From the NCBI GenBank assembly GCA_048571215.1, contig CP182352.1, forward strand, positions 1,152,001-1,216,000: 64,000 nt of DNA, given 5' to 3'. The first letter of the stretch is position 1; each line of letters starts with the position of its first letter. The position numbers and the translations under genes were made by a program. The DNA is from Halarcobacter sp. GTDB lineage: Bacteria > Campylobacterota > Campylobacteria > Campylobacterales > Arcobacteraceae. This document shows, piece after piece, positions 1 to 64,000 of the stretch. Below the pieces are notes generated by a model. That model did not search any database. It had not been told where the DNA came from and worked only from the letters and a program-made list of their open reading frames with translations.

Positions 1-581
1 ATAAAAAAAGAGTTATAATATTTAATGATGGTCCCCTAGATTATTTTAGTAATTGTAAAAATAATGATTTTATATTAAAATCAAACATATCAGATGATAT
101 AAATAGTTTGATAACATCAAAGACTAATACTAAAAACTTTGAATTTAGTTTTAAATATATTATATATCCATTTAAAAGTCTAATTAATAAAATGATAAAT
201 AAAGTTGAAATGTTTTTGTAGTAAAGAAAAAATTAATTTCATAACTGATGGTATTATTAAAAACTGGCAGTTTGCAAAAAGATTGTTGAGTCTCACAATG
301 ATATTTTCATATCAGTTTTAATACCTGTGTCATATCTTGATGGAAATAGTTCCGATATAAAAATTGATAAATTTACATTTGATGAAAAAACTCAAAATGC
401 AATTAAAATTGGATATGGACAAATAAAAACAAAAATGAAAACTATGAATATGAATTTTGTTAATCTTGATGAGATATTTATTGATAGACCAAATTCTTAC
501 TTAGATAAATTACATTATTCATATAATGGTAAAATTATTTTTGTCAATGAATTAAATAAAAAAATAAAAAATATTAAGTAA
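1..581 (+). pseudogene. Frameshifted SGNH/GDSL-hydrolase-like gene remnant (5' end outside window)
   Basis: The frame from nt 3 reads KKRVIIFNDGPLDY (like SGNH block III) and stops at ~220. ORF 327-581 carries a C-terminal DxxH-like motif (YLDKLHYSYNG). The pieces do not form one open frame. Confidence 0.45.
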
Positions 582-590
582 AGGTAAAAT

Positions 591-1349
591 ATGAGAAACT
601 TATTAGATAACGTACTAGTATCTTTATTGTCTGTTACAATTATGTTATTTATAATAGAAGGTGTATAAAGAATTAAAAACTCAGATATGCGTAATTACAA
701 TATCGAAATGTGGAAATATACAAAAGAATTAAAAGTTAAAAGTGAGAATCCAAAACTTGGTTTTTATCATAAACCATCAAGTGAATCAATTCTTCAATCT
801 GTAAAAATTCGTACAAATAGCTTTGGATTAAGAGGTAAAGAGATTTTAAAAGAAAAAAGTGTAAATAGAAGAGTTCTTTTTTTAGGTAGTTCTGCTACAC
901 TTGGATGGGGTGTTAAAGAAGAAAATACTATGATTTCACTTTTAAATAAGAGAATGGTTAGTGATGTTAGAGATGATAAACGATTATCATTATGTGATAC
1001 GGAAAAAAATTTAGAAGGTATAGAAAAACTAAAACAAAAACGAAGTGAAATACCTGCAGTAACACATATTGATTATTCTGCAAGAGTTCAAACAGTTGAT
1101 AAAAATACCAATAAAAGATATTATCATTTATTAAGTAAGTTTGATAGTTTAACCTCTTGTCCTATTTTGGTTAATACATCATTTAATGTACGAGGTGAGC
1201 CTATTGTCTGTTCTCCTAAAGATAGTTATATATGTTTTATGCGTACTGGAATTGATATATTAGTTTTGGAAGATTTTATATTATATAAAACTGAACAAGA
1301 TGCCAATGATTATGATGATAACTGGAAAGAGACTTTTGAGCTTGATTAG
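591..1349 (+). pseudogene. Chimeric pseudogene: SGNH-hydrolase N-terminus fused to carbamoyltransferase (NodU/CmcH family) C-terminus, with an internal stop
   Basis: ATG at 591 is in frame with ORF 687-1349 but interrupted by TAA at 666-668. The N-part has RTNSFGLRG...VLFLGSSATLGWGV. The C-part has IPAVTHIDYSARVQTV...NTSFNVRGEPIVCSP. Confidence 0.75.
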
Positions 1350-1371
1350 ACTTAAATTAAGAAAATAGATC

Positions 1372-1455
1372 ATGAAAATTATAATTACAGGAGCTAGCGG
1401 TTTTTTAGGAAGTCACTTATATAAAATATTTTATAGAAAAAATTTGCTCTTATAG
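1372..1455 (+). pseudogene. N-terminal remnant of an NAD-dependent epimerase/dehydratase
   Basis: MKIIITGASGFLGSHL is a Rossmann GxxGxxG start; the frame stops after 27 codons. Confidence 0.7.
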
Positions 1456-1494
1456 TGATTATTTAATTACCCATTTTTTTATTAAGAATGAATG

Positions 1495-1617
1495 ACTAGA
1501 AACACCATAGACCTCATGAAGAACTTAATAATTTAAGTCCTATACAATTTCTAAATAGGCATAATTCTAACATGAAATTACTTGCTTAAATCTGGTCCAC
1601 ATATTGGGGAGGGGACA
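1495..1617 (+). mobile_element. IS3-family remnant: transposase OrfB C-terminus plus right inverted repeat
   Basis: Translates to HHRPHEELNNLSPIQF (RPHxxLxxxSP, typical of the IS3 OrfB end), followed by TGGTCCACATATTGGGGAGGGGACA ending in CA. Confidence 0.7.
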
Positions 1618-1783
1618 ATCTTTTTTATAAAAACTTAAATAATTTACACCTATTGAGTAAAAAGAATGTTTCAAATATAAAGCTTAACATTTAAAAGTTT
1701 AGTAAATAGGGATTTCATAAAATTATAGAAAAGAAGATTGTAAGTAAAATTTATAAGGATTATCTGAAATTAAAAGGATAAAA

Positions 1784-2497
1784 ATGCAAGATAAAGACAT
1801 ACAAAAAAACAATTATTTTAAATATAGGAACATAGGCTCATCTACATATGAAAATACTTCTTTACCATTTTGGATTAAGAGTGAAATAGAAAATAATGAC
1901 TTAAAAATTTTAGATTATGGTTGTGGGTTTGGACAAAATATTCAATCTTTAACTAATGAAAGATTCAAAAATGTTTATGGTGTAGATATTGAAAAACAAG
2001 CAATTGCATCATGTATTAGTAAAGGTTTTAATGTAAAAGAGTTAGACTTGGAAAACTTGAAAAATCCGTTTGATATAAAATTTGATGTCATTATACTTTC
2101 TCATATTATTGAGCATATTCAAAAAAATGAAATTATCAACACATTAGTATTCATAAAAAATGAATTTTTAACGGATGGTGGAAAATTATTAATAGCCGTT
2201 CCAAATGCTCAGTCAAATACTGATAGTTATTGGGCTTATGAAGATTGGACACATACCACACTATTTACAAGTGGTTCTATATACTATGTTTTAAAAGCAG
2301 CGGGTTTTAAAACAATTGAGTTTTTGGATATTGACTGTACATTAGATAGTAAATTAAAAATCAAAGTTTATATTAGAAAGTTTTTTTTAAGACTATATAA
2401 GTTAAATAAAAATTTTTGGAATAAAGTTACATGCAGCTCATATCATCAACCCTCACCACAAATATTTAGTTATGAAATAAAAGTTAGAGCACAATAA
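1784..2497 (+). CDS. Class I SAM-dependent methyltransferase (glycan-locus type)
   Basis: ILDYGCGFG motif I; FDVIILSHIIEH; AVPN; AAGGA RBS upstream. Confidence 0.85.
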   Translation: MQDKDIQKNNYFKYRNIGSSTYENTSLPFWIKSEIENNDLKILDYGCGFGQNIQSLTNERFKNVYGVDIEKQAIASCISKGFNVKELDLENLKNPFDIKFDVIILSHIIEHIQKNEIINTLVFIKNEFLTDGGKLLIAVPNAQSNTDSYWAYEDWTHTTLFTSGSIYYVLKAAGFKTIEFLDIDCTLDSKLKIKVYIRKFFLRLYKLNKNFWNKVTCSSYHQPSPQIFSYEIKVRAQ

Positions 2498-2498
2498 A

Positions 2499-3650
2499 AT
2501 GTTATCCAAACTAAAAAATCTGATAAGATTTATAATCTATTATTTTATAAATCTTATCATCAAGCCAGCAGAAGATATAAAACAAAAATCTCTTTTACTT
2601 GTTCGCTTGGATGCTATAGGAGATTATATACTTTTTAGAAACTATATAGAAGTGTTGAAAAAAAGTGAAAAATATAAAGACTATTCTATTACACTTCTTG
2701 GAAATAATGACTGGAAAAATATAAGTGAAGAATTTGATAGTGATTTTATAGATAATTTTATTTGGCTTGATAAAAATAAATTTTTAAAAGATTTTTTATA
2801 TAGATATAAAAAGTTTAAAGAGATTGTATCAAATGGTTATGAAATAGTTTTGAGTTCTGTATATAGTCGAGAGTTTTTTTATGATGACAATATTGTTAAA
2901 CATATATTTGCAAATGAAAAAATAGGACATATAGGAGACTTGTCAAATATAAAAAAATGGCAAAAAAATATAAGTGATAAATATTATGATAAATTGATAC
3001 CTGCAAAAGACGAAATAATATTTGAATTTTATAGAAATAAAGATTTTTTTGAAATTTTACTTGAAGCTAAGCTTGATATGATTAAACCACATATAGATTT
3101 AATGCCAAAGAAATTAGATTATGATTTACCACAAAATTATGCAATACTTTTTATTGGAGCAAGTGTAAGTTTTAGAAAATGGAGTATTGAAAAGTTTTCT
3201 AAAGTGGGAATGCATTTAAAAGAAAAGTATAATTATGAAATAGTTCTTTGCGGAGGACCTAGTGATAATGATAGTGCAAAAGAGTTTTCCTATCATTATA
3301 AAGGCAAATATTTAGATTTAGTTGGAAAGACTACTTTAGTAGAATTACTTACTGTTATTTATAATGGAAATCTTATATTATCAAATGAAACTTCAGCACC
3401 TCATTTTGCAGTTGCACTTGATGTTGAGAATATATTTGTTATATCAAATGGTAATCATTATGGACGATTTACTCCTTATCCCAAAGAAGTAGTAGCAAAT
3501 TATCATGTGATATACCATCCTGAAATAGAAAAAGATTTGGGTAATTATAAAAAGTTGATCAATAGTTATGGGTATAGAAGTTATTTGGATATAAATGAGA
3601 TAAGTGTAGAAACTGTAAAAAATAAAATTGAAAAGGTTTTAAATGGGTAG
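2499..3650 (+). CDS. Glycosyltransferase family 9 (heptosyltransferase-like)
   Basis: LVRLDAIGDYIL, RKWS, DLVGKTTL, SNETSAPHFAVAL motifs of GT9. Confidence 0.85.
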   Translation: MLSKLKNLIRFIIYYFINLIIKPAEDIKQKSLLLVRLDAIGDYILFRNYIEVLKKSEKYKDYSITLLGNNDWKNISEEFDSDFIDNFIWLDKNKFLKDFLYRYKKFKEIVSNGYEIVLSSVYSREFFYDDNIVKHIFANEKIGHIGDLSNIKKWQKNISDKYYDKLIPAKDEIIFEFYRNKDFFEILLEAKLDMIKPHIDLMPKKLDYDLPQNYAILFIGASVSFRKWSIEKFSKVGMHLKEKYNYEIVLCGGPSDNDSAKEFSYHYKGKYLDLVGKTTLVELLTVIYNGNLILSNETSAPHFAVALDVENIFVISNGNHYGRFTPYPKEVVANYHVIYHPEIEKDLGNYKKLINSYGYRSYLDINEISVETVKNKIEKVLNG

Positions 3651-3652
3651 CG

Positions 3653-4393
3653 GAGACCGTTCAAAAATCTGTGTCAAGTCACCTAAAGTAACAAATCCAT
3701 ACTTGTTACAACTCTAAATAATTATCCAATCTCCCTTCGAAAAATATAGCAAGTTGGGAGATTGTTAAACTCCAATTATGCACTGGCTGAGTCCATTTTA
3801 CTTTTGCATTTAATATTCCCATATACAACAATTTTAAAAGTGAATTCTCATTAGGGAAAGCTCCTTTTGTTTTGGTTAATTTTCTAAATTGCCTATGTAC
3901 AGATTCAATAATATTTGTAGTGTACATAATCTTTCTTATCTCTTTTGGATATTTAAAATAATAAGATAAATTCTCCATTTATTTTGCCAAGATTGAAGTA
4001 CTATGGGATATCTTTTCCCCCATTTTTAATCTAGTTTTAAAAGCTCATCTTCTGCAAGTTCTTTTGTTGTTGCTTGATAAACAAGTTTTAAATCTCTCAT
4101 AAACTCTTTTTGGTCTTTAGAGGCTACATACTTCAATGAATTACGAATTTGATGTACAACACAAAGTTGTACTTCGGTATTTGGATATATTGTTTTAATA
4201 GCTTCAGGAAAGCCTTTAAGACCATCTACTGATGCAATTAGTATATCTTCTAATCCTCTATTATTTAAATCAGTAAGAACACTAAGCCAGAAGTTTGCTC
4301 CTTCACTTTGGGATAAATATAATCCTAATATATCTTTTTTACCATCAATTCCCATCCCTAAAACTGTGTAAACTGCTTTACTCACATACTTCC
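3653..4393 (-). mobile_element. IS256-family element, 5'-truncated, transposase pseudogene
   Basis: ORFs 4026-4385 (DGLKGF, QLCVVHQIRNS) and 3706-3978 (YTTNIIES, GAFPNE) are separated by a stop and a frameshift. Terminal IR-like GAGACCGTTCAAAAATCTGTGTCA at 3653. Confidence 0.9.
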
Positions 4394-4502
4394 TGTAAGC
4401 CTCCCCAAATAATGGACTAAATAAAACAGAATAATTCTGCTAAAATTTATTTAGGAGAATTGTGAATGAGAAATAGTAAATATGCAAAAGAATTTAGAGA
4501 TG
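4394..4502 (+). mobile_element. IS3-family remnant: left inverted repeat plus start of OrfA
   Basis: TGTAAGCCTCCCCAAATAATGGAC starts with TG and resembles the reverse complement of 1592-1617. AGGAG RBS, then ATG 4466 reading MRNSKYAKEFRDE. Confidence 0.7.
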
Positions 4503-4810
4503 AAGGATCAATTGCTTTTGATCTAGTTTCTTTCCTACATTGAAAATATTGTTTAGCTACTTAGAATTTGTTTCTTTTTTTTGTTATTGCTAGAGGCTCT
4601 TCTCTGATTCTTTGTTTTGTAATAATTTCATTTTTAATTTAATTACAATATTTTTCTCTAAATCCCTCAAAATATTAACCAATTTTTTTTACAGTATTAT
4701 TGTATTCATTTTTATATGTTATATAATATGTTTTGTCAGGTTTACCATTTGTAACAGACTTCCTATAATAAATACCTGTAAGCTTAGTCTTTATTTTTGA
4801 TATCTTCCAA
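4503..4810 (-). pseudogene. Remnant of a tyrosine integrase N-terminal (arm-binding) region
   Basis: The minus strand reads KTKLTGIYYRKSVTNGKPDKTYYITYK, then after a frameshift IG*YFEGFREKYCN*IKNEIITKQR. This resembles island-integrase N-termini and lies next to a tRNA 3' fragment. Confidence 0.6.
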
Positions 4811-4947
4811 CCTATTTTCAACTAAATTTAAGACTTATTGGATTAAATTAATTTTATTGGAAGAAGTCAATCTTTCCTAGAATAAGGTTTTATGATGGTT
4901 TTAATACTTATTTTATTAATTAAGGCTTATTGGAATTTAATGCTAAT

Positions 4948-4995
4948 CGGGATTTCCTCCTGTAAACGGATGTTCGAATCATCCTGGGGTCGCCA
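4948..4995 (+). other. Duplicated tRNA 3' half (probably tRNA-Glu), putative attR site
   Basis: T-arm GGATG-TTCGAAT-CATCC followed by TGGGGTC-G-CCA. No D-arm or 5' acceptor strand upstream. Confidence 0.75.
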
Positions 4996-5160
4996 TCTAT
5001 TTTTTACAAATTTCTAAAAAGATTAAGAGAGTTAAATTTTAATTGATATATAAATACTACTATTAAAATAACTGAAATTTACAATTTACATTTTTAGGTA
5101 ATGTTATTATAATCTTGTTTTACTATAGTGGGAAATACTATGATTTATTTGGAGAAAAAT

Positions 5161-6150
5161 ATGAATAAAAATGTACCATTATCTGTATTAGATTTAATCC
5201 CAGTAGGTGAGGGCTTTACAATAACACAAGCTATTGAAAACAGTACAAAACTTGCCCAAGGGGTAGAAGAGTTTGGATTTACTCGTTATTGGGTTGCTGA
5301 GCATCATAATTTCTCAGGGATAGCTAGTGCTGCTACTTCTGTAGTATTGAGTTATATTGGATCACAAACTAAAAACATAAGAATAGGTTCGGGTGGGATT
5401 ATGTTGCCCAATCACTCTCCCTTAGTTATTGCAGAGCAATTTGGTACTTTAGAGTCTTTATATCCAAATAGAATAGATTTAGGACTAGGTAGAGCTCCTG
5501 GTACAGATAGACAAACAATGATGGCATTAAGACGAGATATTAATAATGACGATTTTCCTTCGATGCTTCAATATTTACAATACTATTTATCTGATGAAGC
5601 AGGGAAAAAAGCAATAAAAGCAATACCTGGATTCGGATTAGATATTCCTATTTGGTTACTTGGTTCTAGCACCTTTAGTGCACAATTAGCTGCTCAAAAG
5701 GGTTTACCTTTTGTTTTTGCTTCACACTTTGCACCTGATTTGATGGATGATGCTCTAAGAATATATAAACAAAACTTTAAACCATCTGCCCAACTAAAAG
5801 AGCCTTATGTAATGGTTTGTATCAATATTGTATGTACCAATACAAATGAAGAAGCTCAATATTTAGCCACAACAGAACTTCAAAAATTCCTTTATCTTCA
5901 AAGGGGAGATAGTAAACAATTACCAAAACCAACAGAAGATATGAATAGCTTATGGGAACAGTGGGAAGAAAATAGTATAAGACACAAAACAAGAGAATCT
6001 ATTTGGGGAACACCTGATTATGTTAAAGAAAGACTTGAACATCTTATTGAAAGAACTGGTGCAAATGAAATTATGGTAAACTCAATGATACATGACCCAG
6101 ACAAAAGAATAAAATCTTATGAACTTATCTCAAAAGTTTGGTTTAATTAA
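5161..6150 (+). CDS. LLM-class flavin-dependent oxidoreductase (luciferase-like, YhbW type)
   Basis: LSVLDL, RYWVAEHHN, IGSGGIMLPNHSPLVIAEQFGTL, DLGLGRAPG. GGAG RBS favours the 5161 start over 5128. Confidence 0.9.
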   Translation: MNKNVPLSVLDLIPVGEGFTITQAIENSTKLAQGVEEFGFTRYWVAEHHNFSGIASAATSVVLSYIGSQTKNIRIGSGGIMLPNHSPLVIAEQFGTLESLYPNRIDLGLGRAPGTDRQTMMALRRDINNDDFPSMLQYLQYYLSDEAGKKAIKAIPGFGLDIPIWLLGSSTFSAQLAAQKGLPFVFASHFAPDLMDDALRIYKQNFKPSAQLKEPYVMVCINIVCTNTNEEAQYLATTELQKFLYLQRGDSKQLPKPTEDMNSLWEQWEENSIRHKTRESIWGTPDYVKERLEHLIERTGANEIMVNSMIHDPDKRIKSYELISKVWFN

Positions 6151-6287
6151 TACCTTAAATTGTACAAAAAATTAATATATTTTAACAATGATATTAAAGG
6201 CTATACTCTTTTGGTTTATTGAAGTAAAAGTACGAAATTTAAGATAATAAAAATACAAATTTAAATTAAATTTAGTTACTATTTTAT

Positions 6288-7715
6288 ATGGACAATAAAC
6301 AAATTGATTTAAAATTTAGAAAATCTATATTGCTTACATTGATATTATTTGCATTTATTATTTTTGTATCATTTATTATAATTGAAAAATATATTTTAGA
6401 AAACGAATTTAAAAAGCAGATATTAAATAGTACAAGTACAAATATTGAAAAAAAAGAGATTCATTTAAATAAATTAATAAATAATGCAAAAAATACTTTA
6501 ATATATATTAGTAAATCAAAAGATTTCAATAGAGTTATAGATAATAAAAATTATAAAAAACTAGAAAACTTTTTTTTAACAATATCTCAATCAAATACTT
6601 ATTTTATGCAATTGAGATTTTTAGATAAAGAGGGTATAGAACGTATTAGAATTGATAGAAGAAATGGGTCTTCATCACCTAAAATTATAACGTTAAACAA
6701 GCTACAAGATAAATCAATTAGGGATTATTTTATTGAATCAAAAAAATCAAAAGGTATCTATATTTCAGATTTAGATTTAAATATTGAAAATAATAAAATA
6801 GAATACCCTTTTAAATCCACACTTAGAATTATATATCCAATTATTAGAAATAATAATTTTGTTGGAGAATTGATTATAAATTTAGAAATCAATATATTTA
6901 TAGAATCATCACTATTTGATACTATGATTTGTAATTCAAATGGAAAAATTATTTTACCATTTGATAGAAAAGAAAAGAATTTTAATGATAATCTAAATAA
7001 TTATTTACCAGAAATATATAATGATATATTAAACAATAAAAAATATATACATAAAAATTATATTTCATATAAATTGGAAATAGGGGATAATAAGAGTATA
7101 ATTATTATCTCAAAATTAAAAGAAAAGTATTTTAAAAAATTTCAATATGATCAATTTAAAATAAGAGTTTTGATATTTAGTGCCCTATTGATTTTTATTA
7201 TAATTGTTATATTTATAGTTTTTAAAAGATTCAATGAAATACTTTATTTACATTATAAATCTAAACTTAATGATAAAGTTAACTTTAGTAATAAAGAGTT
7301 TAAAGCTGCAAATAATTTTTTATCAAAAAATATAGAACCTCAATTAATACTTTCCCAAGTATCTACAAGTATGATACTAACTGATGATAAAATTAAAATT
7401 TTATATGTAAATAAAGCCTTTGAAGAGCTTTATGGATATAAAGAAAATGAAGTTTTAGGAAAAAATCCAGGTTTTTTAAGAAATGAAGATTCAAAGCAGC
7501 GGGGTTTAAAAAGCTTGAAAGATGCAATTACAAATCAAAAAAGTACTACTGTGATTTTGAGAAATTATACAAAAGATAATCAATTAAAGTATGTGGAACT
7601 ATCAATTTCCCCTATAATTGATGAAAAAACTGCTAAAATAATATACTATTTGGGGATACATAAAGATGTTACTAAAGAACAAAAAATATTAAAACAATTG
7701 AAGAGAATATTTTAA
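6288..7715 (+). CDS. Membrane sensor: two TM segments, extracytoplasmic Cache-like domain, C-terminal PAS, no output domain
   Basis: QLRFLDKEGIERIRIDR...LQDKSIRDYF (Cache-like); YVNKAFEELYGY..EVLGKNP...RNYTKD...GIHKDVT (PAS/PAC). Confidence 0.75.
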   Translation: MDNKQIDLKFRKSILLTLILFAFIIFVSFIIIEKYILENEFKKQILNSTSTNIEKKEIHLNKLINNAKNTLIYISKSKDFNRVIDNKNYKKLENFFLTISQSNTYFMQLRFLDKEGIERIRIDRRNGSSSPKIITLNKLQDKSIRDYFIESKKSKGIYISDLDLNIENNKIEYPFKSTLRIIYPIIRNNNFVGELIINLEINIFIESSLFDTMICNSNGKIILPFDRKEKNFNDNLNNYLPEIYNDILNNKKYIHKNYISYKLEIGDNKSIIIISKLKEKYFKKFQYDQFKIRVLIFSALLIFIIIVIFIVFKRFNEILYLHYKSKLNDKVNFSNKEFKAANNFLSKNIEPQLILSQVSTSMILTDDKIKILYVNKAFEELYGYKENEVLGKNPGFLRNEDSKQRGLKSLKDAITNQKSTTVILRNYTKDNQLKYVELSISPIIDEKTAKIIYYLGIHKDVTKEQKILKQLKRIF

Positions 7716-7723
7716 GGCTAAAG

Positions 7724-10700
7724 ATGAATTATAAAGAATTATATATTGTTGGTATAGGTGCAAGTGCAGGGGGATTTGAAGCTTTACAAAAGTTTTTATC
7801 AAAAATTCAAATGGATGATAATATATCTTATGTTATAACTCAACATTTAGATGCTAAAAGACCTACTTTATTGGGAGAACTTCTTAGTAAGTTTTCTGGC
7901 TTTCAAATTTCAGCTATTAAAGATGGTCAAAATATAGAGGGAAACCATATTTATTATTGTCCCGAAAATAAAAATCTAGAGATAAAAGATGGCAAATTTT
8001 TATTTTCAAATATTGAAAACAAACATTTTCCTAAACCCTCAATTAATAATTTTTTTGAATCTTTAGCTCAAGAAAAAAAAGAAAAAGCAATTGGTATTAT
8101 TTTGAGTGGTACCGGTACTGATGGCACTGAAGGTATTGTTGCCATTGCTAATGCTGGTGGTATTACTTTAACAGAAGATGAAGGAGCAAAATATTATTCT
8201 ATGCCAAAATCTTCTATAGATTCAGGAAAGGTTATAGCCTCACTTCCTCCTGAGATGTTAGCAGATGGAATTTTAAATATAATAAAAGATAGAAAATATT
8301 TCGAAAAACATTTTGAAATAGAGGATCACATAGAAAAAATATTTAATATATTAAAAGAAGAGACCTCTATAGATTTTAGTTCTTATAAGCATGCTACTGT
8401 GGAAAGAAGAATTAAAAAAAGGATAATTGAAAAAAAAGCTGATGGTGTTGATGAATATATTAAAATACTTTTAAGTGATGATGAAGAAGTTTCTAAACTT
8501 AAAGATGAACTTCTTATTGTTGTTACATCTTTCTTTAGGGATGAGGAGGCTTTTTTAGAACTAAAAATACACTTAACAGAACTAATCAGAAAAAAGCTTG
8601 ATAATCATATTAGAATTTGGATTACTGCATGTGCAACTGGTGAAGAGGCATATTCAATGGCAATATTAATTAGTGAGATATTTGAAGAATTAAATATTAC
8701 AAAAAAAGTAACTATTTTTGCAACAGATATTAGTGATAAGGTTATAACTGAATCTAGAAATAGAATCTTTAGAATTGAAGAGTTAGATGGGGTCCCTCCT
8801 GCTTTATTAAATAAATATTTTGAAAATACAAACAAACAATATAAGATAGTCAAAAAAATTAGAGATATGATAGTATTTTCTAAACATGATATTATAAAAG
8901 ACCCACCATTTTTAAACTTAGATATGATTAGTTGTAGAAATCTATTGATATATTTTAATACTGAACTACAAAAAAGAATTTTGAGTATTTTTTATTATTC
9001 ATTGAGATATGAGAGTATATTATTTCTTGGAAAAAGTGAAACTATAGGTACCTTGACTTCTTTATTTTCAATTGTTGATAATAAGTCTAAGATTTATAAA
9101 AAATTAAATGATTTAACTAAAATTGATATTGAAACATTAGCTTATGATAAGAGAAATTCAACATTTGTAAAAAATAAATATCAAAATAATCAAAATCAAA
9201 ACCTGATGGATATTGAATTTACAATTAATAAGGCAATAAGTGAAAGATATATCCAAAATGGAATAGTTGTTGATAATAACTATAATATATTGTTTTATAA
9301 AGGGAATTGTAAAGAGTTTTTACAACATCCTCAAGGTGTTCACACCAATGATTTATTTAGATTAATTGTAGATTTTTTACGACTTGATGTAAGAGCAACG
9401 ATAAATGAATCAAAAAAATCAAATATATTTGTATCCTCAAAAAAAATAAGAGTATTACCAATTTCAGAACCCAAAGAATATGTGATTATCAATGTATATC
9501 CTTTGGAAAAAAATAAATTAGGGGAAAATACATATTTTGTTTCATTTGATAAAATAACAGATATTGAATCAAGTATAAATAATGATAGTTTTGACCCAAT
9601 TGACCTTAATGATTCAGATTTAGGTGTACTTGAAGATGAATTACTAACATTAAAAGAGAGACTTCAAATCACCATTGAAGAGTTAGAAACATCAAATGAG
9701 GAGTTGCAAAGTACTAATGAAGAACTTCAAAGTACGAATGAAGAGTTGCAAAGTACTAACGAAGAACTTGAAACAAGTAATGAAGAACTTCAAAGTACAA
9801 ATGAAGAGTTACAAGCTGTTAATGATGAACTTAATAGTTCAAATTTAAAATTAGATTTTGCAAATAATGCCTTTAATAATGTATTGTCAAATCTTGGAGC
9901 ATATGTTGTAATACTTGATAATAGTTTAAATATTATTAAGTATACAGAGGGGATTGTTAAATTCTTTGATTTATCTAAAAATAAAGATAATAATTTTTCT
10001 ACAGCATTATTAAACTCTAATATTGAACTACCAAATCTTCTTGAAAATATAAAAGACTGTTTACGGTTAGGTACGGAAACAGCTTATGAAATTGAGTATG
10101 AAAATAGAAATTATTATTTTAGTATAAAAAGAATCAATTTATCTATGCTTCATGATAAAGATAATAACAAGGCAATTATTCTTAGTTTTATTGATAAAAC
10201 AGAATATATTGAACAAGATCGTTTGATTTTTCAGCAAGCAAAACTTGTTTCTATGGGAGAGATGATAAGTAATATATCTCATCAATGGAGACAACCTTTA
10301 AGTATGATTACAACCGTAGCAAGTGGATTGAAATTAAAATCAGAACTTGAAAATATTGATATAGATTTTATAACTGAAAATATGGATATTATTTTGAGTC
10401 AAGCCAAATACTTATCTGAAACAATTGATAATTTTAGAAATTTTATAAAAGAGAAAAGAGAGTTTAGTAATACAACAATAACAAAAGTGATTGATGAAAC
10501 TCTTAACTTGGTCGAAGCTTCATTAAAAAACAATTTTATTAGTATTGTTATAGATGCAAAAAAAGATATAGAAATTGATGCATCAACAAATGAACTTGTG
10601 GAAGCATTAATAAATTTGATAAATAATAGTAAAGATGCGCTTATTGAAAATGTAAAAGATGATAGTGATAGGTTTATTTTTATTACTACAAATTTAATTT

Positions 10701-10954
10701 CAAATGATTCCATTGAATTAAAAATCACAGATACAGCTGGTGGAATAAATGAAAAGATAATAAATAGAGTACTTGAACCTTATTTTACTACAAAACATGA
10801 ATCATTAGGAACAGGTCTTGGTCTAGCAATGGTTGATAAAATTGTTAGAGAAAGACATAATGGAAAAATAGAGATTTTTAATGAGGAGTTTGAGTATAAT
10901 AGCAAAACTTATAAGGGGGTTTCTTTTTCTTTAATATTTAAAGCTAAAAGCTGA
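7724..10954 (+). CDS. CheB methylesterase-CheR methyltransferase-PAS-histidine kinase fusion protein
   Basis: GIGASAGG/QHL/GTGTDG (CheB); VTSFFRD, CATGEEAYS, ISCRNLLIYF (CheR); EELQSTN coiled coil; HQWRQPL, DTAGGI, GTGLGL (kinase). Confidence 0.9.
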   Translation: MNYKELYIVGIGASAGGFEALQKFLSKIQMDDNISYVITQHLDAKRPTLLGELLSKFSGFQISAIKDGQNIEGNHIYYCPENKNLEIKDGKFLFSNIENKHFPKPSINNFFESLAQEKKEKAIGIILSGTGTDGTEGIVAIANAGGITLTEDEGAKYYSMPKSSIDSGKVIASLPPEMLADGILNIIKDRKYFEKHFEIEDHIEKIFNILKEETSIDFSSYKHATVERRIKKRIIEKKADGVDEYIKILLSDDEEVSKLKDELLIVVTSFFRDEEAFLELKIHLTELIRKKLDNHIRIWITACATGEEAYSMAILISEIFEELNITKKVTIFATDISDKVITESRNRIFRIEELDGVPPALLNKYFENTNKQYKIVKKIRDMIVFSKHDIIKDPPFLNLDMISCRNLLIYFNTELQKRILSIFYYSLRYESILFLGKSETIGTLTSLFSIVDNKSKIYKKLNDLTKIDIETLAYDKRNSTFVKNKYQNNQNQNLMDIEFTINKAISERYIQNGIVVDNNYNILFYKGNCKEFLQHPQGVHTNDLFRLIVDFLRLDVRATINESKKSNIFVSSKKIRVLPISEPKEYVIINVYPLEKNKLGENTYFVSFDKITDIESSINNDSFDPIDLNDSDLGVLEDELLTLKERLQITIEELETSNEELQSTNEELQSTNEELQSTNEELETSNEELQSTNEELQAVNDELNSSNLKLDFANNAFNNVLSNLGAYVVILDNSLNIIKYTEGIVKFFDLSKNKDNNFSTALLNSNIELPNLLENIKDCLRLGTETAYEIEYENRNYYFSIKRINLSMLHDKDNNKAIILSFIDKTEYIEQDRLIFQQAKLVSMGEMISNISHQWRQPLSMITTVASGLKLKSELENIDIDFITENMDIILSQAKYLSETIDNFRNFIKEKREFSNTTITKVIDETLNLVEASLKNNFISIVIDAKKDIEIDASTNELVEALINLINNSKDALIENVKDDSDRFIFITTNLISNDSIELKITDTAGGINEKIINRVLEPYFTTKHESLGTGLGLAMVDKIVRERHNGKIEIFNEEFEYNSKTYKGVSFSLIFKAKS
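9677..9823 (+). repeat. Seven imperfect 21-bp coding repeats (EEL[QE][ST][ST]N heptads)
   Basis: EELETSN-EELQSTN x3-EELETSN-EELQSTN-EELQAVN. Confidence 0.85.
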
Positions 10955-11150
10955 TTTTCTAAAATATTAGAATAAAAAATTAAATAAAATAATAATTACT
11001 ATCTAAAAGTATAATATTAAATAATATTTAATATAAAATAAATATTCTATAAAATAGGAAGTTTATATACAATATTTATATACTTTAAGAAATTAATAAT
11101 TAAAATAGTACTAGAAAAGTATCATTTTTATTGCAATAATAATTTTTTAG

Positions 11151-11159
11151 TGCTATAAT
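11151..11159 (+). promoter_or_regulatory. Extended -10 promoter element upstream of the riboswitch
   Basis: TGCTATAAT (TGnTATAAT) about 20 nt before the aptamer core. Confidence 0.55.
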
Positions 11160-11169
11160 TATCTTGTAG

Positions 11170-11250
11170 AAATACATTTTGCCAAACCTAAAGCGATTTA
11201 GGGACGGAAAGCCACGAGTCTCACGAAGATAGTCGGGTTGCCAAGACAAT
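11170..11250 (+). ncRNA. c-di-GMP-I (GEMM) riboswitch aptamer
   Basis: GCCAAACC-TAAA-GCGA-TTTA-GG-GACGGAAAGCC...GTCT..AAGATAG..GGTTGCC matches the GEMM consensus: GNRA-capped P2, GACGGAAA junction, receptor in P3. Confidence 0.88.
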
Positions 11251-11313
11251 TATTATGTTTTGACTACATTGATCTTCATGGGCTTCTTAATTTTATAAAT
11301 AAAAGGAGAAGTC

Positions 11314-11547
11314 ATGTTTAGAATAACTTCAAAAATTAAGTTTTTAGGGAATACCTTTTTTATTTGGTCAATTCCATTTACAATATTTATATTAAATATT
11401 ATCAATCAAAGAGAAGTATTAAATATAAACTTATTGTTAGGGATAGTATTGGGTATATTTATAAATATCATATGGAAAATGATGTTTTTATTTTTAGAGA
11501 GCAATAAAATAAAAATGCACCATAGAAAATTTTATAAAATGATTTGA
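11314..11547 (+). CDS. Small two-TM membrane protein of unknown function, downstream of the riboswitch
   Basis: AAGGAG RBS, two hydrophobic stretches, followed by a terminator. Confidence 0.65.
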   Translation: MFRITSKIKFLGNTFFIWSIPFTIFILNIINQREVLNINLLLGIVLGIFINIIWKMMFLFLESNKIKMHHRKFYKMI

Positions 11548-11552
11548 TTTTT

Positions 11553-11588
11553 AAAGGTAGGTTTATTGCAAATTGAGCCTACTTTTTT
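11553..11588 (+). terminator. Rho-independent terminator
   Basis: AAGGTAGGTTTA / TGAGCCTACTTT stem followed by a T-run. Confidence 0.65.
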
Positions 11589-11677
11589 CTATATCCTTAA
11601 TTTCTATAATTAGTTGATACAAAATAAATTTTGTTTAGATTTAAAGAGTAAAATATTTTTATCTAAAAGGATAAATT

Positions 11678-11881
11678 ATGAATGTATCAGTTATAAACTC
11701 AAAAGACCAAGCTATACTTTCAGAGCATTTAGGCAATGATGCTAAAATTGTGAATATAGAGTATAGAGAAAATTTACACCTTGTAGAAATATTCTCCAAT
11801 GGGAATATATACAGAGCTTTTGGTACTAATAATAAAAAAGCTTTAGGTCATGCCATAAAGGCATATGTTAGATTTAATTAA
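11678..11881 (+). CDS. Small hypothetical protein
   Basis: 67-aa ORF with AAGGA RBS; no recognised motif. Confidence 0.6.
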   Translation: MNVSVINSKDQAILSEHLGNDAKIVNIEYRENLHLVEIFSNGNIYRAFGTNNKKALGHAIKAYVRFN

Positions 11882-12178
11882 TAAAACTATTTTTTTAAAT
11901 ACTGTTTAACTATATGCTTAACTAGAGAAACATTACTTTTATCTTTGCTATTTACTAGTATTGAAATTTTGTCTAATATTGTAGGTTCTAATGTTTTTGT
12001 TTCCATTTACTTTCCATTTTATTTAGATAAGGTTGTAGATGCAAAAATAGTTCCATAGATAAGCTTGTTTTGATTTTGTTATGAAATTTAAAATAGGGGA
12101 GTTTAAAATAAAGTAATCCCAGGGGGACTTAATCAAAATTTGATTTCATTACCAACTTGACGATTTCAAGTTTTTAAA

Positions 12179-12255
12179 TGGTGTCAAGAGAGAGACTTGA
12201 ACTCTCGACCTCCGGCTTATGAGACCAGCGCTCTAGCCAGCTGAGCTACCTTGAC
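12179..12255 (-). tRNA. tRNA-Met(CAT), elongator type (Ile2 not excluded)
   Basis: GTCAAGGTAGCTCAGCTGG...CTCATAA...GTTCAAGT...CTTGACACCA cloverleaf. Confidence 0.9.
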
Positions 12256-12277
12256 ATTTTGAGATCATAATTTTGAT

Positions 12278-12354
<77 letters not shown>

Positions 12355-12372
12355 TCTTGAAATCTTAAAAAG

Positions 12373-12447
12373 TGGATGGGGTAGCAGGATTCGAACCTGC
12401 GAATGACGGCACCAAAAGCCGTTGCCTTACCGCTTGGCGATACCCCA
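12373..12447 (-). tRNA. tRNA-Gln(TTG)
   Basis: TGGGGTATCGCCAAGCGGTAAGGC-AACGGC-TTTTGGT-GCCGT...GTTCGAATCC...TACCCCATCCA. Confidence 0.95.
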
Positions 12448-12464
12448 ACTTTTTAAGTGCCGAA

Positions 12465-12493
12465 ATTATAGTAAAAAATCCAAAAGTTGTCAA
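12465..12493 (-). promoter_or_regulatory. Consensus sigma70 promoter of the tRNA operon
   Basis: Minus strand TTGACA-17 bp-TATAAT. Confidence 0.8.
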
Positions 12494-12562
12494 GGGTTTT
12501 TAGAATAAATTTTGAAAGTTTTGATATAATAAAATAAATATAATATAGAGAAAAGTGATACA

Positions 12563-13594
12563 ATGAATGCAATAGAAAGAGTAAAAAAAGCGATAGAAGA
12601 GATACAAAAAGGTAATATGGTTATTATGTTAGATGATGAGGATAGAGAAAATGAAGGTGATTTAGTCTATTCAGCAGCTTTAAGCACACCACAAAAAGTT
12701 AATTTTATGGCAACACATGCTAAAGGGTTGATTTGTGTATCTGTTACTAGTAAAACTGCACATAGATTGGGTTTAAACCCTATGGTTTCTTCAAATACTT
12801 CATCTTATGAGACTGCCTTTACTGTTTCAGTTGATGCCACTAGTGCTGCGACGGGGATTAGTGCAGGGGAAAGAGATGATACAATTAAAATCTTAGCAAA
12901 TCCTATCTCAAATGAGCAAGAATTAGTAAAACCAGGACATATCTTTCCTTTGATAGCAAAAGATGGGGGAGTTTTAGTTAGAACGGGTCATACAGAGGGT
13001 TCTGTTGATTTATGTAAACTTGCTGGTCTAAATGGGGAAGCTGTTATTTGTGAAATTATGAAAGAAGATGGAACAATGGCAAGGCGAGATGATTTAGATA
13101 TATTTGCTCAAAAACATAATTTAAAACAAATATATATATCTGATTTGGTAGAATATAGGTTATCTCATGAAAATCTTGTTGATGAAATAGATGCTGCAGA
13201 AACAACATTTTTTAATACCCCTACAATTAAAAGAGAGTTTAAAGATCATTTAGGACATATTCATACTATAATTCAATTTGGAGAGCTAAAAGAGATTACC
13301 CATGTTAAATTCCATACAATCATTCCTGATTTAAACCTATTTTTAAATGATGAAAAACTTCACTCTATGCTTAAAACAATAAATTTTTTACAAGCAAAAG
13401 GTGGAGTATTGATTTTCTTAAGTGATGATATGTCTCATAAAGAATCTAAAAAAGATTATGGAATTGGTGCACAAATTTTAAATTGTCTAGATATTAAAAA
13501 AATAAAACTAATGACAAGTGGAGGAAAACACTCTTTTGTTGGTTTAAATGGTTTTGGTTTAGAAATAGTAGAAGAGATACAAATAGAGTGCTGA
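12563..13594 (+). CDS. ribB: 3,4-dihydroxy-2-butanone-4-phosphate synthase with degenerate GTP cyclohydrolase II-like C-domain
   Basis: DDEDRENEGD, TGISA, PGHIFPL, RTGHTEGSVDL, CEI; the C-domain keeps YGIGAQIL but lacks the Cys zinc ligands. Confidence 0.92.
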   Translation: MNAIERVKKAIEEIQKGNMVIMLDDEDRENEGDLVYSAALSTPQKVNFMATHAKGLICVSVTSKTAHRLGLNPMVSSNTSSYETAFTVSVDATSAATGISAGERDDTIKILANPISNEQELVKPGHIFPLIAKDGGVLVRTGHTEGSVDLCKLAGLNGEAVICEIMKEDGTMARRDDLDIFAQKHNLKQIYISDLVEYRLSHENLVDEIDAAETTFFNTPTIKREFKDHLGHIHTIIQFGELKEITHVKFHTIIPDLNLFLNDEKLHSMLKTINFLQAKGGVLIFLSDDMSHKESKKDYGIGAQILNCLDIKKIKLMTSGGKHSFVGLNGFGLEIVEEIQIEC

Positions 13595-13611
13595 TATAAA
13601 GTAGGGTAGTG

Positions 13612-14106
13612 TTAAACTATCCCTACAGCTTTTTTAACTAAATCTATAGATTTTTCTAGTTTTTGTATATATTCATTTACAATTTGTTCATTTTGTTTGT
13701 AATATTTTGATTCTTTAATAGTTTCAATTTTTTCTTCAAGCCTATATATAGCTGCATTTCTCATCTCAGTATCTTCAATACTTAAATATTTTGTTGGGTC
13801 TTGATTTATAAGCCTTTTAAGTCTATATTCAAATAGATATTTATTGTCACTATCTTCATCAAAATATTTACACAAAGCCTCATATATCTCATCATTTGAT
13901 GACATAAATTGATTATAAATTACATTTGCATAATCATTTAGATATTTATCATAGTTATTATAATCTATAAAAAACTCTTTTAATTTATCTTCATTTATAG
14001 AATCTTCTTTTATATTATAAACTTTTTCAAGCATATGTATGGCGCTAAAGTGTACTATTTTAGACTCTCTTTTCTCTAAATTTGTTAAAAATTGTGATAA
14101 TTTCAT
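13612..14106 (-). CDS. Hypothetical protein
   Basis: 164-aa ORF with AAGG RBS. Confidence 0.7.
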   Translation of the reverse strand: MKLSQFLTNLEKRESKIVHFSAIHMLEKVYNIKEDSINEDKLKEFFIDYNNYDKYLNDYANVIYNQFMSSNDEIYEALCKYFDEDSDNKYLFEYRLKRLINQDPTKYLSIEDTEMRNAAIYRLEEKIETIKESKYYKQNEQIVNEYIQKLEKSIDLVKKAVGIV

Positions 14107-14123
14107 TTATACCTTTCTAAAAT

Positions 14124-14159
14124 AAAAAAAGGAGTGAAATTAAATTCCACTCCTTTTTT
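14124..14159. terminator. Rho-independent terminator after pckA (symmetric A/T tails)
   Basis: AAAAAAAGGAGTG...CACTCCTTTTTT. Confidence 0.8.
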
Positions 14160-14184
14160 GTAAACTTAAATTAAATAAAATTTA

Positions 14185-15762
14185 TTATAATTTTGGACCT
14201 GCTGCTGTGAAATCATAGTCACTTTCCAAAGTAAGATACTTTTTGAAATTATCTATGTACATTCCTGCAAGTTTTATAGCAGTCTCATCATAAGACTCTT
14301 TATCTTCCCACGTATTTCTAGGGTTTAATACTTCCGTATCAACACCTTTTAATGTTTTTGGAATTTGTAAATTAAATATAGGCAATGTTTCAAATCTTGA
14401 TTCATTTATAGAACCATCTAAAATACCATTGATACAAGCCCTTGTATTTTTAATACTCATTCTTGAACCAATTCCATATGGACCACCAGTCCATCCAGTA
14501 TTTACTAGATATACATTTACATTGTGTTCGTCAATTTTTTCCCCTAATAGTTCTGCATAAACTGTAGGGTTTAGTGGTAAAAATGCTTCACCAAAGCATG
14601 AACTAAAGGTTGCAACTGGTTCAGTGATACCCCTTTCAGTTCCTGCAACTTTTGCAGTATAACCACTTAAAAAGTAATACATCGCTTGTCTTTTATCAAG
14701 TTTTGATACAGGAGGTAAAACACCAAAGGCATCAGCACATAAAAAGATAATATTTTTTGGATGACCACCTCTCATACTTGGAGTATGATTAGGGATATGA
14801 TCAATTGGGTAAGAAACTCTTGTATTCTCAGTTTTCGAATTATCATCATAATCAACAACACCATTCTCATCAGCTACAACATTTTCTAAAATTGCACCTT
14901 TTTTAATAGCATTGAAGATATCTGGTTCTGAGTTAGCATCTAAGTTGATAACTTTTGCGTAACATCCACCTTCAAAGTTGAAAATCCCTTTATCATCCCA
15001 ACCATGTTCATCATCACCAATTAAAGCTCTATTTGGATCTGTAGATAGTGTAGTTTTTCCTGTTCCTGATAGTCCAAAGAATAGTGCAGTATCACCATCT
15101 TTTCCTATATTAGCAGAGCAGTGCATAGATAATTTACCCTCTATTGGAAGCCAGTAGTTCATCATAGAAAAAACACCTTTTTTCATCTCACCAGCATACC
15201 AAGTACCACCAATAAGTGCTAAGTTGTCTTCCACATTAAACACTACATAAACTTCTGAATGTAATCCATGACTAGCATATGCCATATCTACAGTTTTACA
15301 AGCATTATAGATTGTAAATTCAGGTTCAAAATTTTCTAAATCTTCTTCAGGTGGAACAATAAACATATTTTTAATAAAGTGTGCCTGCCAAGCAATCTCA
15401 GTAATAAATCTAACTGATTTTCTACTATCTAAAGATGATCCACAGTATACATCTGTAACATATAAATCTTTATTACTTAACTGTTTTTTTGAAGTTACAA
15501 ATAAATCTTCAAAAACTTGTTTAGATACTTTTCTGTTTATATCTCCCCATGCAATGAACTTATTTGATGGATCTTGATTTACAAAAAATTTATCCTTTGG
15601 ACTTCTTCCTGTAAATATTCCAGTATCAATCATTAATGCACCAGTAGAAGAGACTTTTGCCCCTTCATTTTTAACTGCATGATCTATTAATGTATCTACA
15701 TCAAGATTTCTATATACTGTACCTACGTTTTGTAAACCTAGTTCGTCTTTAATTTCAGACAT
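14185..15762 (-). CDS. pckA: Phosphoenolpyruvate carboxykinase (ATP)
   Basis: [43 protein letters not shown]. Confidence 0.97.
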
Positions 15763-15782
15763 TTCTTTCCCTATATTGCAAA

Positions 15783-17111
15783 TTATTTAAAAATTGATAA
15801 AAGTACACCAGCAGCAACGGCAGAACCGATAACTCCAGCAACATTTGGACCCATCGCATGCATTAATAATACATTTGATTTATCATACTCTTGTCCAACT
15901 TTACTAACAACTCTTGCTGCCATTGGAACAGCTGATACTCCAGCTGCACCAATAAGTGGATTAACTTTACTCTCTTCTGAAGAGAATTTATTCATAAGTT
16001 TTGCCATAAGTACACCAGCTGCAGTACCTGCAGAAAATGCAATTAAACCAATAACCATGATTCCTAAACTCTCTAATACTAAAAACTTATCAGCTGCCAA
16101 TTTAGAACCAACTCCTAATCCTAGGAAAATTGTTACTACATTGATCAATGAATTTTGCATTGTATCAGAAAGTCTCTCAACAACTCCTGATTGTTTTAAG
16201 AAATTTCCAAATGCAAATGCTCCAATAAGTGGTGTAGACTCTGGTAAGAACATTACTGCTAAAAATAAAATTAAGATTGGTAAGAAAAGATTTTCAAGTT
16301 TATGAACTTTTCTTAGTTTTGGCATTTTAATTTTTCTCTCTGCTTCTGTTGTTAAAGCTTTCATAATTGGAGGTTGAATTACTGGTACTAGTGCCATATA
16401 AGAGTATGCCGCAACAGCAATTGCTCCTAGCATTTCAGGTGCTAATCTATTTGCAATAAAAATAGATGTGGGACCATCTGCTCCACCAATAATAGATATA
16501 GCAGATGCACTTTGTAAATCAAAGCCAATAGCAACAGCTCCAACAAGTGAACCAAAAATTCCAAATTGTGCTGCACCACCTAAGATTGCTGATTTAGGAT
16601 TTGCTAAAAGTGGAGAGAAGTCGGTCATAGCTCCCACCCCCATAAATATTAGAAGTGGAAAAAATTCATTTGCAATCCCCATATTGTAAATAATACCAAG
16701 CATACCATGAGGTCCACCCATATTTGCTAGAGGGATATTTGCCAATAAACCTCCAAATGCAATTGGGAGTAGTAGTAATGGTTCAAAGCCTTTAGCAATA
16801 GCAAGATAAAATAGTATTAATACTATACCAAACATAATTATTCTTCCCCAGCTTTGTTCAAAATGACTCATTGGTCTTGAATGTTCTGGGTTTGGTTCTG
16901 CTGTCATTACATCATCACTTGGATTTATTATGGCATTTATACCAGTGGTTTCATAAAACGAAACCATTAGTTGTGAAATTGATTTTGGTTTATACTCATG
17001 TTTAACTTCAGTTGTTGCCTCTGTTGATTCATGTGCATCATTAGCAAATAAATTTGTACTAAAAAATGCAAAAAATAGAATCAATATAGAGGCTATAATT
17101 TTTTTGTTCAT
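15783..17111 (-). CDS. oadB: Na+-translocating decarboxylase beta subunit
   Basis: [48 protein letters not shown]. Confidence 0.93.
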
Positions 17112-17134
17112 TAAATTACTCCAAATTTTTTAGA

Positions 17135-18952
17135 TTAGCTAATTGTAGCTATTGCTTGACCCTCTTCAACAGCATCACTAGGATTTGCTAGTATTGCTGA
17201 AATAGTACCACTACATGGAGCCTCTACATCAATTTCCATTTTCATTGCTTCTAAAATAGCAATAACTTGACCCTCTTCAACTTTATCACCAACTTTTACA
17301 AGTACTTTCCAAATATTTCCACTAACTGTTGCACCAACTTCTGCTCCACCTGTAGATGCTGATGGTGTTGGGCTTGCAGGTGCTGTATTATCAGCTACTG
17401 GTGTTACTTGAATATCAGCATTTCCCTCTGCTACTGTTACATTAAATTTTTGACCATCTACAACTACTGTGTAGTTTCCTGTTGCGTTACTCATAACTTT
17501 ATCTTCTCCTATTACACATTCTTTATCGTTTTCACAAGCTTTATCTTCTACTTTTCTAACATTTAAAGGGCTTTCACCTTTTAAGAAAGAAATACCTTTT
17601 TCATCACAAGCAGCAGCTATAAAAATATTTTCTTCAGTTGCTTCAATATTCTCTTCTTTTAATCTATTTTCCCAATAAACAAAAGTCTTTTTCTCATCTC
17701 TATCAGCAATATCAAGAGGATTTTCTTTTGTTGGTTCTAATTTTAGTTTTTCAGAAGCTAGTTTTACAATCTCTGCATCTGGTTCAACTGGTGTTTTACC
17801 AAAATAACCAAGTACCATTTTTCCATAACCTGGAGCTATTTGTTTCCATGGACCAAACATTACATTTGCATAAGCTTGTTGCCAATAAAATTGTGAAACA
17901 GGAGTTACAGAAGTTCCATAACCACCTCTTTCAACAACTTCTCTCATAGCTTTTATAACTTCTGGAAATTTATCTAATGTACCATTATCTCTCATCATTT
18001 GAGTATTAGCTGTTAAAGCTCCACCTGGCATAGGTGAAAAAGGTATCAATGGTGAAACCTGTGTTGCTTCAGGTGGCATAAAATAGTCTTTTAATTGGTC
18101 ATTTAATACCTCTTGATATTTTAAGATTTTTTCAATCTCTAATCCACCTAAGTCATAATTCATACCTTTAACTGCATGCATCATAGTTAGGATATCAGGT
18201 TGTGATGTACCACCTGATACTGGTGAAGCTGCTAGGTCAATACCATCTGCTCCTGCATCTAATGCTGCTAAATAACAAGCAATAGAAACACCAGCAGTTT
18301 CATGGGTATGAAGTCTTATATGAGTATCATTACCAACTAATTTTCTCGCCATTTTAATAGTATCAAATACTTTTTGTGGTGAAGAAGTTCCTGAAGCATC
18401 TTTAAAGGCAATAGAATCAAATGGAAGTCCACTATCTAAAATATTTCTTAATGTTTTTTCATAAAAAGGAACATCATGTGCACCTTCACAACCTGGAGGT
18501 AAATCCATTAAAGTTACAACAACTTCATGGTTTAATCCATATTTTTTAATACATTCAGCAGAATATTCTAAATTTTGAACATCATTTAGTGCATCAAAGT
18601 TTCTAATTGTAGAAACTCCGTGTTTAGCAAACATCTTTGCATGCATCTCTACAAGTTCTCTTGAACCTGTATCAAGCATAACAGTATTGATACCTCTAGC
18701 TAAAGTTTGTAGATTAGCATCTGGTCCAACAATCTCTCTAAACTTATCCATCATCTCAAAAGCATTTTCTTGTAGATAGAAGAATAGTGATTGAAATCTT
18801 GCTCCTCCACCAAACTCAAAATGTGTGATACCAGCATCTTTCGCAGCTTCTACAGCTGGAAAGAAATCTTCCATTAAAACTCTACCTCCAAAGACAGATT
18901 GAAATCCATCTCTAAATGTAGTATCCATGACGTCAATATATTTTTTAGCCAT
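17135..18952 (-). CDS. oadA: Oxaloacetate decarboxylase alpha / pyruvate carboxylase B-type subunit with biotinyl domain
   Basis: DTTFRDGFQS, HTHET, PGG, VTPVSQF, EAMKME biotin motif; flanked by the beta and gamma subunits. Confidence 0.88.
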   Translation of the reverse strand: MAKKYIDVMDTTFRDGFQSVFGGRVLMEDFFPAVEAAKDAGITHFEFGGGARFQSLFFYLQENAFEMMDKFREIVGPDANLQTLARGINTVMLDTGSRELVEMHAKMFAKHGVSTIRNFDALNDVQNLEYSAECIKKYGLNHEVVVTLMDLPPGCEGAHDVPFYEKTLRNILDSGLPFDSIAFKDASGTSSPQKVFDTIKMARKLVGNDTHIRLHTHETAGVSIACYLAALDAGADGIDLAASPVSGGTSQPDILTMMHAVKGMNYDLGGLEIEKILKYQEVLNDQLKDYFMPPEATQVSPLIPFSPMPGGALTANTQMMRDNGTLDKFPEVIKAMREVVERGGYGTSVTPVSQFYWQQAYANVMFGPWKQIAPGYGKMVLGYFGKTPVEPDAEIVKLASEKLKLEPTKENPLDIADRDEKKTFVYWENRLKEENIEATEENIFIAAACDEKGISFLKGESPLNVRKVEDKACENDKECVIGEDKVMSNATGNYTVVVDGQKFNVTVAEGNADIQVTPVADNTAPASPTPSASTGGAEVGATVSGNIWKVLVKVGDKVEEGQVIAILEAMKMEIDVEAPCSGTISAILANPSDAVEEGQAIATIS

Positions 18953-18957
18953 TAAAA

Positions 18958-19200
18958 TTAACCTTTTAGATTTTTGTGATGTTGAACTGCCGCGATAATT
19001 GCAGCTATTTTTGTGTTGTTTGAAGTTGAAGTAGGTGCAGTGGGTTTTTTAGGTATAGGTGTTTCCTTTATTGGAAAATACTTACCTATAATCTTGGCTT
19101 GCAGTTTTAATGCATAAACCATGACTATTAAGAATGAAAATACAATTCCCATTCCCATGACCATAAACTTTGCTGCTTCAACAATTAAGTTTGTTTCCAT
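18958..19200 (-). CDS. oadG: Decarboxylase gamma subunit (OadG family)
   Basis: GMGIVFSFL TM segment, Pro-rich linker, IAAIIAAVQHH. GGAG RBS favours the start at 19200. Confidence 0.88.
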   Translation of the reverse strand: METNLIVEAAKFMVMGMGIVFSFLIVMVYALKLQAKIIGKYFPIKETPIPKKPTAPTSTSNNTKIAAIIAAVQHHKNLKG

Positions 19201-19474
19201 ATTACTCCCTGTGGTAACCATCTGTGTAATTTGTGATACAATTTTATATAAAGTTTGCTTTAGTAAAATTTATTTTTATGTCAAATTTGTGTAAATTTTG
19301 GAATTTGGCTAAATTATGTATAATTATAATATTTTAGTCCCAAATTGTAACAAAAAGTCATCAACTTTTAAAAATAATCTAGTGATATTATTTCTTGCTT
19401 TTACTATTTTTTGTGCCATTTTTTAACCTTTATTTAATAAATATTTCAAATTCTATAAAAAAAATTAAAAATAC

Positions 19475-19503
19475 TTGAAAAATATTGCAATTTGTAATAT
19501 AAT
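19475..19503 (+). promoter_or_regulatory. Sigma70 promoter containing a palindromic putative operator
   Basis: TTGAAA-17 bp-TATAAT with ATATTGCAA-T-TTGTAATAT at 19482-19500. Confidence 0.6.
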
Positions 19504-19521
19504 TTTGAAAAAGGAGTCAAA

Positions 19522-20178
19522 ATGTTAATTGTTAATGAAATAGTTGAGAGATTAAAAGATATTTTGAGTAAAGATGGAATGCTTGGAAAAGTTTTTGATA
19601 AAGATGTTGCAACTGCTTTGGATTTGAGTCAAGTAAATTTTGCAACAATGAAAAATAGAGGAAAAATTCCATATTCTAATATTCTTGATTTTTGTGCAAA
19701 GAAAAAGATCTCAATCAACTGGTTACTTTACAATCAAAACCCTGGTTCTTTAGTAGATTCTACTGATAAATATTGGATTAGGTATTATCCAGAAGTAAAT
19801 GTAAGTGCGGGTGGTGGAGCTTTTGAAAGTAATGATGAGTATGAAAGCTTAGAAGTACCTCCTTATTTTATAAATATGTTGGGTGGAAAAGAGAACTTAA
19901 AAAATATTGATGCAATTAATGTAGTAGGAGATTCTATGGAGCCTACCCTAAATAGTGATAATATTATATTTATAGATAAGAGTAAAATAGATGTTGCAAG
20001 GGATGGAATATATGCTTTTACAACAAATCATGGACTTTTTGTAAAAAGAGTACAAAGAAGAGTAGATGGTAAACTTGATGTTATTTCTGATAATAAAGAC
20101 TATCCTATTCAAGTTTTGGCTAAAGATGAATTACAAATAGTTGGTAAAGTTATAAGTACTTTTGGAATGATATATTAA
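19522..20178 (+). CDS. LexA/CI-like repressor: HTH plus S24 autopeptidase
   Basis: CI-like N-domain (SINWLL); VSAGGG Ala-Gly cleavage site; GDSMEP catalytic Ser; VKRV catalytic Lys. Confidence 0.88.
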   Translation: MLIVNEIVERLKDILSKDGMLGKVFDKDVATALDLSQVNFATMKNRGKIPYSNILDFCAKKKISINWLLYNQNPGSLVDSTDKYWIRYYPEVNVSAGGGAFESNDEYESLEVPPYFINMLGGKENLKNIDAINVVGDSMEPTLNSDNIIFIDKSKIDVARDGIYAFTTNHGLFVKRVQRRVDGKLDVISDNKDYPIQVLAKDELQIVGKVISTFGMIY

Positions 20179-21170
20179 AGTAGGGTTGGTTCGTTTAACT
20201 CTTTTGAAATCTCTTCATGAAGTTGTTCGTAACTTGCCCCAATAAAATAAACTGCATTGAATTTTATTTTTTTTAAAAAACTCTTTAGTTCATCTAATGA
20301 GTTAATAAAAGTATAATCAATATCTCTATTGTCATCTATCTCTTGAGTTGTTAGATATAGTATTTGAGCATATTTATATTTATATTTTAAGTATGAGATC
20401 TCTTTTTCTATTAGCTCATCATTCTCTTGTGCAATTAAAAACTTGTCAGTTTTTCCAAAGTCTGTATGATTGATTAATTTATCAACAAAAATAGGCTTTA
20501 GATTATTGAATTTTTTTAGTTTATTTAAATCTGAATCAAAACCTAAATAGCTATATACATCTAAAAATTCTGTTATATATAAACTTGAAATTTTTATTTT
20601 AGAAAAAAATCTCTCTTCATAACTAAAAGTTGTTTCAAATATTGAGTGTTCAATTAGGTTATCAATTTTGTATGTTTTAGTATTAAAGTTAAAGTTTACA
20701 GGATATATGGCGTCTAACGTTGATTGTTCAGAGCAAATTATAGTATCATTTTCTTCTAAATCATCAATAAGTTTGAAAAACCTAGATAGATTTTTTGGTA
20801 TTAGTTTTATATTTGTATGTACATTGTTTTTTTTCAAAATCTTAAAAAGAGAATATGAAGCATCATTACAATAAAAAGCTGTAAGTCTTTTATTTGATAA
20901 AAGATATCTGATAAGTTTTTTAATAGCTTCTTGAACATCATTAACTTTTATCCAAGCTATCTCTTTATCACTTATTTCTACATCCTCATCAACAATTAAT
21001 GCAAATGCTCCATTTTCTAAAGCTAATGAAATATCTTCTTTATTTTGAACTACAAATAAATCAGATTCTTTTATTTTATTAGGGTTGGTTTTGATGGTGT
21101 ATATAAATGATATTGATGGAGAGTTTAATAACTTTCCATCAACAATATCTAAAATAGATGTTATTTGCAC
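20175..21170 (-). CDS. Conserved hypothetical protein (Mur-ligase-like N-terminus)
   Basis: 331-aa ORF coupled to metG; N-terminal IKESDLFV...ALENGAFALI resembles a MurF N-domain. Confidence 0.65.
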   Translation of the reverse strand: MQITSILDIVDGKLLNSPSISFIYTIKTNPNKIKESDLFVVQNKEDISLALENGAFALIVDEDVEISDKEIAWIKVNDVQEAIKKLIRYLLSNKRLTAFYCNDASYSLFKILKKNNVHTNIKLIPKNLSRFFKLIDDLEENDTIICSEQSTLDAIYPVNFNFNTKTYKIDNLIEHSIFETTFSYEERFFSKIKISSLYITEFLDVYSYLGFDSDLNKLKKFNNLKPIFVDKLINHTDFGKTDKFLIAQENDELIEKEISYLKYKYKYAQILYLTTQEIDDNRDIDYTFINSLDELKSFLKKIKFNAVYFIGASYEQLHEEISKELNEPTLL

Positions 21171-23146
21171 TAGCTTATTTTTGTTCCAATTTTTTTAGGA
21201 GATTCTGGTCTTATTAAACATAAGCCATCTTCATCCTTTGCTGCCATAAGCATACCTTCACTTAGCATACCCATAAGCTTTGCAGGTTTTAGGTTTGCTA
21301 CTACACAAGCTTGAGTTCCAACTAAAGACTCAGGAGTATAAAACTCTTTTATACCTGCAAGGATTTGTCTATTTCTTCCTTCACCTAAATCAACTTGTAG
21401 TTTTAAAAGCTTTTTAGATTTTGGTACCTCTTGGGCTTCTACAATAGTTCCAACTTTTAGTGTAGTTTCAAAAAATTTATCAATAGTAATAAGGTTATCT
21501 TCTTCCTCTTCAACTATTTCCTCTTTTTTATTTTTTTTATTTTTTTTAGATGATTTTTCTTCTATCTCTGTTTTTGTAACCTCAGATACTTTTGCCTGTT
21601 CCAATAAAATCTCTTCAATTCTTGGGAAAAGTTGTTCAACTTTTGTAATTGTAGTTTCACTTAGTAACTCTTTATTTACAATAAGTTTATTGTATGTATC
21701 TGTGTTGATTTGAATCCCTAAAGAGCTTGCAATTTTAGAGATTTTTTCAGGCATAACAGCATCTAAAAGTAGGGCAACTTTTGCCATAATATTTGTAATA
21801 AGTGCAACCAATGCCATAGCTTCATCAGTTTTTCCCTCTTTCATTTTTGCCCAAGGTTCATAATCTCCAATTGCTTTATTTGCAATTGTTAAAACCTTCC
21901 AAATATCTTCAAGGTATCTATTTAGTTGCATTTTAAAAATATAATCTTCTACATTGTCTAAAATAGAATTAACTTCGTCTAACTCTTTTTGATGGTATTT
22001 TTCAACATCTTTTGAATCAATTTTAAAATCAAAATATTTACCACTCATTCCAGAGATTCTATTAAGTAAGTTCCCTAAATCATTTCCTAAATCAGAATTG
22101 ATTCTATCTATTAATGCTTTTTGTGAAAAGTCTCCATCTTGTCCAAAAGGTACTTCTCTTAACATAAAATATCTAAAAGCATCTAAACCATAGGCATCTG
22201 CTACTTCTTTTGGATTTACTACGTTCCCTTTTGATTTAGACATCTTTTCCCCATCTCTTGTCCACCAACCATGTGCAGCTATGTGATCAGGAAGTGGTAA
22301 GTCTAAAGACATTAAAAATGCAGGCCAATAAATAGAGTGAAATCTTAAAATATCTTTTCCCACAAGATGAACTTTACATGGCCAAAAGTCCATATTTTCT
22401 TCTGTTGTTCCATATCCTAAAGCTGTGATATAGTTCATTAGGGCATCTAGCCAAACATACATTACATGATTTGGCTCATTAATAGAATCAGGAAGTTTTA
22501 CACCCCAATCAAAAGAGGTTCTAGAAATAGATAGATCTTTTAATCCACCCTTTACAAAATTTACAATCTCATTTTTTTTAGATCTTGGTAAAATACAATC
22601 TTCATTCTCTTCATACCATTTTAAAAGTTTATCTTCATATTTTGATAATTTAAAAAAGAAACTCTCTTCTTTTACTATATTTGTTGGTTTCCCACAATCT
22701 GGACAAAATTGTTCATCAACTAGTTGTTTTTCGGTAAAAAAAGTCTCACAAGATACACAGTAAAAACCTTCATATTCACCCTTATAAATATCACCTTTTT
22801 CATACATTCTTTCAAAGGCTTTTTGAACCCCAAGTTTATGTTCTTCATCTGTTGTTCGAATAAACTTATCGTATGAGATATCAAAATCATCCCAAAGTTG
22901 TCTAAACTTCCCAGATACTTCATCTGCATACTCTTTTGCAGTTTTACCTCTAGCTTCAGCACTTTGAGCGATTTTTTGACCATGCTCATCAGTTCCAGTT
23001 AAAAGATATGTGTTGTATCCAGTAAGTCTTGAATATCTAGCTAACATATCTGCAATAATTGTTGTATACGCATGCCCAATATGAGCCACATCATTTACAT
23101 AATAAATTGGTGTAGTGATATAAACATTTTTACAACTATTTTCCAT
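21170..23146 (-). CDS. metG: Methionine--tRNA ligase
   Basis: HIGH (AHIGHAY), KMSKS, Zn knuckle, C-terminal tRNA-binding domain. Confidence 0.97.
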   Translation of the reverse strand: MENSCKNVYITTPIYYVNDVAHIGHAYTTIIADMLARYSRLTGYNTYLLTGTDEHGQKIAQSAEARGKTAKEYADEVSGKFRQLWDDFDISYDKFIRTTDEEHKLGVQKAFERMYEKGDIYKGEYEGFYCVSCETFFTEKQLVDEQFCPDCGKPTNIVKEESFFFKLSKYEDKLLKWYEENEDCILPRSKKNEIVNFVKGGLKDLSISRTSFDWGVKLPDSINEPNHVMYVWLDALMNYITALGYGTTEENMDFWPCKVHLVGKDILRFHSIYWPAFLMSLDLPLPDHIAAHGWWTRDGEKMSKSKGNVVNPKEVADAYGLDAFRYFMLREVPFGQDGDFSQKALIDRINSDLGNDLGNLLNRISGMSGKYFDFKIDSKDVEKYHQKELDEVNSILDNVEDYIFKMQLNRYLEDIWKVLTIANKAIGDYEPWAKMKEGKTDEAMALVALITNIMAKVALLLDAVMPEKISKIASSLGIQINTDTYNKLIVNKELLSETTITKVEQLFPRIEEILLEQAKVSEVTKTEIEEKSSKKNKKNKKEEIVEEEEDNLITIDKFFETTLKVGTIVEAQEVPKSKKLLKLQVDLGEGRNRQILAGIKEFYTPESLVGTQACVVANLKPAKLMGMLSEGMLMAAKDEDGLCLIRPESPKKIGTKIS

Positions 23147-23169
23147 TAATATTCCTCTTTTTATATTTA

Positions 23170-23391
23170 TTAAAATTCAAATCCACCACCAGCACCTTTA
23201 CTCATAGATTCATAAACGGCTAGTACATATTTTTTTCTTAATTCACAATCAAAAAAATTTTCACAAAAATTCTCTTGTGATTTACATGATTGAACACCAA
23301 ACTTTTCCTCTTGGCACTTTTTTAATTCTAAAAGTACTTCTTCAAGGCTCTCTTCCCATTTATCTAAAGTTTGATTATCTTGCATTATCAC
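23170..23391 (-). CDS. Small Cys-containing conserved hypothetical protein
   Basis: CQ...SC...C...[19 protein letters not shown]. Confidence 0.75.
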
Positions 23392-24223
23392 TATAAACTT
23401 TTAATACTCGATTAATTTCACTTAAAGAGCCAAAAAAACATGGTGTTGTATCATGAATATGTGTAGTTTCTACTTCAAATACAGATTTTTCTCCATCAAT
23501 AGCATCTCCACCTGCACATTTGTAAGTAAAAGCAAAAGGGAAAACCTCAAAAAGTTGTCTAAGTTTGCCTTTTGGTTTATCAGAAGTACCAGGATAAGAG
23601 AACAAGCCACCACCTTTTAGTAAAATTTGGTGTAAATCAGGAACCATTCCTCCTGAATATCTTAAATAGTAACCATCTTTAAACATCTCATTTACTAAAG
23701 TTTTATGTGTTTGAGTCCAATTCATTTGAGTTGAACCTGTAGCATTTAAACTACCTGAGTCATTAAGTTTAATATCTTTTATATATTTGAACTCTTCATT
23801 AGAAAGTCTAAATAGTTGCACTTTGTTATCTTTTGCAATCACCATTTCAACCCTTGGTCCAAATACTACATATACAGAAGCAATAATATTTTTTGCATTG
23901 AATTCATTTTTATAGATACCATAAATTGAACCAACTGATAGGTTAACATCTACAAGAGATGAACCATCAAGAGGGTCATAGGCTATTAGGTATTCTCCGT
24001 TTTCATTTAAAGAAACAATACTCTCTTGCTCTTCACTAACTATGGCTTTAATACTAGGAATTGTTTTAAAAATCTTTTCAATTATAATATCACTTGCAAT
24101 ATCAAGTTTTAATTGAGTATCTCCTGTTGAGTTTTCATTTTCACTTTTTGCAGTATCACCTAATAAAATTACCTCTTTTATCTCTTTACTTGCTATTTTT
24201 ATAGCTTGAAAAATCTCTTCCAT
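23375..24223 (-). CDS. fbp: Fructose-1,6-bisphosphatase class 1
   Basis: [27 protein letters not shown]. Confidence 0.95.
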
Positions 24224-24744
24224 TAAACTCTCTTTGCATTTTTTTCTATCCAGAGTATTATATTTTCTGGATCATTTAAATCTAGTTTATCAATACTATT
24301 TGGTATCTCATGTGAAGATATAGTCTCATCATGGGTAATAGCATTGGTAACTTGAAAATAACTCTCATCAAGTCTATTTCTAAAAATTGAAATTCTTGGT
24401 AAATCAAGAGTTTTTAAGCCTTCAACTAATAGATAATCAAAATCACCAAATAGTGAAATTAATTCATCAATACTTGAAGTGTTTTGTTTAAAAATAGTTG
24501 TTCTTTTTGAACTAACAACAGCTACATCAGCTTTTGTTTCACTAAATTTAAAACTATCTTTTCCTGGTTTGTCAAAGATTGCTTTGTCTTTTGGGTCATG
24601 TTTTATAATACAAACTTTAAAACCTTTATCTTGTAATATATTTGAAATTTTTACAATAAGGGTTGTTTTGCCACTATTTGAAGGACCACTAAAAGCAACT
24701 ACTAATTTTTTATACTCTTTTTTCATAGTTAATATTCTATCCAA
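24223..24744 (-). CDS. mobB: Molybdopterin-guanine dinucleotide biosynthesis protein B
   Basis: [22 protein letters not shown]; the start may be ATG at 24726. Confidence 0.93.
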
Positions 24745-24886
24745 AGCATAGTTAAATTATCTTTACAACGAATCATAATCTTGTTTTTTGTAGACTATAT
24801 TAAAAGTTTAATTTTTATCTATATTTTTCAGATGAAATTATTATTTTTTTAGTATAATAAAATTTATATACCGTAAAGTAAGAGAA

Positions 24887-26812
24887 TTGGGAATGATTTC
24901 AGAATTATTTAAAAAAACAGACATGGATGATGCTATAAAAGTTTTAGAGACTAAGGTCTTTAATGAATCAAAGGCAAATTCTATGTTTAAAAAACTAGAA
25001 GATATAACTATAACAGATAATAAAAATCAAAATCTTATTCATAAAATGGCAGAAAAAAATAAAATCGATGCGATAATTTGGTTAAAAGAAAAAGGTGTTG
25101 ATTTTTCATTAGAGGATAATGAAGGACAAACCCCTTTAATGATTGCTGCTAAAAAAGGTTATATAGAACTAATCAAAATCTTAATAAATTTTGGAGCTGA
25201 TCCAGAATATAGAAATAAAGAGAGAAGAATAGCCTTACAAGAGGCGGCAAAAAGTGCAAATATTGATGCTTATTGTACTTTAAGTAGAATAACACAAAAT
25301 AAAAATAATGTAGATTCTGAAGGGAAAAATGCTTTTTTTGATGCCATAACAAGTATGAGTGAAAATATGATAAAAGAGACTCTTTTAGATGAAAATATAG
25401 ATAAAGAGATTACTGATACTGATGGGAATAGGGCTATTTTTTTAGAACCTTCATATATGAATCCAGAGATTACGACATTACTTATAAAATATGGAATAGA
25501 TTTAACCCATAAAGATTTTGATGGTAGAACAATACTTTTTTATATTTTAGACAATCCAAAAGAAAAAATAGATATTTTTAAAAAGATTGTTATACGATAT
25601 GAGGGGATTTTAAATCAAACAGATATCCATGGTGACTCTTTGTTACATTATGCTGTTAAAAATTTATTAGAAAAACAGACTATAAATCCACAAGACCCTG
25701 TTTGTCAATTAATCAAAATTATGTTTGATTATGAAATAGAATCTACAATTATAAATACAGAAGGTTATAGTGCCTTTGAATTAGCATTAGAATCAGAACG
25801 TGTTGAAATAATAGAACTATTTTTGAAAAATTTTTATGATCCAAATATTGTAAATAAAGATGGGGAAACTCCACTTAGTTTGATGGCATTAAAAGGGAAA
25901 AAATATAAAGATATAATCACTTTACTTTTATCTTATGGAGCAAATCCAAATATTAAGAACAAAGATGGTGAGACAGTTATAGAAAAGTTAATTAGTATAG
26001 AACTATATTTTTCTGATAATAAAAAAATATCTTCAAAATTAAGACAAATAATTCCAGAAAAAAATGAAGGTTATCTTTCTATCATTGAACAAATAATCTA
26101 TAATTCGGAAGCAAATCTACGTCAATTAAATTCAAAAGGTGAACCATATTTTTTTGATGCGGTACTCCATGGAAATATGGAGATTGTAAAAATACTTACC
26201 TATTTTGGTGCAGATATAAATCAAGTTGGTGCAACGGGATTAAATATAATATATGTCTTGATGGAAAAATATAAGGATGTTACAATTAAAAACAATGTTT
26301 TAAAGTTTCATGATACTCTTAGAAATATTATTTTTTTAGGTGCCAATGTTAATGCAAGAGATAATTATGGAGGTATTACCTTACATAAGGCTATTTTAGA
26401 CCATGACATAAGTATTGTGAAAATACTTTTATCTTCAGGAGCTGATATTAGAGCTATTGATAATAGAGGTAGAAATATGATTCATAATTGTATCTGGAAG
26501 GCAAAAGTTAAGACTCTTAGATTTATATACTCACAAAATAATAAACTTTTAAATCTAGAAGATAAGTTTGGAGTTTTACCTATACATTATGCTGCTTTTT
26601 TAGGTTATACTGATTTGGTTTTAGAGTTAATAAATTTAGGCTCTCATGTTAGTTCTTATACTGTAAAAACAGAGTATATTAAACGATTTTTATTAAGATT
26701 TAACAAAAACATATCTTCTTTAGAAGAAAATGCCAAAAATATTGCAGAGAAGAATAAAATTGCAACTTTGGTTGGTAATATGAAAGAGGAGTTTTCTTTA
26801 GAGAATATATAA
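24887..26812 (+). CDS. Ankyrin-repeat protein
   Basis: Many G-TPL/LH-A...GA(D/N) repeats (GQTPLMIAA, GETPLS, GITLHKAI, LPIHYAA). Confidence 0.88.
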   Translation: MGMISELFKKTDMDDAIKVLETKVFNESKANSMFKKLEDITITDNKNQNLIHKMAEKNKIDAIIWLKEKGVDFSLEDNEGQTPLMIAAKKGYIELIKILINFGADPEYRNKERRIALQEAAKSANIDAYCTLSRITQNKNNVDSEGKNAFFDAITSMSENMIKETLLDENIDKEITDTDGNRAIFLEPSYMNPEITTLLIKYGIDLTHKDFDGRTILFYILDNPKEKIDIFKKIVIRYEGILNQTDIHGDSLLHYAVKNLLEKQTINPQDPVCQLIKIMFDYEIESTIINTEGYSAFELALESERVEIIELFLKNFYDPNIVNKDGETPLSLMALKGKKYKDIITLLLSYGANPNIKNKDGETVIEKLISIELYFSDNKKISSKLRQIIPEKNEGYLSIIEQIIYNSEANLRQLNSKGEPYFFDAVLHGNMEIVKILTYFGADINQVGATGLNIIYVLMEKYKDVTIKNNVLKFHDTLRNIIFLGANVNARDNYGGITLHKAILDHDISIVKILLSSGADIRAIDNRGRNMIHNCIWKAKVKTLRFIYSQNNKLLNLEDKFGVLPIHYAAFLGYTDLVLELINLGSHVSSYTVKTEYIKRFLLRFNKNISSLEENAKNIAEKNKIATLVGNMKEEFSLENI

Positions 26813-26829
26813 TTATCAAAGTATTTTTA

Positions 26830-27369
26830 ATGTACAATTTTGTTCAACAAAATTTAGGATTTTTAATGAAAATAATTAATATATTACCTCTTACTCTTTT
26901 TATCTCTTTATTTTTTACTGCTTGTTCTGAAAAAACAAATGCGATGAGATATTTTAATGATAGCACAAGACAGAGTATAAACTCTATTCAGTTTACTCAA
27001 AAAGTTGACCTTCTTTTAAATAATCAAAATGAAGTAACAATAATAGCTTCCTATTTAAATGAAATTGATAAAGAGTTTAAGAGTGATAATTATGATACTT
27101 TTTTAGTAGCTATTCAAATATTTAATAATGTAAATCTTTTTAAAGATAGATTTAAGATTTTATTAGATGGTAAAAGACCAGTATCTTATGAAAAGATTGA
27201 TAATAGTAGTGATCTAATAAAAAAGATATCATTAAAAAATCATTGGGCAAAGTATTATTTAGTAAAATTTAAAAAAGAAGTTAAAAAGAATAATATTTTA
27301 AATTTGACAATATCTCATAGTAGACTTGGAGAAACAACTATAGCATTTGGAAAAGAGAAGAGGCTTTAA
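26830..27369 (+). CDS. Putative lipoprotein
   Basis: Signal peptide ending in the lipobox FTAC; the start is probably ATG 26866. Confidence 0.7.
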   Translation: MYNFVQQNLGFLMKIINILPLTLFISLFFTACSEKTNAMRYFNDSTRQSINSIQFTQKVDLLLNNQNEVTIIASYLNEIDKEFKSDNYDTFLVAIQIFNNVNLFKDRFKILLDGKRPVSYEKIDNSSDLIKKISLKNHWAKYYLVKFKKEVKKNNILNLTISHSRLGETTIAFGKEKRL

Positions 27370-28732
27370 TTTTCTCTTTATCCTCTTGTAAACTATTATA
27401 GTATAAATAGTAGTTTACAAAATACTTATCAAAATCCTCAAACAAAAAAGATAAAAATTCAAATTTTATTATCTTGTCTAAATTCTCATCAAAATCTTGT
27501 GGTGATTTATTGTAATTATATTTGATAAAGGTATTAAAAGGGTTTATTTTTTCTTGTTTTAAACTATCTAAATAACTTAAAAAATACTCTATATTTGTTT
27601 GAGCTTCAAACTGTTTTATTAAAGATTGAGATTTATTTAAATATTTCTCAATCTTTTTTATATTATTTAGACTCAATTGTGTTAAACCTAGTCTAAAATC
27701 ACTTGAGATTTTATCCTCACTGAAATCTGAATTTACTTTTATAGTAGAGTAAAGTAGGGCTTTGTTTTCCTTTGATAAGTTTTCATATTTATCTATATAC
27801 TCTAAGGTATTTAATGTTGGTTGGATAATACTATTTTCTAAAATTTCATTGGCATAAAATGAGTATATATTTAGTTTTTGCATAGAAGTTATATTTTCTA
27901 AAATAGAACTGTCTTTAGTGATAAAATATTTAAAAAATTCAAGTTTCTCTTTATAAAGATAAGCGTAATTTGCTTCTAAATTTTCTAAAAGTTCATAAGC
28001 TTTATTTAAATCATTTTTTTTAATATTGTATAAACATAATAAAAATTTAGTATTTGCATCTAACTCTTCTAAGTTAATATCCTCAAGGTGTTGTTGTAAA
28101 TTTGTAAGTTTTTCATCAGTAATAATTGTTTGAATAAGTTTATTATACATAGCTTTATTAGATTTTATTCTATTTAGAGTTTTTGAGGGGATTTTATAAT
28201 TAAAATAATCTCTTCTAAATTCTGTTGTAACATTAAAAAAAATATCATAAAAGGTATCCACATCACTTATTATAAGTTTTGTAAAAGGGATTGCAGATGA
28301 TAAAATCTTAACTTTTTTTATAAGCTTTGGATATCTATTATCTAAATTTTGTAGTACTAGTTTCAAATCATAAGTAGAGAGTGTTGATATCTCTTTTATA
28401 TCTAAACCTACTGCGATGCAGTCAGCATAAGAGTAAACCAATTCTTTTGTTGGAGCTTCTAGACACTGTGAAACTGCTAGTGTTTCATCATTTTTAAACT
28501 TTTTTGCAAAGTTATGAAATAGGGGCATATTCATATTATCTATAAGTGAAAGTGTTTCAAAAGCTTGCTTTGGTGTAGTATAATCAAGTTTTAAAAACTC
28601 ATTAATATAAAAGTCTCTTTTTAAGCCCTTTGGTAAGTTTTTTATTTGTTCAAAAATTAAAGTTTTTTCTTCTAAAATTTCAGCTTTTAAAAAGCATGAA
28701 AAGGTTAATAAAAATAGAAGAAAAAACCTCAT
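27338..28732 (-). CDS. Soluble lytic transglycosylase-like exported protein, catalytic motifs degenerate
   Basis: Signal peptide; PKGLKRDFYI N-terminus; ALLYSTIKVNSDF...LGLTQ echoes SLT motifs I and II; lies directly downstream of yggT. Confidence 0.6.
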   Translation of the reverse strand: MRFFLLFLLTFSCFLKAEILEEKTLIFEQIKNLPKGLKRDFYINEFLKLDYTTPKQAFETLSLIDNMNMPLFHNFAKKFKNDETLAVSQCLEAPTKELVYSYADCIAVGLDIKEISTLSTYDLKLVLQNLDNRYPKLIKKVKILSSAIPFTKLIISDVDTFYDIFFNVTTEFRRDYFNYKIPSKTLNRIKSNKAMYNKLIQTIITDEKLTNLQQHLEDINLEELDANTKFLLCLYNIKKNDLNKAYELLENLEANYAYLYKEKLEFFKYFITKDSSILENITSMQKLNIYSFYANEILENSIIQPTLNTLEYIDKYENLSKENKALLYSTIKVNSDFSEDKISSDFRLGLTQLSLNNIKKIEKYLNKSQSLIKQFEAQTNIEYFLSYLDSLKQEKINPFNTFIKYNYNKSPQDFDENLDKIIKFEFLSFLFEDFDKYFVNYYLYYNSLQEDKEKIKASSLFQML

Positions 28733-28733
28733 A

Positions 28734-29012
28734 TTACATACTCATAAATAGTTTCCCTAAAAATGTTTCTAGGAAAATTAGTGCAAAAATAATAATTATT
28801 GGAGCAAAATCCATTCCCCCAATAACTGTAGGTATAAATCTTCTAACTAGGGCATAAGCAGGCTCAGTTAGTCTATATAACATCTGTACAATAGGGTTAT
28901 AAGGATCTGGTCTAACCCAAGATAGAATTGCAGAAATAATAATAACCCACTTGTATAAAAATATAATACCTAATATAACAGTAAATAATGAACTTAACAA
29001 TGCATCAATCAT
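28734..29012 (-). CDS. yggT: YggT family membrane protein
   Basis: [27 protein letters not shown]. Confidence 0.93.
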
Positions 29013-30274
29013 TTTATAATCTCTCCTAAATAGTTTTTAATATATGGATAAATATCAGAAATATTTGCTCCATTATTACGACCTGTTAAAATATATTTTA
29101 GTGGTTCCAATAGTTTTTCTCCACTTAATGCAGTTTTTTGAGAAATATATTTTTCAAGTTCGTCAAAATCGTTAAAAAATGGCGCATCTTGCATACAAAG
29201 TTTTAACTCCACAAACTCATCTTCAAATCCGATACAAGTAGATTTAGGAGAAAAAATTAAGTCTATTTTCTCTTTTATCTCTTTTATTGTACTAGCTTCT
29301 TGTAAAAAAAGTTTTCCAAGTTTTCCTATATCAGCATCTGCAAAACCTAAGATTTTTGATAATCTCATCTCATCAATTGTTTCAAGATGTTTTTTATTTA
29401 TAAATTTTAGTTTTTCAATATCAAATTTTGTAGCTTCTTTTGAGATGTTTTTTATATCAAACCATTCTATAGCTTCTTCCAAAGAGAAAATTTCATTTGG
29501 AGTTTTATTTCCTAAGAGAACTAAATAGTTTGCAATGGCACTTGGTAAAAAACCCTCATCTATAAGTGATTTAACTGAGATTTTATCTGAAATAGTTGGT
29601 AAATGAATATAATTAATTTTTTTATCATATCCTAAAAGCTTTCTAAGATATATCTGTTTTGCAGTATTTGCTATATTCTTTTCATCTTTTATAACAATTG
29701 AGATATCGTATAACATATCATCAACTCCACAAGCATAATTATATGTAGGAGTTTTATCATGATTTAATATGATAAATGAGTCTATATCTAAAGGTGTATA
29801 TTCAAAATCTCTATTTAATAAATCAGTAAACTTTATATTTTCATTAGCTTTTGTAACTCTTACTGTAAATGGTGAATTTACATTTAAAACTGTTTCATCT
29901 GAAAGTTTTTCACAAAAACCATCATATACAAAAGGTTTTCCCTCTTTTTTTGCTTCTTCTTTTAGTTCATCTAGTTTCTCATCACTACAAAAACATGCAA
30001 AGGCTTTTTTCTTTGCCATAAGTTGCATCGCAAGTTTTTGGTGGTATTTTAGATTTTCACTTTGATAAGCAACTTGTTCAAAGTCAATAGAAAAAAGATT
30101 TAATAAATCTAAAATCTCTTTATCTTTCCCCTCAATATTTTTTTCTTTTTGTGTATCTTTTACTCGAATAAGCAGTTTTTCGTTTTTTTGTTTAGATATA
30201 ATATGATTAAATACTGCTTTTCTTAGATCTTCTATGTGCATATCAGCAGTTGGACTTAAGGCAAATCTTAACAA
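29009..30274 (-). CDS. gltX2: Glutamate--tRNA ligase 2 paralog with degenerate catalytic motifs
   Basis: [34 protein letters not shown], anticodon domain. HIGH motif altered and KMSKR absent. Confidence 0.85.
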
Positions 30275-30275
30275 T

Positions 30276-31571
30276 TTATTTCCTTACTATAGAATATGAT
30301 AAATTTATAATCTCTTTATGAGATTCAATATAATTATTTAAATCTTCTAATTTAAGATTTTCTATATTTTCTAACTCTTTTTGAGTGTAATCTTGCTCTA
30401 ATCCCTTATAAAATAGAGTAAAAGCTTGATTTAATCTTTGATTTAAAGTTTCAGTTCTAAGTGGTTCACTACCTAGTAGGAAATCTCTTGCAGAATCTAG
30501 CTCTTCTTGTGTAACCCCTTTTTTTACAAATTTATTTACTATTTTACTAACTAATTCTTTTGCTTCATCTGCACTTTCTAATTTAGTTTGTAAGTAACCT
30601 GTAAAATAAGAGTATGATTTATTTATAGAGATATATCCATAGGCTGAATATGCTAAACCTCTTTTTACTCTAATCTCTTCCATAAGTCTTGAACCAAAAC
30701 CACTTCCACCTAAAATAAAAGAAGCAACTTTAGCTTTATATACATTTTCATCTTTAGGGTTTATCTTAAATGGGCTACCAAAATAGACATATGCTTGCTG
30801 TGTATCTTTTAAAATAGTATCAACTGTAGCTGAGTCGTTTGCTGTATACTTTTCAAATGAATTAGCACCCTTAGCCTTAATCACTTTTACAACTTTTTTG
30901 ATTTTTTTGATTAACTCATCATAATCAAAATCTCCACCTGCTACAATGATTAGATTATTTAAATCAATCGCTTTAGAGATAAACTTTTTTACATCTTCTA
31001 ACTTTATAGAAGAGATTGATTCAATTGTTCCTGAACTTGGATTTTCCAAAGGGGTACCTTTGAAAAGTATTTTTTTTAGATTATTACTTGCCATATAGTC
31101 ATAATCATTCTCTTTTCTTTTTAAAGAACCAATACTAATAGTTTTGACTTTTTCTAAAGTTTGCTTATCATAATTTGGGTCTTCTAATAACTCTTTTAAA
31201 AATTTTAAAGCCTCTTCATGTACATCTTTTAAAGATGAAAGTTCAATTACAAAGGTTTCAAAACCATTTGAGGTATGTAATGAAATCGCTTTATTTTCTA
31301 ATTTTGCAGCAAATTTTGTTGAACCTAGTTTTTTAGTCCCTTCATTTAAAAGTTTTGCTGATATTGAAGCAAGTCCACTTGTTTTTTTATCTTTCATATA
31401 ACCTGAGTTTTTAAATACCAATTGAAGGTTTAATATTGGTAAACTTTTGTCCTCTTCAAAAACTACAGGTATTTTTAAATTATCTATCTCTACATACTTT
31501 ATAGTTGCAGCCATTAAAAATCCTTGTAAAATTAGTGTTAATATAATATATTTTAATAATGATACTTTCAT
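30276..31571 (-). CDS. M16 (pitrilysin-family) peptidase-like protein, non-catalytic type
   Basis: [22 protein letters not shown]; no HXXEH motif. Confidence 0.88.
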
Positions 31572-31579
31572 TATAAAGT

Positions 31580-32653
31580 TTAAAACCTTTCTAAAGTTTC
31601 ATAGGCAGTATTACGTTTTGCAGGATTCTCACCAACATCACGAATTAGTTGAATCATCTCATCTTGGTTCATGCAGTTTGAAGCACCTGCTGCTGCAACT
31701 ACATTTTCTTCCATCATGGTACTACCTAAATCATTTGCACCAAATTTTAGTGCCATTTGACCTATATAACTACCTTGGGTTACCCAAGAACTTTGGATAT
31801 TTTTAAAATTATCTAAATACAATCTTGAAACAGCAAGAAGTCTTAAGTATCTATTTGATGATTGAGGTTTTAAATCAGGTATCTCTTCTTTAAGTTTTGT
31901 ATTAGCACTTTGAAAAGACCACATAATAAATGCTCTAAAACCACCAGTTTCATCTTGTAGTTTTCTAATTCTTTCCCAGTGTTCAATTATCTCTTCATTT
32001 GTTTCAACTGTACCAAACATCATTGTAGCTGTTGTTTTCATCCCAATAGAGTGAGCTAATCTATGAATCTCAATCCATTCATCTGCATCCATTTTTTTAG
32101 GAGCTATGATATCTCTAACCCTATCACTTAAAATCTCTGCACCAGCACCAGGAATTGAACTTAATCCCTTAGCTTGCAATCTTTTTAATACTTCTAGTTT
32201 TGAGATTTTTGATACCTTTGCAATATAAGATATCTCAATTGCAGAAAAAGAGTGTAGGGTGATTTGAGGAAATTTTGTATGGATATGTTCAACTAAATCC
32301 TCATAATACTCAATTTTTAGTTTTGGATGAACTCCACCTTGCATTAAAATTTGTGTACCACCAATAGCTAATAACTCTTCTATTTTTTCATCTATCTCAT
32401 CATAAGATAAAACATAAGAATCTTCATCTCTTCCATGTCTATAAAAGGCACAAAACTTACAATCAACCCAACAAACATTTGTATAGTTAATATTTCTATC
32501 AACTACAAAACTTGTTATCTTTTCTGGGTGTAGTTTAGCTTTTACTTTTGAAGCTAATGCTCCTAACTCTATTAATGAGGCATTTTCTATTAAATCTAAA
32601 GCCTCTTGGTTTGTTAATCTTTTATCTATTATAGTTTCCATTTTTTTTACCAT
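31580..32653 (-). CDS. mqnC: Cyclic dehypoxanthine futalosine synthase (radical SAM)
   Basis: DRNINYTNVCWVDCKFCAF, PGAGAEIL, QSSWVTQG, MMEENVV. Confidence 0.93.
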   Translation of the reverse strand: MVKKMETIIDKRLTNQEALDLIENASLIELGALASKVKAKLHPEKITSFVVDRNINYTNVCWVDCKFCAFYRHGRDEDSYVLSYDEIDEKIEELLAIGGTQILMQGGVHPKLKIEYYEDLVEHIHTKFPQITLHSFSAIEISYIAKVSKISKLEVLKRLQAKGLSSIPGAGAEILSDRVRDIIAPKKMDADEWIEIHRLAHSIGMKTTATMMFGTVETNEEIIEHWERIRKLQDETGGFRAFIMWSFQSANTKLKEEIPDLKPQSSNRYLRLLAVSRLYLDNFKNIQSSWVTQGSYIGQMALKFGANDLGSTMMEENVVAAAGASNCMNQDEMIQLIRDVGENPAKRNTAYETLERF

Positions 32654-32654
32654 C

Positions 32655-34922
32655 TTAAAAACTCGATCCTAAAGAGAACTCAAAGGTTGAAGTCTCATCA
32701 GTTGCTTCATCATCTAATGGTTGAGCAAAAATTAGTTGTAATGGACCAAAAGGTGAAATCCACTCAAAAAGTGCACCTGTACTTGATCTTTGAATATCAC
32801 TAATATTATCTTCACCTATCATACCATAATCATAAAAAATACCCCATCTCATTTTTGCTGACTCTGATAGTGGGAAACTCATCTCAACTGAAGTTGCTGC
32901 CATAGCTTTGTATGGGTCACCTTTTATACCTGTTGTATAATTTGGAAATGAATAAGACTTAAACCCTCTTAATGATTTAACACCACCTAAATATAGTGAA
33001 TCCCCTTGGTTGATTTGCCCATTGTCTACCATAAATTTTGCTTGTAGTTTATATCTTAAAATCCAATCTAAATCGTATAAATCATTTAATGAGTAGAAAT
33101 ATTTAAAATATGAACTACTTTTTAGATATTTTGAATCTCCACCAAGTCCTGCATACTCTAAAGAGGAACCAGCTTTAAAACCACTTCTTGGGTTATAAAA
33201 GTCATCTGTATTATCAAAGTTTATATATGGGGTTATAGAACTTGTTATATATTCTTGATTTGTAAAACGACTAGCTGGTGCAATATAATTAGCATTACCA
33301 ACAGTTGTATATGAACTATCATAAGTATAATCTTCTTTAATTGAATCTAATCTATATCTTGCTCCAACTTTTACATTTCTAAATAGCTCTCTACCAAAAC
33401 CAAGAGAGAACCCTTTGGTAGATTTGTCTAAATCATAAGCTGTGTTGTTAATCTCAACATCATCACTATGGATATCTATATCTCCATGATATTTACTATC
33501 ACGAATTGCTGGGTTTATTAATTTGATTGATAAATCGGTTGTAGTTTTTGATAAATCAGCTGATATTCCAAGGGTTAGTCCTGAACCAAAGATATTTTTA
33601 TCATTTATTGATGCATTTACCATAACTCCATCATAAGAACCATATCCACCACCTAGAATAATATTTCCAGTTGGTGCTTCTTTTACATTTACAATTAAGT
33701 CCATTTTATCTGAAGTGATTCTTTTTTGTTCTATTGTTACATCTTCAAAATAACCAGTTCTTTTCAATCTTGAAATAGAATCATTAAAATCTGTTAAACT
33801 AAATAAATCACCAGGTGCTAAATAAACATTTCTTCTAATAACTCTATCTAAAGTTCTTGAGTTTCCAGTGATTTTTACATCTTCTACATATACTTTGTCC
33901 CCAGGGATTACATTGAAAATAACATCTGTTGTTCCATTTTTTTCATCTTTTTTAAGATCATAATTAACTTTTGTAAAAGCATAACCTAAATCTGAAATGG
34001 TTGTTTTTATAAATTCAATATCTTTTCTTAGTTTTTTTATATTAAAAGTTCTACCTTTAACTAGGGCAAGTTCAGGATAAAGATCTTTTGCATCAATAAT
34101 ATCTGAGTTAACATAGATTGTAATATTATTTGTATTATATTGAATTCCTTCATTGATATAAAAATCTAAGTCTGCTTGATCTGAAGCAAAATCAACTTCT
34201 ACAAAAGGGTCTTTTATTTGAGCATCTAAATATCCATGTTCCCAATACAGTTCTTGTATTCTTTTACCATCATATTTTAGTTGATCTGCATTTAATTTTC
34301 CATCATTTTGAGTGATAAACCAAGAGGCGAACTCCTCTTCTTTGTTTACTGTTACTTGCTCAAAATCACTAGCATCAAGATTTTTTGCACCAAAATAATT
34401 AGCTTTTTTGATGATGATTTCATCACCTTTATTTACGTGAAAAATTACAGATACTGCATTTTCATTAAGTTTTTCAACTTCAACTTCAATTACAGAGTTT
34501 ATATAACCCTCTTTTTCTAACTCTTTTAATAGGGTTTCTTTTGCTTCATTTACTCTTTTTTCAGAGTACATAACCCCTTTTTCTAGACGGATATACTTCT
34601 TAGTAATGTCTATATCTCTATCTCTACTTTTAAAACCAATAATCTCAACATTCGCTATTGAAGGTTTCTCTTTAAATATAAATTTTAAAGTTCCATTATC
34701 TATAGTTGCTTGAATATCTTCAAAATAATTAAATTTAAAAAACTTTTTTATTGCCTTGTTTACTTTGTCAACACTAACTTCATCGCCAACTTTCATTCCA
34801 ACAGTGTCGTTTGCAATAGTGTCTGAAATCTTGGTTAGGTTTTCATATTCGATTGAAGTAATTTGCTCTGCTTGTAGTAGTGAAGCTAATGCTAATGATA
34901 ATAAGATACTATTCTTTTTCAC
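32655..34922 (-). CDS. bamA: Outer membrane protein assembly factor BamA
   Basis: POTRA repeats (GNSRTLDRVIRR), LRGF, W.SPFGPL, C-terminal Phe. Confidence 0.95.
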   Translation of the reverse strand: MKKNSILLSLALASLLQAEQITSIEYENLTKISDTIANDTVGMKVGDEVSVDKVNKAIKKFFKFNYFEDIQATIDNGTLKFIFKEKPSIANVEIIGFKSRDRDIDITKKYIRLEKGVMYSEKRVNEAKETLLKELEKEGYINSVIEVEVEKLNENAVSVIFHVNKGDEIIIKKANYFGAKNLDASDFEQVTVNKEEEFASWFITQNDGKLNADQLKYDGKRIQELYWEHGYLDAQIKDPFVEVDFASDQADLDFYINEGIQYNTNNITIYVNSDIIDAKDLYPELALVKGRTFNIKKLRKDIEFIKTTISDLGYAFTKVNYDLKKDEKNGTTDVIFNVIPGDKVYVEDVKITGNSRTLDRVIRRNVYLAPGDLFSLTDFNDSISRLKRTGYFEDVTIEQKRITSDKMDLIVNVKEAPTGNIILGGGYGSYDGVMVNASINDKNIFGSGLTLGISADLSKTTTDLSIKLINPAIRDSKYHGDIDIHSDDVEINNTAYDLDKSTKGFSLGFGRELFRNVKVGARYRLDSIKEDYTYDSSYTTVGNANYIAPASRFTNQEYITSSITPYINFDNTDDFYNPRSGFKAGSSLEYAGLGGDSKYLKSSSYFKYFYSLNDLYDLDWILRYKLQAKFMVDNGQINQGDSLYLGGVKSLRGFKSYSFPNYTTGIKGDPYKAMAATSVEMSFPLSESAKMRWGIFYDYGMIGEDNISDIQRSSTGALFEWISPFGPLQLIFAQPLDDEATDETSTFEFSLGSSF

Positions 34923-35032
34923 AGCTATCCTTAATATGTTTATAATTGAAAAGAAATAATATATCTAAATAAACTTTATAGGATGGTTAAGATATAATCA
35001 CCTTTTTAAACAAAATTGTAAAGGTTATAAAA

Positions 35033-35863
35033 TTGAATATAGGTATTATTGGATTAGGTCTAATGGGAGGTTCATTAGCAAAAGCATTGAAAAAATATTT
35101 TATTGCAAAAAAAATCTATGGTTATGCAAGAAGTGAAAAATCAAAAAAAGAGATTGAAGAGTTAAGTTTAGTTGATGAATTAGTTGATATTGAAACTTTA
35201 AAAAAAGAGTGTGATTTAATCATACTAGCAATCCCTGTTGATAATATTATCTCTTTTCTTCCTGAGTTAGAAGATATTAATAAAAATACTACAATAATGG
35301 ATTTAGGTTCAACTAAAGAGTTTATTATTGAAAATATTCCGTCATCTATAAGAAAAAACTTTATTGCTGCACACCCTATGACAGGAACTGAAAAATCAGG
35401 ACCCAAAGCAGCTATTGATGACTTATATGAAGGAAAAACTGTTGTACTTTGTAATCTAGAAGACAATGACAATCTTCACGTAAATAGGGCATTTAGACTT
35501 TTTCAAGAAATAGGAATGAGAATTGTAGTTATGGATGCAAATGAACATGATGTCCATGCTTGTTATATGTCTCATCTTCCCCATGCAATATCTTTTTCAT
35601 TGGCTAATACAGTTATGGACTGTGAAGATCCAAAATCTATTATCGCATTAGCTGCTGGTGGATTTAAAGATATGAGTAGAGTTGCAAAATCAAGTCCTGA
35701 TATGTGGATAGATATTTTTAAGCAAAATAAAAAGAATCTTTTAGAATCAATGGAAAAATTTGAAAACCATATGCAAGTAGTAAGAATTATGATTGAAAAT
35801 GAAAGATATGAAGATTTAAAAAAATGGATGAAAAAAGCTAATTCTTTGCATGAGATACTTTAA
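35033..35863 (+). CDS. tyrA: Prephenate dehydrogenase
   Basis: GLGLMGGS, DLGSTK, HPMTGTE, SHLPH. Confidence 0.93.
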   Translation: MNIGIIGLGLMGGSLAKALKKYFIAKKIYGYARSEKSKKEIEELSLVDELVDIETLKKECDLIILAIPVDNIISFLPELEDINKNTTIMDLGSTKEFIIENIPSSIRKNFIAAHPMTGTEKSGPKAAIDDLYEGKTVVLCNLEDNDNLHVNRAFRLFQEIGMRIVVMDANEHDVHACYMSHLPHAISFSLANTVMDCEDPKSIIALAAGGFKDMSRVAKSSPDMWIDIFKQNKKNLLESMEKFENHMQVVRIMIENERYEDLKKWMKKANSLHEIL

Positions 35864-35864
35864 T

Positions 35865-37010
35865 TTAAAGTATCTTAGCACTATTTATTGCTTCTTGTAG
35901 TTTTATTGCTTGATAATGTTCTTTTACATCATGACATCTAATAATTGAAGCACCATTTTCTATAGACTTTAGGTGAATTGCTAGAGTTCCGGGAAGTCTT
36001 TGTTCTATTGGAGTATTTACAAGCATATCTATCATAGATTTTCTACTTGCTCCAATAAGTAGTTCATAACCAAAATGTTCAAAATGTTTTAGGTTTTTAA
36101 GTAAGCTAAGGTTATGGTCTAAGTTTTTTCCAAAACCAATACCTACATCTAAGATTATCTTTTCTATTCCAAAACTTTTTGCCTTATCTATTTGTTTAGA
36201 AAAAAACTCATCTATCTCTAATATTACATTTTCATAAAATGGATCTTTTTGCATAGTTTGAGGATCTTTTTGCATATGCATTATTACAACTTGGGCTTGA
36301 TATTTTGCAGCAAGTTTACACACTTCATCATTTTGTAAACCTGTAATATCATTTATAATAGAAAAACCTCTATCTAAAGCATATTCTAAAACTAAAGATT
36401 CATAAGAATCGAGTGAAAACTCAACTTTTTCGTAAAGATTCTCTTCTTTGATTAAATCAAGTATGGGTTTTAATCTATTTAATTCCTCTTTAGGTTCAAC
36501 TTTTTCACTTCCTGGGCGTGATGACACACCACCAATATCTATAATAGAAGCACCATCTTCTATCATCTCTTCTATTTTTTTTATGGCATCACTACCTTTG
36601 AATCTACTATTCTTGAAAAATGAATCATCATTTGCATTTATAATACCCATGATTTTAGTAGGATGCTTTTTTGTAGATATGAAAGTTTTTAGTTTTAAAG
36701 CTAAAGTTTTTAGTCCAAAAGGTTGAGCTAACTCTTTTCTAGATAGGGTTTCTAAGTGTTTTGATGTAGCTATTAAAATTGCATCAACATATTTGTCTTT
36801 TGCAATAATAACTCCACTTGGAACTGCCAAATCAGCTCCTATTGATAGGGCATCTTGTTTTAAGATATTTGCAGCACCCACATGTAAATTTTTTATATAA
36901 ATAGTATGTAGTGAAGATTTTTTACTTAAGATTGAGACGCCACTTTTGTCACAGCCTAATTGTTGATAGATTTTTTTTGCATCTATATCTGAGATTTTAT
37001 ATATTTGCAT
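35865..37010 (-). CDS. folP: Dihydropteroate synthase with Campylobacterota-type N-terminal extension
   Basis: MGIINANDDSF, DIGGVSSRPG, DVGIGFGK, GASRKS, RCHDV. Confidence 0.94.
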   Translation of the reverse strand: MQIYKISDIDAKKIYQQLGCDKSGVSILSKKSSLHTIYIKNLHVGAANILKQDALSIGADLAVPSGVIIAKDKYVDAILIATSKHLETLSRKELAQPFGLKTLALKLKTFISTKKHPTKIMGIINANDDSFFKNSRFKGSDAIKKIEEMIEDGASIIDIGGVSSRPGSEKVEPKEELNRLKPILDLIKEENLYEKVEFSLDSYESLVLEYALDRGFSIINDITGLQNDEVCKLAAKYQAQVVIMHMQKDPQTMQKDPFYENVILEIDEFFSKQIDKAKSFGIEKIILDVGIGFGKNLDHNLSLLKNLKHFEHFGYELLIGASRKSMIDMLVNTPIEQRLPGTLAIHLKSIENGASIIRCHDVKEHYQAIKLQEAINSAKIL

Positions 37011-37011
37011 C

Positions 37012-37644
37012 TTATGCTTTATTTTTCCTATTTAGAAGTGTTAATAAAAATGTTGTAAGAACATTTATAGGTCTAGAGTTTAACTCTAAGAGTTTTATTG
37101 ACTTAGAAAATATCTCAAGTTCATTTTGTGTAAGTCTAATTTTTTGTGAGCTTAATTTATATAATGATGATTCAATAAACTCTTTTGCATCAATTTTATT
37201 AATTCTTTGATTCTCTTTTAAAAAATTATACATATCTTTTAAATCTAAATTAGCAATATCCAGTTCAAGCTCTTTTCTAAGTATTTTATCTTTTACATAA
37301 AGATGTGGCATTCTTGAAAAAATAGTTGGAAGTATTGAGGATTTTGAATTGGTGATGATGATAAAAACTATATTTTTTGGTGGTTCTTCTAAAACCTTTA
37401 GTAAAGAGTTTTGAGCCTCATTTCTAAATGTTTTTCCACACAAAAATATATATTTTGTTTCATTTGATGAGATATAAGCTTCTTTTATCGCTTGTGTAGC
37501 TTGTGCTAATAAGAAATCATCTTTGTCACTGTTTCTAATAACTCTTATCTCATGTTTATTATAAAATGAAAGTAGTTTATTTAAAGTTTCATCTATACTA
37601 GAAACAATCAATATTGTAGAGTTATCTATTTTTTTATTTATCAT
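37012..37644 (-). CDS. holB: DNA polymerase III delta' subunit
   Basis: EAQNSLLKVLEEPP, ILPTIFSR. Confidence 0.88.
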   Translation of the reverse strand: MINKKIDNSTILIVSSIDETLNKLLSFYNKHEIRVIRNSDKDDFLLAQATQAIKEAYISSNETKYIFLCGKTFRNEAQNSLLKVLEEPPKNIVFIIITNSKSSILPTIFSRMPHLYVKDKILRKELELDIANLDLKDMYNFLKENQRINKIDAKEFIESSLYKLSSQKIRLTQNELEIFSKSIKLLELNSRPINVLTTFLLTLLNRKNKA

Positions 37645-38195
37645 TAGTTTTCAACATTTATTTCTGCAAAAAGCGCAGCACTTAAAGTTTTATTATATAG
37701 TCTAAACATTTGAAGAAGTTTCATATCCAAGGCTTCATCATTGCTTTTTAGATTAAAAGCATCTTGTATTTCTTCACCAAATATCCATAAAAAAGAGTTT
37801 TTAGATACTTTTGGTAGGATTGCTTTGGTATCTTGACTTTTCCCAATATACCAAAAACAATATCCATTTGGAAAAGAGATATTCAACATATCTCTTATAA
37901 ACCCAATATCTTCTTCTGATTTTAAATCTTCAAGGTTTTTATAAAACGATTTAAAATCATAAAAAGGTAAAAAAGGTCTATTTAGTTTTTGAGCATTTAT
38001 ATTTGTTAATATATATTGTAAAAACCAATCCCTATCATTATCTGTTATTATTAAGACAGAACAACCTTTTTCTAAGATATTTATAATAGATTTAGAAGCT
38101 AAGGGAACCCATTCAAACTTTTTCTCCTCTAGCCAAGGAGAAATAAGTCTATCATTTCTTACTGTATCAACAGTCCAGTTTAAAAACTCTTGCAC
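37644..38195 (-). CDS. hobA: HobA DnaA-binding replication regulator
   Basis: WLEEKKFEW.PL, NINA..LNRPFLPF, FWYIG; lysC-hobA-holB-folP order. Confidence 0.88.
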   Translation of the reverse strand: MQEFLNWTVDTVRNDRLISPWLEEKKFEWVPLASKSIINILEKGCSVLIITDNDRDWFLQYILTNINAQKLNRPFLPFYDFKSFYKNLEDLKSEEDIGFIRDMLNISFPNGYCFWYIGKSQDTKAILPKVSKNSFLWIFGEEIQDAFNLKSNDEALDMKLLQMFRLYNKTLSAALFAEINVEN

Positions 38196-38197
38196 TT

Positions 38198-39406
38198 CTA
38201 TTTATCCAAATCATATGCATCATGAAGTGCTCTTACTGCAAGTTCTGCATATTTTTCTTCTATAATCATAGATATTTTAATTTCACTTGTTGAGATGATT
38301 CTTATATTTATATTTTCTTTTGCAAGTGCAGTGAAAGCTTTTGAAGCTACACCTGTATGAGATTTCATACCAACACCTACAATTGATACTTTACAAATAG
38401 GTTCATTATAATCAATGTTCTCAGCTTCATCTTTAAATAGTTCCATAACTTTTTTGCAATTTTCCCAATCACTTGTTGGAATAGTAAAATCTAAATCTGT
38501 TTTACCATCAACTCCAACTGTTTGTACTATCATATCTACATTTATAGTTGCATCTGCAAGGGCAGTAAAAATAGATGAAGCAATGCCTGGTCTATCTGTA
38601 ACCCCATACATTCCAACTCTTACTTGATTTTTATCTAAAGCAATACCACTTACAACTGGTTGTTCCATTATATTCTCTTCCTTTGTTATTAATGTACCTT
38701 CAACTTCTGGGGTGAAGCTACTTCTTGATACTAAATTTACATTTAACTTTTTTGCCATCTCTACTGATCTGTTTTGTAAAACCTTTGCTCCTAAAGAAGC
38801 TAATTCTAACATCTCATCATAAGAGATTTTTTCTAATTTTTTAGCCTTGCTTACAATTCTAGGGTCTGTGGTATAAATACCATCAACATCAGTATAGATT
38901 TCACATAAATCTGCTTTTATTGCACCAGCAATTGCTACAGCTGTTAAGTCTGAACCACCTCTACCTAAGGTTGAAACTCTTCCATCTTCTGCCAAACCTT
39001 GAAAACCAGCAACAATTATAATATTCCCATCATTTAAAGCATTTTTCATATTTGTAGTATCTATTGATTCTATTCTTGCTTTTGTATGGGCATTATCTGT
39101 TAAGATTCCTGCTTGTCTTCCACTCATTGAAGTTGCTTTATAACCTTGGGCATTTAAAGCAATAGATAAAAGTGCAGAAGTAACTCTTTCACCTGAACTT
39201 AACAACATATCTAATTCATTTGAAGCAGGAGTTTTTGTATAATGCTCTGCATATTCAATTAGTTTATTTGTTTCACCACTCATAGCAGAAACAACTGCTA
39301 TTACATCATCACCATTATCTTTTATTTTTTTTATAATATCTGCAACATTTTGGATTCTTTCAAGTGTTCCTACACTTGTCCCACCAAATTTTAAAACTTT
39401 TAACAT
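38198..39406 (-). CDS. lysC: Aspartate kinase
   Basis: KFGGTSV, VVSAMSG, TLGRGGSD, DVDGIYTTDPR, ACT domains. Confidence 0.96.
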   Translation of the reverse strand: MLKVLKFGGTSVGTLERIQNVADIIKKIKDNGDDVIAVVSAMSGETNKLIEYAEHYTKTPASNELDMLLSSGERVTSALLSIALNAQGYKATSMSGRQAGILTDNAHTKARIESIDTTNMKNALNDGNIIIVAGFQGLAEDGRVSTLGRGGSDLTAVAIAGAIKADLCEIYTDVDGIYTTDPRIVSKAKKLEKISYDEMLELASLGAKVLQNRSVEMAKKLNVNLVSRSSFTPEVEGTLITKEENIMEQPVVSGIALDKNQVRVGMYGVTDRPGIASSIFTALADATINVDMIVQTVGVDGKTDLDFTIPTSDWENCKKVMELFKDEAENIDYNEPICKVSIVGVGMKSHTGVASKAFTALAKENINIRIISTSEIKISMIIEEKYAELAVRALHDAYDLDK

Positions 39407-39426
39407 TTAGCTTTTAACCTTTTATA

Positions 39427-39915
39427 TTAAATATATCCCTCTTTTTTAAAATACTTTAAAACTTGTTTATAAACTGTTCTTTTAAAGAATGTTATAAAGT
39501 CATAAATATTTTTTGTTGGCACAAATTTATATTCACTGAATTCTGGTATTTCAGTGTTTATATTTATTTTTGCACCTTTTTTTAATTTTACCAAATAGTA
39601 TTTTTGTATCTGCCCATCAAATGGATACATCTTTTTTGCAATTGCAGGAGGGAAATCATAACTAACCCATTGAGGGTATTCGGCAATAATTTCAATCTCA
39701 CGTGTTCCAATCTCTTCTTCTAGTTCTCTAAAAAGAGCTTCTTTTGCACTTTCACCTTCGTCTATTCCACCTTGGGGAAACTGCCAAGCATTTTCAACGT
39801 CAGTTCTTGACGCAATAAAGATTTCACATTTTTCAGGGTATTTAGCTGATAGTACAATTGCTGCTACATTTGGTCTATAGTTTTTTTTCTCTTTTAATTC
39901 TTCTTTATCAGTCAT
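39427..39915 (-). CDS. rppH: RNA pyrophosphohydrolase (Nudix)
   Basis: YRPNVA, WQFPQGGIDEGE...RELEEEIG, GQIQKY. Confidence 0.93.
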   Translation of the reverse strand: MTDKEELKEKKNYRPNVAAIVLSAKYPEKCEIFIASRTDVENAWQFPQGGIDEGESAKEALFRELEEEIGTREIEIIAEYPQWVSYDFPPAIAKKMYPFDGQIQKYYLVKLKKGAKININTEIPEFSEYKFVPTKNIYDFITFFKRTVYKQVLKYFKKEGYI

Positions 39916-39970
39916 AAATAATAATTCCCTTATAATTAGCCTGATATTATAACTTAGGTAGGATTAAAAA

Positions 39971-41032
39971 TTGCTTTTATATATACATATTCCATTTTGT
40001 GACAGTAAGTGTCACTATTGCGCCTTCAACTCCTATACAGATAGGTTTTACTTAAAAAAAGAGTATATGAAAGCACTAAAAAAACAGTTAATATTTGATA
40101 TAAATAACCATTTAGATGGTCAAATAATTGAAACAGTATTCATAGGTGGTGGTACACCAAGTACAATCAAAGCTTTTGAGTACGAAGATATATTTAAAAT
40201 AATAAAACCACATCTCAAAGATGATGCTGAAATTACAATAGAGTGCAACCCAAACTCAGCTACTAAACAATGGCTTGAAGATTTGTATAAACTGGGTGTA
40301 AATAGGGTTAGTTTTGGTGTACAAAGTTTTAATGATGAAAAGTTGAAATTTTTAAATAGAGCACACAATAGTGAAATGGCACAAGAAGCTATTAAAAATG
40401 CAGCTTGTATAGGTTTTAATGGTATTAATTGCGATATAATTTATGGTGTCAAGGGGGATAGCTTTGAATCTTTGAAAAAAGATTTTGATACGGTTTTTTC
40501 TCTTCCTGTAACACACTTAAGTGCTTATTCACTTACCATAGAAGAGGGTACAAAATTTTTCAATAAATCAAGTGTAAAAATAGATGATGAAGAGCTTTCT
40601 TATAGGATTTTTGACTACTTATCTAGTCATGGGTTTAATCAATATGAGATATCAAATTTTACAAAAATAACAAAACAACAATCTAAACATAACTTTGGAT
40701 ATTGGCAACATAAAAACTATTTGGGAGTTGGTGCAGGTGCTGTTGGTTTTGTAGAAAACAAAAGATATTATCCTTTTAAAAGTTTAGAAGAGTACATTGC
40801 AAATCCAACTTTTTATGAATATGAAGAGTTAACAAAGGAAGATTTAAAAGTTGAAAAGGTACTTTTAGGTCTTAGGTGTATTAATGGTTTTAATAAAAAT
40901 TTATTAAACAGTGATGAGTTAAAAAGAGCGCAAGAGTTAGTTGATGATAAGAAAATATATTTAGAAAATGATTTTTATATAAATAAAAACTTTTTATTGG
41001 CTGATGAAATTGCACTATATATATTAGAATAA
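39971..41032 (+). CDS. hemW: Radical SAM heme chaperone HemW (HemN-like)
   Basis: LYIHIPFCDSKCHYCAF, GGGTPS, YEISNF, HNFGYW. Confidence 0.88.
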   Translation: MLLYIHIPFCDSKCHYCAFNSYTDRFYLKKEYMKALKKQLIFDINNHLDGQIIETVFIGGGTPSTIKAFEYEDIFKIIKPHLKDDAEITIECNPNSATKQWLEDLYKLGVNRVSFGVQSFNDEKLKFLNRAHNSEMAQEAIKNAACIGFNGINCDIIYGVKGDSFESLKKDFDTVFSLPVTHLSAYSLTIEEGTKFFNKSSVKIDDEELSYRIFDYLSSHGFNQYEISNFTKITKQQSKHNFGYWQHKNYLGVGAGAVGFVENKRYYPFKSLEEYIANPTFYEYEELTKEDLKVEKVLLGLRCINGFNKNLLNSDELKRAQELVDDKKIYLENDFYINKNFLLADEIALYILE

Positions 41033-41078
41033 TTCAAAATTAACTATAATACACACTTTTAAAAAGGTTAAGAGAATA

Positions 41079-41906
41079 ATGACGATAAAACAAACAGTAA
41101 AAAAGTATGCAAATAGATTAAAAGATATCACTCATATCCCATCAAAAGAGATTGAGATATTGATTATGCATCTTTTAGATAAAAATGTGATTTGGTTACA
41201 TTTAAATCATAATATTGAATTTACAAAAGAAAAAGAGTTAGAAAAGCTTGTAAATTTAAGGGAAAAAAACTACCCTTTAGAGTATTTGACAAATAAGGTT
41301 TCATTTTATGGAGAGCAGTTTTATATAAATGAGGGAGTTTTAATCCCAAGACCAGAAACTGAAATTCTAATTGAAAAAGTATTAGAGGTACAAAAGAATG
41401 ATAATTGTATATATAATGTGTTGGAAATTGGAACAGGTTCTGGAATAATCTCTGTAATGTTAGCACTTTTAATAGAAGATATTAAAATAATAGCAGTTGA
41501 TATAAATGAAAAAGCATTACAATTAGCACAACAAAATGCAAAAAAGCATGGGGTAGAGGATAAAATAGAGTTTAGATTGAGTAATCTATTTGAAAATGTT
41601 CTTGAAGATAGCTTTGATTTAGTTGTATCAAACCCACCATATATTGCAAATAGTTATAAACTTCCAGCTAATGTGAAACATGAACCTAGCAATGCTTTAT
41701 TTGGTGGAGAGATTGGTGATGAACTTTTAAAGAAGATTATTACACAGTGTTCAAAAAAAGATATCTCATATTTGATGTGTGAGATGGGTTATGATCAGAA
41801 AAAACCTTTAGAAGAGTATTTTAAATCTTTTGATTTAGAGTACTTAGATTTCTATAAAGATTATGAAAACTTCGACAGAGGTTTTGTAACAAAATTTAAA
41901 AATTAA
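41079..41906 (+). CDS. prmC: Release factor glutamine methyltransferase
   Basis: LIPRPETE, EIGTGSG, SNPPY. Confidence 0.94.
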   Translation: MTIKQTVKKYANRLKDITHIPSKEIEILIMHLLDKNVIWLHLNHNIEFTKEKELEKLVNLREKNYPLEYLTNKVSFYGEQFYINEGVLIPRPETEILIEKVLEVQKNDNCIYNVLEIGTGSGIISVMLALLIEDIKIIAVDINEKALQLAQQNAKKHGVEDKIEFRLSNLFENVLEDSFDLVVSNPPYIANSYKLPANVKHEPSNALFGGEIGDELLKKIITQCSKKDISYLMCEMGYDQKKPLEEYFKSFDLEYLDFYKDYENFDRGFVTKFKN

Positions 41907-41918
41907 GGAGTTATACAA

Positions 41919-43886
41919 ATGTTTAAAGAGTTTAATATAGAAAATTTAGAAAATAGTAAAGTGCAATTAGAAGAGTTGTTAAATGATAGTAGAAAAAAAA
42001 TAGAGGAATTAGTAAATTTAGAAAATAAAACCTATGAGAATTTTGTTATGCCGTTTCAAGAAATAGGGGAGAGTATAAATGAATTTATAACTCCACTGTT
42101 TCATATTGACTCAGTTAAGAACTCAGAAATAACGCAAAAAGTGTACGAAGATTGTCTTCCTTTGATCTCAGATTATGAAACTGATATATCACAAAATGAT
42201 GATATTTATAGAGCATTAAAAGATATACAGTATAACTATAAAACATCATTAAATGATATACAAAATAAAGTGTTATACAATGAGATTAGAGACTTTAAAT
42301 TGAGTGGTTGCCATCTAGAAAATAATAAAAAGAAAAGATTAAAAGAGTTGAGTTTAAACTTGAGTCAGTTATCTCAAAAGTTTTCACAAAATCTTTTAGA
42401 TGCAACAAACTCTTATGAGATGATTCTTGATAACTATGAAGATGTAAAAGAGATACCAAAGTCAGATTTAGAGTTAGCAACTTTTGAAGAAGAGGGTAAA
42501 ACAAAATATAGATTTACACTTCAAATGCCATCATATTTAGCGTATATTACATATGGTACAAATAGAGAAAAAAGAGAAGAGATATACAAAGCTTATACAA
42601 CAAGAGCACCTCAAAATGGTGAGATAATTGAACAAATACTAAAACTAAAAGATGAAAAGGTAAAACTACTTGGCTTTGATTCATATGCCCAATACTCTTT
42701 GGAAACTAAAATGGCAAATACAACTACTGAGGTTGTGTCATTTTTAGAAGAGTTGGCATCAAAAGGACAAAATAGGGCATTACAAGAGGTAGAAGAGCTT
42801 AAGCAATATGCTTTAAAAGATGGTATTGATGATATAAAAAGTTATGATTTATCTTATTATAGTGAAAAACTAAAAAAAGAGAAATATGATTTAGATGAGG
42901 AGTATTATAGACCATATTTTGAACAAAATTCAGTATTAAATGGTTTTTTCGATTTTTTAAATGAGGTTTTTGGTATAGAGTTTACTTTAACAAATGCAAA
43001 AGCTTGGGATGAGAAGGTTAAAGTTTATAATATAAGTGAAAATGGAAAGGTTATTGCTAGAATTTATATCGATTTAGAATCAAGAAAAGACAAAAGAGGG
43101 GGTGCTTGGATGAATAATTGGCACTCTTATTATATAAATGCAAAGGGGGAAGAACAACTTCCAACAGCATATATTGTATGTAATTTTCCTCCATCAAGTG
43201 AAAACACTGTTTCTTTGTTAAGACACTCTGATGTTGTTACACTATTCCATGAGATGGGACATGCCTTACATCATCTTTTAAGTAAGGTTCCAGAAGCTTT
43301 TGTAAGTGGTATTTCTGGAGTTGCATGGGATGTTGTAGAGTTCCCATCACAGTTTCTTGAGTATTTTGCCTATGATAAAGAGGTTTTAAAACTTTTTGCA
43401 AAACATTATAAAACAGGTGAGGTTTTAAGTGATGAAGCAATAGATAGAATAATAAAAGCTAGAAATTTTCAATCTTCACTTGCTATGTTAAGACAGATAG
43501 AGTTTGCCTTGTTTGATTTTAAACTTCATGAAAAACTTTACACAAGCCAAGAACAAGTACAAGAGATTTTAGATAGTATAAGAGATAAATATTCAGTAAT
43601 AAAACCTCCAAAATATAATAAGTTTCAAAATGGTTTCTCTCATATTTTTGCAGGTGGGTATGCAGCGGGTTATTACTCATATAAGTGGGCAGAAGTTTTA
43701 AGTGCAGATGCATTTTATATGTTTATAGACTCAGGAAAGGTGTTAAACAAAGAATTAGCTACAAAATATAGGGATATAGTGTTAAAAAATGGTGGTTCTA
43801 AAGATATGGATCAATTATTCTTTGAATTTGCATCTAGAAACCCAAGTGTTGATTCTTTATTAAAAATTGATGGAATTATTAGCTAA
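41919..43886 (+). CDS. prlC: Oligopeptidase A (M3 family)
   Basis: KRGGAWM, TLFHEMGHALH, VEFPSQ, HIFAGGYAAGYYSYKWAE. Confidence 0.92.
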   Translation: MFKEFNIENLENSKVQLEELLNDSRKKIEELVNLENKTYENFVMPFQEIGESINEFITPLFHIDSVKNSEITQKVYEDCLPLISDYETDISQNDDIYRALKDIQYNYKTSLNDIQNKVLYNEIRDFKLSGCHLENNKKKRLKELSLNLSQLSQKFSQNLLDATNSYEMILDNYEDVKEIPKSDLELATFEEEGKTKYRFTLQMPSYLAYITYGTNREKREEIYKAYTTRAPQNGEIIEQILKLKDEKVKLLGFDSYAQYSLETKMANTTTEVVSFLEELASKGQNRALQEVEELKQYALKDGIDDIKSYDLSYYSEKLKKEKYDLDEEYYRPYFEQNSVLNGFFDFLNEVFGIEFTLTNAKAWDEKVKVYNISENGKVIARIYIDLESRKDKRGGAWMNNWHSYYINAKGEEQLPTAYIVCNFPPSSENTVSLLRHSDVVTLFHEMGHALHHLLSKVPEAFVSGISGVAWDVVEFPSQFLEYFAYDKEVLKLFAKHYKTGEVLSDEAIDRIIKARNFQSSLAMLRQIEFALFDFKLHEKLYTSQEQVQEILDSIRDKYSVIKPPKYNKFQNGFSHIFAGGYAAGYYSYKWAEVLSADAFYMFIDSGKVLNKELATKYRDIVLKNGGSKDMDQLFFEFASRNPSVDSLLKIDGIIS

Positions 43887-44189
43887 GTTTTGTAATAATA
43901 TGATTTCTAATCAGATTGATAAATATAAGGACTTTTTACAATGACAAATGCTGAAACAATTGCTAAATTAAATGATGCTTTAGAGAAACTAATAAATGCT
44001 TATATTCTTTGAATTTGCATCTAGAAACCCAAGTGTTGATTCTTTATTAAAAATTGATGGAATTATTAGCTAAGTTTTGTAATAATATGATTTCTAATCA
44101 GATTGATAAATATAAGGACTTTTTACAATGACAAATGCTGAAACAATTGCTAAATTAAATGATGCTTTAGAGAAACTAATAAATGCTTA
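43816..44189 (+). repeat. Exact tandem duplication, unit 187 bp
   Basis: 43816-44002 is repeated at 44003-44189; ATGACAAATGCTG occurs at both 43941 and 44128. Confidence 0.95.
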
Positions 44190-44625
44190 TGAACTATTGC
44201 AAAACTCATACGATGAGTTACAAGGTGATAATAAAAAATTAAATGAAGAGGTAAAGAATTTAAAAGCTAAAGTTAATACTTTAGAAGCTGAAAAAAGGGA
44301 TTTAGAAGATAATGTTAATAATCTTGAAGATTCAAAAGAAAAAGATTCAAGTAATATGAACAATATGCTTAGTAAAATAGAGGGACTTTTAAGTAAGAAA
44401 AAAGCAATTCCTTCTATGAATGAATCAAGAGATGAATTAAGACTAGGGCAGGATGATAGAAAAGAACAATCAAATGCCACTAAAGATGCAAGAGCTGCAA
44501 TGGGAGAAATAGTCATTGATAGTAAAACCTCTTCTGATAGAAATGAAGAAGAGTCTGAATCAAATAATGAAAATAAAATTGATTTGAATAGAATGGCCTC
44601 ATTACTAAACGGATTTAATAACTAG
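44128..44625 (+). CDS. Coiled-coil hypothetical protein
   Basis: Heptad-rich N-half, acidic tail, AAGGA RBS. Confidence 0.75.
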   Translation: MTNAETIAKLNDALEKLINAYELLQNSYDELQGDNKKLNEEVKNLKAKVNTLEAEKRDLEDNVNNLEDSKEKDSSNMNNMLSKIEGLLSKKKAIPSMNESRDELRLGQDDRKEQSNATKDARAAMGEIVIDSKTSSDRNEEESESNNENKIDLNRMASLLNGFNN

Positions 44626-44633
44626 CAGCCCTT

Positions 44634-44912
44634 ATGGTTTTAATGTTAAATAAAATCTCTTTGTTCTCAACATTTGATGTTGAGGACTTTTTTTCATTGG
44701 ATGGTGCTATAAATAATATGGCACCATCTATGGTTGAATACTACTTATCAAACTTATCAAGTGGAAATGATGATATCTATCTAAATAAAAGAAATATACA
44801 AAGTAGTATTACTATTGGTGAGTATTCTTTGTACTTAGATTATGATGATGAAGTTTATATGGAAATAGAAGATAGCTTAGATGATGAGTTTGAGACAGGT
44901 TCTTTATGGTAG
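44634..44912 (+). CDS. Small acidic hypothetical protein
   Basis: 92-aa ORF between the coiled-coil gene and xerH. Confidence 0.65.
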   Translation: MVLMLNKISLFSTFDVEDFFSLDGAINNMAPSMVEYYLSNLSSGNDDIYLNKRNIQSSITIGEYSLYLDYDDEVYMEIEDSLDDEFETGSLW

Positions 44913-44929
44913 TAGGCTTTATCTATAAT

Positions 44930-44959
44930 AGTTTGGAAATTATAGTTTCCAAAAGTAAA
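44930..44959. promoter_or_regulatory. difH-like XerH binding/recombination site
   Basis: AGTTTGGAAA-TTATAG-TTTCCAAAAGTAAA: inverted arms around a 6-bp spacer, similar to Campylobacter/Helicobacter difH, 11 bp upstream of xerH. Confidence 0.7.
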
Positions 44960-44970
44960 ATATAAATATT

Positions 44971-46023
44971 ATGAAATATCCTTTAGATTGTGAAAACAGC
45001 TTTGAAAAAAGCTATTTGTTTTGGTTGAGTCGTTTTATAAGAAATAAGATAACTTCACTATCAAATAGACAAGTTAAAGATAAAGACAGACTTGCTCAAA
45101 TACTTCAAGCTTTGATAAAAGGCTTTGATAATATTGATAATATGAAACAAATAGTAAAAGAAGTTAGGAATATAGGAATAAACTCGATTCATGTGTATTT
45201 CATACCCCTAGAGAAGCTTTTTCATTTTTTAAGTAACTTTGGTGCTAGTTCACTAAAAGAGATTGATGAGGAGCTTCTAAGTGATTTTCTAGCTACAGAA
45301 ACAAGTAATCTATCAGATGCTACAAAGAAAAACTACAGAATTGCTCTAATTACTTTTTTTGGATATATAGATAAGCAAAATGAAGAAAAAAATGGTTTTG
45401 TTTATAGATATGGTATAGAGATGAAAAATTGGGGTGGTTTAGGGGGTCAAGGTGGTAAAAAACTACCCTCTTTTATGAAAAAAGATGAAGTGCAAAGATT
45501 TATTGAAGCTATTGATTCTTACCCTTTTAGTGCAAAAATAGCTGCAAGAAATAGGCTTATTATTAAAATAATCCTTTATACAGGTATTAGAGTTAGTGAA
45601 GCCATAAACATTGATATGAAAGATTTTAATAAAGATGAGGATGCTTATATTATCCAAGTTAGAGGAAAAGGAAATAAGCCTAGAGTTGTAATGATAAAAG
45701 AGTCTATTTTAAAAAAAGACTTGATAGAATGGGAAAGTATCAAAAATTGTAATGGTAACACCCTATTTTGCAACCAAAAAGGCAATTTACTATCACAAGC
45801 ATATATAAGTAGTATAGTTGAAAAGATTCTTTTAAGTGCTGGAATTAGAAAAGAAAAAAATGGCGCACATATGCTAAGACATACTTTTGCTACAATGCTT
45901 TATCAAAAAAGTAAGGATTTAATACTAGTACAAGAGTCTTTAGGTCATGCAGATATAAATACTTCAAGAATCTATACCCATTTTGACAAGGATAGATTAA
46001 AGCAGACTACTGATATATTTTAG
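44971..46023 (+). CDS. xerH: Tyrosine recombinase XerH
   Basis: MKYPLD N-terminus, TGIRVSE, GKGNK.R, HMLRHTFAT, LGHADINTSRIYTH; 350 aa. Confidence 0.9.
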   Translation: MKYPLDCENSFEKSYLFWLSRFIRNKITSLSNRQVKDKDRLAQILQALIKGFDNIDNMKQIVKEVRNIGINSIHVYFIPLEKLFHFLSNFGASSLKEIDEELLSDFLATETSNLSDATKKNYRIALITFFGYIDKQNEEKNGFVYRYGIEMKNWGGLGGQGGKKLPSFMKKDEVQRFIEAIDSYPFSAKIAARNRLIIKIILYTGIRVSEAINIDMKDFNKDEDAYIIQVRGKGNKPRVVMIKESILKKDLIEWESIKNCNGNTLFCNQKGNLLSQAYISSIVEKILLSAGIRKEKNGAHMLRHTFATMLYQKSKDLILVQESLGHADINTSRIYTHFDKDRLKQTTDIF

Positions 46024-47100
46024 TTATCTTCTTTTGTTTTTAGCAAAGTCAATTATATATTGGGCAATTTGGTCTAAGTGTACAATATCTTTTACAGCAC
46101 CTGCTTGAATAGCCTTAGCAGGCATTCCAAATACTACACAACTCTCTTCATTTTGGGCTATTGTATATGCTCCATTATCATGTAACTCTTTCATAGCAAT
46201 ACTACCATCATCACCCATACCTGTCATCATTACAGCCATTGCACTACTTCCTGCACAGTTATTTACTGATCTAAAAAGTACATTAACACTTGGTCTATGG
46301 TGACTTACTTTAACAGTATCTAAAAGCTTAGTTCTATACTCCCCTCTTACACACTCAATTGTTAGGTGCATATTACCAGGGGCTAAATATGCATGTCCAT
46401 ATTTTAGTACCATTCCATCTTCTGCTTGACATACATCTATACTAGAGTAATCATTTAATCTATCAGCAAATGATTTTGAAAAACCATAAGGGATATGTTG
46501 GGTTATAACTATAGGGGGTAGTGTGTTTGTTAAACTCTTAAAGACCTTTAAGAGTGATTCAACTCCACCAGTTGAAGAACCAATAGCGATAACTTTATTT
46601 CCCCCTCGTCTAGCAGGGTTTGATGGTATTACTTCATCTGGATGTATCTTTCTTTCTACATCTTTACTTTTTGTATGTATAATCTTTTTAGTGGGTTTAG
46701 GCTTTTTCAAAGTATACCTTTTTAGTAAAAAAGTTAAATTTAAAAGATTTTCTTTTATTCGTGCTGCAAAACTACTTAAAGGTTCACCACTTTCAGGTTT
46801 AGAAATAAATCCTACAGCACCATCATCAAAAATGTCATTCCCTCTAACACTCTCACCTGATACAACAACAGCTGGCATGGGATGAAGTCTCATTAAGTTT
46901 CTTAAAAAAGTTACCCCATTCATTTTAGGCATATTTACATCAATTGTAACTAAATCAGGCTCATATTGTTTTATTTTTTCTCTTGCATCATATGCATCAA
47001 ATGCTTCTGCTATTACTTCAAACTCTTCAATACTATTAATCATATCTTTTAATATTCTTCTCATAGAAGGTGAATCATCTATTATTAATACTGTATACAT
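46024..47100 (-). CDS. cheB: Chemotaxis methylesterase (REC plus CheB)
   Basis: IGSSTGG, TQH, HRPSV, MTGMGDDG. Confidence 0.95.
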   Translation of the reverse strand: MYTVLIIDDSPSMRRILKDMINSIEEFEVIAEAFDAYDAREKIKQYEPDLVTIDVNMPKMNGVTFLRNLMRLHPMPAVVVSGESVRGNDIFDDGAVGFISKPESGEPLSSFAARIKENLLNLTFLLKRYTLKKPKPTKKIIHTKSKDVERKIHPDEVIPSNPARRGGNKVIAIGSSTGGVESLLKVFKSLTNTLPPIVITQHIPYGFSKSFADRLNDYSSIDVCQAEDGMVLKYGHAYLAPGNMHLTIECVRGEYRTKLLDTVKVSHHRPSVNVLFRSVNNCAGSSAMAVMMTGMGDDGSIAMKELHDNGAYTIAQNEESCVVFGMPAKAIQAGAVKDIVHLDQIAQYIIDFAKNKRR

Positions 47101-47119
47101 GCAAACTTTTCTTTATTTA

Positions 47120-47800
47120 TTAAAATAATTCTATTTCCATTTCTGGTTCTACTTTTTGATCTTTATCAATACCAAATAAGTCAACACCACCAACATATTC
47201 TTTGATAACTGGTGCTTTTGTAATCTCTGTTTGTAATGCTGTTTCTTCACTAAGAATTTTCTTATCAGTTTCAGTTTTTTGTGTAACTTTTATAAAGGTT
47301 TGAAAATCATCAGCAAGGAGTATTAATCGACCATGTTCACCCCTTGTATGTTCACTCATAAGTTTAAAACCTTCAGATTTACAAAAATCTTTTGCAAACT
47401 CTACATTTCTATGCCCTATTGAGATTGAAGATACATTAAGTTGCATAATATCTGCTCCACCTGAGATCTTTGCAATCATATTTTGTTTACTACAACCTAG
47501 TTTGTACATCTCATTTAACATCGCTTCAACTGAATATAAACCATACTTCATATCATCATTTGTACTATTTGTTGATGGCAATAAAAAGTGATTCATACCC
47601 TTTATCTTCTTTTTGTTGTCATAAAACATAATTGCAACGCAAGAACCAAGTAATGTTTTAAATGCAACTTCATCTGTATCTGGACCAACAGCAAATTCAC
47701 CACCTATTATAGTATGAGTATTGTATCCTTTTGTTTTTTGAGTAAATCTTGATACTGAAGCTTTCTCAATACCACCATCTTTATGTCCAATTACAATCAA
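47120..47800 (-). CDS. cheD: Chemoreceptor glutamine deamidase
   Basis: TLLGSCVA, GMNHFLLP, AKISGGA, IGHRN. Confidence 0.93.
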   Translation of the reverse strand: MIVIGHKDGGIEKASVSRFTQKTKGYNTHTIIGGEFAVGPDTDEVAFKTLLGSCVAIMFYDNKKKIKGMNHFLLPSTNSTNDDMKYGLYSVEAMLNEMYKLGCSKQNMIAKISGGADIMQLNVSSISIGHRNVEFAKDFCKSEGFKLMSEHTRGEHGRLILLADDFQTFIKVTQKTETDKKILSEETALQTEITKAPVIKEYVGGVDLFGIDKDQKVEPEMEIELF

Positions 47801-48639
47801 TGTAATTCCTTTGTCTTAATAAATATATTTTGTCCCACTCTTTGTACATAATTTATTAAATCATGGGGATTTTCAGAATGTCCTAAGTATAGAGTTCCTC
47901 CTATTTTTAGGTGGGTAAATAGTTTTTTTAATATTTTATTTTGATCTTGGGTTGAAAAGTATATAAGTACATTTCTACAAAAAATTACATCAAAATAGTT
48001 TTTTTCATAAGGATAAGATGAATCATTTAGGTTCATAACTTGAAAGGTAACCATTTTTTGAAGTTCAGGTTTAACTTTTATCAAAACCTCTTCACTTGCA
48101 AGATTTTTTTGAACTCTTCTTTTAAAATATTTTTGTGGTTTTATCCATTCTGGGAACTCTTTTGAAGATTTAGCATATCTATAGATACCATTTGCAGCAT
48201 ATTGTAAAACATTTGTATCAATATCTGTTGCTAAAATAGTAGAATTGATTCTTTTCCCTAAAATCTCTTGTGTTTCTAATACAGTCATTGCCATTGAATA
48301 AGGCTCTTCTCCTGTAGATGAAGCTGAACAATACATTTTTATTGTATTATTTGAATTGGCAAATTCTGGTAAAACTCTATTTTTTAAGTCTATAAAGTGG
48401 AAATCTTCTCTAAAAAAGTGTGTTTTATTAGTAGTAAAAGAGTTAATAAACTCCATTTGAAAAGAGCCCTCTTCTATACTTGCTAATAACTCTTCGATGT
48501 CGCCATTGTATTTGGTGTCTCTTTTTAGTTTGTGGAGTCTATTTGCTATCATAATATCTTTATTCTCTGCCAGGGTTATCCCTGTTAGAGAATAAAGAAT
48601 AGACTTTACTTTATTATGTAAGGCACTATTATCTAACAT
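47797..48639 (-). CDS. cheR: Chemotaxis methyltransferase
   Basis: TTNKTHFFRE, SSTGEEPYS, IFCRNVLIYF, GHSE. Confidence 0.95.
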   Translation of the reverse strand: MLDNSALHNKVKSILYSLTGITLAENKDIMIANRLHKLKRDTKYNGDIEELLASIEEGSFQMEFINSFTTNKTHFFREDFHFIDLKNRVLPEFANSNNTIKMYCSASSTGEEPYSMAMTVLETQEILGKRINSTILATDIDTNVLQYAANGIYRYAKSSKEFPEWIKPQKYFKRRVQKNLASEEVLIKVKPELQKMVTFQVMNLNDSSYPYEKNYFDVIFCRNVLIYFSTQDQNKILKKLFTHLKIGGTLYLGHSENPHDLINYVQRVGQNIFIKTKELH

Positions 48640-48645
48640 TTATAA

Positions 48646-50742
48646 TCACGAAGCAAATTGTGTAGTATTAAAAACTTTTTCAATTTTGATTTGCGCATTT
48701 ATTATCCCTAGAACATCAAGAATTAACCCAATGCTTCCATCACCTCTAACTGTTGCTGCTCCAATCCCTTCTACACTTCTAAAGTTTTTATCTAAAGGTT
48801 TTACAACAACTTGGTGTTGATTTAAGAATTCATCTATAGAAATTGCAACTTTCGTAGCCCCTGATTTTACTACTATTAACATACCATCTTCAAGATTTTC
48901 AAAAGTAGGTTCTACACCAAATAATTGATGAAGTCTTACAACAGGGATAAACTCTTCTCTTAACATTAATAAGTCTTGAGAACCATCACCAATTTTTTTA
49001 ATCATATCTGGTGTTGGTTGAAGAGATTCAACAATAGAACTTAATGGTAAGATATATTTTTGATCTCCAACAGCAATATCTAAACCATCTAGAATTGCAA
49101 GAGTTAAAGGTAACATAATAGTAATAGTTGTACCTTTACCTAGTGTTGTATCAAGTTTAATTGCTCCACCAAGTTTTTGGATATTTGTTTTAACAACATC
49201 CATTCCAACACCACGACCAGAAATATCTGTAATTTGATCTGCTGTTGATACTCCAGCTCCAAATACTAACATAGCTTTTTCATTATCACTCATTGAGTTA
49301 AATTGGTTTTCATCAATTTGACCTTGTTCTAGTGCTTTGTTAGCAACTCGTTCAGAATCGATACCTTTACCATCATCTTCAATTGTAATAATCATTTGTC
49401 CATTTGCTTGTTCTGCTGCAATTGTAATTGCCCCAACCTCTTCTTTTCCACTAGCAACTCTTACATCAGGCGTTTCTAAACCATGGTCTAAAGAGTTTCT
49501 AATAATATGCATTAATGGGTCAGTAAGCCCTTCAATCATCGCTTTATCAATCTCAACATTATCTCCATAATGTTTAAATTCAACTTTTTTACCAAGCTTT
49601 TTAGAGATATCTCTTACAACTTTTGGGAATTTAGAGTAAATAGATTCCATTGGAACCATTCGAATACTCATAATAGAATCTTGCATATCTCTGATATGTC
49701 GTTCTAGAAGTTCAAGTCTTTCTAATACCGCATTTCTAGTTTTTGCTTCTTCTATTGAAGTTGAAAATTGGGTAAGCATTGCATTAGTGATAACTAAATC
49801 ACCAACATTATTCATAAGTAAATCAATTTTATCTAGGTTTACTCTAATATTATTTGAAGCTGAAGCTTTTTTCTCTTTTACCTCTCTATCTCCTCTTTTA
49901 GGTGCAGCTGGTTTTGCTGCAGCTGCTGGGGGAGTAGATGGTTTAGGATTATCAGTTTTAGGTGCAGCTTTTGAAACCTCTTTTTTCATAATCTCTTCTT
50001 TTTGATCTTTATTGTTTGCTGTGATTTCTGCATCAGGTGAAATATCTGGCATATCATCAAAAAATCCAAAATCATCACCCTCTTCATGTTCAATTGTAGG
50101 AGTTATAGCAGTTTCTGAAATTCTGTCTAACTCATCATCGAAAAAGCCATAGTTTTCATTATCTTTCCCTATTTCATCATCTTTGAAAAATCCATATGAA
50201 ACATTAAACTTACTTTCATTTACATCTTCATCATAAAATCCGATATTTTCATCTAGAAGATGTTCATTAGTACTAGGTGGAGTTTCAGTTTCTACTACAG
50301 GTGTTTCTTCCTGAGTGGTTTGCGCACTTGCAGGAGTCTCTCCATTTATATAAGCTCTAATGTCAGATAATAAATCACTTGTCATTTCAGTAAAAGTTTC
50401 TCTTGTAAGCTCTTCTGATACTTCAAGGTCTAGTAACTCTTTCATAACATCTAAACCATCAATTAGTGTTGAAACCATTTCTGGGATTAATTCAATTTGA
50501 TGATTTCTAAGTTTATCCATCATATTTTCAACATCATGTGTAAACTCAGCAAATAGTGTTAACTCAACTGAAGCACCACTCCCTTTTAGAGTATGAACAT
50601 CTCTAAAAAGTTGTCCCATCTCTTCGTCTGTTAATGTTCCATTTGTTTCAGCTTCTAATAGTACATTATCAGCTGATTCAAATAGCTCCTCAGCTTCTTC
50701 AACAAACATCTCTCTATACTTAGAAATATCAAACCCAGCCAT
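48646..50742 (-). CDS. cheA: Chemotaxis histidine kinase
   Basis: FRDVHTLKG (Hpt), HIIRNSLDHG, SGRGVGMDVV, C-terminal CheW-like domain. Confidence 0.96.
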   Translation of the reverse strand: MAGFDISKYREMFVEEAEELFESADNVLLEAETNGTLTDEEMGQLFRDVHTLKGSGASVELTLFAEFTHDVENMMDKLRNHQIELIPEMVSTLIDGLDVMKELLDLEVSEELTRETFTEMTSDLLSDIRAYINGETPASAQTTQEETPVVETETPPSTNEHLLDENIGFYDEDVNESKFNVSYGFFKDDEIGKDNENYGFFDDELDRISETAITPTIEHEEGDDFGFFDDMPDISPDAEITANNKDQKEEIMKKEVSKAAPKTDNPKPSTPPAAAAKPAAPKRGDREVKEKKASASNNIRVNLDKIDLLMNNVGDLVITNAMLTQFSTSIEEAKTRNAVLERLELLERHIRDMQDSIMSIRMVPMESIYSKFPKVVRDISKKLGKKVEFKHYGDNVEIDKAMIEGLTDPLMHIIRNSLDHGLETPDVRVASGKEEVGAITIAAEQANGQMIITIEDDGKGIDSERVANKALEQGQIDENQFNSMSDNEKAMLVFGAGVSTADQITDISGRGVGMDVVKTNIQKLGGAIKLDTTLGKGTTITIMLPLTLAILDGLDIAVGDQKYILPLSSIVESLQPTPDMIKKIGDGSQDLLMLREEFIPVVRLHQLFGVEPTFENLEDGMLIVVKSGATKVAISIDEFLNQHQVVVKPLDKNFRSVEGIGAATVRGDGSIGLILDVLGIINAQIKIEKVFNTTQFAS

Positions 50743-50759
50743 CTTAAAACCTTTTTATT

Positions 50760-51128
50760 TTATCTACTTAATACTATGTTCACAGCTTTTAAAAGTTGCT
50801 CAGGTACAAATGGTTTTACAATCCAACCTGTTGCTCCGGCAGCTTTTCCTTTAGCTTTCATCTCATCACTTCTCTCAGTTGTTAAAACTAAAATAGGCTT
50901 TGAAGCATATTGAGGAAGTTTTCTTAGCTCACTAATTAAAGTGAGTCCATCCATATTAGGCATATTTACATCCGTAATAATTAAATCAAAAGTTGTAGAT
51001 TTAGCCTTTTCTAAACCATCAACTCCATCAATTCCCTCAACTACATCAGTGTATCCACCCTCGTTTAGTGCATAGTTAAGCATATCTCTTAACATTGTAG
51101 AGTCATCAACAATTAAAAGCTTAGCCAT
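50760..51128 (-). CDS. cheY: Chemotaxis response regulator
   Basis: VDDS, TDVNMPNMDG, LTTE, WIVKPF. Confidence 0.92.
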   Translation of the reverse strand: MAKLLIVDDSTMLRDMLNYALNEGGYTDVVEGIDGVDGLEKAKSTTFDLIITDVNMPNMDGLTLISELRKLPQYASKPILVLTTERSDEMKAKGKAAGATGWIVKPFVPEQLLKAVNIVLSR

Positions 51129-51334
51129 AAAAACCCCTTGTTTTCGTATAAATATATTGTTTAAACTATATTAACTAAAGAAATATTAATTTAAGTTTAG
51201 TAAATTATCAAAATATAATATTGCAATTTTTATTAAAGTATCTAAAAATTGGCATTTATGTAAACTATTATAATTAAAATAAAATTAATTATAATAGAAA
51301 TTACATACTAAAATGTAGTTTATTTAAGAATTTT

Positions 51335-53515
51335 TTATAATTGACTAGAAGCTAGTTCAATTCTGTCTTTTTTCACTTTTAGTACTTTTATTTCAACTGA
51401 ATCGTCTACATTAAGTACATCTTCAACTTTATTAACTCTTTGTTTTGATATTTTAGAGATATGTAATAAACCTTCTCCACCTTTTGGTAGCTCAACAAAA
51501 GCACCAAAATCTGCAACTCTAACAACTTTTCCTGTTAGAACTTCATCAACTTGATATAGTTTTTCAAAATCTATATTTTTTTTAGAGTCTCTTCTTGCTG
51601 GTGCATTATTTGAAATAGTTTTAATATGTTCACAAGCATCTAAAACATTTTGTTTATTTTCACCACTAACTTTTACATTTCCACTATCTCTATCTAAATC
51701 GATTGATACTGAGAATTTTTCAATTATCTCTTTAATAGTAGAACCTGCTTTTCCAATAACAACCATTATTTTACCTGGATCAATTGCAAATTGTTCAACT
51801 AATGGTAAAGCTTCACTTGGAACTATTTCAGCAGCTGCTTCTTCCATAATACCTAAGATGTGTTCCCTACCCTCTTTTGCTTGAAGTAAGGCTTCTTTTA
51901 AAACTGAAAGCTCAATTCCACCAAGTTTTATATCCATTTGAAGTGCAGTAATACCATCTTTTGTTCCTGCAACTTTAAAGTCCATATCTCCATCATGGTC
52001 TTCTAATCCCATAATATCTGTAAGTACTGAGTAATTGTCACCTTCAACCACCATTCCCATAGCAACACCTGCAACAAGATTTGAAATAGGAATTCCTGCA
52101 GCTTTTAATGCTAAAGAACCACCACAAACAGTAGCCATTGATGAAGAACCATTAGATTCTAAAATTTCAGAAACAAGTCTTACTGTTTCATCATAATCTT
52201 TATCAATAGTTGCTTCTAGAGCTTTTTTAGCCAAGTTACCATGACCCAATTCTCTTCTTCCTACACCAAACATAGGTTTAGCTTCCCCTACAGAAAATCC
52301 AGGAAAATTATAATGAACCATAAATCTCTCAACTGAAGTTGATTTTTCAGTTAAAGTTTCAAACATTTGTCCATCTTTTGAACCTGCAATAGTTCCTACA
52401 ACTAAAGCTTGAGTTTCACCCCTTGTAAATAAACAAGAAGAGTGTGCTGATGGTAAAATATTTGTATCAATAGATATTGGTCTTACCTCTTTTAATCCTC
52501 TACCATCTGCTCTTACTTTGTCTGTCACAATCATATTTCTAACAACTTCTCTTTTTACAATTGAAACAGCTTCATATACAACTTTTAGTTCTAATTCTTT
52601 TTCAACACAATATTCATCTGTTAAAACAAGTTTTGCTACATCTTTTAATTCTGTAGCTCTTTCACTTTTTGCAAGTTTTTGTAAAGCTTCTTTGATATTT
52701 GGTAAATAGTTATCTCTTACATGTTTGATTATTGCTTCATCTATTTTAAACTCAACAAGTTCAACATTACAAACCCCTTTACCAATCCCTTCAAATCCAC
52801 TTTCATAGGTTTCATTTGATTCTTTTATAGCTTTTTGTGCAATACCAATTGCTTCAACTAAATCATCTTCACTCATCTCATTAGTTTTATGTAGTTTACT
52901 AAAAGCTTCAATATCTACTTCAACCATCTCTTCGCTACTAATAGATTTCATCTCTATCATAAGTAATTCTTCTTTTGAACCTGCTACATATAAATCAAGA
53001 GTAGAGTTTATCATTTGTTCAACATTAGGATTAATTACATATTCACCCTCTATTTTACCAACTCTTACACCACAAACCGATTTTTTGATTGGCAGGTTTG
53101 AAGTATATAAAGCTGCACTTGCTGCATTTAGAGCTAGTGCTTGTAAATCCACATCTTTATCTGCACTTAATACAAGTACAGTGATAGTTGTTGGATACAC
53201 ATAACCCTTTGGGAATAATGGTCTTAAACTTCTATCAATAACTCTTGATGTTAAAGTTTCAAATTCACTTGGTTTTGCTTCCCTTTTAATAAATCCACCA
53301 GGAAGTTTTGCTGCTGCATATGTTTTTTCAACATATTGTACAGTTAAGGGTGTAAAATCCTCTTCAACGGGATTATCAAACTCACTAACAACTGTAGCTA
53401 ATACAACTGCATTTCCTATTTGTGCTAAAACTGAGCCATTAGCTTGTTTTGCCACCTTTTCAAATTCAAAAACCTCTTGTTTTCCATTTAATTCAAATTC
53501 ACATACAGTTGACAT
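51335..53515 (-). CDS. pnp: Polyribonucleotide nucleotidyltransferase
   Basis: RVIDRSLRP, FTRGETQ, RRELGHG, ESNGSSSMA, KH and S1 domains. Confidence 0.97.
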   Translation of the reverse strand: MSTVCEFELNGKQEVFEFEKVAKQANGSVLAQIGNAVVLATVVSEFDNPVEEDFTPLTVQYVEKTYAAAKLPGGFIKREAKPSEFETLTSRVIDRSLRPLFPKGYVYPTTITVLVLSADKDVDLQALALNAASAALYTSNLPIKKSVCGVRVGKIEGEYVINPNVEQMINSTLDLYVAGSKEELLMIEMKSISSEEMVEVDIEAFSKLHKTNEMSEDDLVEAIGIAQKAIKESNETYESGFEGIGKGVCNVELVEFKIDEAIIKHVRDNYLPNIKEALQKLAKSERATELKDVAKLVLTDEYCVEKELELKVVYEAVSIVKREVVRNMIVTDKVRADGRGLKEVRPISIDTNILPSAHSSCLFTRGETQALVVGTIAGSKDGQMFETLTEKSTSVERFMVHYNFPGFSVGEAKPMFGVGRRELGHGNLAKKALEATIDKDYDETVRLVSEILESNGSSSMATVCGGSLALKAAGIPISNLVAGVAMGMVVEGDNYSVLTDIMGLEDHDGDMDFKVAGTKDGITALQMDIKLGGIELSVLKEALLQAKEGREHILGIMEEAAAEIVPSEALPLVEQFAIDPGKIMVVIGKAGSTIKEIIEKFSVSIDLDRDSGNVKVSGENKQNVLDACEHIKTISNNAPARRDSKKNIDFEKLYQVDEVLTGKVVRVADFGAFVELPKGGEGLLHISKISKQRVNKVEDVLNVDDSVEIKVLKVKKDRIELASSQL

Positions 53516-53520
53516 ATAAT

Positions 53521-54168
53521 TTATCCTTTTTCTTTTCTAATTTCTTCATACGTTATATCTTCTAATTCATCATAATAAAATTCAATATCTATAAAATGAT
53601 CTAAACTTTTAACAAAATACAGGTCATCTGCAATTGACTCAATAGTACTTATACTTGCCGTAGGAAGTATAGGAACTGCAACTGATACTGATTTTGCACC
53701 TAAATTAATTGCAGTTTTTATACAAGCCATCATAGTAAGACTTGTATTTAAACCCTCATCAATCAATAATACATTTTTATTCTCTAAATTATTTAATCTT
53801 TTTCCTCTTCTAAATTTGTTTACACAGTTTGATAAATCATTTTCAAAAATATATCTTGATCTTGAAAATATAAAATCTAAACTAATATCAAAAGCTTTAA
53901 CAAGCTCTTCATGGATAACAACCTCTTCTGTTTCAGTTACAATTGCAACTTCACACTCTTCATTGAGTGGAGCATATATTTTTCTTGAGAACATTACATC
54001 AAATTTTGCATTTAATTCATTAGCAATTATTTTTGCTACAGCATAACCTCCATATGAAGTAGATAAAACAGTCCATTCTTCTAATTTCATTTTATTTATC
54101 GGTAATATATCTATAAGTCTATAAGCTGCAACTTCTCTGTTTTTAAAATATATTTTATCAGGAGTCAT
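53521..54168 (-). CDS. Phosphoribosyltransferase-family protein
   Basis: FKNR..AA, VLLIDEGLNTSLTM PRPP-loop-like motif. Confidence 0.82.
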   Translation of the reverse strand: MTPDKIYFKNREVAAYRLIDILPINKMKLEEWTVLSTSYGGYAVAKIIANELNAKFDVMFSRKIYAPLNEECEVAIVTETEEVVIHEELVKAFDISLDFIFSRSRYIFENDLSNCVNKFRRGKRLNNLENKNVLLIDEGLNTSLTMMACIKTAINLGAKSVSVAVPILPTASISTIESIADDLYFVKSLDHFIDIEFYYDELEDITYEEIRKEKG

Positions 54169-54169
54169 T

Positions 54170-56257
54170 TTAGTCTCTTTTTAATTCATATTCTTGTTTT
54201 ATACCACCAATTGGTATTAACATTAGCTCTAAATATACAATATCTTGCTTAATGGGAGTTTGATTTGTTGTTGATGCAGCAGTAATCTCTTTTTCAAATC
54301 TTAAATCTAAACTCCAGCAACTATCATCTATGCCCAAAATAAAGGCTTGTTTATTTCTTATACCATCTTCTAGATTATAGTTTGTATAATAACCAAGAGA
54401 ATACTTTTTATCAATATTATATCTAGCATCTATACTATATGAGTGTAAATCTTCCCTATTTGAATTAGGAGTTTTTTGAGAAATATAATGATTTAATTTT
54501 ATATTATAGTTTTTGTATTTAAATGTAAAATCAGAAGAACTCTCAGTAAACTTTTTATCTTGATGATTATATGTTGTTCTATTTTGCATAGTTCCCCAAA
54601 TATAATTATAAATAATTAAGTTAGTTAAGTTTTCTAATTGAGTATTGTCATTTGCATCAAATAAAATTGATTGGGTAAGTTTATGTTTAATAACCCTTTT
54701 TAAAGTTTTTCTATCAAAAAAAGATTGATTTAAAACCAGTTCAATGTTATCTTCATTTTTAGTAGTATTAAATGGACTTAATTGAGAGTTATTGTTTGTA
54801 AGAAGATATAAATCCCCCTCTTTTTTCATCTCATCATAATGGTTATAATTAAAACCTAAATTCATTGCATGAATATAATTTCTATAAGGTTTTATTAAAT
54901 CACTATTAAGTCCTATTGTTGTTCTATTCTCTATATATCTACCATTTTGGAAATTGATATTGCTATTTGAATAATCATAACTATCAACAGTAGTTTCATT
55001 TTCTAATACTAAATTTAAATAATTATCAAACAAAGAATAAGAATAAGAGATTGGAATACTAAATTCATATTGATTTGCTTTTATACCCTTATCTCTAAAA
55101 TGATTGGTATATTTTATATCAGCAGAGTATAAAAGTTTTTCAAAAAACAATGGATTTGTATATTTATGGATTTGAAATTTGGGTAACTCTTGAAGAGTAT
55201 TAGAGTTTGAGTTACTTTGAGTGTCTATATAGTATCTAAAGTAACTACCTATATAAAAACTTGGCTCATTATAAAAGTAGTTTATTTTAGATTCTATATA
55301 TCTTTCATTAGAGGTGCTATAATTTTTGTCTTCAAGTGTTTTAAATTCAATATCATTTAAATAATTTAATGATACATATAATCCATCATCTACATTTTCA
55401 TTAAGTTTTGTAAATAGATTTGTTTTTTCATAATCTAATGTTACCCCATAGTGTTCTTGGTTTCTTAGATTATTATCAGTTTGGAATTTTTTCTTTTCTT
55501 TAAAGTAACCTGTACTTATATTTAACATAGAATCAATTGAATCAGCATATCTATAATAAGCATACATACCAGAACCTCTTGAGGTTCTAATTTGAGGAAT
55601 TAATTCTACATCATAATTTGGTGCAGGGGCTATGAAAATTGGTTGAGAAAAAGACACCCCTTCAGTATTTGAGTATCCAAAGGTAGGGATTAAAAGACCT
55701 GTTTTTCTTTTGTTGTCTGTAGAAAAACCTAAATATGGTGTATATAAAACTGGTACATCTTTTACATATATTCTAGTATTATAAGCATTTAGCCATTTTT
55801 CTTTTGTATCATAATCTATATTGGAAGATCTAATACTCCAATCTGGGTCAATACAATCACAAGTTGATAAAATAGTATTATCTAAATTGATTATATCATC
55901 TGTTTTTTTAGACTCTTTAGAGTTAATCCAAATTGAGCTAGTATGATCATAAAATAAGTTGGGTTTTTGATATGAATTATTGTTTGTAACATCTAAAAAA
56001 GCATATTCACTGTTTACTTGAACTGTATTGTCTTTCAATATTATAACATCATCGAATAGTTCAAAGGTACCATTGTTTTTATCATAAATTGCCTTTTGTG
56101 CAGAAATATAATATGTTGGTGAAACAATTATTACATTTCCATTTGCAATTAAAATCCCTTTTTTTGTATCAACATTGTTTGCAAATACTTGAAACTTTTC
56201 TATTTTGGCATTTAGTGCAAGAGTTAATAATATGAGTGTAAAAATAATTCTAAGCAT
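54170..56257 (-). CDS. lptD: LPS assembly protein LptD
   Basis: STCD...PDW, PVLYTPY, RKTGLL.P, CW near the C-terminus. Confidence 0.88.
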   Translation of the reverse strand: MLRIIFTLILLTLALNAKIEKFQVFANNVDTKKGILIANGNVIIVSPTYYISAQKAIYDKNNGTFELFDDVIILKDNTVQVNSEYAFLDVTNNNSYQKPNLFYDHTSSIWINSKESKKTDDIINLDNTILSTCDCIDPDWSIRSSNIDYDTKEKWLNAYNTRIYVKDVPVLYTPYLGFSTDNKRKTGLLIPTFGYSNTEGVSFSQPIFIAPAPNYDVELIPQIRTSRGSGMYAYYRYADSIDSMLNISTGYFKEKKKFQTDNNLRNQEHYGVTLDYEKTNLFTKLNENVDDGLYVSLNYLNDIEFKTLEDKNYSTSNERYIESKINYFYNEPSFYIGSYFRYYIDTQSNSNSNTLQELPKFQIHKYTNPLFFEKLLYSADIKYTNHFRDKGIKANQYEFSIPISYSYSLFDNYLNLVLENETTVDSYDYSNSNINFQNGRYIENRTTIGLNSDLIKPYRNYIHAMNLGFNYNHYDEMKKEGDLYLLTNNNSQLSPFNTTKNEDNIELVLNQSFFDRKTLKRVIKHKLTQSILFDANDNTQLENLTNLIIYNYIWGTMQNRTTYNHQDKKFTESSSDFTFKYKNYNIKLNHYISQKTPNSNREDLHSYSIDARYNIDKKYSLGYYTNYNLEDGIRNKQAFILGIDDSCWSLDLRFEKEITAASTTNQTPIKQDIVYLELMLIPIGGIKQEYELKRD

Positions 56258-56681
56258 TTACTACTAATGTCCTAGCTAATTTATCATGAAATGTTTGTCT
56301 AGATTCACCTAAAAAGGCAAATATAAACCCTATATAAAAAAACATTTCACTTACTAATCTAAGAATCGACCTTGTCATAGCTGTGAATATATTAACTCTT
56401 CCCAAGCTATTAAAGTCAACAACTTTTATTTTTGTAATGATTTTACCAATAGTTGCCCCATAATACCAAACAAAAAGTGTTTGATAAATAAATTTAAGTA
56501 ATAGAATTTGATAAACAAAAGCATTCATTACAGTTAAAATTGAAATTAGGTCATCCCCACTTTGTGATATATTATCCCAATACATTGCTATTATAATAAA
56601 AGTAACTAAAAAATCATCTATAATAAAAGCAAAAATTCTAGAGCGAAATGGGGCAAGTTCTAAATTTTCATTGTTATTCAT
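56250..56681 (-). CDS. RDD family membrane protein
   Basis: R..AFIIDD, GATIGK, RQTFHDKLA. Confidence 0.9.
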   Translation of the reverse strand: MNNNENLELAPFRSRIFAFIIDDFLVTFIIIAMYWDNISQSGDDLISILTVMNAFVYQILLLKFIYQTLFVWYYGATIGKIITKIKVVDFNSLGRVNIFTAMTRSILRLVSEMFFYIGFIFAFLGESRQTFHDKLARTLVVNA

Positions 56682-56695
56682 ATTTTATCTAGTAC

Positions 56696-57964
56696 TTATT
56701 TTAAAGCTTGATAAGCTATATCAGTTCTGATTTTTTTACCAGCAAAATGAACTTGACCACAAAGAGCATAAGCTCTATCCCTAGCTTGTTTAATTGAAGA
56801 ACCAAATCCCACACAAACTAAAACTCTTCCCCCTGTTGCAAAAAGTTTATCATCTTCATTTGAAACACCTGCATATGAAATATGTGTATGATTTAAAATA
56901 TCTTCATCAACTATTTCATCAACAATAATCTCTGCTGGTTCAGATGAAGCATAAGGATAGTTTGCACTAGCCATTACAACACCTACTCCAAACTCTTTTT
57001 TGATTTTAATATCTAGTTTGTCAAGTTGTTTAGTAGCACCTTTATAAAAAAGTTCTGAAACAGGAGTTTCAAGAAGGGGCATTATAATTTCACATTCGGG
57101 ATCACCAAATCTAACATTATATTCTAAAATAATTGGTTCACCTTTTACAACCATAACACCTATAAATAAAACCCCTTCAAAAGGTGCTCCCTCTTGTTGC
57201 ATCCCCTTAAGAGTTGGTTTAATAACTCTTTCTTCTACTTTTTTATAGATATCTTCATTTACTAATGGAGTTGGAGCATATGCACCCATACCACCTGTAT
57301 TTGGACCTGTATCTCCATCTCCTACTCTTTTATGGTCTTGAGCAGCTGGTAATACTTTGTAGTTTTCTCCATCACAAATTGCAAAAATAGATAATTCATA
57401 ACCATCTAAATACTCTTCTACAACTATTGAAGTTCCAGCATCACCAAATGAAGAACCCGATAGCATATCAGATGCCGCTTGTTTAGCCTCATCTTTACTT
57501 TGCGCTATTATTACACCTTTTCCTGCACATAAACCATCTGCTTTTACAACTATTGGTTCACTCATTGTATCAATAAAATCATGTGCTTCTTTTTCATCTG
57601 TAGTTTCTATAAATGCTGCTGTTGGTATATTGTATTTTTTTAAGATATTTTTCATATAAACTTTTGAACCTTCAAGTTGCGCAGCAGCTTGACTTGGACC
57701 AAAAATTGTTAAATCATTCTTTTTGAAAATATCAACAACACCATCTACTAATGGAGCTTCAGGACCAACAATTGTTAAATCTATTTTATTTTCTTTTGCC
57801 CATAAAGCTAACTTGTCATAATCTTTTATATTAATATTAGTACCTAAGTTTGAAGTTGCGCCGTTTCCTGGCATAAAATATAAGTTATGTTTCTCTTGCT
57901 CTTTAGATATAGCTAATCCTATAGAGTACTCTCTACCACCACTACCAAGTATTAAAATATCCAC
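56696..57964 (-). CDS. purD: Phosphoribosylamine--glycine ligase
   Basis: [39 protein letters not shown]. Confidence 0.97.
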
Positions 57965-57995
57965 TAAATTTCCTTAAAATGTGTAATTAAATAAA

Positions 57996-58165
57996 ACCCA
58001 AGTAGACGTTAACCATCAATATGGCCCTAAAAAGCCAACGATAGCACGTAAGAATTAAACTTTAGGAGCTCAAACATAATGAAAAGCTGCACACCATTTA
58101 AATACAATTACATGCAAAAATATAGTATCGGACCCTCAACAATGGAAATCCCGTACTACTTAGAT
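57996..58165 (-). ncRNA. ssrS: 6S RNA (the epsilonproteobacterial 'purD' motif RNA)
   Basis: Minus-strand ends pair (AUCUAAGUAG/CUACUUGGGU), with inner helices CCAUUG/UGAUGG and GCAUGUAA/UUACGUGC around a central bubble. TAAAAT -10 at 58172-58177. Sits directly upstream of purD. Confidence 0.8.
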
Positions 58166-58200
58166 ATAATAATTTTATCCAATATAGATTAAATAATACA

Positions 58201-58836
58201 TTAAATATACAACTGTTTAGCTAGATTTATACACTCTTGGATATTTACATCAGGGGAGATTTTGTAGTCTATATTCTTTGGAAGATATTTTGCAGTTGTT
58301 TTACCAATAACAATTGCATTAAAACTCTTATCCCATTGATAGTTTTTAAAAAAACACTCAATAGATGATGGAGATGTAAATATTATTGTGGAGTTGGATT
58401 CTATAGTTTTATTTAATTGTTTTTTACAAACTGTTTTATAGGCTATTAGTTCATCTATATCAATTTTTGCTTCTTTTAAAATTGTTGTTAAATTTGAAAC
58501 AACTTTCAAAGCTTTGATATATAAAACTTTTTTATTTTTTAGTTTATTAATAAGCTTCTTTGCAAATTCATCTCCATTTGTTGCTTTTGCATCAAAAATA
58601 TTGTTCCCTTTTAATTTTTCTACTATATTTGCTGTTTTTGTTGATATAGAGTATGAAGGGATATCTTTCCATTGGTTATTAAAACTGTTTATTGAATATA
58701 TACCATTTTTTGAAGTAAAAATAAGAGCATCATATTTTGATAAATCAATCTCACTTGAGATATATTCTATTTGAAAAACCTCTAAATTTTCAACTCCCTC
58801 ATATTTTTGACTTCCAAGTAAATATATTTTTGCCAT
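58201..58836 (-). CDS. hemD: Uroporphyrinogen-III synthase
   Basis: LIFTSKNG, AYKT, IFTSPSS, IGKTTA. Confidence 0.88.
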   Translation of the reverse strand: MAKIYLLGSQKYEGVENLEVFQIEYISSEIDLSKYDALIFTSKNGIYSINSFNNQWKDIPSYSISTKTANIVEKLKGNNIFDAKATNGDEFAKKLINKLKNKKVLYIKALKVVSNLTTILKEAKIDIDELIAYKTVCKKQLNKTIESNSTIIFTSPSSIECFFKNYQWDKSFNAIVIGKTTAKYLPKNIDYKISPDVNIQECINLAKQLYI

Positions 58837-58838
58837 TT

Positions 58839-60437
58839 TTATTTTTTGCTAAACTTTTTATATTCATTTTTTTGTATGGCATTTACCGCTGCATCTATAT
58901 TATTAAAAATAAGAGTATTGCTAAATATTTCATTTGTATCAATTTTTAATACTTTTCTTCTATGGGTATGATTTAATAAAAGAATAACTTTTATATTTTT
59001 TTCTTCAAGTTTAACAATTATCTCTTCTAAAATAAAAATAGCAGATAGATCCATCATAGATACATGTAAACAATCTAAGATAACAAATTTTGTATTTGGA
59101 TTTATTTTATCGATTTTTCTATCTAAAATAGAAGCAGTACCAAAAAATAGTGAACCATCTATTTTAAGGATTTTAATATCTTTATTTTCAACATCGATAT
59201 CAAAACTTACTCCTTTTTTAGCATTGGATGTACTCATTTTAGTTTTTTTAGAGATTTTATAGATTGCTAAAATAGAAGCAAAAGTTATTCCAGCACCAAC
59301 AGCCATAATTAAATCTACAAATATAGTTAGTAAAAATACTGTTATCATTATAAGTAAATCTTGTCTTGGTATCTTATTTATAATTCTTAAAAGTTTATAA
59401 TCTAATATATCAAAACCAACTTTTATTAGTATCCCTGAAAGAACTGCTAAAGGTATTTTTGAGGCAAGTGGAGCTAAAAACAGTACAATAATCAAAAGTG
59501 AAAGAGCATGTATCATCCCCGATAGTCTTGTTGTTCCACCACTTTTTATATTTATCACAGTTCTCATAGTAGCACCTGCACCTGGGATTGCCCCAACTAG
59601 TGAACATAAAGAGTTACCAATACCTTGAGCTATTAACTCTTTATTTGGGTTGTGTTTAGTTTTTGTCATAGAATCAGCTACTAATGAGGTTAGAAGTGTA
59701 TCTATTGTCCCTAATAGAGCTAAAGTGATAGCAAGGGTTATAATAGTATCAAGTTTCAATAAGTCAAATTTTGTAGGAATAGTAATATCAGGTAAACCCA
59801 TTGGTATTTCACCTATTGTTTGAATAGAGTATCCCATAAAAATAGTTAAATATGTGATTGAGACTAAGGCTATAAGTGCAGCTGGTACAAATCTTGTGAT
59901 TTTTTTAGGTGTTAAGAACATTATTGCTAAGGTGATTGAAGCGATTATCAAAGACTCAAAATTTGCTTGTTTTATACTTTGTGGTAACTCAACAATGGTT
60001 TGAATAACTGAACCATAAGATTCCACACCAATAAAAGGGTTTATCTGTAAGATTATAATAATAAGCCCTATTCCACTCATAAAACCTGAAATTACAGGAT
60101 AAGGGATATATTTAACCCATTTACCAACTTTTACAATACCTAAAGAGATTTGTATTATTCCAGAGAGAAATATAACAGTAATTACAGATTCAAAATCATT
60201 AGGGAAAGTTGCAATGGCAGTTGCTGTAATAACTGTCATTGGTCCCGTTGGACCAGAGATTTGTGTTTGTGTACCACCAAATAGTGAGGCAAAGAAGCCT
60301 AAAATTATTGCACCATAGAGTCCAGCCATTGCTCCAGCACCACTTGCAACCCCAAAGGCTAAAGCTAGTGGCAAGGCAACGACAGCAGCTGTTATCCCAC
60401 CAAACACATCATTCTTGATACTGTTTAAATTAAACAA
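58839..60437 (-). CDS. SulP family anion (bicarbonate/sulfate) transporter with STAS domain
   Basis: VALPLALAFG, QISGPTGPM, PYPVISGF, GSLFFG. Confidence 0.93.
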   Translation of the reverse strand: MFNLNSIKNDVFGGITAAVVALPLALAFGVASGAGAMAGLYGAIILGFFASLFGGTQTQISGPTGPMTVITATAIATFPNDFESVITVIFLSGIIQISLGIVKVGKWVKYIPYPVISGFMSGIGLIIIILQINPFIGVESYGSVIQTIVELPQSIKQANFESLIIASITLAIMFLTPKKITRFVPAALIALVSITYLTIFMGYSIQTIGEIPMGLPDITIPTKFDLLKLDTIITLAITLALLGTIDTLLTSLVADSMTKTKHNPNKELIAQGIGNSLCSLVGAIPGAGATMRTVINIKSGGTTRLSGMIHALSLLIIVLFLAPLASKIPLAVLSGILIKVGFDILDYKLLRIINKIPRQDLLIMITVFLLTIFVDLIMAVGAGITFASILAIYKISKKTKMSTSNAKKGVSFDIDVENKDIKILKIDGSLFFGTASILDRKIDKINPNTKFVILDCLHVSMMDLSAIFILEEIIVKLEEKNIKVILLLNHTHRRKVLKIDTNEIFSNTLIFNNIDAAVNAIQKNEYKKFSKK

Positions 60438-60456
60438 AAAGACTCCTTTTTAAGGT

Positions 60457-61890
60457 TTAAAAATCTTCTAAATCCTCATCATGCTCATCTGATCTTTCAT
60501 TTTTAGCTCTAGCTAGAATATGAATAGGTGTTCCTTCAAAATTTATATTATCTCTTAAATAGTTTATTAAATATCTTTTATATGAAAAGTGAAGTAGTTT
60601 TGGCTTATTCATTATTAAAGCTATTCTTGGAGGTTTAGTTTCAAATTGTGTTGTATAGTATATTCTTAAATAAGCACCATTTGGACTTGGAAGTGCATGT
60701 CTAATTGTTGCTTCTTCTACGATTTTATTTAATACTGAAGTTGATATTCTTTGAGCATAGTTTTCGTATATCTCTATGATTTTATCTTTCAATCTATCAA
60801 TACTTCTCCCTGTTTTTGCAGAAACAGCAATAACTGGAGCATGATATAAGAATTTAAATTTTCTTCTAACCTTTTTCTCTACATCTTTAAAGGTTTCCAT
60901 ATTTTCATCCCATTTGTTTAAGACAATAATAGTACCTAAAGCGTATTCATCTACTAAACCCGCAATTTTTTCATCTAAATCTACAAGTTCTGATGAAGCA
61001 TCTAAAACAACTAAGGCTAAGTTTGCTTTTTCTAACATTTGTTTTGTTCTATTTAATGCAAATTTTTCAATTCCTTCAATTTTACCTCTTCTTCTTAAAC
61101 CTGCTGTATCAACAAAAGTGATATTCTTATCTTTGTATTCAAAAGATTCATCAACTGGGTCTATTGTTGTTCCTGCAATCTCTGATACAACTGATCTTTC
61201 TTCTCCAACCAAGGCATTTAAAATTGAAGATTTACCTACATTTACCCTTCCTATGATAGCAACTTTTATTTGTCCATCATCCTCAGGAATTTGTTTATTT
61301 ATATCTTCAATTGGTGATAAAAAATCCTCAAGGAAGTCATCGTCATCCTCTTTTAAAATTAGTTCTTCTTCAACTTCTTTTGCAGGAAGATATTGTGCTA
61401 TTGCTTCAAAGAGTGGTTTTGTACCTCTATTATGAGATACTGAGATACCAAATAAACTATCTTCATCAATTCCAAACTCATAAAAAGCCCAAAGTCTATC
61501 CTCTTTTTCTTTATCATTATCAATTTTATTTACAACTAGGTATAGTTTTTTCCCTAGTTCTTGAAGCTCATAAAATAGTTCTTTATCTTTTTCATCTGGT
61601 ATTTTTTTACCATCAACCATAAAAAGTATTATATCAGCCTCTTTTGCACACTCGACAGCTTTTCTTTTTACATTTGAAAATATTGCATCATTTGTTTCAT
61701 CTATTCCACCAGTATCTAATATAATAGCATCTCTATCAAGAATCTCAACTTGATGTTTTCTTATATCTCTTGTTGTACCTGATTGTTCTGATACTATAGC
61801 AATTCTTTGTTTTGCAATTCTATTAAATAGTGAAGATTTTCCAACATTAGGTTGTCCAATAAGTGCAATTTTCTTCAGTGTATTATCCAT
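60457..61890 (-). CDS. der: Ribosome biogenesis GTPase Der
   Basis: Two GTPase domains (GQPNVGKSS, GRVNVGKSS) and a KH-like C-terminus. Confidence 0.97.
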   Translation of the reverse strand: MDNTLKKIALIGQPNVGKSSLFNRIAKQRIAIVSEQSGTTRDIRKHQVEILDRDAIILDTGGIDETNDAIFSNVKRKAVECAKEADIILFMVDGKKIPDEKDKELFYELQELGKKLYLVVNKIDNDKEKEDRLWAFYEFGIDEDSLFGISVSHNRGTKPLFEAIAQYLPAKEVEEELILKEDDDDFLEDFLSPIEDINKQIPEDDGQIKVAIIGRVNVGKSSILNALVGEERSVVSEIAGTTIDPVDESFEYKDKNITFVDTAGLRRRGKIEGIEKFALNRTKQMLEKANLALVVLDASSELVDLDEKIAGLVDEYALGTIIVLNKWDENMETFKDVEKKVRRKFKFLYHAPVIAVSAKTGRSIDRLKDKIIEIYENYAQRISTSVLNKIVEEATIRHALPSPNGAYLRIYYTTQFETKPPRIALIMNKPKLLHFSYKRYLINYLRDNINFEGTPIHILARAKNERSDEHDEDLEDF

Positions 61891-61913
61891 TAAGTTTTCA
61901 ATCCTTTTAAACT

Positions 61914-61947
61914 AAAAAAAGGTATTAGCGTGTTTGCTAATACCTTT
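61914..61947 (-). terminator. Rho-independent terminator after hpf
   Basis: GGTATTAGC/GCTAATACC stem with a 7-T tail on the minus strand. Confidence 0.8.
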
Positions 61948-61966
61948 GAAATATATATTTTGTATC

Positions 61967-62509
61967 TTAATAAAGACCAAATTTACCCGCTTGGCTAGAT
62001 TTGTATAATACTCTCATATTATCATCTTTATCATAAAATACTTTGAAAGTTGCATCTGATGCTTTTAAATCATCTAATGCTTCTTCAATATCAATTGGCT
62101 TGTAAGAAGCTAGTTTTACAGGGAAAATTTCAGAATCAAGTTTATCTAACTCATTAGCAATTTTATCTTCAATCTCAGAAGCTTCTACCTCTGTAAGTTT
62201 TGTAGCTTTGTGTCCCGTGATTTTATCATGGTGTCTTCTTAAAACTTTTGAAACTCTATCTACAGCTATATCAATAGCAGCATATAAGTCTTTATCTTTT
62301 TGTTTTACAACAACAGTATCTAGATGTGCAATATTTAAAGTAAACTCAAATGCAAATGCTTTTTTACCATTTTTTTCTTCTTGAGAAATAATCGCGTTAA
62401 CAGATATAATATCTAAATTATATTTTTTAAAAATTTCAATTGAACTATTAACATAATCTTTAATTGGTTCAGTTAATTCTATGTGTCTTCCTACAATACT
62501 TGTATTCAT
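61967..62509 (-). CDS. hpf: Long ribosome hibernation promoting factor (HPF/RaiA)
   Basis: GRHIELTE, DLYAAID, C-terminal KPIDIEEA...F.VF...GKFGL. Confidence 0.92.
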   Translation of the reverse strand: MNTSIVGRHIELTEPIKDYVNSSIEIFKKYNLDIISVNAIISQEEKNGKKAFAFEFTLNIAHLDTVVVKQKDKDLYAAIDIAVDRVSKVLRRHHDKITGHKATKLTEVEASEIEDKIANELDKLDSEIFPVKLASYKPIDIEEALDDLKASDATFKVFYDKDDNMRVLYKSSQAGKFGLY

Positions 62510-62618
62510 AACATACTCCTTTGCTTATTTAATAATAATATTCTAACATAAAATATATAAAAGGTTGATTTATATTGTTAATTGTATAAAAAATAATTAG
62601 AAATTCAGAAAAACAAGA

Positions 62619-62654
62619 TTGTTACGCTTAAAATATTAAGCGTAAACAAAAAAA
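62619..62654. terminator. Hairpin downstream of ftsK, likely terminator
   Basis: TTACGCTTAA-AATA-TTAAGCGTAA. Confidence 0.55.
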
Positions 62655-62698
62655 GAAACAATAGTATAGTATTTTGATTTAATGCGAGAATCTTGCTA

Positions 62699-64000
62699 CT
62701 AAAGAAGGATTTCTCTATTACCTTTAGCATTAGATTCTGATAAAACTCCTGTTAGTTCTAACTGTTCAACAATGGTTGCAGCTCTATTATATCCTATTCT
62801 AAGTTTTCTTTGTATATATGAAATAGATGTTTTTCTATCTGTTAAAACAACCTCTTTTGCATCTTCATAAAGTTCATCAAGTTCAGTTATATCTGTTGTA
62901 TCACTTGAATTTGCTGAGTTACTTTTATCTTTTACAAAGTTCATATCATAAACTACTTCTCTTTGGTCTTTTAAGAAATCAACTACTTTTTCTATCTCAT
63001 CCTCTTTTGACCATGGTGCATGGATACGAACAAGACCTGAAGTCCCAGGAGGTGTAAATAACATATCACCTCGACCCAATAATGATTCTGCACCCATAGA
63101 ATCTAAAATAATCTTAGAATCAACCTTTTGCCCTACTTTATATGAAAGTCTACTTGGAAGGTTAGCTTTTATAAGTCCAGTTACAACATCTACTGATGGT
63201 CTTTGGGTTGCTACAATTAGGTGAATACCTGAAGCTCTTGCCATTTGTGCAAGTCTTGCAATAGATAGTTCAACATCTTTACCACTAGTCATCATTAAGT
63301 CCGCTAACTCATCAATTACAACTACAATATAAGGGATCTCTTCATAGCCTTCTTTTTTTGCTTTTTCATTGTAGTTTTCAATATTTTTAGTTTTTGTTTG
63401 ACTCATTAGTGTATAACGTCTTTCCATCTCAGCAACCATATTTGATAAGGCATTTATAGCATCAGTTGGTTTTGTGATAACAGGAGTTAATAGATGGGGG
63501 ATTTCATTATACATAGAAAACTCCAACATTTTTGGGTCTATCATCACAAGTTTTAGCTTATCTGGAGAATTTTTATATAAAAGAGAAAGTATCATGGCAT
63601 TTATACCAACAGATTTACCAGAACCAGTAGTTCCTGCAATAAGCAAGTGTGGAAGTTTTTTAAGGTCAGTTATAAATGGTTTTCCAACAATATCTTTTCC
63701 TAAAATCATAGTCAAAGGAGATTTTGAATTTTGGAAAAGTTCACTTTCTAATAATTCTTTAATATATATGGTTTGTAACTCATCATTTGGTACTTCTATC
63801 CCAACTACATCTTTCCCAGGAATTGGAGCTTGTATCCTGATAGTTTGAGCTTTTAATGCCATTGCCAAATCATCTTGAAGGTTTAATATTTTTGAAACTT
63901 TTACATTTGGAGCTGGTTTAAATTCAAAGGTTGTAACAACAGGTCCTGTATAAGTTCTTACCACATCCCCTTCTATTTTAAACATTAAAAGTTTTTCTAA
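62699..64000 (-). CDS. ftsK: DNA translocase FtsK (5' part outside window)
   Basis: PHLLIAGTTGSGKS, IDELADLMM, ATQRPSVDV, gamma domain IGYNRAA. Confidence 0.96.
   Translation of the reverse strand, partial: LEKLLMFKIEGDVVRTYTGPVVTTFEFKPAPNVKVSKILNLQDDLAMALKAQTIRIQAPIPGKDVVGIEVPNDELQTIYIKELLESELFQNSKSPLTMILGKDIVGKPFITDLKKLPHLLIAGTTGSGKSVGINAMILSLLYKNSPDKLKLVMIDPKMLEFSMYNEIPHLLTPVITKPTDAINALSNMVAEMERRYTLMSQTKTKNIENYNEKAKKEGYEEIPYIVVVIDELADLMMTSGKDVELSIARLAQMARASGIHLIVATQRPSVDVVTGLIKANLPSRLSYKVGQKVDSKIILDSMGAESLLGRGDMLFTPPGTSGLVRIHAPWSKEDEIEKVVDFLKDQREVVYDMNFVKDKSNSANSSDTTDITELDELYEDAKEVVLTDRKTSISYIQRKLRIGYNRAATIVEQLELTGVLSESNAKGNREILL

Follow-up and report, generated by a model that had tools for sequence, protein, structure and literature searches.

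In epsilonproteobacteria such as Helicobacter pylori, GluRS2 is a tRNA(Gln)-specific, misacylating synthetase that makes Glu-tRNA(Gln) for GatCAB. A synthetase fold can also serve without aminoacylation: HisZ, an ancient class II protein with a known partner, is a protein-binding subunit. Among full-length GluRS paralogs, the second GluRS of Thermotoga maritima charges neither tRNA and is a duplicate beside a non-discriminating GluRS1, as stated in the accessible text of PMC3927822. The same text notes that six epsilonproteobacteria have both GluRS2 and GlnRS, and suggests that GlnRS is non-functional there; in the available part of its alignment supplement the code for S. deleyianum matches once, to GluRS1, and its GluRS2 may have been left unaligned. 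In the literature searched, with most subscription papers outside reach, no description of a degenerate GluRS2 was found for these organisms.

The window analyzed here is a stretch of 64,000 nucleotides from Halarcobacter sp. (contig CP182352.1). It encodes a protein that shares with epsilonproteobacterial GluRS2 its sequence ancestry, the gltX2-yggT-slt gene order, the fold and the zinc site; however, differently from the H. pylori enzyme, it has lost the ATP, glutamate and tRNA contacts and is found alongside an intact GlnRS. The gene and its neighbors are the following.

29009..30274, minus strand: gltX2 (GluRS2) ortholog with degenerate active site and whole GluRS fold, 421 aa, TTG start
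28734..29012, minus strand: yggT, Pfam YGGT, with a 4-bp overlap with the gltX2 stop
29021..29029, minus strand: last gltX2 codons (TTAGGAGAG), also the yggT ribosome site, from the codon bias at Gly429
27338..28732, minus strand: slt-like lytic transglycosylase gene, weak Pfam SLT match (E 1e-4)
30276..31571, minus strand: M16 peptidase-like gene, directly upstream of gltX2
31580..32653, minus strand: mqnC, dehypoxanthine futalosine cyclase

The open frame of the original prediction is borne out by translation, with an AAGGA ribosome site at 30281-30285, and its assignment as a full-length GluRS2 paralog is confirmed by descent, by tree placement and by the gltX2-yggT-slt order, which matches the C. 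jejuni operon Cj0845c-0844c-0843c in the part of PMC4647113 available. The protein is 68% identical to an intact family ortholog (G010, 433 aa) and about 30% identical to GluRS1, and on the GluRS2 tree its gene is nested among intact copies. It matches Pfam tRNA-synt_1c and reaches 311.7 bits with the NCBIfam gltX model, whose cut-off is 289.95; thus automatic annotation would label it as a working GluRS, an annotation error in which a dead-looking protein clears the standard cut-off. A model predicted from a 53-row alignment has a pLDDT of 93 (34 for the single-sequence fold) and contains the five-domain GluRS fold including the anticodon domain, with TM scores of 0.82-0.86 to the top GluRS structures and a match to whole bacterial GluRS with Z of about 35 over 417 residues. 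GluQRS (YadB) is likewise paralogous to GluRS and carries a CxC..Y..C zinc site, and a 271-aa trimmed GluRS2 described below is similar to it in size; however, GluQRS keeps a working active site, while the window protein has an anticodon domain and no catalytic motifs, and this identity was rejected on the full-length fold and a score of 124.6 against a cut-off of 276.7. One metatranscriptome gave RNA matches, all of them contigs from a near relative that span part of the gene, which is no proof of expression; a promoter and terminator scan gave results no better than chance level.

Decay of the active site was scored at 25 key substrate-binding residues per ortholog, with G010 as intact reference; the roles of these positions, including the glutamate-binding ones, are those we assume from Thermus GluRS structures. 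The window protein retains 10 of 25, while intact orthologs have 24-25. The changes are located as follows.

30227..30268, minus strand: degenerate RFAPSPTG..HIGN segment (P6L, G10A, G15E, N16D)
30149..30166, minus strand: degenerate RIEDTD (E39K, D42Q; R45K just after)
29663..29692, minus strand: degenerate IRGEDH.SNT (R196K, G197D, D199K, H200N)
29588..29593, minus strand: junction of a 12-codon in-frame deletion of the KMSKR loop, from the alignment to G010
29066..29157, minus strand: eroded anticodon-contact region (K386E, K398E, F401L, R405K, P415A in G010 numbering)

The motif readings originally given for residues 3-16, 37-42 (RVKDTQ), 195-204 and 224-237 are exact, and so is the in-frame loss of the KMSKR loop, since G010 residues 229-240 with KKMSKR are absent; the protein thus lacks the KMSKS-type loop expected of an active GluRS. 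The claim that HIGH is destroyed stands in part: the Gly and Asn that follow have changed, but the His is kept, giving HIED. This does not fit the H-phi-G-N form that the motif takes in GluRS2 according to the accessible text of PMC3927822. Similarly, zinc site and anticodon fold are retained, as had been proposed, but basic residues of the anticodon region have changed. Presumably these residues contact the anticodon, as in Thermus GluRS-tRNA structures. E39 and R196 of the glutamate-binding set are lost, R3, S7 and Y178 of this set are kept together with H13 and D40, and other tRNA-side changes with respect to G010 are R116V and R171N. The loss of key residues and the KMSKR deletion support the dead-enzyme claim, and the window protein is very probably catalytically dead, as far as sequence can tell.

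The genome of the window organism has three PF00749 genes, encoding GlnRS-YqeY (750 aa), GluRS1 (470 aa) and the window GluRS2; glnS does not adjoin gltX2, and gatB is intact. A PF00152 search returned two genes, AspRS and one taken as LysRS, and found no AsnRS, so that GatCAB would still be needed. In the alignment GluRS1 retains an Arg at what we take to be the discriminator position; since GlnRS is also present, the suggested takeover by a non-discriminating GluRS1 is not supported here.

Analysis of 151 Arcobacteraceae genomes revealed that this state is common in the family. A gltX2 ortholog is present in 151/151, and no stop was seen in gltX2 among the 150 matches listed. After leaving out genomes G022 and G100, 149 orthologs were extracted, and 6 under 395 aa were dropped; the 143 scored fall into two groups, with 24-25 or 5-20 key residues. 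The glnS gene is matched in 106/151 genomes, and where it is intact 92/97 orthologs are degenerate, against 3/46 without it; these 3 all belong to genomes 74-91% complete. Among genomes at least 95% complete, GluRS2 is degenerate in 74/77 with intact glnS and in 0/35 without, so that the predicted co-occurrence of motif loss with glnS holds. Five family genomes with full-length glnS still hold an intact GluRS2, glnS is partial in G068, and in G028 (15 stops inside the match) and G052 a broken glnS is found beside an intact GluRS2. At the G052 locus (L379) a fragment that looks, by eye, like a transposase interrupts glnS; the G028 locus is L188.

Lineages are damaged differently, down to 5/25 residues in the family, and the surviving set is not a common one. 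KMSKR-region deletions of 1-12 aa occur in 81/95 degenerate orthologs versus 0/48 intact ones; R45 is kept in 6/95, R116, R171 and R405 are no longer fixed, while R3 and D40 are kept in 94/95. If decay is irreversible, the tree requires it to have happened 19 times, and 13 times once weak nodes (under 0.9) are collapsed; these counts would drop if intact copies were re-acquired. Tested on 28 genomes, the rpoB tree is rejected by the GlnRS alignment, with a difference of 387 log units, and for GluRS2 the difference is 71 log units (p-SH 0.06, p-AU 0.01), indicating that glnS moves and gltX2 mostly stays. Co-transfer of the two genes, hinted at in a first test on 22 genomes, was rejected by the 28-genome test with rpoB. 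As a separate observation, the GluRS1 tree (L272-L300) conflicts with the GluRS2 tree within genus g1, hinting at GluRS1 recombination. GlnRS motifs are intact in 31/31 proteins (the top-scoring matches and that of the window genome), and omega (dN/dS) of GlnRS is 0.046-0.092. These data reverse the inference made in the accessible text of PMC3927822: GluRS2, not epsilonproteobacterial GlnRS, looks non-functional. The trigger of decay would be the arrival of glnS, as the correlation suggests.

The same pattern extends beyond the family. In a class sample, 131/141 genomes match intact GluRS2 at 1e-85 and 15/141 have glnS. Other families contributed 62 orthologs, comprising all 46 of the f7 sample and 16 hand-picked ones; of these 62, 34/34 without glnS are intact and 25/28 with glnS are degenerate, and glnS-linked decay is repeated in four other families. 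The decay of GluRS2 is thus real, family-wide and convergent. The inactive GluRS of T. maritima is a single lineage; conversely, here decay is repeated, tracks the gain of glnS and proceeds under selection. Trimmed forms of 313 aa (G221) and 271 aa (G276) have lost patch B (see below), and GluRS2 was not found in the glnS-containing genomes G204, G281 and G266; the last also lacks yggT, so that a gap is possible, while G204 and G281 have a clean gltX2 deletion with yggT-slt still working. Outside the family, gltX2 can be dispensed with, which speaks against a universal need for it. With the 271-aa form as query, which favors degenerate forms, none of the 120 matches listed out of 215, the named ones mostly from Sulfurospirillum, exceeds 21/25 key residues. 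In 83 Sulfurospirillum-like clusters (375-400 aa, score at most 15) in-frame deletions have removed three substrate-side elements: the helix 99-112, the hairpin 143-161 and the KMSKR loop. Stages from intact through trimmed to lost are all found in living genomes, and they constitute a replicated natural experiment in pseudoenzyme birth, with the same trigger and more than a dozen independent starts.

Selection was measured on sister pairs. Omega is 0.077 in 13 degenerate pairs versus 0.026 in 13 intact ones, and GluRS1 in these genomes gives 0.029 and 0.035; key residues are relaxed about 20-fold (0.105 versus 0.005) and tRNA-side residues reach 0.135 versus 0.002. IQ-TREE estimates on four clades each are 0.087-0.164 for degenerate and 0.030-0.054 for intact copies, and family f7 gives about 0.145 versus 0.050-0.062. 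In segments of 20 codons, from 23 degenerate and 17 intact pairs, omega rises 2-3 fold across most of the degenerate protein, with a relaxation of 3- to 100-fold in segments 1-20, 161-200, 221-300 and 401-420, while 61-80 and 121-140 are tighter than in intact copies. The 23 degenerate pairs contain 0 stops, where a rough neutral count expects about 460. The frame is therefore under purifying selection (omega about 0.08-0.16), without the stops, frameshifts or omega near 1 of a pseudogene, and with catalytic residues lost from a fold under purifying selection gltX2 shows the pattern expected of a pseudoenzyme. The original alternative of a simple early decay in one genome is not supported: the state is family-wide and old enough for those expected stops. 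The most constrained elements are listed here.

29912..29995, minus strand: complete zinc site, C94-x-C96-x20-Y117-x3-C121, read in the sequence
29987..30073, minus strand: patch A1, residues 68-96, the helix before the zinc knuckle and CFC, with omega at or below that of intact copies
29858..29920, minus strand: patch A2, residues 119-139, from omega of segment 121-140
29303..29374, minus strand: patch B, residues 301-324 (313-336 in G010), first anticodon-domain helices

The zinc motif is of a type described in the available part of PMC4381286, and its four ligands are kept in 95/95 degenerate orthologs of the family and in 25/25 from other families; in a few Sulfurospirillum forms Cys replaces the Tyr. 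Segment 121-140 has an omega of 0.018 in degenerate versus 0.059 in intact copies, and part of patch A2 is probably a helix cap, from the alignment to 2cfo. In the 83 Sulfurospirillum-like clusters most positions of the runs 68-96 and 314-336, and almost all of those in patch A1, show at least 90% invariance. The patches were initially chosen by eye from the degenerate set, and the same regions are conserved in f7, a family outside that choice; patch B is variable in families f2, f3 and f5. Silent-site variation within the patches is normal, which points to selection on the protein. Many of the conserved positions simply belong to the fold core. Pairs linking patches A and B made up 27 of the 200 strongest covarying pairs versus 4.5 expected; this enrichment was set aside as ancestry, because the sites are lineage markers.

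The main reading of these data, with a probability of roughly 0.65, is that the degenerate GluRS2 is a pseudo-synthetase whose retention reflects a non-catalytic function, probably the binding of a protein, as its selection pattern suggests. GluRS2 is intact where glnS is absent; the GlnRS-YqeY gene spreads horizontally among Campylobacterota, and after its arrival the ATP, glutamate and tRNA contacts would decay independently in many lineages, with GlnRS making Gln-tRNA directly and GatCAB remaining for Asn-tRNA. The open frame, the whole fold, the complete zinc site and two patches are kept, the patches under as much constraint as in active copies. The non-catalytic role may already have been present in the active GluRS2 of these lineages, and the candidate binding surface would comprise the zinc-domain helix and the first anticodon-domain helices, most likely facing another protein. 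A rough ranking of partners places a protein not yet known first, followed by GatCAB, GluRS2 itself, YggT or GluRS1. The accessible parts of two papers propose contact with GatB as the core job of the zinc domain (PMC4381286) and report weak GatCAB binding and self-binding for H. pylori GluRS2 (PMC3241645). However, GatB as the whole story is doubtful, since patch sequences vary in the families with the greatest dependence on the indirect route, and genomes that lost GluRS2 still have GatB; loss of gatB or gain of AsnRS in such genomes was seen in 0/5, and this persistence of GatB without AsnRS indicates that a GatCAB role is not universal. A homodimer prediction scored 0.00 (mark 0.42), with no bearing either way, and no fused GluRS2 of 738-2105 aa was found in the search, a result of little weight. 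Co-loss of yggT with GluRS2 was rejected, since yggT is still in 6/9 genomes without detected GluRS2. The scaffold idea, although unproven, is the best inference; the window protein would resemble HisZ in keeping a synthetase fold without aminoacylation, and would differ from it as a class I protein that arises repeatedly from an active enzyme. The wider proposal, that GluRS2 of free-living Campylobacterota has a second function through a conserved protein-binding surface, exposed at each gain of GlnRS, and that the pseudo-synthetase evolved more than 12 times and is being whittled to a minimal zinc-bearing scaffold, is slightly favored. Such a moonlighting role, if true, would be testable in cultured strains in which the essential catalytic role of GluRS2 no longer interferes.

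As the main alternative, a protein without any second function could also show this pattern if operon position, the yggT ribosome site and the need to fold slowed its decay until it was trimmed and lost. Since gltX2 lies in an operon and contains the yggT ribosome site, stops and frameshifts would be polar: at nearly all loci that extend downstream, gltX2 is followed by yggT, whose ribosome site occupies gltX2 codons 428-430, and in the C. jejuni operon Cj0845c-0844c-0843c polarity was demonstrated one gene further downstream, in the part of PMC4647113 available. Indeed, Gly429 is GGA or GGG in 92/93 degenerate orthologs with Gly there, while GGT accounts for 486/1324 Gly codons overall; C-terminal conservation is thus due in part to this site, and the tail was discounted as a binding motif. 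The graded series from 25 to 4 key residues, to forms of 313 and 271-278 aa and to loss, and the TTG start in 84/95 degenerate versus 27/48 intact copies, a difference confounded by ancestry, also suit slow decay. Conversely, the clean deletion in G204 and G281 leaves yggT-slt working, yet 0/106 family genomes with glnS took this route; in G012 and G033 the degenerate copy is complete although no yggT comes after it, and folding alone predicts neither a constraint tighter than in the active enzyme nor invariance along consecutive helix positions, which makes slow decay a rather unlikely account of the whole.

A persisting role on tRNA(Gln), as chaperone or as deacylase clearing Glu-tRNA(Gln), appears improbable. 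The anticodon domain fold and, in 94/95, R3 and D40 are kept, the two genome classes share an identical 5' half of tRNA(Gln) among the sequences listed, with no switch there, and H. pylori GluRS2 cuts the half-life of Glu-tRNA(Gln) by half (PMC3241645, accessible text). However, that enzyme deacylates Gln-tRNA(Gln) equally (same text), which would be harmful here; the tRNA-contact residues decay as fast as those for ATP and glutamate, R45 and the other basic residues among them, and several lineages have lost the acceptor-side helix and hairpin through in-frame deletion, which argues against the tRNA-binding role that had been put forward. Still more improbable is a slow but real glutamyl-tRNA synthetase backing up GlnRS: the score above the gltX cut-off and the R3, S7, H13, D40 and Y178 kept in the window copy are compatible with it, but KMSKR is deleted, E39K, R196K, G15E and N16D have occurred, and the residues lost differ between orthologs and leave no shared set intact. 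The pseudo-synthetase with a binding role thus remains the preferred reading.

Minor observations concern single loci. Loci with glnS beside or very near gltX2, in differing orientations, come from genera g12 and g13 and from some f7 and f11 genomes (L115, L116, L126, L130, L134, L143, L146, L147, L160, L162, L164, L166, L167, L176, L193, L198, L206, L215, L224, L227 and L261). At L261:1453-2268 the start of the 271-aa GluRS2, a form without acceptor-side helix, hairpin, KMSKR loop and anticodon domain, overlaps the glnS stop. Loci L264-L268 (G165, G201, G169, G158, G275) belong to Campylobacterota genomes with one full-length GluRS, presumably non-discriminating, in which GluRS2 and glnS were not detected. 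In the window, the transglycosylase motifs of the slt-like gene (27338-28732) look eroded by eye, and a 641-aa ankyrin-repeat-like frame at 24887-26812 scored well under the cut-offs of the two ankyrin effector models that it matched. Outside the window, at G000:C1:1133574-1133649, ARAGORN predicts a tRNA-Glu(ttc) with the anticodon loop ATTTCCT, whose C at position 37 sets it apart from the other tRNA-Glu printed.
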